This document shows positions 1 through 63,022 of a DNA stretch of 63,022 nt, in pieces. The stretch covers positions 1 to 63,022 of the forward strand of contig JBFLGF010000162.1 of the NCBI GenBank assembly GCA_050230475.1, written 5' to 3'. The translations under genes were made by a program, and so were the position numbers. Below the pieces are notes generated by a model, which saw nothing but the letters and a program-made list of their open reading frames with translations, was not told the origin of the DNA and searched no databases. This DNA comes from Ancylonema sp. (taxonomy: Eukaryota). How positions within the stretch are numbered: the stretch's first letter is position 1; every line of letters begins with the position of its first letter.

Positions 1-278
1 ACATACCGTGCTTGAATTACATTCTTATGTGGTCAGTAGGGATTCAACCTACACCAAATCTACTCTAGTGAGATCTAGATGATGACCAAAGGCCCAATCC
101 TAATGCTGCTCACCCAGACAAGCAACCAAGACATCAACCGACATCCGTCATTTTTATCGACGCAGAAAATTATAAAAAGTCAAGTTTTGCAGATTTTTTC
201 AAAATCTGTCAATTTCTTTGTTTTTGAGAGACTTCGCCGACAGGCTGTCTGCCGACTCCATCTGGCACGTCACGTTTG
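1..278 (+). repeat. Dispersed repeat; near-identical direct copy at 59560-59834, which lies inside a TA-flanked element
   Basis: The sequence acataccgtg...ggcacgtcacgtttg recurs at 59560-59834. Both copies give the same spurious ORF (MTKGPILMLLTQTS). Confidence 0.9.
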
Positions 279-1688
279 CCTGGTCCTTCTTGTGCTCGTT
301 CCATACTAGTCCAATCTTAAATAGTACAAGTCGAAGGTCACCGTGTTGAGTCTCATATACTTAGCGAACTCCTTAGACGGGAGCTTCATCAGATGGATGA
401 AGAAAGCGTTGCTGTTCTCCTTGTCCGGTCCACGAACAGTTAAATCAGGTTCGGCATGCAGCTCTTCGTCTTAAAGGAAGAGCTTCAAGAAGTCTTTGCT
501 CGCTCTGCTATTGTAGGGCGATGCAAGTTCCTCGAGCCCAACCCGCGCACTCATGATTTCACGCACGCTTGCCATCCTGTCGGTACACGACTGTACAAAC
601 TCATTGTAGTTGAACGGAGCAGTTTTTCATAGCGCCCCCACCCAGTCCTCTAACAGACGTGTACTCACGATTTCACCCCCTACTAGAAATTGAGTCCGGG
701 CTTTGACATCAAAGAAATACGTGATCACATATGGTTTAAAAGAGCATGCCAATTGAATAGCTTACGTGTAGGTAAACGAAGAATTGCGCAGGGAGTTCAG
801 ACTTGGACGTCAAGCCGCAAGAGTGCGATTGCGCGAACTTTCGTGAATCCCGCTTCCGCACGCTTCCGCTTCCGCAGAGGTCTTTGAATTGTCGGCGACT
901 AGAAATATTCGCACGAGACTCTACAACCGAGGCTATACAATCGATTTCAGGTTGGAAATTTGCGATTTTTGGTTGCCACGTCACATTGGTAACAAAACTT
1001 GAAGATTATCGTCGGACCCTGGACGGATTTCTCTAGGAAGAAGTCGTCACGTGCGAACCCCAATTTCGGCAATCCTGAATCCAGGGTATATCGGAGAATA
1101 GTTCTCCGGGAGAATCGACCCTCTCTTCCCCGGAATGGGCTTGACCAGGTGTAGGACCCACACGTGCCCTTTGTTCTAAACCCTGCGCTGGTCTCGGGTT
1201 CGATAAAGGCTCGCAAACTTCATGCATTTTTGAGGAGCTGTATCACAAGCGAAAATCCCTTCACATTGAAGGAATTTTGGACTGCCTTTTCTTTCGCCGA
1301 ATTGAACCGCCATCTTTATGACTTCTTTGGATGAAAAAAGCACAGCGCTGCCGCATAAATTTGTTCGCTTGGTTTAGATGTTTCAATTCGCGCAGTTGCA
1401 CATGTCCTAAGCTTAACTAGTGAAAGCCGACTCTCCCTTGTCAGGCGTTACAGTGCAGTCTTGATATAGTGACACACTCTACAATGACAATCGCGATATA
1501 GTGACATTTTTTTTGCCCTTTTTCTAATCCTATATAAAAACCTACTCTATATAGTGACAATCGCTATAGTGACACACGTTGTAGTGACAAAAAAATCCCA
1601 CATTTTCGTATTAGGATGTCACTTTACGGTGAAATCTGCTAAATTTTTACTGTGAAAATTAACAACCTGTCTATTTTAATGCAAAATA

Positions 1689-1959
1689 CCGTACTGGGCA
1701 CCGTAAATGATTTCTGTTTTTTCAAAACGAATTACTTTGTTAATGATTTGTAAGAAAGATTCCGGGAATCTGGTAGTTATTATTGATGATTTTTTGCAAT
1801 GATTTCTTGAAACCTACATACAAAATTCAAAACAAATCCAAAAGTGGTATTAATATCAATGATTTTTGGTTAATGATTCCGACCTCATAGGTATTAGGAT
1901 AAATTATTACTTCCGGGTTTCAATAATTAATTAAAAATCATTTGCGGTGCCCAACACGG
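1689..1959. mobile_element. TA-flanked MITE, family E (copy 1)
   Basis: TIRs ccgtactgggcaccgtaaatgat ... atcatttgcggtgcccaacacgg with TA flanks. Homologous to 3161-3409 and 27339-27613, which are in the opposite orientation. Confidence 0.88.
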
Positions 1960-2193
1960 TATTCCGCCCGAATTGTTTTTACCCAAAATATGACGCCCGA
2001 ATTAATAACTAGTCTAATTTCATTTGTTTTTTATGGTTCCAACATTAGTCATGTAGATAGGTTTTCCTATAGCGAGAGGACATTATAACAAACGCGGTTT
2101 AGATGATCCACCTCCGTATAAAAAAACGACCTAAGTTTCACTTGCTCTCGATATTGTGACATTCGCCTATTGTCGCCCTATCAAATGTCACTA

Positions 2194-2753
2194 CTGTAAA
2201 CCCTTGATATAGTGACACTTTTATAGACAGTGTAAAATAATGTCACTATATCGAATGCCAGAGGTGTCACTATACACTATATAGTGACATTTGATAGGGC
2301 GACATTGAGCCAATGTCACTATATCGAAGGAAAGTGAATTTTAGGTTATTTCAGCGACGAGATCGGGTGCGCATAAATTTTTATTGAAGAAGGTAGGTCA
2401 TCTATGTGGCGTTTGTTCTAATATCTACTCGCTACAATCAAACCTCTAAGAAGTAATAATACAAGGAGAGATATAAAATACTAATTCACACAGTTTATTA
2501 ATTTATTATTAATTTATTTTCTATTAGATTTGGAAGGTTATTAATTTTCACAACGTTAATTTAGACAGGTTTCACTCTATAGTGACATCTCAATAGTAAA
2601 ATATGGGGACATTTGGTCACTATAACGTGTGTCACTATAGCGATTGTCACTATATCGAGTGGGTTTTTATATAGGATTGGAAAAAGTGCGGGAAAAATGT
2701 CACTATATCGTGATTATCACTATATCGAGTGTCACTATATCAAGGGTTTACTG
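2194..2753 (-). mobile_element. MITE related to the 1451-3802 element, inserted into it in opposite orientation
   Basis: TIRs ctgtaaacccttgatatagtgac ... gtcactatatcaagggtttactg with TA flanks. Its reverse complement aligns with both ends of the host element. Confidence 0.85.
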
Positions 2754-2994
2754 TATACACTGTATAGTATACAGTGTATAGTGACTAGCGTTATGAATTT
2801 ACCGATTACACCTAACACTTACACTCGTACGTAAAGTGTAACGTAACGTAAAACGTAAAAATACTAGTAATTTTTACGTTTTACGCATAATTGGTAAAAT
2901 ACACGTTACCGAGACAAAATTCCCGGTAAACGTAATATCCGGTAAAGTTTAGTCGCGTCAATTAATAAATTATTAATAAATATAAAAAGATTAT

Positions 2995-3025
<31 letters not shown>

Positions 3026-3056
3026 GTGGGCGTTATGCCTTTATACATGTGTATAG

Positions 3057-3153
3057 CATAAGTTGGCCCCGCCCTTCAATCCCCGCCCCGCTTTCCTCCC
3101 CGGGCGGGCTCGCCCGGGCGGAAAATATCCCGCCCGGGGCGCGGCCAACTATG
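3057..3153. mobile_element. Miniature GC-rich hAT-type MITE (CATAGTTGG termini)
   Basis: Termini cataagttggcccc ... ggccaactatg, same family as 52612-53113. Left flank gtgtatag versus right flank gtacatag once the adjacent family E insertion is removed. Confidence 0.7.
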
Positions 3154-3160
3154 GTACATA

Positions 3161-3409
3161 CCGTACTGGGCACCGTAAATGATTTTTAATTAATTATTGA
3201 AACCCGAAATCAATCATTTATATTAATACCTATGAGGTCGGAATCATTAACCAAAAATCATTGATACTAATACCACTTTCGGAGCTTACCAGAAATCATT
3301 GTAAAAAATCATCAATAATAATTACCGGATCCCGGGAATCTTTCTTACAAATTATTAACAAATTAATTCGTTTTGAAAAAACAGAAATCATTTACGGTGC
3401 CCAGTACGG
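3161..3409. mobile_element. TA-flanked MITE, family E (copy 2)
   Basis: Perfect TIR of at least 24 bp, ccgtactgggcaccgtaaatgatt / aatcatttacggtgcccagtacgg, with TA flanks. Confidence 0.9.
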
Positions 3410-3975
3410 TAGTCATATTTTTTTCGAAAGTGTGACCAGTTATCGAACCTGACGACTGGCGAAACGTCATTCCTCAATCAAAGGTCCATGTTATCCTCGC
3501 AATCGTCATTAACGGTAGATTCGTGCTTAAACATCTTACCCGTAATTACCATTTACCATGGAAAGTAACGACATTACCGGTAAGTGTAATTTACACATGT
3601 CTTACACTTTACGTTTCGCCTGACCGTAATTTACCACGAAAAAAGACGTCATTCATACGTTACGCGTAAAAAACGGTAAGTACTGCAGTCCAACCCAAAA
3701 ATACCGTGATTTCACGACGCTAATAGTGACAGCCCTAGCATTCGATATAGTGACATTAAATCCCCATGTCTATAAAATTGTCTCTATATCGAGACTGCAC
3801 TGTATGTCATCCATCAGTCGTTTCCTACGTCTTCAGGAAGTCGACTTCACCTCAGGTCCAGGTTTGTTACCGTCGATAGAGGCACTCTAGGCACTCTTAG
3901 GCTTCATCACTCGCCGAGCCAGAAACAACAGAGTGCGGTTATCGTTTGCGAGCTGGCCAAGCGACTTCTATAGAC

Positions 3976-6900
3976 ATGATCCGTTACAAACGTTGTCTCA
4001 ACCTCTTTGCGCAGGCTGCTCGATCATTGAATTCTATAACTCTTAAATCACCACTTTATAGCTCCCCGTCCCTGGCACATTCTGGCTTAAGAGATCCACT
4101 CAGCTCCCCTGATCTCTATGCCGGTAGTCTTTTCGCTATATCCGGTCGCCATTGGTCATCTAGCCAGTCAATTTACGCTTCTATAGACCATCCGGATGCG
4201 AAGTCCGCACGTGAGGTGGTCGTACCTCCAGCCGAGGCTAGACCAATGAGGAAAGGTTCCGTACGCGTCGGTGCAATTGCCGTGAAATGCGGCATGACAG
4301 CCGCGTGGGACGAGTGGGGCACGAGGATACCAATCACTGTTCTTTGGATCGATGACAATCAGGTGGTGCAAGTGAAGACAGAGGCCAAAGAGGGCTTCTC
4401 TGCTCTACAGGTAAACTGCTCACGGCAGGGTAGGGGTAATGAGGGAATGTAGAACGGAGGGTACTGGAGGTCGGTAACTAAAAGTATAATATGATTCTAT
4501 GTATGGATATGGTCAGAAGTGGGATAACAAACGAGGATTTTGAAAGACTAATAAAGCGAAGGGATAGGGATCGAAGAACCAATTGTAGGATTTATGGTCA
4601 ATTGGAACAAAACTGTAGAAGCACAATGACCCATGCTTTTTTGAAAAGGATGTTTTATTCAATAAATAAACGAATATATAGGCATGTTATATGCGCATAT
4701 ATATGTGTATTAGTACGATTTCATAAATGAATGTAAAAAAATTACGGTCAGCTTTCTCCCATAGACACCTTGCAATGAGCTCACCTCCTACATATACTCT
4801 GAATTTGGCAACAGAAAATAAAAATCCTCTACAGGCTACCCTCTGTAAAGCCACATCCTCTATGTAGGCCCCAAAATATGGCAAAATCAATGGGTACTTC
4901 CGAGAGGAGAAACCGCAATATGATAGCAAAAGACTCATCCTTCTTCATACGTTCACGGGGATAATTTTGGGCCCCATCAGATTGGATTCGGGCGCAAGAA
5001 GGCTAAGCAGTTGACCAAACCCGAAGTCGGCCATTTCCAGGCTGCGGGGGTGCCGTTAAAACGAAAGTTGGCAGAATTCAGAGTCAGTCCGGACGCACTT
5101 TTGCCGGTCGGGACAGAAATCAACGTCAGGCACTTTCTGCCGGGGCAGTACATTGACATAACCGGGATTACTACGGGGAAGGGGTTCCAGGTGAGCCTGG
5201 GGAACCTGGGGAGCCTGGGGAGTCTGGGGAGTCTGGGGAGCCTGGGGAGCCTGGGGAGCCTGGGGAGTCTGGGGAGAGGTGGGGGGATGGCCAGGTGTTG
5301 GGGTTTAAAGTAACCGCAAGGAGGGTTTTCCAGGTCGGGGGGAGGATGAAAGACGTGTGGTGTCATCGAGCTGTTTGGGAACCATACATTTATAATCTGC
5401 TTATTGTGAAACCAGTCCTGAAGCTTTCTCAGACTCGGGTTTAGGTTCTTGTTGGTAGGATTTTGGGTTTTCTTTGGTAGTTTGCTTCTGTATTTTATAC
5501 TTTATTTTGTTCTCTTTGTTTGTTTGTTTTCCATCGTTGCTTGCTCTGCTCCGCTGCCGGAAACTGATGTTGCACACAGAAATATATCAAAACAAAATAT
5601 GGAAATCCTCATGTCTCAATGAGGATTCCACCACTTCTCCATCCCATCCTCCTCATTTATCGCACGCAAATTATCACAACCGTACGCTGCCCACACCAGA
5701 TGACGTCATCCCTTCCATCCCTGCCCAGACCGAGAGGGAAAGCAACAACAAGAAACCATAAATCGTCACCTTTTCTTAACCCCCTACCCCTACAAGTCGT
5801 GCGTAGGGGTCTGCCGTTTTCTTCATCCTGTACCTGTCCCTTGTGTATGTTTTTGTGTTGGGGTTCAGGGCGTGATGAAGCGCCACGGGTTTAGGGGCAT
5901 GCCCGCGTCCCACGGGGCTTCCCTATCACATAGAAGCGGAGGGTCGACGGGGGGGAGGCAGGACCCCGGGAGGGTGAGTTTTTTTTTTTTTTTTTTTTTT
6001 TGTGTTGTTTCCGGCTCCGTTTGGTTTTGAGTGCGGGGATCTGTGGGAGATGTTTTGATTTTTAAAAGGCAATTGGATCAAGGTGGCGATAGGCGCAGGT
6101 GTCAAACTTTATGAGTTTTTTTTTCTCTTGCTGTGGGGAGGTGTTTCTGTGGGCAATACCAACACGTGCGTCAAAAATACCTTGGAAGCGTGAAGGTTGA
6201 AACCGAAGGTATTGAGTTGTGCATTCAAGTTCTCAAGGATTAGTTTCTCCAAGAAAAAAAATTATAAAAAAAAACAAATGCAAAAAAAAAAAAAAAAAAA
6301 AAAAGTGGCAGTGGTGCGTGCTGTTTCGATTCCTTCCTTCTGTTTTTCCGTCCATCCCACTTCCTTCCAGGTGTTTAAGAACCGTAAGATGGCAGGAAGG
6401 ATGGGTGGCACACAGCGTACCATCAAGAATGTATGGGTCTATACAGTGGACCCCGCCAAAAGTCTACTCTGGGTGCGAGGACAGGTGAGGGGGCGTGCTT
6501 GAAAACACAAGGGGTTGGGTTCACGGGTGGCATTAGGAGAGGGGGAAAACAAAAAAACCCACAAACTAGGAAACGAGACCGTTTTCGATATTGTAATCGG
6601 TGTAATAATAATATGGTTATTACTAATATCGTATACTTATTTCAATAGTGAGGTGTAGTTTGGGTCATCTTTGAATATTCGGTTTCTAATCATACGAGTT
6701 GTTTTTTGTGTTTTTTTTTTAATTTGTATTTCCAACATTAGTGCACATGAAAATGAGACCAAAAAAAGGGCAATACTAGTCTCCTTTGTTCCATAGGTGG
6801 GACCACGTGTTTGGGCCAATCGGGTAGCCCTATACGGAGATCCTTATTCGGTGTTATTAACACACGTCATACGTAGCCATGTGTGTACGAGGCTCGCAAC

Positions 6901-7132
6901 TGAGAATTGTGTGTTTTGCGAGTTGAGTCGAATTGGTAATTTTGGGTGGGAACAGGTTCCCGGCCACGCAGGCAACTTTTTGCTCCTCAAGGATGCGGAA
7001 TATATAAAGCCCAACCCAGATTTGTTGCCGTTCCCCACACATTTCCCACAACCGCATGAAGACCCCTCCGTGTTGGAGGAGCTTCTTGCGCCCAAAAACG
7101 ATCAAGACCCGTTCCTGAAAGACGAGAAATAA
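3976..7132 (+). CDS. RPL3: Organellar (probably mitochondrial) 50S ribosomal protein L3, 5 exons, about 346 aa
   Basis: Exons 3976-4410, 4981-5190, 5869-5973, 6371-6484 and 6956-7132, all with GT-AG phase-0 introns. Bacterial-type uL3 motifs: [57 protein letters not shown]. The N-terminus resembles a transit peptide. Confidence 0.93.
5194..5274 (+). repeat. 9 x 9-bp G-rich tandem repeat (agcctgggg) at the 5' end of RPL3 intron 2
   Basis: Nine units read directly, starting just after the GT donor at 5191. Confidence 0.95.
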
Positions 7133-7720
7133 ACAACGACGGCTCAAAATATGTGTACAAATATGTGTTTTCTCGGGATACATCCGATCCTGGTCTTTGC
7201 AATCTTGTGCGTTGGAAGTAGTCGACCATCAATGTCACACAAGCACTTGTGTGCATCAGCGTACGTATGTACATTTGGAAATGGATGCTGGAAAGGAATT
7301 GCAACAATAGGCATATTCACAAGGATCATTTGCGAAGTGATACACATGTGATGCGACATGATACGCGTCATGCGTGAAAAAGGCGTCCCCTCCACAGGTT
7401 TCAAATCCAATTCATTTCTCAATCCAGTCGATCAACAGTCAACCCAGTCAATCAAATATGTATTTTTAATAATCACATTAATAAAAAAAAACTTGCTAAC
7501 TAGTCAACACAAAACGTATGTAAATGAGAGGCCCACGCGACATTGCTTTAGGTTTCCTTTTCTCAGGCCCACCAGACAATGCCTTATTCGTCCTTTTCTC
7601 AGCGATGGCCTGACGTGTTGTTTGGAGTCGGCCGCCTAAAATGATATTCTTCATACTTTGTCACCTTTGTTCCCGGATGTTTCTCAGAACGATGCATGTG
7701 GTAATGCACGCGGTGGTGTA

Positions 7721-8341
7721 CAGTGCTCCCTCGATATAACGACCCTCGATATATCGACAACCTCGGTATAACGACATTTTTTTGGAACTTTTTTAAAATC
7801 AATATGAAATCGCCCTCGATATAAGCATAACGACACTCTATATAATGACAAATTATTTCAGAAATTTGTTATTGAATGTCGTTATACTGTGTATATAACG
7901 CTATTGCTCGCAGATAACGATGTATGGAAATCGAGAAAAATATAGAACGGCACCTCAAATTCTATATAGAATTCTATATAGGTCCAATAGAATGTGCGTG
8001 TCCGGTGTTGCTTTGTAACGACTTTGATACCTCCCCAACTCTCCTCGTAAAATTTTGTGGTATACTTTGTCCATCCACATGTATTGGTATCATGACGCAC
8101 TTGTATAGCTCGTATATCAATACACACGCTGAATTTAATAATCATGCCATAGCAACTTACTCTAGGAAACACATAATAAACACATTTGCTTATTCACTTT
8201 GCTTCATTCGCAAAGTCCCTCGATACAACGACATAGATATCAGATTTTAGTAGTAAATGTTGTTGTACAGTGTATAACGACACCTCGATATAACGACACT
8301 TTTATGGATATTTTTATTATCGTTATATCGAGGGAGCACTG
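7721..8341. mobile_element. TA-flanked pogo/Tigger-like MITE, family F (uninterrupted copy, about 620 bp)
   Basis: TIRs cagtgctccctcgatataacga / tcgttatatcgagggagcactg with TA flanks. Homologs at 46472-47542 and 53141-56824. Confidence 0.9.
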
Positions 8342-11300
8342 TAGTGATGATGTCGACAGGGTCGGTATCGATGATGTTCGTAGGTGATCGAAGGGTCTCA
8401 GGTGGACTTAGTGGTCCGGCTGCTCTCACTCTCACTCTGTGGGCTCACTCTCACGAGCTCTCACGAGCTCACTCTCACTCGGATTGAGTCTCTCCTGAGA
8501 TATCAATATTATATCTATCACACGTCTCAGCGGCCTGGTGAAATTCACTACTTAACGCCGAGAGCGAGCTAACAAATGGTTTTTAGTACAAAAGTCTGTG
8601 AAAATACTACAAAGCAAACAAGATAGTCTGGTGCAGACTATCAAGGTTAACAACCGTAAGAGTTACTTTCGGTGCGAAAGCAAAGTATCGACGGCCGCGT
8701 CGATAAAAGATGCTAGCTCAGAAAGAGCGTCAGCAGACAGGTGTAAACAACAGATGCTGGCTCGGAGCGAGCGACAGCAAACACACGCACACAAATGAAA
8801 TTGCCGGTTCGGAGCGAACGCAAACGAATCGACACATGCTTTACACACACACGCACGCTTGTTGGCTCAGAGAGAGAGCGTCAGCGAATCGATGTAAGAA
8901 ATTACAGATGTGGAAATGATGGTGCGGGGAAGTGCGTATGCACCTTGAAATATGGGACCTGCCTAGGTGAGGGAAGGTTTGATTGGTTGATAATCATGTG
9001 CCAACTTGAGATGTGCCTCCCGCAGATGATTTTGGCCATTTCGCCTGATGGTCTGGTAGTGCGCGTCTCCGTAATGTAGGATACTTGGCGCGTAGAAGTG
9101 CCAATTTGCTGCGATCTGCTCCGGAGAAGGCCTTCGGGATGGCGCCCATGTTGAGGAGATGCGCCATAGCCGGTCGAACGAATGGTTGGCGGAAGGTAAA
9201 ATCTGACACACTAATATTTGTGCGTGCCAGGCGTTGAGCAACATCGGTTTTGTCTCTGGGGTCGCGCAGGTGTGCGTAAGCACCGAGTGGTTTGTTCTTC
9301 ACAGCTTCCTTCTCCATCGCTTTGACGATGGATTTTCCTGGGTCCTCAGTATTGGGTAACTGGGATGAAGAGCTAGGAGTTGTAGGTGTAGACCGTCGAC
9401 TATCCATCAGGTAGGTCTCTACTCGATGTGGTGCCGCGGCTCGTGATGCCGACTGCATGCGCTGCCGGTTGGCGGGACGTGCTTCACTCGGTGAAATGGG
9501 GTGAGTGGGATGCGCCTCCCGTTTGCGCGCAGTAGATGTAGCTCTGTAGTTATGAGTATCGAGTGCAATTGGCCGACCGAACGTTGAAATTGTTCTATCT
9601 AGCGAGTCAGCTACGAAATCGTGCAACCCCCCGATTGTCATGCCTCGGTGAATTCACCAACTTCAAAAAATCTATGCTGTCGGGTTGTCCATCCAAAACA
9701 AATCACTATAAAAAATCTCACAAAAAGTATGACACTAGGATGACACGAATGTATATCACTATTTTTTTCTACAATACATCACAAGCTCTTTATGCATCTA
9801 ACAAAAATGTGGAGTATACTTACGAGCCAGATTGTTGTTGACAAAATCGTGTACTAAAGCCGAGTTCATAAGTGTAGGCGTACATGTCCGTGTAGTGCAG
9901 TGCAGATCCGCCATCTAGTAAATCCGGCACCCTGTAGCGGGCGGATGGTCCGCCAGCTCCGGGCGCAGGTTCGATCGTGTTGGCGGACCCGGTACATCGG
10001 AAAGCGAGAACCCCGAGTGCAGATCCGCCAACCACTAAATCTGGCCCCCGGGTGCCGACTAATGATCCGTTTCATATTCTTCAATAATGAAGGGACTTGC
10101 TGCGTACCGAACCCCTACTAACTGCGTACCGACCCCCCGTAATATCGGGAAAACGGCATTCATAATGTCGCTGTAAAGAGGGGCGCAGTCCTTCCAAACC
10201 GTGGTTTCGTTATGCGGAGCGTGGGGATGCTTGGTGGCCGCAGCGCTTCTTGACGAGCTACAGTCAGGAATTTGGCGCTTTTTTTTAACTCTTTATTCTT
10301 TACTCTTTAAGTTTTATCCCTTCCATATTTATAATTTGAATTTAATCATACTAATAAACTACTTATATTCATACACCCCTCCACACTCTTATCTCCGTGG
10401 ATAATTATGAACATGAAATAAATATGAGTGATATAAATGATATAAATGAATATATGTAATAATGTCAATAATGAATCTAAGTAATGAATATATGTAATGA
10501 TATAAATGACACATATTTGGGTACATATTTTATTATGAGTGTCGTTCAATAACATTGGCCTTCAAAGAAAATACACGATCATTTTTTAGTAAATAAGTAT
10601 AAATTGCCAAACTAATAGGTTTCTTCTCTCCCTCACTTTCTTAAAAAAAAAAAAAACTACTTTCCTCACTTCCAAGTGATTAATGGATGGCTTATTATTA
10701 CTAACATACTGCCTTTGTGTTGGCCCTTCACGAATTATGTTTCCTGGAGCTTGCAATTTAGGCGTATGTTTGGTTCAAAGACGTGGAGACATTTTCAGAT
10801 GAGTGTTTATTTTGACATCATCACGTTGTTTATTTCTCCACTCGCAGTAAACGAAGGAGTGGTTGGTGAAGTCAAAGTAGTAGTTTTGGAAGCCAGTTTA
10901 TTGCTTAGTAATGATATACGTAATGCATACGTATCCCACAATTCAATATATTGAGTCGAATCGCCTGTGGGTCTATCGCGGTCATGTAGCGATAAGTGGA
11001 TCTCGGCTTTGTGTATTGTTGCAAGTGGGATGATTTTGCAAAGAGACTTAGTAATGTAATGGGGAGTTGGGTTGGTTGGTTATTCATATTGCCAAAAACC
11101 ATGTGTAACGAAGATGGATGGATGTTAGGATATGGGATGGATGTGTATGATGTTCGGAAAATTGGATAAACTCCCTGTGTTTGTTGTTAAGTCAACCTGT
11201 TGTGAAAGATTTTTACATATCGCAACGCACATTTTAGAAACTTTACGGAATGGAGTGAAAGAAGCTCGTGTAGGAGCTTTGTTTTCTATGCCCCATCGAT

Positions 11301-11529
11301 AAAGATTACAAGTTATCATGTGTGGAAAAACACTAGATACGAATCCGGCGACTCAACTTTACGACACTAACATTGGGAGAACAATTAGTTGCGAAGAACT
11401 TAATGTAATTCATCTAAAATAAAGTATATGGCGAGTCTTGCAAATCGCCTAAACTTTGTAAAAATTATACAGTAATTTACAAACCCTTCAAAAGTCCCTC
11501 CTTATCCTTGCAGATTCAACTCACACCAC

Positions 11530-14500
11530 TCATTGAATTGGAGCCACGTTGTAGTTCCCTCTTTCACTACTTCGTAAATATGGACTAAAGCTGGCACCGT
11601 ATCCTTGTGACGTATCCATACCGGGTCGATGCGAGGCAATCTATTATGATATAATTGCCTTAAAGATCAATGGTTACCATGCTCAAAGATGAAAACAATT
11701 GGGTCCGGATTAAACCCAACGGTTCGATAAGGAAGAAATGTCATACACCTCTTAAGATTCTCCCCAAGAATGACCAACGGGCGTCCGTAGAGGCCTGTTG
11801 AGAGAGCCGCCATGTCCGGAACACTAAACCAATTATGTGGAGGGGCTTCGCCGGCATCCTCGAAGTCAATGCCAGCAATCCTCCTGATGAAGCGGTCCTT
11901 CCCCCAAAAACTCTGAAGCAAAGCAAACCTAGATCGCAGATGACTGATGAGCTCCCTCTCAGAGTGAGACATTCGTTCTCATGTCCCTTCGTCGCCACCG
12001 CCAAAGCTCGGAACCCGCAATTACCATCTCCCTTCACTTCCGTAGCTGACCGCACCGATTGCAACCTCGGTAAAGATATCGGTGGATTAGCGGGGACCGT
12101 TGTGTGTGTGATCTGCAACCCCCCAAAAAAAGAAAAGGTAACTACATGTCACATAATTCCATTTCTTAAAATTTCAAGTATTTCCAAGGCGCGGCAAATA
12201 TTTTTGGTCAATTGCAATAACAAGAAGAAAGAATGAGCAAAACAAATGAGACGAAAGAAAAGTGAGAAAAACCGTTTCTTCATCTACTTACAATAGCGTC
12301 TTCATCATCATCATCAGTGGCCGGAACTTTCGGATTCATCTGCCGAAAATAAAAGGAAGAAGTTAATGGGAACGCAGAGGGGCACTCATCTCAGCCATCA
12401 CATCGAGACAACATGATGTATGAGTGTCATAGTAAAAAGACTCTACAATGTTTTCTTAGAAAGAATAAGTATTAAGAAAAAGTACAATGACAATATTATT
12501 TTGTTAAAAGAAACGGAGTTTCACCTCTTCTTCCTCCCCGATCGGGTCATCGTACATGTCTTCTTTGTCATGCTGCTCCTTGTTTTCGTGTTGTGGGACT
12601 TCCCCTCCCGATGAAAACTGTTAGGAAGGAGAATAACACAAATTTACAAGTGAAGTTGATATGGATTGACAAGGCAAGCCTAAAAAAAACTACGCCAGTA
12701 CAACGAAATAGACGAATAGACGAATGAACAACCCATTGTTGACGTTTTTGGGGTAGAGGAGCTTACCCATTCCGGACACTTATCACGTGTGTGACTAGTC
12801 TTCTTGTAAACAGAGTACCGACGTGGTTTAGGCGTGCGCTCGTAGAACTCGAAGGCAGAAGGTTCATATTTATTGGATGACGTCGGTTTCTCCGGAATGT
12901 TAGTAGAGCGTGGTGGACGGCCTTTAGGCTTGCTTGGGAGGGGTCTTTTGTACGAAGGATGTCGGTCGCAAAAATCTTGTTGATGCCCGAATCGACATAC
13001 TCTCGTTGACGTTCCCCCAAGGACGGGTACATCGCACCAAGCTTAGAGCGGTTTAGAAGGTGGTGAACGTGGTCGGGGGGAAGACCTAAGCGGTGTTGCA
13101 TGTAGTAAGTTGAATGCGTGAAAGTCACCAGTTACAAGGCCCCGCCCCTCTTGATCAATGCCCATGATCTCGTGACGACATGGAACGCCATATACCGGAC
13201 GCAACATGCATTCGCAAGGTGTATCATTGAGCCTCACGACACACTCCGCCTTCACCTGAAATATTGAGAAGGATTAATGAAGTTAAAATATCAAGGGGGG
13301 GGGGGGGAGGGACAACATAAAAGATAGGATGTACTTAGAATTCTAGGATCTTGTAGTACTCACCATGTTTAGTGCATGCGTCGAAATCTTGTTGACGACT
13401 TTGGAAAAGAAGGGGTCACTCAAGTGTTGAGGCCGGACCACGCTATCCTTGCTGATCTCCCGTGTCACATGAACGATACGTTTGTCCAACGCTCTACGCA
13501 TCTGGGAGATAGCTGGAAAAAGGTCAAGTTTTGTGCTCCTCAAATACCCCTTGATGTAAGCATTAATGCCTTCGACCCTGCTCATGGTTGCGGATCCCAA
13601 ATGAAAATGTTGGCAGGTGTACGCACGAACGATTTTGTCGGCATGTTTAAGCCATGTGGTGGACACGTAATCCACGGCCAAAGGGTGAGAGAGTCGGTAC
13701 TTGGCGGCCAAAATTTCCCATGACGCATGGAACTTAGCCACCGTGTTGGATGACATAGCATTTTCCCACTCCGGTGCGAGATCATTGAACAAATCGCCAC
13801 GAAACAGATGTTTTCGCTTGCGATACGCCAACACGTCCTTCCGAATGTGCCACGTACAAAAGAGCGAGGGTACCGAGGGAAACTCGCTCTCTAGTGCCCC
13901 CAAAATCCCCAACACACGGTCCACAGCAAACGCAATGGGGCGAAAACTTGCACCCATAGATTCCTTGAAATGTCGAAATAGCCCACTTGTAGTACTCCGT
14001 GGTCTCAAGGCTCAAGAAAACCTAAGGGGGTGGGACGGTGTAAGAAACAATACGAATTTGAATCAGTACATGTACAAGTGGTAGAAATATACATAGACAC
14101 ATACAAAAAAACATACATACAAACCCATAAGCATATGCAAACGTACATGGGTATTGATACTACGTTCACATTTCCTTCATTACTCAGTATTAGAAATTTC
14201 CATTACCTGGCCGGCGATGAAAGTGTGATTGCTCGGTGTGATGCCCACAATAAAAAATTGAAGGTGATTAACACATGCGATGCCCACATTGTAAGTTAGA
14301 AAAACCAGCCCTCTCAAAGTTGCTATTGTGAAGAGGATAAATTATTTTTTCGGTTGAGTCCATTACTTCTTTAACCTTTAGTAGCAAGAGTACTCACCGG
14401 TTCGTCTTGTACGTGCAATCCATGACAAAAACGTATTGATACTGAAGGGCCAAGTCGCGCGATGGCTTGTAAAAAAAGAAAAGCTTCGTGATGTTGCCTT

Positions 14501-14700
14501 CGTCATCAACATCATGATGTGCGGTCCATTCGTCGTTGTTCAGAAAGTGATCCAGAAGCGCTTGAATTGGAGTACGATTTTTGATGGCAACGCGTTGGTT
14601 TTAGTCAACCTCACAACCTCCTCTACATCCTCCTCCGACCGCTTACGAGCTACGGGATGCACGAGTACACTTTCCGATACACGCCGATACACGCCGGATT
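11530..14700 (-). mobile_element. Decayed intron-containing Mutator-like (MULE/FAR1-type) transposase with SWIM finger and C-terminal OTU-like domain
   Basis: Minus-strand motifs in order: VFVMDCTYKTNR (about 14400-14440), AVDR...LFCTWHIRKDV, SRVEGINAYIK, SWIM CECMLRPVYGVPCRHEI, OTU VKGDGNCGFRALA. Frameshifts and stops are present and the boundaries are approximate. Confidence 0.85.
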
Positions 14701-15090
14701 CCGTGGTGTATTGCGATCCAGGACGTAAGTCGGCGTCGGTATTGTTGAGTTCTTTTTGGTAAGTATTACCGATCATAGTATTTTGTGCTCCCAAATCGAC
14801 GAGAGGTTTCAGTGGTGTATAACCGTTGATGTGACAAATTCCAGTCTTCTTGTCAATTGTTGTAATTTGATAAGTATCAATTGTAAGCTCACTTTTCTTT
14901 CGCGTGTGTGGTGGCTTGTAGGTGCTTTCTACAGGAGCTTCTTGCGTGGCGTTAAGGATTGCCGACAGCTGTAGTGAAGGGTTTTCCAGCTTGCGAACGA
15001 GGTCGTGCGCCATCGTGGTCGCTTTGCTCTGATCGATACAGAGTTTTTGGAGTTCAATTGGCAGCTTGTTGAGGTGGTCGGTAAGCGACC
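14690..15090 (-). pseudogene. Retrotransposon aspartic protease-like fragment
   Basis: PLVDLGAQNTMIG resembles the retropepsin (L/V)D(T/S)GA motif. No RT follows it. Confidence 0.5.
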
Positions 15091-15105
15091 ACCACCACGG
15101 AATCG

Positions 15106-15136
15106 CCACCACCACCACCACCACCACGGTGGTGGT

Positions 15137-15209
<73 letters not shown>

Positions 15210-15211
15210 GT

Positions 15212-15284
<73 letters not shown>
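15106..15284. repeat. Compound microsatellite: (CAC)n/(GTG)n inverted pair followed by about 70 TG units
   Basis: Read directly from the sequence. Confidence 0.97.
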
Positions 15285-15285
<1 letters not shown>

Positions 15286-16872
15286 CTGTGTGTGTTTGTA
15301 TGAGTGAGAGTGTGAGTATGTGCAGACCGAACAAAGCAAACTTTCGCAATCTACAAATAAGAAGAACCCATATTAATACTTTCAAATGGAGTGAGTGGTG
15401 GCCCCCACTCACGCCCACCTCCCAACCCCAAAAATGAAGGGGAAACCTTTATTTGTCTTTATATATAAAAAAAATCAAGTCATTAAAAAAAAAAAAAAAA
15501 CTCAGTTCTACACGTCATTTTTGTCACGTCAACAAAAAAAAACATAATGAAACCAAGAACCCCCGTTGAAATAATAATAATAAACGCCAACGGGACTAAT
15601 GTGGACCAAAAAGTACCGATGTACGGACCAAAACGACTTACGAACAATGCTTGACTATACTAAGCTCGTTTGAAAATGAGCTAATTGATAAGATCCCATA
15701 TTCAAACTTCTAGTAATGTCTTTATGCCAATTTTGTCCTGGTACCACTACAACGAAAGTCGAAATGTTTGGAGTCTTGAAAGTCTTAATAGAAATATAAC
15801 TCCTCCCATGCATTGAATCCTTCCTCTCAAAATCAAATTTCGGTTATACACCCGTCCGTGCAAAAGAAAATTTGGTTGTACTGATTGACGGATGCAATAC
15901 AAATCTGATATTGAAATCTATAACATTCAGGGAAAGAAACTTATAGCGAATATCGTTTATACCGTGTACAATAAACTTTTTATGAGACACTTCGCAAATG
16001 AGTTTTATACCACGTGGGGAGAAGGAAATGAGCTTGAAGAGGCACAAAATTGGATTGAAAACATTCACGATGCCTTGTGATGCTCCATGATATTGTTGAC
16101 CATGTTTGTCATGGCTATGCTCAAGTGTAATGCATACTAGAGTGGTGTAGACCATTGTGGCCAGTGCAACCTCAATAACACAAGAACCCATATCGCTTTG
16201 TAATATGCATGGTGTGATTCTTCTATCAATTTATTATTCCATCGATTAAAGAATACTCATATTGTTAAATTTGAGATATATGGAGCCGAAATATTTGAGA
16301 AAGAGGCTTATTGTCTTTTATTTTTTTCATTTCGTGATCTATAATTTTTTTCTCGTCCTGTTGGACGTAATTAAGTGTCGTCGACTTCATGCGACAATTT
16401 GACATAATTGTAACCAATAAAAACTATATTTGTTCACATTTAAGTTATCAATGATTCGTAAAAAAATATTCGTGGTTCCGGTATTGTTGATGATTTCGGG
16501 CAATGCCTGAAGGATTCCTACATATAAAATACAAAAAAGTAAAAAAAAACGGAATAATTTCTAATAATTTCTGGTGAATGGTTTTACCATCTTATAAATG
16601 ATTGATATGAGTGAGTACGGGTTTGAATAATTGTTTAGGAATCACCTTCGAAACACAATTCGGAATAAGTGCGATGTTCAATCAAACACTCTCACACTCG
16701 TGATATAACACCTTCCATGTAGGTGGGAGCAATTTTTATCCATGTATGAAGCAAGAATCGAAATATTTGAAGAGATAGGAAGAGAGAAAAATATTTTTTT
16801 AGATAGGTCATTAATCTACACGTCAAATTTTGGGTGTACCCGATATCGGACGGAAGATTTTTCGATCGGATT

Positions 16873-17847
16873 TGACGTATCGCAGCGTATCGTTTACCAA
16901 ATACACACAACAACACACGCAATGCCTCGCATTGTACAGAACTACAAGTTACAATGTTTGAATCGTACTTCCCAAGTCACTCCCAAGTGTAAACACACGT
17001 TCCCATAACCCATACTATATCCCCTAAGTCCATATACCCCAAGTATATCCCAACACACCACCCAAGCACAACAAGTGCTGAATTGTTTTTAACTACTATC
17101 CAAAGCAAGGTAAGCTCTCGGTGCCGAAAATGCGAAGCGTAACTAGCGCACAAGCAGGCTCAGAGGTATTCCAGCTACGACAGAATAACATATTGCGCAG
17201 AGAAAACACGATTTGCACGTACACAAGATATTGAATTAAGTCGTCCGGGAAATGTTGTCGGAAAGTGAACACAAGAGTCAACTAGACGTATAAAAGTGGA
17301 GCACCGAGCACCAACCCACTCGAAGAGTGGCGGAAAATCTAACTAACGGTGATGAACTAGTGGCCGTTCAATCCCGGTCGTTTACTCAAATGGCTATTGG
17401 AATCCCTAACCCAATGATTGGTGAAGTAAGGGGGGGCGCCAATCATACTCAATCCTAAGAAGATCCGCAGAAGCTTCTCATTCACTTTACTCTTACTGGG
17501 TCGTACCAAACTCTCTATTCCGTTATAACGACACAATAGTCTATAAGACCGGATATACCGACTCGTTCCTACATAACGGTGCCTGACACGCGTTATAACG
17601 ACACGAACCTAGTCACTACGACAGCTGACGTATCGCAGCGTATCGTTTACCAAATACACATAACAACACACGCAATGCCTCGCATTGTACAAAACTACAA
17701 GTTATAATGTTTGAATCGTACCTCCCAAGTCACTCCCAAGTGTAAACACACGTTCCCATAACCCATACTATAGCCCCTAAGTCCATATACCCCAAGTATA
17801 TCCCAACACACCACACAAGCACAACAAGTGCTGAATTGTTTTTAACT
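16873..17847 (-). repeat. Two 222-bp direct repeats (16873-17094, 17626-17847) bracketing a 530-bp LTR-like segment; probable 3' LTR region of the adjacent Gypsy
   Basis: The repeats are near-identical. On the minus strand the polypurine tract gagggggggag abuts 17847. The spacer recurs inverted at 61473-61998. Confidence 0.8.
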
Positions 17848-20800
17848 CCCCCCCTCGAGACTTGTGAAAGTGAAATGTCACAAAGTCTAGACTCAAGAAA
17901 ACAGAATCTGAACTCAACTACAGGTTGAAAATCTGCAAAAGTAAACTTGTTCCCCCCCCCCAAAAGCTGCATCCCATGCCCCAACTTCACCTTACTAGTT
18001 CCCCCCCACTAATGATACGGGCAAGCCCAAGAGCCCAACGGGATATCTGGCAGGGGGGGTGTAAGACACCATATGTGGAACCCCTGCTGACAGCGATCAC
18101 ACAACACCATAGATTCCTCGCGTTCCCGATTACCATACTCGCGGCAGTAGGTATTGTCCCTACTGAAGTACCGCTCCGGGTAGATTTTCTTGTCAATGAC
18201 AGGTAGGCAGCAGGGGGGCATATTTTTAGCGTGCTCCTCTATGCGCGCACCATCCTGTCCTTGAAGCACCACCTCTCCACTGGCCTTCTTTCGCACCACT
18301 TGAAGGATGTGGGGGTCGGTGGGGACGTCGAAAGACGCCAGAGGTTTCCGTTTGACTAACACGAACTCTCCTGAAGCCACCTCTTCCTTGGCTCTGTCCC
18401 ATGGAGGACCACGGACTAAGCGAAAGTGCGTCTTGTCCGGGTGCTGGGCGATGGCGAGATTGCGCATGGCCAGGGGCACTTCTTGCTGGAAGATCTGCGC
18501 GCGTTCGTCGATGAAGAGACGCACGGCTTCGAGGTCATCTAGGCTGGGCATTGCTTGACCCTCCAGTGCTTGGATTCGGGAAGGGAAGATGGGGTGACGT
18601 CCGAAGAGGATGTAGTAGGGCGAGTAGCCCAGGGCTTTTTGCTGCGTCATCTTGTACCCCATAGCAACATAAGGAAACACAAGGTCCCAATCCGTGGCCG
18701 CACGCTCCAGTAGCGTCTTACGGAGGCCCTGCTTCATAGTTTGGACCATCCTTTCGGACAGCCCATCTGTCTGAGGGTGCCGACGAGAGGCCAGACGATG
18801 GTCAATCTTGAAGTGGGTTAGCACATCCTAAAACTCACCCGTGAACTATGAGCCCTGATTAGTTACTTCTTCAGCAGGAGCACCCATGCGAGTGAGAACA
18901 TACTCTACCAAAGCCCATGCAGTACCAGCAGCAGACTTATCAGGCAAAGGCACCAGTTCAACCCACTTTGTAAAATGCTCGATGAGGACCAACACATACT
19001 TCTACCTCGTTTGGTAACCGGAAAAGGACTACCGAAGTCAAAGCCCCACAGATACCCGAGGCCGCGAATAGGAAAGGGTTGCAGCTCCCGTTGAGGATCT
19101 CGAAAGGTGGCTTTGGCTCGGGCGCAAGAATTGCAGCTGCCGATTACGCCACGGACATCAGATTCCATGCCCTTCCACCAGTAGTTTTTCTACAAGAGAC
19201 CCTGCACACGGTTGACCCCAAAGTGTCCCATTTCCCGATGTACCCGCAAGATCAACTCTAAGCGTGCAAAAGGTACAGGGATGAGAAGCATGATACCACC
19301 CGGATACACCTTATCTACATTCCCCCCCAGCCACCGATATCCTAAAGCCCTTCTATACACTCTGTCGCGCTGTGGTGGATTATATTCCGGGGCATGGCGA
19401 TGATGTTTCAGGAACTCCAGAACAGGTGTGTCTGCCCAAATGTCACGAGTAGAGGCAGCGTCTGACGATGGGGAAACTGCAGCTGCGGGCACAGCTGTGG
19501 GGGAAACTGGGGAGAAAGAGACTGCAGGCAAGGGAGCTGTGGTGCTAGGAAGGGTTGTTGCATGAAACGCAAGGTAAGTAGCAGGGCCTAACACCAGCTC
19601 ATCCTGCACCTGTACATTAGCATAGCAAATAGTCCCCAATTCTTCTTTTTTCTCCCTAAACTCATCATGACTGGATGGCAATGGAAACCTGCTACAGCAA
19701 TCTGCAACAGCGTTGGCGACACTTGGGGTGTGCTTGATCTTGAAATCATATTCCTGTAGGATGAGGGACCACCGAGCTAACCTGCATGTAAGCCGGGAGG
19801 TGGTCATCATCCACTCCAGCAAAAGGAAGGGGGTGCCGATGAAGTAGTGGCGGAAGTGTTGAGCAGCGAGACTTTCTCCGTCGTACGCGCTCTACTTTCT
19901 TTCCACGTCATTGCAGCTGCGACTGGCCAAGGCCACCACTAAATCCTGACCCGCTTCATCATGTTGGCTGAGGACGGCGCCCACACCATCCTGGCTCCAG
20001 TCGGATTGTAGCTAGAAGGGCCGGGTGTAGTCAGGACGCCTCAAGACTAGTTCGGACCACAGCAATTGCTGAAGCTTCTGCATGGCTGCTTGCTCTTTCC
20101 CTCCCCATAGCAAGGGGGGATCCTTCTTGAGTAACTTGTTGAGAGGGGCTGCAATCGCCGAGAAGTGTGGAACGAACTTCCGGTAATAGGAGAACAACCG
20201 CAGCAATGCATGCAAGCTAGACAGGTATGTGGGAGTAACCATCTCCTGAATAGCTTTAGTCTTCTCCATTTGTGGGCGAATGCCGTAAGCATTGACCCGG
20301 TACCCTAAGAAATAAACTTCCTCAGCAGCAAACAAGCATTTTCCAGGGTGTACCTTTAACCCCCACTTCTCCAAGCGTGCAAACACTAGTTCCAAGTGTT
20401 TCAAATGTTCAGCAAACGAAGAACTCCAGATGATAATGTCGTCAATATAACAACGGGCAAATGGTAGCCCAACAAGAACCTGGTCCATGAGACGCTGAAA
20501 ATAGGGAGGGGCGTTCTTCAGCCCGAACGGTACGACGTTCCACTCCCACAGTTGCCGTCGATTGCCCCAAAAGGCGATTTTACCCTTGTCATGCTCCGCA
20601 ACTGGGATTTGGTGGTAACCAGACTTTAAGTCCAATTTGTTGAAGATGGTGGCGCCTTGGAGTTCTTGAAATATATCTTCAATAGAAAACAGGGGGTACC
20701 TATCTAGCTCATTGTAAAGGTTCACGGGACGATAGTCACCACATTGACGCAAGTCAGTATAAGCGCTTGACTTGTCCCGCTTCCTCCCCACCACAGTGGC

Positions 20801-21400
20801 AGAGGCATATTTGGACAGAGAAGATGGTATGATGAGCCCCTGCTTATACATTTTTTAGCAATTTTCCTCTACAAAGTCCCACTCTGTCTTCCCTAGTTTA
20901 TGAGCATGCGAGAAGATGGGTTTGTCAATGGTGAGAGGAATCTCCATGGCGGGTCAAGTAAACCCCCCCAAATCGGCAGTTGAATAGGCGAAGGCACTCT
21001 TATTCTTTTCCAAAAAGTTGGTTGAATCTTCTGTTTCTTCATTATTTAGGTTCCCCCCCAGTTTCCAGGCAGCATCCTCACCTGCAGCAGCCATGAGTGG
21101 CTGCTGGTCGTGAAGAAGTTCTTGGAGGGGCTCTCCTTTCTGCAGCTGTTGATGCTGCAACGTCCGGATCCAATTTTGTACGCACAGGTGGGCCTTGTGG
21201 AGGTGTAGGCGTTCCTCCATGTCGGTGCTATGATGCTGCAGCTCTCCTCCATCGTAGTAAAACTCTCGCTCGTCTGCGTTGTAGTGCAGCGCGAAAAACT
21301 CCACGGGTATGCGCAACGCAGTTTGTTCGTCCCGATCTTCTTCTTCCCCCTCCACTCCCAACTCCCCCCCCCTCAGAGCCTGCCGTGCAGACGTGAGACC
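17848..21400 (-). mobile_element. Degenerate Ty3/Gypsy pol (RT, RNase H, integrase) with C-terminal PHD finger
   Basis: RT motifs DYRPVN, KLDLKSGYHQI, VPFGLKNAP, YIDDIII; RNase H RLARWSLILQEYDFKIKH; integrase HREMGHFG, CNSC, HPQTDGLSERMVQT; PHD MVLCDRCQQGFHIWCLTPPLPDIPLGSWACP. Stops and frameshifts are present and the 5' limit is approximate. Confidence 0.92.
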
Positions 21401-22841
21401 AAGGGTGGAGTCTGAGCCCTAGCGGGGGTGAAGGAAGAGAATGCCGCCAAACCAGCGCAACACGTGAGGGTCGATGGCTTGGCCAATCATCTGGTGGCGG
21501 GAGGCGAGGGAGACAGTGGGACCACCGTCGGTGTCGTCTGTTTCAAAGCCCATGAGGCGCTCTTTCTCAATGATGGTCGGCCCTTCCTAGACATGAGTCT
21601 CGTGGTTGTAGAGCTGGCCAGAACCAGGACGGTTGCCAGATGGGCGCAGCGCATGACTGTTAGGGAAGGAGACGAGGGTGGGCAGAGCGCGGCGTTCCTG
21701 GCCAAGGATGTTGACGATGCTGTGGGGAGGACTGTCTGTGAACTACACAGGGGTTGTGGTGTGAAACTCTTCTAACACAGTGGTGAGGTTGGTCAGGGGG
21801 TGGTTAGGAGGAAGAAGACGACGCAGGGCTGGTGGCGACATCATGTTAGTCCAGAACCGACGGTATCGGTGGGACAGTCCTCCTACCACACACGGGTCCA
21901 CCTCAACAGAATCCCAGCTGAATGACGAAACCCTGCTGAGGGGGTCGCAGGCTCTGGAGAACACCTACGGCACTCGTGTAGACAGGTGGAGGGAAAGGAC
22001 CGAAGTCAGGGGAATAAGTAGGATTAGACATCCCCTCATGTCCTTCATGTTTTACATATGGAATCATCACCGAGTTAGAATTCGGCCGCTTTGGGGTCAT
22101 TTTGACCCCGAAAGTACAGGCTTAGAACGGCTGAGTCAGTCTGCCATAAGATATGCTCTTAGCGGAGCGAGTGCAGCGCATTTCCGTCTATTGCACTATT
22201 GCGCTTTAGTTCATTGGTTTTTTCTCTCCCTCCCTACGCACTCGACTACCTCTTTAGGGCAAGACTGTGACTGCAATTTTCGACCTCGACCATCAGCTAG
22301 TCAGCCATCACCAATAAACCAGCCAACTTTCCAGCTAGCGAGCCAGCGAGGCAGGTGCATTTTCCCCTTCTTTCTCTTGCGGCTGCGCCTGCGACTCTTA
22401 CGCAATGTACGACTGCTACCGGCCAAGCAGACGCCTTACAGCCAGTAAGCCAACGAAACAGATATTGTAATTACGAATTGCGATTGCGCCTGCTACTGTG
22501 ACATGCGAATGTTACAGCCAGCCATCGTGCCATCCAGCCATACATCCATCCAGCCATTCAAGCGCTTTATATGCGTGAATTTCAATATTGCCTCTATAAT
22601 GTATTATACATGAGTTTTTTTGTCTGCATGAATATGTTTGGGTCTGCGACTTATACCTACCTCTTCGAATTTCTGCGATTTTTAATTTCCGGTGCTATTA
22701 TGCCTGCTCTCTTAGATTCGCAGTCATGTACTTTCCAGGCTGATTGTGTGCAACAAATTCATTTTGCAGATGTCTGAATCAGACAGCCAGCCCAGTCAGC
22801 CAGCCCAGCCAGCCAGCCCAGCCAGCCAGCCAGAATACTTT

Positions 22842-24250
22842 TGCCATGACTTCCCTCCCCTTTTATGATTTCTATAACGTCTTTACAGTTTAATAGATCT
22901 GCGCATGACTTTCCCCCCTTTCTGTCACTATTGAACATCATTCGGTACCTCATACAACTCTGCGCATGCTTTCCCCCCCCCCTTCATGATCTCTATAACG
23001 TCATTTCTTACGTTAAATAGATGTGCGCATGATTTCCTCCCCGTTCCTATCACTTCTAAACATCATTCAGTAGCTTTACGAACTCTGCCCAAGCTTTCCT
23101 CCTTTGTTATCACCACTATGATATCATTCTGTACCATACATACCTTTGGGTATGCGTTCCCCCCCGCCTATTGCGTGTATCCATCATTGAATACTGTAAG
23201 AAGCTGTGCTCGTGTGTTCTCCTTTCCTCTATCACCTTATTATTTCATTATGTACGTCAAGTAGCTTTGAGCATGACACCGCAACCTTCTATCACCTCTT
23301 AAACAATTTCAGTACTATAAATGTGAGAAAGCAGAATCAGTGATTGTATAATGAAAGATAAAATGCGTCAATGATTTATCTTAATAGGTGTTGTTGTAAG
23401 AAACATTTGAGTGAAGAAATAAGTTGATTTGGAGTTGTGGTTAGGAAGATATCGATTTTACAAATATAGCGTTTGAGTGCTAATTAGGTGGGCGGATAAT
23501 GCGAGGTCAAAACTTTGAAGTGACCGATACGCGTCTGTGGTCGGAGTTGAGTCATTCTTTGTGTGATGTTTTAATTTAGAGAGATGCACGTGGTGACAGT
23601 AGTTGGCATATTTTGGACATGTGTAAGGTTTGGCTGATCAACGTGTCGACGTTTGTAGTCACTAGTTAAGACATTGTCACACGTAGTGACACGTAGGTGA
23701 CAAGTGGATAGCATCATAAGCTTGGGGCTGTCAATTGCAGCATATAATCTTTGTGAGAGTCGTGTGTGGTAGCAGACGCATGTATTAAGGGTCTTTGGAA
23801 CCCATAAATTTCTTTAATGACTTTGAAAGATTATCTTGTCGAAGTATTCATGGCGTTTTGTTGGATGAGTTTCAGAATTGCACATATGAGTACTTGACTT
23901 TTAATTAAGAAGAGAAGTGCAGTTCAACATGTCATGATAACAACCATTGCGCATCTTCCCCCCTCCCTCTCTCACCTTTGTACCATCATTGAGCACTTTA
24001 AGTAGACAATGCATTTCTTCCTTTTCCCTCTATCACCTCTATATCTTCATTGTGTACTTTTAAAAGCGTTTTGCATAACTTCACCCCCCCAATATCACCC
24101 TTTAATATCATTCAGTACCAAATATATATCTGTGTATGCTTTCCCCCCTCTTCTATCACGTGTATAACATCATTGCGTGTTGTAAGTAGCTGTGCGCAAT
24201 TCCTCCCCGTCCGTCTATCAAATGTATACACAATTCTCTACCATTGTGTA
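22842..24250. repeat. Degenerate minisatellite with about 61-bp period, split by an unrelated 600-bp insert (about 23320-23930)
   Basis: The unit tgcgcatg..ttcccccc..ctatcac...atcatt.agta recurs near 22842, 22900, 22961, 23024, 23086, 23147, 23207 and 23268, then resumes at about 23948-24250. Confidence 0.7.
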
Positions 24251-25306
24251 TCCATGTTTCAAACTTTTTTTTTTCATGGAGCGGTGTCCATGTTGCAGAT
24301 TGAAGAAACATCGATGCTGTAAGCCCGATTACCAGCCAGCCAGCCATGCAGCCAGCATGCTAGCATTCTACCGGCCAGATTCACAACTAGATCCCCATGC
24401 GCCTCATATATTCCTCATGCCACCCCTCTTGCCGACACCTCTCGAAAATGGTGTATGTAGAATGCGGAAAGAGGTGGCTTCGGTCTTTTACCAATATCCA
24501 TGGCTACATTGGCAGAATCATCATAAGTTAATTTAAAACTATTACGTTTAGTATCAGTGCTACTCGGGAGGACATTAGAATCGATACCATCTTAATGAGG
24601 ATTCGCGCAAGCAAGCAAGGGGGACACGGCTACAAAGTGTCTTCTCAAAGTGACACCACGAGGCACTAGAGAGGGATGGAACACCAAGGTTGATAATGGA
24701 ATCCACAACAACGGGGCCTCGCTAAACATGCCATCCCACCCAATGGAGCGTCGGCGCACAGCGCAAGATGTGGAGCGAGTAATGGAGATGTCATATGCGA
24801 ACATAGCCCCTAAGCCAATTTTCGTGTGTTGAGGGAACCCGAGAAATCGCTCCCAGCACAAGACGTTAGGAATATCATACAACAACAGCGGAAGAAAGGG
24901 GGCTATACTTCCACTCAAACCCTCATGGTGGAGCTCGAATAGAAGGCGAAATGAAGTTACAAACTCGAGACCCATGACACACGCCGCTTGAAAATACTAT
25001 TTATTTCATACGTTCAAACCAAAAAAAATTACTCTTACATAATTATATACTCGTTGTGAATTGCACATACAAGATCAACTTTTAAATAATCAACTTTTGC
25101 ACTCTAACGTATTCCGTTCATATTATCTCCCTCACCAAATGAAAACTGTGACTCATTTACATCCCTTTTGTTCGTGTAGGCAAAATGCCACAAAATGCTC
25201 TATTTGGAATGCATATTCCAAATATATGTCGTCGGTCATCTTATTTGTTGAAAACCTCCAAAAAATAACTGATGAAACCATGAGGTTAATATATTTGCAT
25301 CCGAAC

Positions 25307-25418
25307 CATAGTTACGTCCCCCGGACCGTCCGGCGATCTCTGGACGCGTCCGGGACGCGTCCGGGGCCAGACGTGTCCCGGACGCGTCCGGGATCCTCGT
25401 GTCCGGGACGCAACTATG
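25307..25418. mobile_element. 112-bp hAT-type MITE
   Basis: Perfect 8-bp TSD atccgaac; TIRs catagttacgtccc / gggacgcaactatg. Confidence 0.9.
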
Positions 25419-25966
25419 ATCCGAACACATAATATTTGAATCTGGTGATATCAATAAAAAATCTTTGATAATGCCTTTGTATCCGAATTCATTTTCAAAT
25501 ACATTCACGGGTGTATTATCATGGCCACGTTAGTTGTTGGATACCACAAAAACCCAACCGGTAAAACTATGAGATCAATACCGATTTCCGGATACTTGGA
25601 TTGACTCCGGATACGTAATACATGATTATGTTGATATGAATAAAAAATCATAAAATGATTCCTATATATCCGGATCAATTCTCAAATGAAGTCATGGTTA
25701 TGTTAGTTGGTTTTTGGTGGTATTCAACAGTGTTGAATTAACACATTATCTGACCTACGAAATGTGGTTGAAATCTTGAGTGATTTCGACCATATTTGAG
25801 ATCGGCATTTTGAGTCTGCACGAAAGAAAAATGCTTCGACTAAGTCATAACTTTCATATGTTAAAAAGTTAAGAAGCAAAATTTGAATGCATGCACCACT
25901 TGGTCTTGTATGTGTAATCCACGACGAGTACGTGATGATACCCGAAGAGGGATGATCGGTTTGAAA

Positions 25967-26143
25967 CATGGTTGCGTCCCGGACCGTCCGGGGATCTCCG
26001 GACGCCTCAGCCAAAACCTGACATCCATATTTTTGGAACCCCCATATTTGCGTGACTTCGGAATGAAATATTTTTCCTTTTTTTTTTGCATCTTAGTTGG
26101 ATCCTGGACCGTCCGGCATCCTCGCGTCCGGGACGCAACTATG
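25967..26143. mobile_element. 177-bp hAT-type MITE, same family as 25307-25418
   Basis: Perfect 8-bp TSD gtttgaaa; TIRs catggttgcgtcccggac / gtccgggacgcaactatg. Confidence 0.9.
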
Positions 26144-26296
26144 GTTTGAAACGTATGATATGATTTTTTTTTCAAGCGGCGTGCATCACCGATGATATTG
26201 ATAACGTCGTGTGATGGGAGAGAGTTCTTGGGTTCCCTCAACACACCAACGATGTGATTGGGCGCCATGGTTGCTTTGAAATCACCATTACGACAA

Positions 26297-26566
26297 TGTT
26301 AGGACCCTTGCTATAAACCCTAAGGCTCCCTAGGGAGTGCCCTACCCTTGGCGCTACTAGCCTACCATTGAATGTGAGTCCTTATAGAATTTTGATGTTG
26401 TTATTGCGTGTTTCGGGTGCTTATAACAGCTTTGCCGGTATGTTGTGCTAGCGACTTTCACTTGTTTTTCTAAAGATATATATTTGTCCCAGATTTCGTT
26501 AAGGGTTGTTCTACCTGAGCTTGACTATGTAGTTCGAGTTGGGAGTGTAGATTACCATTCCTAACA
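26297..26566. mobile_element. Solo-LTR-like sequence (270 bp)
   Basis: Perfect terminal inverted 7-mer tgttagg...cctaaca and a related start at 60127 (tgttaagaccctcgcta). No TSD is visible. Confidence 0.55.
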
Positions 26567-27338
26567 TATCATGTATTCACTATCTATACTGATCGCTTCA
26601 CAGGGAAAACGGATGAAGACCAGGGGAGACGCGGGAGGTTGCGAAGGGACGTGGGGTCCGGAGTCTTTCTTCATTCCTTCCATTATTTCTGTCATTCTTT
26701 CATTCGTTGGATGAAGTGAAGCTACGGCGTCCCCCGTTGACCCCCGGCACCTCCACCATACCCTCCGTTGCCCGCCGAATTGCCCCATTATCCTCCGTTC
26801 TCCGCCGGGTCTCCCGTATGCCATCCGATGCAACTAGTATATTCCCTCACCGGGGTCGCCCCCCCGTCAACGGGGGAAGCATTCGGGGCAGGGATGTGAA
26901 GTCTAAAAATACTCTTCATGATTAGGGGTAGTTAGACCGCCATTACGAAAGCATAATAAGGGTACGCCCGGTAGGTATCACCCCTAAAAACACCTAACTA
27001 TAAATTTGAATTTAGGGGCAATGAAGGGGCAATTACCACCCCCAACCATCAATGTAGGACCTGAATTGCTCTGCCGCGGGGGCAGAAAAAAAAATGGTGG
27101 CCTCTGGCCAAAACGTATCGACAAAAAATGTTAGTGACATGTGACGTGCCGCCATTGCGGATACTTTGAGTGGACATCGGACAATATATTTCGGTGTAAC
27201 ACAAATTTGTCAAGCTCAATCGGGTTATCTTTGCCATGAATTGCGAGAGAGTATATCTTAGCGCCAGTGACCTCTCACCGGGACGTACTGAATTGAGTCG
27301 CCTCGGAAACTCGGAGTTGAGGCTCGTCGAAGGAAATA

Positions 27339-27613
27339 CCGTCCTGGGCATCGTAAATTATTTTTAATTAATTATTGAAACCCGAAATTAATCATTTATA
27401 TTAATACATATGAGGTCGGAATCATTAACTGAAAATTATTGATATTAATACCACTTTTGGATTTGTTTTGAATTTTGTATGTAGGTAGGTTACCAAAAAT
27501 CATTGCCAAAAATTATCAATAATAACTACCGGATTTCCGGAATCTTCTTTACAAATCATTAATAAATTAATTCGTTTTGTAAAAACCGAAATCATTTACG
27601 GTGCCCAGTACGG
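27339..27613. mobile_element. TA-flanked MITE, family E (copy 3)
   Basis: TIRs ccgtcctgggcatcgtaaat / atttacggtgcccagtacgg with TA flanks. Confidence 0.88.
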
Positions 27614-28452
27614 TACCCTCTTGCTTGTCCTCCGCCCCCCTCCCTATAAGTCTCGAACGGATGGGAGGGTAAATGATATTTGTAAATAAAATTTTAAATG
27701 CCATCATTTTCTGAGCACGACCGTTTACTTGGACACGCTACTTTCCCCTCCAAGTTGTGATGACCAAAACTCTCTTCTTTCATCATTTATCCACGTTTGT
27801 ACTTGTAGACTAGGCGACAAGTGCCGATGTTTAGAGAAAATTCGGCGATGGATGACGTTATAAAATGACTACGCAATCAGCGATTCTTCCAATCGTTCTC
27901 TCTTCATTTGTCACTTCGACTTTGGTTTTTCTGAATTTTGAGACACCAATTGATTAACTCTCGCTCCAAGTTTTTCAAATATACCATACGCTCAAATAGG
28001 TGTTGGAAAAAAAACACGTTTATTTTTACCAAAACGACGTAGGACATCAAGCATGCATAGACTAGTGAATGTGGTTGCAAATGAGCTCTTTCAAACTTGG
28101 TGAGTCTCGTTTGTCTAATCAATTTGATGTTATGCTTTAAACACATTTGTTTGTTGGAACGACAAGCTTTTAGGGGCACCATTGTGTTTCAAAAATGCCA
28201 AGGAATCCCCAAAACATGTATACCTTAGCAATTTAGCAATTGAAGTGCAACCCACGAATTAGGGTTTTTCAGTTAATAACCTCCCAGAGAGGGCCTAATT
28301 TTCCTTCCCTGATTCGAGGAACGGGTGAGGAAATGCTTTTTCATTCCCGACGAGGGAGCGCAGCCCAGGTAAAAAACAACCTTATCAATTACTGCCCGTA
28401 ATTTCAGGGCCTAGAAATCCAGAGGGCAAGCTCCAGCAGTTTACAAAACGTC

Positions 28453-28460
28453 CCGCCAAA
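28453..28460 (-). promoter_or_regulatory. Putative E2F site (TTTGGCGG) about 270 bp upstream of XRCC3
   Basis: Matches the TTTSSCGS consensus. An 8-mer can occur by chance. Confidence 0.35.
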
Positions 28461-28728
28461 TTTCCTTGCACTACTCTGCTCCACGAGTTCCTTTCTCCTC
28501 CGCAAGTTAGCGTCTGGCAACTTCAGCGGCATTCAGAAGCTTTTAGCACCCACTGTCCCTACTGATCAGAGTAGCTTCGCTGGGATAGAGCAGGCGAATA
28601 TTCTCGTTACATTTCTATGCTTGTCCAGTGAGAATTATGACTAGCAGCCGTTCTTTTTATCATCTCTCCAGTACCATAGACTGAAGAAAAAGTCGCTGGC
28701 TGGATGCGATCTGCATCAGGCGCTTCGT

Positions 28729-29637
28729 ATGCCTACTCCCCGAATTCTGTCGTCTCTGGATATTGCACAGAAATGTAGTCTTGGTTGTCACGTTCTCGAC
28801 CAATTGCTTGGCGGTGGGGTGCCCTGTCGCAGCATAACTGAATTTGCTGGCGAGAGTACTGCAGCAAAGACGCAGACGTGTCTGCAGCTTGCCTTGACAG
28901 CTCAGCTTCCTGTCTCAGCTGGAGGCCTTGGAGGTAGCTGCCTGTACGTCTACACTGAAGGGAGATTTCCTTTGGACAGACTTCAGGAGCTAGCGACTTT
29001 GCGATATCCGGAAAAGACTCCCGAGGGAAGTAGTCCTTGTGATAATGTTTTTATCACGCAAGTATATACACCGGACGAACTATTAAGCTTCCTCGAGTGG
29101 AGGCTCCCCCTGCAGCTCAAACAGCCATCCTCTAGGCCAATACGGCTGCTGATAATTGACTCAATTGCAGCACTCTTCCGAGGCGAGGTTGACTTCACTG
29201 TCACGGAACGAGCAGGTTTGCTCTTTTGCATCTCCAAACATCTGAAGCTGCTCGCAGACACGTATAACATAGGAGTCGTTGTGACCAACCAAGCTACGGA
29301 TGTAGTCAAAGATAATGGAAATGTCTCCCAGTCAGAGCTTGGCACTTCGGAGATGATATCTTCTGGCCGACAAGTGGTTGCTTCTTTGGGCCTGGCGTGG
29401 AGCAATTGCATCAGCTCGAGAATCTTCCTCACCAAAACCTCTGTTCGAGCGCGGGAACTATTGGAGCAGTATCCAGATGAAGAACAGTTAAAATTGGAAC
29501 GTGGCTGTAGAGAAATGAGAGTCGTCTTTGCTCCGCATCTGCCCCCTGACTCTTGTAAATATGTTGTTGAAGCAGCAGGAATCCGAGGGTTGAAAAAGAC
29601 CTTGGGTTGTGGTGTTACTATGCAGCTATGCACGTGA
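28729..29637 (+). CDS. XRCC3: DNA repair protein XRCC3 (RAD51 paralog), single coding exon, 302 aa
   Basis: QKCSLGCHVLDQLLGGGVPCRSITEFAGES, LQLALTAQLP, YTEGRFP, Walker B LLIIDSIAALFR, VVVTNQ, LGLAWSNCI, REMRVVFAPHLP: typical plant XRCC3 motifs. Confidence 0.92.
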   Translation: MPTPRILSSLDIAQKCSLGCHVLDQLLGGGVPCRSITEFAGESTAAKTQTCLQLALTAQLPVSAGGLGGSCLYVYTEGRFPLDRLQELATLRYPEKTPEGSSPCDNVFITQVYTPDELLSFLEWRLPLQLKQPSSRPIRLLIIDSIAALFRGEVDFTVTERAGLLFCISKHLKLLADTYNIGVVVTNQATDVVKDNGNVSQSELGTSEMISSGRQVVASLGLAWSNCISSRIFLTKTSVRARELLEQYPDEEQLKLERGCREMRVVFAPHLPPDSCKYVVEAAGIRGLKKTLGCGVTMQLCT

Positions 29638-30313
29638 GTGGAGTTACTGAATGTCGCACAGTGCTGAGAATGGACTTGCAATTTTGTTCAAGTATGGTTG
29701 CCCATACCTACCTGATTTCTTGTAAAAGTGTTTTTTTGTCAACGCTGAAAGTTTTCCACCTCATTTTGCAAATGTGCGTAGTATGTGGTGAAACTGGTTC
29801 ACGCATGTAGTGGTAGTAGGAAATGCTTGCGGATTGGAAATAGCAAGGTACTACATCATTGCGTCATCAGTTGCCATAGAAAAACGTCAATCATACCATT
29901 TGAGTGCTTGCAGCCGAAAGACAGATTCATTTCAGATGCATATTCCTTCTGGTCGTGCCAATACATTGCTTGGGACCTCTTACATATCACATTTCCCTAA
30001 ATTGCTTAACTTGCAACTTGCCCACGAAGTCGCTAGATATTCAGTTTCTTGGTCCCAAAATACTCTCCATCTCAATACAATGCAAGTATATTATCAAACT
30101 ACCAACACAACAAGTTTCGAACAAAATTGATATCTTTGAAGAGATGTTGTTTTTGCGTTCTTCTACTCCTCAGCGTCATAGCATCAAATTATGTCTCTGA
30201 GTGAGTCACCCGGGCCCAGGTCCGCTAGGCAAAGAAATTGGTGAAAGCTTTCATTGCTTTGCACTGTTCAGACAGCACTGCAGCAGCTGCCGTTCAATTG
30301 CTTCCAAGATCCT

Positions 30314-36524
<6,211 letters not shown>

Positions 36525-37315
36525 TATGCAGTCACACCAAAACGTCAATCAGACGTTGCGCAGGAGGACTGGCGAGACAGACGAGCTGAGATTGCCCTTC
36601 GCAGTGCTACAGATATCGATACGTCAGCTCCCTGACGCCGAAATACGTGATCAGTGATACGGCTTCCCTCACACTCCCAGCTGGGGAACGAGGCTGTCTA
36701 TTCGAGACACTTTGTCGCGGCTGGGGGGCGGAAAGCACTCGCCTTGAGCAGTCATCTTCTAGAACATAGAGAATGTTGTCCTGTACTGCTCTGGAAGAAG
36801 GAGATCTGGCCGTTCAGGCGTGATCGACGGGTCAAAATACACAGTACAGGATAAAACTCGTTACACCGAAATACATCGTGACCGTCACTTCAGACGAGCC
36901 CGGTCGGCTTGAGCGTGCGTAGTTGACCAGCGACCCCGCAGCCCATGACCTCTCATGCAGCCCACGCAGCCCAAAACACTTGTCGTACTGACCAAGAAGA
37001 CAAATGCGAAGTAAATCGAGAGTAGATACATTCAGTCGTATGCTTCAGAGCTTGTCAGGCAGTTGACTACGAAGAGCTGGCGACTGCGTAATTTCACGAC
37101 TGGGAAGAAATGTCCGTGTTGAAGCGCGTGTGTGCCAGTAACACCTGTAAAAAATCTCAGATCTCTGAGAGCGCGGGATAATAAAACACTCGAGATTACG
37201 GTGATGTTCTTTTGACGGACGTTCGTTGAATGATCACCTGACCACCAGTATCCGCGGAAATCGAATCCAATTTTAAAAGTCGAGGTCGAACAGTTCGTCA
37301 TTCCAGCACATCTGG
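36525..37315. promoter_or_regulatory. Divergent promoter region between CPN60B and APC11 with clustered site II-like motifs (AGCCCA x3)
   Basis: The ATGs are head-to-head, about 790 bp apart. gcagccca occurs three times at about 36938-36974. Confidence 0.45.
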
Positions 37316-38657
37316 ATGAAGATAAAAGTTCTGAGTATCCTTCCAATGTCCAACTGTAAAACATGAAGTCAGCTCCTTGTGTGTGATGGCCTGGTCATCA
37401 GTGATCTCTGAAATTCTTTATTGACTCCTCCTGCTCTGTCCGAATCAGTCGAGGCTCCTTTCTTTCAATATACTTCCAATACTTGTTTTAGAGAACTTTT
37501 TTTTTTTTTTTTTTTTTTTTGTGGTTTGATTTGAGATTACTACGCTGTCTTTAGAAGGAAGATTCGATGAGGCAGTGTGCCAATCTTCAGTACAAGCTCA
37601 TATGTTATGCACCTTGACTTGAAGCCTCGGACATTTTCGCATGGCGGGTATTCTATAGAGTAAGTACCTTCTTTGGTTACCTTCGTGACGCAATCGATTT
37701 TTTTCTTAATTGGTTGCTTGGATAATTTTGGGAGTCCACGTGAGTTTGAAAATCCACGTGTTGTCATCCGCTCAGTCATCTTCAGACACCAAATACATCT
37801 TCTTGCTCAGCCCTTCGAACAACAACACTTTCACAATAATCACCGAAATCCAAATGTAAGTACGTATCTTGGACTAATAGTAAACATTTATGGAGAATTT
37901 ATAGTGGCAACGAAGAGCGACAAGCTTATATTAAGAAAATCGACTTCTTGAAAGGACTTGAACACAATGTAAGGCAATTGTAGAGTCTTCATTTATAGCA
38001 AGTGTCTTTTTTGTATTTGGATTCATCTCAAATCAATGGAATATCTTCTTTGGAAGTAGATATAGTTAAATAAGGGCATTAACTATCCAACAACGGCGTT
38101 GATTTTCCATTCTATTTTGTTTGCTCCCAGCTGGCATGCTGTCGCTTCATGGACATGGGATGCCCCGGATGAGAATTGTGGCATCTGTCGTCAAGCCTTT
38201 GACGGGTGCTGTCCAGACTGTAAAGTCCCGGGCGATGACTGCCCTCTAAGTGAGTGGTCTCACCTGGTGCACATCATTTCCACGTTCATTATGTTCAGAT
38301 CATGTTCGGGTTGCCATCTCAAAGACCATGTTGCGTTTTCGTGACCCCATCAAGATGCATCGAAGTCCCCCGCAGTGACACGAAGATCACGTGGCTCATG
38401 TGAGGCATCAGCAAGTTCACTCATATTTATGTTAACAAGAGGTTATTTAAACGGGGTTCGAGTCTATACATAGTAATGGATATGTTCATTGCCCTTGTGC
38501 CCTTTCGTTGATGCTCATTGCCCTTGATGCTCTATGTGCAGTTTGGGGTGCTTGCAACCACGCATTCCATCTGCATTGCATTGTCAAATGGGTGAATTCA
38601 CAAAGTCCTACGCCGCAATGTCCCATATGTAGGCGTGATTGGAAGTATAGGGAATGA
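37316..38657 (+). CDS. APC11: Anaphase-promoting complex subunit 11 (RING-H2), 84 aa, 4 exons including a 1-nt exon
   Basis: Exons 37316-37334, 37659, 38131-38249 and 38542-38657 total 255 nt and encode MKIKVLNWHAVASWTWDAPDENCGICRQAFDGCCPDCKVPGDDCPLIWGACNHAFHLHCIVKWVNSQSPTPQCPICRRDWKYRE. Confidence 0.93.
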
Positions 38658-39959
38658 AACCTATGGGTACTTAGACTTGGATGAGGCGTTTATTTAGAAG
38701 TGATATTTTGCGAGGGTCTTCATCGAGGAATTGGAGGAATTGGAGCCATCTAAAATGTGTCGGACATGTGTAATTTAGAGTTTCATCACGTTGTACAAAC
38801 GAGCTACTTTGAGTGGGTGTGTGCGCCATTGGGAGAACAATATTTGGTGTGTGTGTTCTAACGTTGAAGATATCGTTTCCATAAATAAGTGCATGAATTA
38901 CCAGAGTATATGTTTACAACAAACGTGTGCATGTTGTATTTGTCCATGCCGTGGCTTTGTCATAATGATGACAGTATTCGTTGTCACGCATGCTTCTTTT
39001 CAATTAGTACTTTTTCAAAATATTGGATACATAAATTGGACTTATACTAGACTCGATGCGTTTGAACTTCATTCATTCTTGTACGTTGTCTTTGCATTGT
39101 TTCGGTCGACAAAAATAAAAATGCTGAACAACCACAACATACACCTTGAAACATGTGATAACAAACTTGATCATAGTTCCAACACTGCAAGTAATGTGTT
39201 TTTCACTCTAAACCATATTCATGTTAGTAATAAAGAACCACTTCATTCCTGGTTGGGTAGCGGAATCAAGCTGCAACCCAGATTGAATACTCCATACGTA
39301 TTGCGTTGTTCGCTTCATAAGTATGCATGTCCGGGAACTTTCATAAGTAAAACAACGTACAAGTTTTTTGCTCATTAAAAGACGGACTCCCCTTTGAAAC
39401 AACAATGATGTGACTCAGATACAAGTGGGGCTAGGACTCTATTACGCATAAATCAAAACATGCAATTTAGTTAGAAACCCCTAACGATGCCAAGACGGTG
39501 TGAATTAGCACGACAACACAACAACGACAACATCATATCGGGTTGCTTGACATTACTAGCAATTTTGAAAGATCTTGAACCCTTTTTAGCGACAAAGCCA
39601 GAAGCCGGAACAAGGTCCACATATTCCAACAAGGAAGTCTCCGTGAAGAATATTAGTACAAAAGATGAGCATCAATGCGTCCAACATAGAGCAAATTGTT
39701 TGGTTACTTGGGATAGAAGTAGGCTTCATCTCTCTTCCAACAACTCTTTGAGTGGAAGTATACTTGCTGGCCTTTGAGACTTGCTCCATTTGCAAAAGCT
39801 GTAAGTTTGGGGCGGCTTACGGAGGGCTGGAGAACTCAAAAGGGGAACAAAAATTTAAAACATAGTGAGGCCAATCTGTCTTTCCTACGTGATGTATCCG
39901 TATCCTCAAAGAGTTGTTTCGTTTTGTTTTTGTTTGTTTGTTTGTTTGTCTGTTTGTTT

Positions 39960-40014
<55 letters not shown>

Positions 40015-42330
40015 GATAAATAAAATTTTAAATTTTCAAATTTTAATCGGTGGTTTTCGTTATATCATTTGGAGACTTGGTTGTACAGTTGACAAGTAAA
40101 CTATCCGAATCTACAACTTTTTTGTTGTACTTGTACACACGTCCGTTGTTTTTTTTTTTGGGTCCATATTACTTGCATTGCGTTACTTAGGTGTTGTGAA
40201 GTGCCTTCTGCATTTGTCTGACTTCCGCCACAAAGAGATGTACAACACTTTGGATGACAATTAGTTGATCGACAGGGTCTTTAAATGGATGATCAAATAA
40301 ATTGTTCCGTCCCTCATTGTCTCCAACTATTGTGATCCTTTCTTGAAAACCTCTCATTGGACCTCTCCATTTCTCTCTCCCTCTCCCTCTCCCTCTTCTT
40401 CCCGCTACCACTCCCTCTCCCTCCCTCTCCCTCCCTCTTCGCGAGCCAACCTCTTGATGACAAGAAATGGATATTTTTTCACTACTACTTGCACGAATCT
40501 TTCAAATAAATACTTCTATGGATCTCTTCCTTCTTTCATCTACTTTGTGAGATTATTCCATGCGTTCTATTTTGAAATTAGGGATATGAAATCCGTTTTC
40601 GGGCGGTGTAAAATCTAAGCGTACTCAAGCGTCATTCGGCAAATAAGTTGGGAAGGCAAATGTTATAGAAAACCGGTGGGGGTTCCAAACCACCTCCTTT
40701 GGAAAGAAGAGGCAAAAATGATAACATGACTCACGTCATAGATGGGGTAGAAAAAGTCAAATGACAAAAATGTTGAAAACGTCGAGAGCTATTATGGTGA
40801 AAGACACTGCCATCACTCTAGCATCTACAAGGGTCCAAGGGTATCTCGTTTGATAAATTGTGTGTTTAAAAAAAAAAAAAAACTTATCGGAAACTAAGAT
40901 TACGTTCTGAAAAATAAAATTGCGTTCGGCTTAGACTATCTAGGAGGGAAACAAAAAACCAGCAAAAAATTTTTAAAAAAAAACTAAAATATCAGAGGTC
41001 ATTTAAGATTGATATTTTTAATTTTTTTTTGTTTCCCCCCCCCCCTTCCCTAGACTTCCTCGGCCCCTAATGCGTTTCCAAAAGCTACAACTAGGCCGCC
41101 CTTTGAGTGTTCACTGCAGTCCCCCCCTAGGCGGGCATATCGTTCTACCTCACAATACATCTACTAGGAGACGTGGCGGAAGATTGGGCGGCCGACCTGC
41201 CAGACGGCACCCCCTCCCCCCGCTGTGCCTGGCTGGCGTGCAGGAGGGGAGGAGAAGAGAGGAGGACCACCCTGCTGAAGGAGTGAGTCTGAATCTCCTG
41301 GAACTCCTGTATTTGAGCGGAGCGTGACTGTAAGGTGGTTCACTGGCAGGAGTTGGACTCAAAGGTGTTGAGTGCGGATCCGACAGTGGTGTGGCTGGGG
41401 GGGAGGCACGTGGCAATACTGTCGTTTGGTGTCATGTATACGGGTTGGGGGGGGGGGGGGGCTGCTGTGTATGGCTGTGACCAAAGCAGGGGGGGCTCAG
41501 GGTTCCAGTACCCTGAGCCCTGAGCCCTGAGCTCCAGGGGGGGGAGGTGGGGGAGCAGGGCAGACAGGGATACCAGGGCAGGTGAGGGAAAAAGAGAGAG
41601 TTTTTTTTTTCCACCCGCTCGCTCTGTTGTTTTTTCCTGGGGCGGAAAGCCATATCTCAACCTTCGTCTACTCTCCTCCTCTATTTCTTTCTCATGGGAC
41701 AGGGAGGATGTCTTGTGTCTCGTCCCCTGTTCATTTCTTATTTCCGTCTGTTGGTTTCTTCTGGGATGGGGGGGGACACGTGTCCCGTCGTCCACGTCAC
41801 CTGACATCCCCTCTCATCACCCCCCCCCAATATATCCAGATATCCAATTTCACGCTATTTCATCCAGGTAAGGAAAGAGGGGGAGGGAGGTTGCACTAGC
41901 ATTACCTGTTTTTTTCCTTCTTGATTTATAAATTTAAACAATAGTTTATAATCATTTTTGTATGTACAAATAGGGATGGGGGAATTATGGTGACCTGGGG
42001 CATGCGCGTGGTCGAGTATGGGGTTCAGGGTTTTGAAGCTGGGGTTCAGCTTTTCAGGGATCAGGTTAAGCGTCGGGGTTGCAGGGGATGCATGTGTGGA
42101 AGTCGGGTTTCATAAACCCCAGATAGCAGCATGCATACGACGATGACGTACACAGGATCGACAAGATGGTATTCCGATGCAGTACAAAGAAGGTCTCTTA
42201 CAGGAGGTCAAAGAAGGTCAAAGATCAGAAAGGTAAAAGAAGGTCTCACAAAGAAGGTCTCATCCATACATCCATGTGCATATACGCACACACGCGTACA
42301 TATGTACATATACCTCCATTCCACTATCCC

Positions 42331-43143
42331 TCAATAGTCTGCAAGACTTATGCCTGCCTCCTTAGCCATTGTTTCTAGTGACTTCCACTCTAAAGTCTTG
42401 ATAGCTTTTGTGGAAAGCTTCAGACGCACAAATCTTTTCCCTTGTGGCCACCAGATTCGTTTGATTTGCAAGTTGGCTTGTTGTAGATGCTTCACACGAG
42501 TCTTGGAAAAAGACACCTTATAACCGTTATTCCTCTTCTTGCCAGTCAAGTCACAAACTCTCTCTGCACAACATCAGTCAATGAAGAGACATGGTTGCTC
42601 ATACATCTCCCAATCTCGTGATCGCACACTACTTTAGTTTCTGATCATTACCCCATGAGCTGATTACAGTGGGAAGAAACAACACCCATGCTTACTCTAA
42701 TCCACTTCCGCAGAATCATACGGCTGCTGACGATAATGTGTATATCAACAGTGGACCTCCTCTGATAAATGTGTTACTCCTTTCTTTACACCAAGTAATG
42801 CGATATGTGGTATGAGTTTTGTGTGTGATGTGTGTATGTGCTATGTGGTGTCAGATGGCCGTCTCTTTTTTTAGTGGGATGCAGGGTCTTCGAGTTAACA
42901 TTTGTTTTTATATATCGTAAGACGGATTTGAATCTATAACTCACTCGCTTCTGGGCACACGACGGAATTGGGAACCACACGAGGAAGAGGCGAAGATACC
43001 ACAAGCTTATGGAAAGCGCCTGTTAGCCCGGACATTTCACTGCCTTTGAAGCCAACCACGGCTCTCGACACATGGGCGCCAAGGCCGAGTGACGAAGAAC
43101 TGCAGGCCACGGACGTCATTGCAGCCATGGCTGTACTGCACAT
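42331..43143 (-). CDS. RPL28: Plastid 50S ribosomal protein L28, 2 exons, about 143 aa
   Basis: Exons 43143-42945 (Ser/Ala-rich transit peptide) and 42563-42331 ([38 protein letters not shown]...[14 protein letters not shown]). Confidence 0.93.
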
Positions 43144-43773
43144 AGTTGGGGGTCCCACAACGCCAGCCAATCCTGCATCAAACACGCTATGGCTTATTAG
43201 TGAAGAGCCCTAGCCCGCGACTGGGTTCAGGAGTTTTTTTTTTGTTTTAACGGAAATTCTGTGCGTTGATTCGGTACAGCAAAATCAGCGGCACATAATT
43301 TTTCCAAAAGCTACGTGGACCCGGTCGGGGTCCACGTAGCACTGCCGTTCAAATCAAGGGGCGTGTTCCACGGTATGTCGGCCGAAAAGGCGCCAGTCGG
43401 CCAGTCGGATTCCTCGGATTTGGGTGAGTCGACGAATCGTTTCTGTCCACGTGTGCAGGTCAAATAACCTTGTCTGCCGACATAGTCCACGGTCCTCTTT
43501 TTCCACGGAGTTTGTGTATTTCCGACCTGCATTTGGCATTTGGCATTTGGCATTTGTCAGACCAGTATCGTCGAAACCAGGACGCCTGAGACTTCTCCCA
43601 GCGTCTTCCCTCACGTAGCGATCGAAGTCAATGGCGCATTTCGCTTCGGTGATAACATCGAGACAGCGCAGCCTTGCTTCGCAGGTGTAGGATGCTTGGG
43701 ACGCCGTGCATTTAGTAAACATACTGCCCACAGCCGTATCTTAAGGTTGTGATTCTCGAGCCTGACTCACTTT

Positions 43774-45902
43774 ATGGGATTTTCCGGAGTTGATTTACCA
43801 GATAATTGCGAGATTGACTTAAGGGCTACTGCGGAATCGGATAATTCATTATCAGAATCCCAAGCGGTAAGGAATCCCATACCAGAGGATGGCGATTCTT
43901 CTGTTCCGGATATTCCTACCAAACACCAACGTGGCAGTGCCATAATGCTTTCTGTCACCGACGTCATAACCAGTCTCTTTCTCCTCATTTGGTTAATTCT
44001 CTGTGGAATAATGCTGATTCGGAAACGGGAAATGTGGCGCGCGGGCGCGGCAGCCGCTGCCTTCGAAGTCGTCTCCCTCATTTCTCAGCGACTCTCTGGC
44101 CACCTAATTCCCGCAACCAAGACTTTGAGCGGTATCAAACTGAACCTGTGGCACAACACTGTTGTGTCGTATTGCCACTCCCTGACAGCCGCTGGCGGAG
44201 GTGAGAAATTCATCCTGATTTATAGTTCCACGTAAGGAGAGAAGGACATCTTATGACATCTGAATGACCCGCGTCCTCTTAAGCAGATGGGGAGGTCACA
44301 TGTTGCTGCTGATATATATATGGCCTTTTGGGGCCGTCCGCAACATATGTGGCCTTCTGGGGCCGTCCGCAAATAGGGCAATGGTTTGTCGCTACTATGG
44401 AAGGAAAAAGTGGGGTTATAAGGGGGGAGGTGGTGGGGGATTAAAATGAAATATAATGAAAGATCAGTTGGTGTCGAGGTATCACAAATCTACGAAGTGC
44501 ATGACATACGGTTTAGAAGGGGCGTGGAAAGAAAATGAAAGAAAATAACTTAAACTTAACTTAATCTTAAACTTAACGGTTCATCTTTACTCACGGATCT
44601 CGCATTTTATACAGCTTGGATATTGTTTATTGGCTTACTAGATACCGGAACCGGTACAAACACATTTCGTTCCGGTGGCATGCACATTATGAAATGACAC
44701 CCATGGGGTTGATGCGAGGGCGTTAGTTATCCACATGTATAACTTTAAACTAGGTTTTAGGACAGCATTAGAGAACCACAATCTTCATCTGTCACGTGAT
44801 TAGGTTGTGATTAACATACTACATGCACAAGTTTTAATCACACAAAGTAGTCATGTGTTCTATGTGCTATGTGGTGTGTGCTATTTAAGATACTTGCCGT
44901 TAGGGATCTTGTTTGGAGTTTTGATGTGGGGAGAAAGAAGTCACCATATCAAGCACATCACTTGTCCCACAATGATCATATTTCCCGCAAGCAGTGGGTT
45001 TTAAATATAGAAACAACAACAAGGACAAAACCTTTTCTTAGAATCACTGTAAAAGACTTAACCAATACCACTCTCCTTCTTCTCCCAGTCATTCTTGTGT
45101 TTGCAGTTGACTTTTCCACATTTGGGAGAGGAATGTACAGTGGCCATGGGAAACGTGCCTATACTGTAGTTTGTATCTCGTGTGGATATTTGGCGTATGA
45201 CTTATGGGATACGTTACGGAAGCGCTTGTATAATCCGAAAGCTCCGTCCATTTTGGCGCATAACGCCATCTTGCTCGTGTGTTTCACGACGGCACTATAC
45301 CGAGATGTGACTGTAAACTATCTCATTCTCACTCTCGTGTGCGAGGTGAGTCTTTGATCGCACACTTACTTCATGCGCTAGCCATTCTCCTGATATTGTC
45401 ACACGTGATTGTATATGTGACACCCAACAGTCCCTCCATGTCTTTGTGATTTAGAATGTCTTCTATGTTCTCTACATACAAAAGCACATTCCCAAACGTC
45501 GACGTACATTGCACTCTACAATTATCGTGAAACTTTTGGATGTACCTGACGCCAATCTCGAGTGGTGTTGTGCATCAGACTAATTCCATCTTCTTGCACC
45601 ACCGGAGGCTGCTTTCACTTGGGGGAGTGAGTTCCTCGAGCCGGGTGAATCGCTTGAACTGGAAGTGCTTATGGATCACATTCTTTGCCACCCGGATTGT
45701 GGCCCATGGGATAATTCCACCATGGCTCATTTATGATTCTCGGAGCTTTCCTAGTGGGGTTGAGTTTCTGATGGCATTATGTGGTACAATCTGCTTCAAC
45801 CTTCTCAACGTGGAGCTTGGAAGGGACTTGCTGAAGGCCCAAACGAGGGAGGGAATAACTCACGATGGGGACATTTTTTGGACAAAGGTCTCCATTGACT
45901 GA
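43774..45902 (+). CDS. TLC (TRAM/LAG1/CLN8) domain membrane protein, TLCD1/2-like, 4 exons
   Basis: Exons 43774 (or 43945)-44200, 44615-44653, 45107-45345 and 45579-45902, phases consistent. Motifs WHNTVVSYCHS, SCGYLAYD, LVCETNSIFLHHRRLL, FFATRI and several hydrophobic segments. Start codon uncertain. Confidence 0.8.
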
Positions 45903-46471
45903 CAATTCGGCAATGCATTAAACTCATACGATCTTATTGGGGAGACTATATATTGTTGTTTACACCTTTGTGGTTTATATGCTCGACAAACGCCACGTGT
46001 CATGTAATGTCGCTAGGTTGTGTAGGGAGTGGTATCAAACAAACTTGTACATAAATAGCAACCATATTTGGCTTAGTTCTTCCATTTCAACCTTACAACG
46101 TGGAAAGCTCAAATGAGTGGCGATTCGAAATCCCCATGATTGAGTGGCCATGTATTTGCAACGTCCTAAAGACGTTGTTGAAAATAGGAAGGTATGGTGG
46201 ATGTACTTTTCGTCGACTTGTTCAATTGTTGTTGGTTGCTGCAACTATGGTTGCTACTCTCAAGTCATGGGCTGCAAGGATGTTCGAACCCCGGCATTGC
46301 CTTACAATAAAAAAATTGGCTATCCAAATTGAACTATTGGGCCACTATCGTAGTCGTAACAAGAGAGTGCGATGACCACACGCCAATATTTGAGGGAGAT
46401 AAATTGCGTAAGTAAGGAACTATGTGTCAAGGGTGCCAAAGTAATTTTGCAACGTATCGAGGACCGAAATG

Positions 46472-47542
46472 CACTGCTCCCTCGATATAACGACCCTCTT
46501 TATAACGACAACCTCGATGTAACGACACTTTTTTTGTTTTTTTTTTATCAATATGACATCGCCCTCAATACAAGCATAACGACGCTCTTATCACAAATTA
46601 TTTCGGAAATTTGTTAGTGAATGTCCTTATACTGTGTATGTAACGCTATTGCTCGCAGATAACGATTTATGGAAATCGAGAAAAATCTATAAACCTCATG
46701 AACGACACCTCAAATTCTCTACGACGTGTTCAAGTTGTTCCGTATGTCATATCAAGAGAACGCCGCCTCTGTCCTCCTCGGATGGTCCAGAACTAAGATC
46801 TGTATATGTAGCAACCGTTCCTCTTGGGTTGCGAAGCACTCACAAGTTACTCTCATTCAATGTTAACGTTACCAACTGTTAAGTAGACACGATGCACAAT
46901 TCGGAACAAGTGAACTTCTTTGCATCAAAAAAAAAAAAAAAATGCCTACCAAAAACAAGTGTCCATGTTGTTTATTGTTCCAACCGTCCACTACTTTTAC
47001 TCCATGTCCAAGAGAATGTGCGAGTCTAGTGTTTCTTTGTAACAACCTTGATACTTCCCCAATTCTCCTCGTACAGTTTTGTGGTATATTTTGTCCATCT
47101 GCATGTATTGCTATCTTGACGCACTTGTACAGCTCGTATATCAACACACACGCTGAATTGGATAATCATGCCAAGGCAACTTACTCTAGGAAACACATAA
47201 TACAGTGAAACCTGTCCTAATTAATACTGTGCTAATTAATAACCTGTCTTAACTAGTAGAAAATCTTCCGCCCGGTTTCGGGTTATCACCCAGGCCCTGA
47301 CGTGTTAATTAATAACCTCTCTTATATGATATTTTTTCCCGGTCCCGATAGTATTACTTATGACAGGTTTTACTGTAAACACATTTGCTTATCCACTTTG
47401 CTTCATTCGCAAAGTCCCTCGATACAGGGACAAAGCTTTCAGATTCTAGTAGTAAATGTCGTTAAACAGTGTATAACGACGACACCTCGATATAACGACA
47501 CTTTTTTGGAAAACAATTGGTCGTTATTTCGAGGGAGCACTG
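46472..47542. mobile_element. Family F MITE with two internal insertions
   Basis: Collinear with 7721-8341 except for about 290 bp of foreign DNA (about 46720-47005) and a nested MITE. Confidence 0.85.
47203..47375. mobile_element. 173-bp TA-flanked MITE nested in the family F copy
   Basis: TIRs cagtgaaacctgtc / gacaggttttactg. The empty site in the 7721 copy (acataaTAaacacatt) confirms the TA duplication. Confidence 0.88.
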
Positions 47543-48454
47543 TATGCCAAGGTTCAAGCTTGTGTGATACGAGGATACAATCTTGTTGCTTCCTTTACAA
47601 AAGTCAAATGCCAGGTGCTTGAACATTAACACCACAATTTGAACCCCCTAACAATCATGTTGGTCGGTGTGACAAAAAATGTTTTAGAGCTTTAGTGAGC
47701 TTTCTTAAATGCCAACAACCAACAACAAAAGGCACAAATGTAGCTACTGAGAAGGTATCTCATGCACCACGTCTTCCAATCATATGTATTCCTGAATTCG
47801 GCTCAATGTGCCTTCGTCTTTTTGGGGAGGATCAAGGTAAAACGCCGACATAAGAATCGAAAAGGAGCATGATTATTTTCTTACGTATTTGCATTTTTGT
47901 ATGTACACTCCCTAGAATTGCCGAAAGGCTTGTTTCTTACAATGGAATGATCTTTACAAGACGAAGTCCATGTCGGGGTTTTACCGTTCCCGTGCTTCAA
48001 ATCATGACAACGGTGTAATGTGTCTTTACTATGTTAACAACTATGTACCTCAAGGGGGTGCCATATGACCTGCTCAACATGGGATTTACACGTCAGATTA
48101 ACGGCCATAGATTGAAGTTGGTTCCGGCATAAACATCATCTTCCCTTCATCAATTTACTCAGACTTGCATTCATAAATCAACCTACTTCCTACTACATTT
48201 GAAAGAAAAAGGAACATGAACATAAACAAAACAAAAAATACGCACTCTAGAGCAACATCGCTTCTTCGGTTGTTATTATGTCAAAAAAAAAGGAAGGACA
48301 CATGTTGTATCTATTATTCGGAAGATGATACACCAGAAAACACAAAAAGAAATCAAAATCGTTCGTTTTTGCATACAATATCAATCACATACACCATTCA
48401 AAACTACATGTGCCACCCCACCCCCCTTGACAAACATTTAGTGTAAAAAAACCC

Positions 48455-48487
<33 letters not shown>

Positions 48488-48584
48488 TCAGGTCATCATG
48501 TTTCCCTCTTCTTTTCTTGCAAATCGACATACGGGTGAATCAGGGCACCACACTTCTCCTCACAGCTGATTTCCAAAACCCTTG

Positions 48585-51500
48585 CTACCCTTCTACATCG
48601 CAGCCCCACTTACTTTCATTCCTAATCACGGTCAGCCCGTCCTCGGCATCACACACCTCATCGGATGTGAGCTGGATACCTGCCGTCGTGATCGCGTACG
48701 GAAAGGCCAGCGCAGCTGCCATAGGTGCTTTGGCAATCTTCAAGAACCGTTGACCTGGGAAAGAATCCGGAGACGTCAGAGCTGCTGCGCCCGCTGCTGA
48801 AGTTTTGTTGATGTGTACAAAACATATTTATTTTGATTCCTGAACTGTCATGTTACATTTAGGTGCCCTGATCCTCCAGTTCCACAAGGGCTAAAATGCT
48901 TCGATTTAAACTTCATCGCCAGGCTCAGATTGGTTATTGGCTATACAGAACTTTGCTATTGCATCTCCATTGCAAGAGCAAAGTCCTTTGTCCTTTCTAC
49001 GGCCAGGTGTGGTCAACATTTTTGCGGATCACACGAACCCCATCTCAAGCTGGTTCCAAGTCGCAATGCAAACCAGCAAAGGCATGTCGTCGATTACGCA
49101 GCCGCTATTACCTGCGACAATCTCCATTACAAGGCGTATATTCACACAATGCGCCCACTTCAATCCGAGAGCGGGTGTCAGGTAGGCCTCTGCGATTTCT
49201 GGCAAGTCCGCGTTATCTCTGACACCTTGGACTGCATCACCAGGGTGACTGGTGGCAGTCAGGGGGTCAATCGTTAGGGTAGGACAGCAACTACCAGATT
49301 CTAAAATCTCTACCACAAGGTTCCTTGGATCAAATGTCGACGCTCGAAGGTTTGAATTACCTCGCACCTTAACAGATAATTTCTCCTTGTTCTTTAGACA
49401 AGTGAGACAATCTGCCTCACCCGGTGGAACCAGTTGTCCAAATAAGGAATAAAATAAGTGAATTGTACAGAGGGGCAAATCTGAAATTTTGCCGGATTGT
49501 GTCCTACGACTGAGAATACATACCGAAATCATATGTGGGCTGCCCAGCAGGACCTCCGAAGCGCGTTGTCACTTGGTTGGTCACCACCACAGATACACGG
49601 AATTTGTCTGCCAAGTGCCTGAGAAAGATAAGAAGTCACAGGGTGGGGAAAGGATTTTTTTTTGTTTTTTTTTTTTTGGTGAGATGCTTTTGTTTTCTCG
49701 GATTTTATCGACCGGAACCACAAACAGCCGAACATCAGGTTATGGTTTCTTCAATAGGATTTTGACACGAGATTGCTTCATCCACCTTTGACCATGTCCA
49801 TTTCACGCTTGCAGTAATGAGCTTCCGAAGGGGGAAAACATGTAACCATGTAACATTGGCCAAAAATCATGCATAGACAGAAGCTTTACTTGAGAATTGT
49901 TGCTTGACGTCCAAGTAGCTCCTGGTTCTGGATCATTTTGTCCCCCACTGTTTCACTGCGTCTCACAAAAACCGTGAAATCGCTTCAACATGTATTCAAT
50001 ACCGATTTGCTCACTCTCAGGAAATCAAAACAACTTGACTCCAGGTTTTGCCCACTGTTGGCGATGATGCTTCACATGCAAGAATGACAGAAGCGTTTCT
50101 GAAGACATACAGGGCGAAGCAGAACATGTACCTCCGCAGCAGTGCAGCGATCGAGTCAACAACAACGAGTCGTACATGCTTTTCGATGATAGTCTCTTCT
50201 AGCGCACTTAGCCTAGCAGCACATGCGAAACAACTCCAGGTCTACATTCGTTCAACAAACAAGAGTTTAGTTCCAACACTTCTCCAGACTGCACTGGGAT
50301 GACAGAGTGTCGTTCTCCTTCAATGGATCACAATTCGTGTTCGAGGTGCTTGAGGTCAAATAAGAATGATGCAGCAGGTGACCACACCAGAACCAGATAA
50401 GGCAGAAGCGTGAGGAGAAGCTTACAACACGGGCCTTCCCACCCCACCTGTTCATGAGATCTGTGGCAGAATCCGGAGTGACCACAATCACTCGAGATGT
50501 CAACTGCAACATAGCCAGAAAGATACATACTTCACCCATTGAGACACCGTTCCGACCTCTTATAAATGGAAATACAGCATGCCACGATGCAGGACTAGCT
50601 GTTGCTGGATGTCAAGTTTATGAAACCCGCTTGTCGGGGTTGTCAATTTCTTTTACAGCACGGTGACTGTACTAGCCGCCAGATTATCTGCATCAAAACT
50701 CACATCCTGTATGATTGCCTCGTTGGCACTCTGGAACTGGTCGGGGTAACGTGTTTGCGCTATCTCGACAAATCTGCATTCGAAAGCAGCCCCAGCACTG
50801 GATATCAGTCTTATTTTTCGACCCCCTGAAATTGAAGAGAGAGCACTCGTGTGTTCTTTGACTGAAACGACATGACGTGGTGACCAGACAGGATTCAGAC
50901 TTTGTGCTGCCATGGAACTGGTCTTATGTGGTACCTGGAAGAACTGAACTTTCTTTCCGTGTCAAAGTATACCACTGTACCATCCAAGCCTCCATGAGTC
51001 TGTGGAAGTGTAGCACACAGGGACAGCATAAAACAGAACTGCAGCCACACAGATGGTCCAGACGGCAGCTCGTAAATGTCAACGGGGCAATCCTTAAACT
51101 TCGAAATCGACATAGTAATTCATTTTGTTGCTCATGGGCAGAGGAAGTGTGGAATGGGACATATGATGCCCTAATCATGGACACTCAGCGCCAAACACAC
51201 TCGGAACACAGTCCCCAAAAAGATAAGATTTTCCAACATTATCAAGTATGAGCACTTTATGTTGGTCAACATGAAGACAATTATCGACTTTGAAGGCTAA
51301 AAGTAAAAGCAACGATGGCGCTGCTTGTGTGATTGAAGTTGCACCAAGTAGGCATGTCACAGGTACTGAAGTTAAATCTTATGGAAAGAGATGCCTGCTC
51401 GGCAGGCTACCCTTCCCATGTTTCATACTTACTTGCGTTTTGCCGACTCCTGCTGCGCCCACGAGCTCTGTAATCGTGCCAAGTGGTAGTCCACCATAAA

Positions 51501-52227
51501 GAGCTTCATCCAGGGCATCAAGTTGTGTTTGAAGGTGATTAAGGTTCTCGCTCCTACCCACTCTTTCGTTTAAGAGCTCAAGCACCTGTAGTGAGTTTGA
51601 CATTTGGATAGGATGCCGAAGTGATAGATGCCAGCCCAGGATCTTCTCCATCAGCTCAAGGAACCACTCCAACCCCCGTGACATGCTGTAAATTCTTTGT
51701 TTGCAGTATACCAGGCATCAAGCTCAATAGGCATGGAACGACTCAGCACCAGAGACCATCTACACTCACTCTAATGGTGTGGAGACCACAGTCGTCCTCA
51801 ATTGTTTTTTGCCAGACGGTATTTTTCTGGTGGTCATTAATATGACCACCAGGCATCAAACTGGAAATAACTTTTTCAACGCTTACACTGGTGCATTTTG
51901 GGGCAAGTTGTCTGCTGATTGCATGCAGCGTCTCACGCAGATCATCTAGGTTGATATCCAGCAGTTCGATGAGCTCCAGTTCCGTTTTCCCGAGAACATC
52001 CTGATTCACAATTTCACCAGAGTCTGTGAGAATGAGGAAATGAAGGTGCATTTCGTATTCCGTCAACAGTTTAAACGGCAAGAGTTGCCTTGGCAAGGCT
52101 CCAGTGAAGCTGCAAATAGGTGAACTCGAAATGATCAGCTTGCCTTGGCGGTGTGCAGATTTCGTGCAGCTAATCTGTGGATAACAATCCCCTTCAGATC
52201 CATGTCGGACAGCATTTTGCAGGCCAT
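48585..52227 (-). CDS. RAD51B: DNA repair protein RAD51 homolog 2 (RAD51B), 11 exons
   Basis: Exons 52227-52144, 52000-51887, 51585-51433, 51038-50935, 50773-50704, 50503-50448, 50212-50132, 49955-49890, 49618-49524, about 49300-49112 and 48754-48585. Motifs AARNLHTAKDVL, Walker A GAAGVGKTQ, FDTERKFSSSR, Walker B VVVDSIAAL, VVTNQV, ALGLKWAHCVNIRL. The 3' end is less certain. Confidence 0.9.
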
Positions 52228-52611
52228 TAAGCTCTCCAGAAATCCCTGAATAATATCCCAAAATTTGGTTTCGATGGAAGGTCATCCTAAGCAGGAAGGT
52301 GACAGCTTTACATCCAAGGCTGTGGTGCTTATGCTTTCTCGCGTTTTCTTCGGAGATACTTTCGGATAGCAGGTTCCAGACAGCAGACGCTAAGGGCTAC
52401 AGCTGGATGTTCAGAACATGGCAATTTGCTACTCAGCTTCGCCTTCATAACATAAAGTCGCCAAGAAATGTGACATGGTGCGACTTCTCTGCAAAGCTTG
52501 GAATCGCCCCAGGTGACCGCAAGGGGGGGCCGCCCGCCGGGTCAACACCGCCCGCCGGTCCAAACGCAGCGAAAGGATAACGGAGAATAGTCAACGTCGT
52601 TTACTTTACAG

Positions 52612-53113
52612 CATAGTTGGCCCCGCCCCGCAAATCCCGCCCCGCTTTCCGCCCCGAGCGGCGCTCCGGGCGGGAAATTCCTCGCCCGGGGCGGGGCCAT
52701 AGAGGTTTTCAAGGATTTTTGTAAAAGGACCCCAAGACCACGTAGATCATGTACACCTTTTTAAAAGTCAAATCCGAAAAGTATTCAATATTTTATAACA
52801 CTAACTACGCCTGCCATCTTTACCCGTGTAATATTCTTTTGTGTATCTCAAGTTTTATTTTTTTGATTTTTATTTTTATCGCATTATAACCACACCATGC
52901 CACGGAGTCGGACTCACGGGTGACATAAGATGATGTCGGAATTGTGGCGTATGGTGCACATTGTGCAAGAAGTCAATTTTTGACAAAACCAACCTATCTC
53001 CGCATTGCGGCATTTTTTTATTTTTGGTATTTTGGCCTATGGCCCCGCCCCGCTTCCCGCCCCGGGCGGCGCCCCGGGCGGGAAATTCCCCGCCCGGGGC
53101 GGGGCCAACCATG
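52612..53113. mobile_element. hAT-type MITE with GC-rich palindromic subterminal regions
   Basis: TIRs catagttggccccgcccc / ggggcggggccaaccatg; TSD ctttacag / ctttagag (7 of 8 match). Confidence 0.85.
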
Positions 53114-53140
53114 CTTTAGAGTGACCTCTGTGTATGTATA

Positions 53141-56100
53141 TAGTGCTCCCTCGATATAACGACAGAAAAAATCCATAAAAGTGTCGTTACATCGAGGTGT
53201 ACACTGTATATTGACATTTACTACTAGAATCTGAAATCTATGTCGTTGTATCGAGGGACTTTGCGAATGAATCAAAGTGAATAAGCAAATGTGTATATTA
53301 TGTGTTTCCTAGAGTAAGTTGCCTTGGCATGATTATTAAATTCAGTGTGTGTATTGATATACGATCTATACAAGTGCGTCATGATAGTGAAGTTGTAGGC
53401 TGCCAGCGTCTCGGCCCACCGAGCGTGTCGACGAGAGGTAGTTCGAGCGGCCTCGAAGTATTCCAGGTTCTTATGGTCGGTGTAGACGACGATAGGGTGG
53501 GCCGCGCCCTCCAGGTAGACTCGCCACTCGGGTAGACTCGCCACTGGCGGAAGGCAGCCACGATGGCTAGCAGCTCCTTATCGTAGGGCCGGGTGGAACT
53601 TCTTGGAGTAGTACGCGATGGGGTAGAGCTCGCCACCTGGGTTTGGCTGCGACAGGACGCAGCCGAGGCCGAAGTCTGAGGCGTCTGCTTCGATGGTAAG
53701 TGGCTGCAGGGGTTGGAAGTGTTGCAGGACTGGGGCTGAGGTGAAGGCCAGCTTGAGGGATTGGAAATCCGCCTCCGCCTCACGCGTCCAGCCGAACTTT
53801 GCCCCCTTTCGGGTCAGGGAGGTAAGGGGGCACGCCACCGTAGAGTAACCATTGATGAAGCGTCTGTAGAAGTTAGCACAGCCGAGAAAGGACTGGACCT
53901 CCTTGACTGACTAGGGTGTTGGCCAGTCAAGAAGAGATGCCACCTTCTCGGGGTCCATACCCACGCCGGCTGGGGATACCCGGTAGCCTAGGAAGTCGAT
54001 AGTATTAGTGTGGAACTGGCATTTCTCTAGCTTAGCATGAAGCTTGTTCTCCCCTAGAAGTGCTAGGATAGCACGGACGTGGGGGACATGTTCTTCAAGG
54101 GAGGGGGAGTAGATGATCATGTCGTCGAGTAGACAGTAGACCCGCCAGGAAGACGTCTAGGTGTTCTCGAAACACATCGTCAATAAAAGACTGAAAAGCT
54201 ACTTGGTAGGCCCAAAAGGGCAGACCTGGTACTCATAGTGGCCGTAGCGGCAGCGAAAGGCAGTCTTGTACTCATCCCCCTCCTTGACCCGCAGCAGGTG
54301 ATAAGCATTGCGCAGGTCAATCTTGGTGAAGATTGTGGCGGTGTTCAGGCGGTCTAGCAGCTTAGATATGAGGGGTAAAGGGGCAACGGTTTTTGACTTT
54401 GACCGCGTTGAGGCCTCTGTATTCCACACAGAGCCGCAACTTGCCATCGGGCTTCTTAATGAACAACAGGTGCTCCTCCTGGGCTGGTTGAAGGCCTTAT
54501 GAACCCATTTGCGAGGTTGTCTGTTATGTAGGCTTTGAGGGTAACCAACTCCGGCTCCGAGAGGGAGTAGATCGGCCCCCAAGGTGGCTCTTTCCCGGGC
54601 AGGATGAGAATCTCGAGGTCATACGGGCGGTGGGGGGGAAGGGTGTTTGCAGCCTGCTCCGAGAACACATCTGCGAAGTCGTGGTACGCCGGGGGGAGCT
54701 TGGCGAGGATGGCTGGATGAGGGGGAGGGGGGAGGACAACGGCTAAAATTGATGGTTTTGGTAAGGGAAGGGGAGGGGAGGGGGAGGGGGGGGGAAGGCT
54801 AGAGACCAGGCAGTTTGTTGCACAAAGGATGCTGGTGAAGGACACCTGTTCCGCTTGCCAGTCGATCGTAGGGGTATATTTGTGGAGCCACGGAAAGCCC
54901 AGTAACACAGAGTAGTGGGCCAGACGGGTCACATCCAGGTGCAGGGTCTCGGTGTGGTCACCCGGGCATCTGACCTTGGCATCGTAGTAGCAAGTGATAG
55001 GGCTTGCTGCGGGTGGACTGCCATCTATCAGTTCGACTGGGATAGGTTGGGGGTGGGGTTGGGTGATCAGGGTATGGTTTGCGAGGAGGGAGGGGTCCAC
55101 AAAGTTTCCCGATGCCCCACAGTCGACGAGAGCGACGACGGTGATAGGGGGGAGGGGGTATCGGAGGAGTTGGATGGAAAAGGTGAGTGGGCGGGGAGTG
55201 GAATGGGGGGAGCGTGGGGAAAGGGAACCCAAACAGACCCCTCCTAGGAGTGAGTGGGGGAGTCGTTTTTTGGCTCCTCAGGGTGCAGATCCAAGAAGCG
55301 CACGGATCTAGACTTGCTTTTGTTGGGATAGTGCGCAAGCAAGTGGCCGGGCAGACCACAATAGTGGCACAGATTGCCCTCCTTGCGTCTAGCCGACTCT
55401 GTGGGCTGCAACTTGAGGACCTAGCGGCGGGTCCCACCCATCGATGTCCATGGCGACCACTTGAAGGTGAAGGGGGATCTGCTGAGGGGGGATCTGATCA
55501 GCAGCTCTGGCCTGGGGGGGGACGTAGGTTGAGCGGAATTGTCTAGGCGAGCAGGAGCTAGGGCGTTTTCTATGTTCTTCACAAAGGTAACATACTCGGA
55601 AAAGGTTTCAGGGGGTGTCTAAACCTTCAGGATCTCTTGCCGCAGCTCGGGTTTCAGCCTTTCAAAGTAAGTGAAGATCATAGGATGATCTCCCCACCCC
55701 TGAAACTGCCTGACTAAGGTTCTGAAGTTGGCGGTAAAGTCCTAAACTGCCCCTGTCTGCTTGAGTTCACGCAACTGGCGTTCCTTGGTCAGGTTGGAGG
55801 GGATGTCGCCAAAGGCCTCACTCAGACCTGCCAGGAGGTTGTCCACCGCATAGCCAGCGGGAAGGTTGCCTTCTAGATCATGCTGTTGAGTGAACCACTC
55901 GCCAGCAGCACCAGTTACGAAGGAGGAAAAGTAGAGGACCGTATGGTCACGATCGGAGAATCTGATAGGAGCCACTCGGGTCTGGCTGCGCACTAGCCGT
56001 AGGAAGGTAGCCAAACTTGCGAAATCGCTTGAATACTTGTGTAGATCAGGAAGGACCATTTTTAAAGGGGCTGGCCGGTAGGCTGATTGATAAACCGGGA

Positions 56101-56824
56101 CAGGTTGTGGGATAGGAGGGGGATGGGCTGAGATAGGAGATGGGGTGGTGAGGTGCACCTCCACCACCTTTTGTTTCTCATTAAGCTCATTGGATTGAGC
56201 AAATAAAGTTGTGATTTTTTCATCTATTTTGGCATGCCGTTCCATATTTTCACTCATTTGCAAACTCATGGCCTTCAAAGTCTCCATAATTTGTTGCATC
56301 TCCATGAGGAAATAATGTGAAACCCCCAAAAAAAACGGCGGCCAAAAAATGAGGTTTTTGCCTAAAGAATAAGTTGAAAAATCCCAATTGTGTTCCTATC
56401 AAGGGATAGTGTCAGGGATCGGCATCTCGGTATATATTGTATCTATGCTGTCCAAGTCCCATCTTGGACATTGTGCCTTTTATGACCCGGTTGTGAAGTC
56501 GTTGAAAGTACAGTCCGGCGACAGTCGTAACAATTAAGGTTGTTACAAAGCAACACCGGACACGCACATTCTATTGGACCTATATACAATTCTATACGAT
56601 CCGTTCTAGATTTAACTCGATTTCCATACACCCTTATCTGCGAGCAATAGCGTTATATACACAGTATAACGACATTAAGTAACAAAATTCTGAATTCTGA
56701 TTCTGATTTTGTCATTCTATAGAGTGTCGTTATGCTTATATCGAGGGCGATTTCATATTGATTTTAAAAAAGTTCCCAAAAACTGTCGTTATACCGAGGT
56801 TGTCGTTATATCGAGAGAGCACTG
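53141..56824 (-). mobile_element. Family F MITE (reverse orientation) split by a truncated Gypsy element
   Basis: 53141-53386 and 56533-56824 match the two arms of 7721-8341. Confidence 0.85.
53387..56532 (-). mobile_element. 3'-truncated Ty3/Gypsy (chromovirus/Tcn1-like): short 5' LTR, gag, zinc knuckle, protease, RT, RNase H; integrase and 3' LTR missing
   Basis: LTR-like tgtcag...gtaaca at 56410-56532; gag SFVTGAAGEWF, LRELKQTG, PMDID; knuckle CHYCGLPGH; protease [36 protein letters not shown]; RNase H EADASDFG, YDKELLAIV, YTDHKNL. Multiple frameshifts. Confidence 0.9.
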
Positions 56825-57737
56825 TCACCACGTCTACACGATATTAGCAAGAATAGCAATTCAAGGCCATAAACTGCTCTCTAGGGGGACTTAGAAACCC
56901 AAATGAGGGGTTACCCCTTACTTGCTAATTTCGGAAGGTGTACATGTTTTCTGCACCATCTGGTACCTTCAAACACAATGGTGCACTTAAATACTTGCCA
57001 TTCCCATTGGTAAATGTATTTGAAGCATATTCTCAAAACGAAATGACGAAACGGGACTCACCACCTTCGTGGGAGCCCATGAACAAGCACGTTTACCACT
57101 ATATCATGCATGTATGATCCTACATCATTTTGAAAAAAACGTTATATTTCTTAACACCTCAATCAAGGCATGCTAAATTTGGAAATTTTGGAACGAAAAT
57201 TCAGCGAGTTGTGTCTGAAATGTAAAACAAGCATCGAAGCAACAAACAAAGCGAGAACGATTGGAAGCATCGTTGTTTGCGTATTCAGTCAGTTGTTTGA
57301 GTATTGTAGCTCATTGCCACATTTTCTCTACACATTGACACTTCTTTTCTTATCTAAAATCACGAACGTGGTCAATAACTAAATACGGACATATTTCTAT
57401 CGCAACTGGGAGGGTAACGTTGCGTACCTAAGTAAGTTGTCGTGCAAGGAAATTGACCAATCCATCAAAACAATATTCATCCCGTTGCATCGTCATCTTC
57501 CCACAAAGTGGAGTGTGTTTCATCATTTAGGACCAGAAGTGTGGACATAAATATTCTTCCCTTTCGTCAAGGGGCCGGGCGTGCTTTGAGATGCCCCATT
57601 CATTGTCGCTACCCCTTCCAATGCGATCCCACCAAGCCACTTGTTTGATTCCATATCAAAGCCCTCTTGGCGGAAGATGAGGCCGGGGATCCTGATGTAT
57701 TAAAAGTCGTCAAATTTAAGTGCGGATGTGGGCAAAC

Positions 57738-60700
57738 CAGGGTTGGTGACACCGAATTTTCGGCACCCGGTAGGGGGTTGCTAACGGGTAGCTACCCCCA
57801 ACCGATTTCCGGTAGTGCCCACCTCGGCTAGGCATCGGTAGGGGATAGGGCGGAGGCACGCGGTGCGGGAATCGGTCTGGAGACTATAGGAGCGGTTGGA
57901 ATCGGTAGGGTCTATTTTTTCTAGCATGAAAGCAAATGTAGAAGTTGCGACCAAACCAAAAAATATCATTGGATCGATCAAAGTACGATAATGTGCATCC
58001 GCGTGTGCACCTTCGTGATAGATTTATATTTGGTTGTTCTCTTGAATATATGGGACGATAATAAAATAGTTAGTGGAAGAGCCGCGATTGATTCACGCAT
58101 GTGAGAGTAAGTGAGTGTGAATCACACCAATGGATCTAATAACGTGCCGCTTCGGAAAGTTATAAAACCATCGTAACATTATGTAAAGCCTTTCACGATA
58201 CTGTGTATGTAAGACCTAATTTTTTTGAGAACGGACGTTGCATTAGTTAAACAAGCTCATTAATCACAAAAACTATGTACTCGGATGGAGGATTGACCTA
58301 ACCCAAAATTGAAAATGAAAGGCATTGGGCATATTTATGAAAGTCTCAACCGAATCCTTGATTTTTTCTTTTATGATAGATGGATCTGAAATGAATTGAC
58401 GGCTGAAATATAAACGATCGCCGACTCAGTCTGGGGGAGGGAGGGGGTGGTGTAATGCCCAATCATGTCAAACCCACGGACTATGAAGCACACCGCTAGA
58501 GAGCAATGCACGTGTAGATTAAACGTGATAAGCATGTGAGACTCGACCTCCTTGTCACGTTGTACCCACATCTACCGTACCAGCCAAAAATTAAGTCCGG
58601 TAAATAATTACCATTTTGCTTGGCGCACAAGTTTTTGTCGCGTACGGAAATAATTATTTTGAATACGTGGCGCATACTTTTAACGCCACTAAATCAATAA
58701 AATCTAGAACTCTAGAATAGACAGTCACGATAACCTGTCTAGTCGATATTCGTTTTCTACCGTAGATCAAGATAAGATCTAGATTACCGCGCGTGTGAAA
58801 CGGCGCGTCGATTGTACTAAAGCCTACGTCGCTTTCTGAATTGCCAGCTTCCGCTGTTAGTTTACGCTGTCTGAATTTCAACAACTCTTTGCAATCGCCA
58901 TCTTTGCAATCTCTGTGTGTATTTTGCAATCGTCAACAATCGTTATCAAGTGTGCCGTTTCGCCTTTGATATTCTCTGTGATTTTCTGCAAACTTCGCGT
59001 CGCTCCATTCAGCCGTAAGTTTGCGAAATTGCATGTTTGCTTGTGCGTGCTGTCGCATCTCAAGTAGTACAACAAGTCGTGTGCCGTTTTGCATACGTAT
59101 CGTGTGAAATTCTGCCGTAGTCAGATAATTATCGTTACCCTTGCAAAATCGTGACCCTTGCAAGTCGTTGATTGTCAGGCCGTTTTGCTGACGTCAAAAA
59201 TCGTTACATTCGTGCGAGCTCAGTCAGACAATGCACCCTTTGAATTGCCTGCACCCGTTCCAGATATTGTGAATTCAGCTTCTCAGTGAATCGTTTTATT
59301 CACGACAACGGTTGATTCCCGAAACCAATAGTGAGTGCGCATCCCGTTGCAACCAACTATCATTCATTCTGCACCCTTGTAGAAATTCTAGAGTTATTTG
59401 CCTTGCGTTCTCTTTATTCGTAGCTGTCACTTGTTGTGAAGTACGATAACCTGCAACGCCTGATTAACCTTAGTGTTGTTTCTAGACCTCCCACACCAAG
59501 CGTTGAGTGCATCTCAGCTTTCGGCGAGTAGTAGCTACGGCAAACTTCGTTGATAAGTCACATACCGTGCTGAATTACATTCTTGTGTGGTCAGTAGGGA
59601 TTCAACCTACACCAACTACTATAGTGAGATCCAGACGATGACCAAAGGCCCAATCCTAATGCTGCTCACCCAGACAAGCAGCCAAGACATCAACCGACAT
59701 CCGTCATTTTCATCGACGCAGAAAATTATAAAAAGTCAAGTTTTGCAGATTTTCCCAAAATCTATCGATTTCTTTGTTTTTGAGAGACTTCGCCGACAGG
59801 CTGTCTGCCGACTCCATCTGGCACGTCACGTTTGACGCGTAATAATTAATGAAAATCACGGTGGCGCAATTGTTTAGAGCCTACTTCTAGTAATTGATTT
59901 TCCAATTTGTTGGCGCATTAACGATGGCTGGTACGGGTACAACAACTAGGGCTTATCAACACTTTATCCCCTGCAGACTTGGCGTGAATGCTTACACGAG
60001 CGCAACTAACTACTCCACGAGCTCATTTGTCGATGCGGGCTCCTCGCACGGACTGCTTACCATACGTCACGATTAGCTAGTTCGCACGATGCGAACACGA
60101 GCTTCAAAATTCAAACCGTCGAATGGTGTTAAGACCCTCGCTATAGTCACTAGGGATTCCTAGCGAGGCTCCCATACTTAGCATTAGAGCGCTACTAGCG
60201 CAGTTTTCCCTACAACGAGTTGTGTCTCTATATCGAGTTTTGTGTCCCTAGGGGCCGGCCTAGGCTTCTACGGAGTATTGTCCTTAGCCAATATTTAGTT
60301 GTGCCATTAGCTCAATGTGTTGTGTTCTTAGTTGAGTGAGTTATCCCACTTGTAGCCTTGAGTTGACTTGAGACGTTTTCACTATATATAGCCGATACAC
60401 TCAAACCCCGATATAAGAAACCTAAACAATTAGTATAAAAGTTTCTTATAGCGAATACTCAAAATTAGGCACAAACGTGCGCCGGATTAATAATATTGAA
60501 TTTCGGGGCGCTGGCCCCTAGCAAGCGTCCCTCTCTATAAGCGAACTTGGTTATTGACGCAATCGATACTTGACAAAATATCGATGAATAGCAAAACGTA
60601 CGAAACGCGTACCGTCGATGCGTTACAATCTACCACGACACAAAAGTAAGGTAAGAAGTAAAAACAAGTTAATTACCACTCATCTTAGTTGTAATCTCTC

Positions 60701-60958
60701 CCTATTTGTGGTTTGCGATTGAAGGAAAACCATAAAAATCACGGGAATTATTTGATTCCCTACCGATCCCTATCGCTTCGTACGTAGCCCTACCGATCCC
60801 TAACGGGTTTTTCCCACTGCCCTACCGCCTACCGAGCCAACCGCGGCCCAGCTAAATTCCCTTACCCCTACTACATATCTAGGCAACGTCAGCTACCGCG
60901 ATAGATATTGCGGTAGGACAGTAGGGAGTGGGGCAATAGGACCATGTCGCCAACTCTA
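57738..60958. mobile_element. Probable hAT-type non-autonomous element (3.2 kb) with nested insertions
   Basis: Imperfect TIRs cagggttggtgaca / tgtcgccaactcta, clusters of cggtagg at the left end and cctaccg at the right end, and a decayed TSD gggcaaac / gggcacgg. Confidence 0.6.
58575..59937. mobile_element. Probable TA-flanked element containing the repeat shared with 1-278
   Basis: 12-bp TIR ccgtaccagcca / tggctggtacgg with TA flanks. Confidence 0.5.
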
Positions 60959-61472
60959 GGGCACGGTCCCAAGGCGAGGGAACGCTTTTGTAAATGATGT
61001 TAAACTTTCGGCCACCCTTAGACGTACCAGAGAATATTATTGGGAGTACAAGTCGGTCTTCACTTGCACAGTTTTGGTCACACGCTCCGGGTCTAGCCTC
61101 TTTTGCGCTTTCAATGCACGATCCCTATATAGAGATTTGCAGTTTTGATGCGAGGCTTGAAGTTTTTTTATATTCCCCTCTCCTGGTAGAACAATAAATG
61201 TCTTAAAGTGACGGTTGGGGATGGGAATCGACTTCAAATTGCTCCTAAATTGAAATCATTTTCTGGGGGTTTCCAGGGGTGCTTTCTCGGCGCACCCTTA
61301 TTATACTTTTGTAATTAGGGCCTAAATACTTTTCATTACGAATATGATTTTTCATTTTTACCATCTATGATTATTAGTGTGTCAAAGGAACCAAGATTTT
61401 ACTGTTGCGATGTTGCTATACAGAGAAATCTTATCAAATTAATAAACGTGAAAATCAATAAATTGTCAAATT

Positions 61473-63022
61473 TGTCGTAGTGAATAGGCTCGTGTCGTTA
61501 TAACGCGTGTTAGGCACCGTTATGTAGGAACGAGTCGGTATATCCGGTCTTATAGACTATTGTGTCATTATAACGGAATAGAGAGTTTAGTACGCCCTAG
61601 TAAGAGTAAAGTGAATGAGAAGCTTCTGCGGATCTTCTTAGGCTTGAGTATTATTGGCGCCCCCGCTTACTTCACCAATCATTGGGTTAGGGGTTCCAAT
61701 AGCCATTTGAGTAAACGACCGGGATTGAACGGCCACGAGTTCATCACCGTTAGTTAGACTTTTGGTCCAGCCGCCACTCTTCTAGTGGGTTGGTGCTCCA
61801 CTTTTATACGTCTAGGGTTGACTCTTGTATTCACTTTCCAACAACATTTCCCGGACGACTTAATTCAATATCTTGTGTACGTGCAATTCGTGATTCTCTG
61901 CGCAATTTGTTATTCTGTCGTAGTTGGAATACCTCTGAGCCTGCTTGTGCGCTAGTTTCACATTTTCGGCACCCAGAGCTTACCTTGCTTTGGATAGTTG
62001 TTGTCGGAAAGTCGAACTACGCGGATCGGATGCTTCAGTGGTCTTGCTTGGCCATGAATGTCGTAGTCACGCAATAGAAGTCCCAATTCTGGGAGGTTAA
62101 TCCGAAATTCACCGGAGAGCATATACTGTGGTTATCATTCCCCTGAGTTAGAGTTATCGGAAGAGCTCGGTACAAATTACCAGCTCGATTTTGAAGCCTA
62201 TAACGAATCTCTTCGAAACTTGCGACCCGCCCCATCTTCTCCTGATTCTCCTTCTCTCTCTTCGGCGACGTCAGCTGTCAATTTCTCAGCAGCGGACGAC
62301 AACGACGACAAGATGTCAGATTCAGTGATTCCCAAATACAATGGGGAGCTGGGGAAGCAGCAAGAGTCTTTCTTCACACATGTGCGCACACATTTCAGGC
62401 GCATGTGTCTGCGAAAGGATCGAGTGCTACAATCTATGAAGGGCTACGGGCAACTAGAGTTTCTTGATATGGACTTGCTGAACTTTTTGGGAGCAGACGC
62501 GCTTCCTATCCTGAACCACTTCCTACTGGACGCACATAATATTTCAGCAGCCGGACCTGAGCGTGCGGTCGCTCAAGCGCGGGCTATTGCGCGAGCTGAT
62601 TTCCGCAACTATAGAGTTGATTGGATGGAGGTGGATCGGGCCCATAAACCAGCGGTGCCAGCTCGTGAGCCCGACATCGGCAACTTCTTTTGAGCTCTAC
62701 GCCGACGATTTCAAACCAACTACGGTGAAGCCTACGCGAAGCTGCTGAACTTGAGGCCAGAAGCGGGCGACTCCGTCCACACCTTGTTTGTACGAGTGGA
62801 CGAACCAGCATTAGCCACCAAAGCGGGCGGTATGACTACACCTGCAGACAACGCTCTCCGCTTCTACCATTTCGTGCCATAACCGACGAAGACCATCATC
62901 ACGCCGGACTACAATGCAAAGCAGAAGCGCCGATGGGAGCAAGACCCGAGACTACCTCCGATGACCCGAGAAGAAGTTTGCGACATGGCGCAGCGAGCCG
63001 AAAACATGGCTCAGGAAGGGGG
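61473..63022 (+). mobile_element. 5' end of a probable LTR retrotransposon: LTR-like segment and degenerate gag-like ORF, running off the window
   Basis: 61473-61998 begins TGTCG and is an inverted copy of 17095-17623. The downstream ORF MSDSVIPKYNGE has a gag-like P-K-Y/F-x-G motif and is interrupted by stops. Confidence 0.55.

Follow-up and report, generated by a model that had tools for sequence, protein, structure and literature searches.

A predicted single-nucleotide exon in APC11 of a likely zygnematophyte alga, with a U12-like upstream intron and animal-type counterparts

The APC11 gene in the DNA analysed here, a stretch of 63,022 nucleotides referred to below as the window, very likely carries a constitutive exon of one nucleotide (A37659), preceded by an intron with signals of the minor (U12) class, and the same layout of a 19-nt first exon followed by a single base is found in animal-type loci. 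The exon itself is already known and its streptophyte age has already been predicted. The U12-like upstream intron and the animal-type counterparts are new relative to the literature searched, although large supplements or intron databases beyond that literature could already hold either. We consider it probable that the explanation as a whole is correct, namely that a constitutive one-base exon was inherited from the ancestry shared by plants and animals and that its upstream intron would be removed by the minor spliceosome after intron 2 has gone.

The gene and its predicted splicing signals are set out in Table 1. A first-pass annotation had read the gene as needing one extra base in mid-intron, and its coordinates and phases for the APC11 exons all hold, as does its statement that exon 1 joined directly to exon 3 shifts the frame. 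With A37659 omitted the frame closes after 45 aa, and with it included the coding exons (19 + 1 + 119 + 116 = 255 nt) encode an APC11 of 84 aa in which codon 7 is A+A+C (Asn). The base lies between AG (37657-37658) and GTAAGT (37660-37665), and exon 3 starts at C38131 with CAG before it and the Trp codon one base after. Both large exons score over the cut-off for PF12861 (zf-ANAPC11), and E values of 3e-19 against the APC11 chain 5g04_B and 4e-5 against RBX1 place the protein, with its domain and its 84 aa, nearer to APC11. Exon 3 matches residues 8-46 of 5g04_B, a solved 84-aa APC11 chain that we take to be the human one, so that seven residues must precede the Trp.

Table 1. Coordinates of the APC11 gene and its predicted splicing signals within the window.
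Feature	Position	Strand	Remarks
APC11 coding exon 1, 19 nt, phase-1 end	37316..37334	+	ATG at 37316; GT directly after 37334
Intron 1, 324 nt, GT-AG, predicted U12-type (minor)	37335..37658	+	
Predicted U12-type 5' splice site GTATCCTT	37335..37342	+	consensus as given in PMC2831892
U12-like branch site ACCTTGAC	37611..37618	+	putative branch A 37617, 41 nt before the microexon
Predicted single-nucleotide exon (A), middle base of codon 7	37659..37659	+	homologous base in other organisms' spliced contigs
Intron 2, 471 nt, U2-type donor GTAAGT, CAG acceptor rich in pyrimidines	37660..38130	+	
Exon 3, 119 nt, last base of codon 7 into RING-H2 domain	38131..38249	+	PF12861
Intron 3, 292 nt	38250..38541	+	position shared with plant-type and animal-type loci and with L061
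Exon 4, coding part, 116 nt including stop codon	38542..38657	+	PF12861

How far such a site might arise by chance was assessed by shuffling the 796-nt span 5000 times at the dinucleotide level, with 40 nt trimmed at each end. Bare AG-N-GT is common, with four cases in the span and at least one in 4589 of the shuffles. YAG-N-GTAAGT is uncommon, occurring once in the span and in 26/5000 shuffles, and when a U12-like branch site is also required 35-50 nt upstream, a pattern fixed post hoc, the number falls to 3/5000. Three further AG-N-GT sites, which the first-pass annotation did not mention, would also give 84 aa (37576, 37984 and 38003), and they are followed by GTGCCA, GTCTTC and GTCTTT respectively, leaving 37659 as the only one of the four one-base candidates with a consensus donor.

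When ways to restore the frame were enumerated, two exons could be joined in frame in three ways, an internal exon kept the frame in 34 cases, and 18 alternatives were available for the first exon. These include a donor at 37348 (88 aa) and longer internal exons at 37572-37659 or 37786-37855, and in moss an isoform is described in which a longer exon ends with the base (PMC8831610). That one of these is the true route is nevertheless very improbable. The joins and the internal exons of more than one base extend the N-terminus ahead of the Trp, the alternative first exons alter it, and the donors for direct joining are GTTCTG and GTCCAA, whereas a Trp at residue 8 is fixed by homologues. Among the joins and internal exons, 84 aa are kept only by the four one-base options; that a one-base insert alone retains both this length and the Trp at residue 8, in agreement with 5g04_B and with contiguous homologues, supports the one-base exon. 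Alternative splice forms are possible as minor isoforms. From the signals, the phases and the conservation described below, splicing of the one-base exon in the organism of the window is highly probable.

A metagenome scan provided the comparative material, in which 80 of 143 related stretches were examined and all 80 classified, with lineage labels that rest on sequence likeness only. Plant-type loci number 45, of which 28 hold exon 1 together with the intron span, seven are without exon 1 (absent either from the contig or from the parse) and ten are contiguous. All 28 loci with the span have the 19-nt exon, a donor that reads GTATCC and, one base ahead of the Trp, an acceptor. The 19-nt exon 1 is also present in 14 animal-type loci and in L061, a locus from an unplaced eukaryote. 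A spliced moss-type contig (L038) matches its genomic counterpart L027 in five blocks at 95-99% and has, where exon 1 meets exon 3, exactly one additional A. An assembly error, by which a base was lost where exon 1 ends or exon 3 starts, might be suspected from the long homopolymers nearby, such as the poly-T near 37497-37521; this tract lies within intron 1, however, and its length is therefore without effect on phase. The same one-base mismatch recurs in separate assemblies, in 28 plant-type loci, three animal-type loci and L061, which excludes a slip in the window as its source and makes this explanation extremely improbable.

Some plant-type loci show variations on the site. The single base is preceded by AAG instead of YAG in L004, L009, L010 and L066, and at L012:133 the candidate base is a G, a U12-like branch site lying at a similar distance upstream. 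In some plant copies of APC11 exon 3 is broken by an in-frame stop or a frameshift (L060:4001-4114, L062, L066 and L068), and these copies nonetheless retain the GTATCC donor and a microexon candidate.

The precedent in Arabidopsis APC11, which the first-pass annotation had cited, is confirmed by Guo and Liu (2015), where exon A333 was demonstrated by substitution and deletion (PMC4674806). The two systems are alike in the gene, in an A required by the frame and in an 84-aa product, and stepwise splicing was proposed there (PMC4674806). A putative branch A lies about 44 nt upstream in Arabidopsis, with its class unnamed, and 41 nt upstream in the window (PMC4674806). They differ in that the Arabidopsis exon was tested by mutagenesis, whereas that of the window is predicted and its host is likely an alga. 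The abstract, Results, Discussion and Methods of that paper make no mention of U12 splicing or of cases outside plants, and how the spliceosome copes with an exon of one base was left open (PMC4674806).

Yu et al. (2022) traced the exon through land plants, including a moss and a lycophyte, with loss in most monocots (PMC8831610). Their plant microexon cluster 1, zf-ANAPC11 (also in MEPDB, PMC12409088), is the same one-nucleotide exon, flanked by two introns in the majority of land plants and missed by annotation, and A37659 agrees with it as one frame-required base that stands at coding position 20 with an intron on either side. The survey of this cluster covers plants only (PMC8831610, PMC12409088), and the term U12 appears 0 times in the main text and six supplements of PMC8831610, the largest supplementary PDF aside. 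The expectation that automated annotation would miss the exon is likewise upheld, both by PMC8831610 and by public APC11 models, among which the normal seven residues precede the Trp in 14 of the 120 matches listed for a query that favoured mis-built models; many public APC11 models carry wrong N-termini. Feng et al. (2024) scored cluster 1 as present in two strains of Zygnema circumcarinatum and in Mesostigma, and as 0 in Chara and Klebsormidium (Fig. 6a source table, PMC11096116). Their Zygnema survey covers the likely lineage of the window, where cluster 1 stands as prediction only (PMC11096116). A one-nucleotide exon in CYP621A of Fusarium is comparable in that a phase 1 to 2 gap is closed by one base, found by way of intronless copies, and differs in belonging to an unrelated gene and to one fungal group only (PMC12940212).

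The earlier reading was right on the exon and overlooked the signals in intron 1. U12-type GT-AG introns have a donor RTATCCTT and a branch site like TCCTTAAC, and are without a pyrimidine tract (PMC2831892, PMC3584512). In the window GTATCCTT at 37335 conforms to this donor, and exact matches to GTATCCTT number only two over both strands of the window; the second is at 11599. The donor begins GTATCC in the window and in 28/28 plant-type loci with exon 1, and the moss-type donor deviates at +7/+8 (GTATCCAA). Near the 3' end of the intron, ACCTTGAC at 37611 is close to the branch-site consensus, the sole AG between branch A 37617 and the microexon lies 6 nt after that A, and no clear pyrimidine tract precedes the acceptor.

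The branch site was surveyed with the microexon picked blind, by donor match alone, and YCTTRAY was found 38-48 nt upstream of it in 13 of the 14 plant-type loci taken as representatives, one of which is the window; L010 was the locus missed under the blind pick. The 14 loci are related rather than independent, and the 35-50 nt test interval was chosen post hoc. The control before the intron-2 acceptor gave 0/14, and the expectation from shuffles was 0.19. A second branch-like site, at 16 nt, was seen in the moss-type locus only. The spacing departs from typical U12 GT-AG introns, in which the branch site lies about 11-13 nt from the acceptor, their optimum (PMC2831892, PMC3584512); here it is 41 nt in the window and 38-48 nt across loci, and the next exon is a single base. 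As it lies so far from the optimum, intron 1 is labelled U12-like and not a typical member of the class.

Could the major spliceosome handle intron 1 of a real one-nucleotide exon, with GTATCC and CTTGAC being relics, or else a U2 donor and branch point that have been conserved? The distance of the branch site from the U12 optimum would fit this, YTTRAY suits a U2 branch point too, and animal-type loci cope with U2-type donors. Against this stand the C residues at +5/+6 in the window and in 28/28 plant loci, which are U12 consensus, the lack of the G by which U2 donors are marked at +5 (PMC2831892), and a window acceptor without a clear pyrimidine tract, so that we judge it improbable. Removal of intron 1 would instead probably depend on the minor spliceosome, as the donor and branch-site sequences suggest. 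Whether the set-back branch point leaves room for U1 on the donor one base beyond the acceptor is a question on which we would put the chances at about even. A hairpin drawing the branch site toward the acceptor was considered and found unsupported, since 37605-37680 folds without special structure (z 1.40), and an Rfam search of the window gave no match. No precedent for a U12 intron in APC11 was met in the literature searched, which consisted mostly of open papers and had intron databases outside its scope, and one supplement of PMC11347168 lacks an entry for APC11. The U12-like upstream intron and its conserved far branch point provide specific bases and mutants with which the handling of a one-base exon can be tested.

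The layout also occurs outside plants, a point that the first-pass annotation had missed. The 31 loci that we call animal-type are so named for their likeness to the 84-aa chain 5g04_B and for a tree grouping without starred support. Three have the 19+1 layout, nine are partial, ten have the first intron only, six are contiguous and three are special (L063, L065 and L080). In the three with the layout (L049, L039 and L040) exon 1 is on the contig, the phase mismatch is the same, and there is one YAG-N-GTRAG site each, a pattern arising in 49, 84 and 539 of 5000 shuffles respectively; the site in L040 taken alone is weak. The nine partial loci have an acceptor one base ahead of the Trp, exon 1 not being found, and one of them (L024) has a candidate site. 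L061 has the 19+1 layout with introns of 68 and 105 nt and a YAG-N-GT site. The other loci that are neither plant-type nor animal-type are three in number and contiguous.

Intron 1 in L049, L039, L040 and L061 has ordinary donors and no U12-like branch site at the plant distance. Since these four non-plant loci do without U12 signals, U12 splicing is not required for the exon, and minor splicing would be a feature of its plant form.

An order for the two splicing events is suggested by contig L065, which matches L049 at 96-100% and is without seven GT-AG introns on two strands, two of APC11 and five of a convergent gene. It keeps intron 1, and in it the single A meets exon 3 precisely where the donor was predicted; the best reading of L065 is that of a transcript spliced in part. 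In L049:3815-6781 and L065:237-2402 the 3' region of APC11 overlaps the convergent spliced gene, which has a weak Atlas likeness to UBAP2. In L080 introns 1 and 3 are present and intron 2 is absent, and this contig may come from an RNA intermediate or from a genome that lost intron 2, an ambiguity for which it was left out of the supporting count. L058 has the intron 2 side, has lost intron 3 and is without exon 1, and is for that reason silent on the order of introns 1 and 2.

In the mechanism that we propose, the major spliceosome would take out intron 2 first through the strong donor directly after the A, which would then become the first nucleotide of a 120-nt exon. Intron 1 would follow, in plants likely by way of the minor spliceosome with the branch point about 41 nt upstream in the window, using as acceptor the first suitable AG past the branch point. 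Being set back, this branch point would give U1 and the branch-site complex room on either side of the base, and with intron 2 already gone two spliceosomes would never act on the single base at once. Removal of intron 2 before intron 1 is somewhat favoured, on the strength of one clear contig (L065), which is animal-type and has an intron 1 that is not U12-like, together with the Arabidopsis stepwise model. Skipping of the exon would shift the frame of a core cell-cycle gene, and the signals would on that account be kept under selection.

The first-pass annotation had supposed that the exon may be very ancient; its antiquity within streptophytes is not a new point, the exon being already scored in Zygnema and Mesostigma (PMC11096116). 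The 19+1 layout likely goes back to the ancestor that plants and animals share. We lean, with modest preference, toward a fuller account in which the exon is a relic of that ancestor more than 1 billion years old, intron 1 was of the minor class with its branch point set back by about 40 nt, plants kept this state, intron 1 became major-type in animals, and animals too would carry a constitutive one-base nuclear exon. Separate origin in plants and animals, whether introns were gained independently or slid at neighbouring bases, is less probable but deserves consideration: the class of intron 1 differs between the two, the exon base is A in plants and A or G in animal-type loci, and one or both introns are absent from many lineages, as seen in the ten animal-type loci with the first intron only, the six contiguous ones and the three other contiguous loci. 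Introns 1, 2 and 3 nevertheless occupy the same positions whether the locus is plant-type, animal-type or L061. U12-type introns keep their positions over deep time and undergo conversion to U2 type (PMC2831892, PMC3584512), a change documented as commonest for GT-AG introns (PMC2831892).

Should common ancestry be correct, the exon would be among the oldest microexons known. Feng et al. frame microexons as arising with life on land (PMC11096116), and an animal counterpart would contradict this for the APC11 exon. No report of the APC11 one-base exon outside plants was met in the literature searched (mostly open papers, with intron databases and the large supplements of PMC8831610 and PMC11096116 outside its scope).

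The host of the window is likely a zygnematophyte alga, in keeping with the earlier guess of a distant streptophyte, which was made from the letters alone. In a quick Cpn60 tree of one gene and 48 rows the window falls outside a 32-row land-plant clade (SH-aLRT 94), without starred support, and within a group of 10 rows (90) that has Closterium and Netrium as its named members; Spirogloea and Mesotaenium fall at the base without resolution. The host is graded as likely and no higher because the tree is of one gene and lacks starred support.

The gene used for this tree, plastid Cpn60-beta (30720-36524, minus strand), lies head to head with APC11 (37316, plus strand), the likely start codons being about 790 nt apart, and its introns contain simple repeats and long runs of G/C. 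At 28645-29637 (plus strand) lies an XRCC3-like frame of 330 aa without interruption, for which the 120 matches listed include no close relative, the best identity being 38-47%, and which did not help to place the host. A second, spliced gene of the RAD51 family is found at about 51380-52400 (minus strand). Broken frames at about 11700-14000, 18000-21400 and 53400-56400 appear by eye to be one DNA transposase-like and two LTR retroelement-like sequences.
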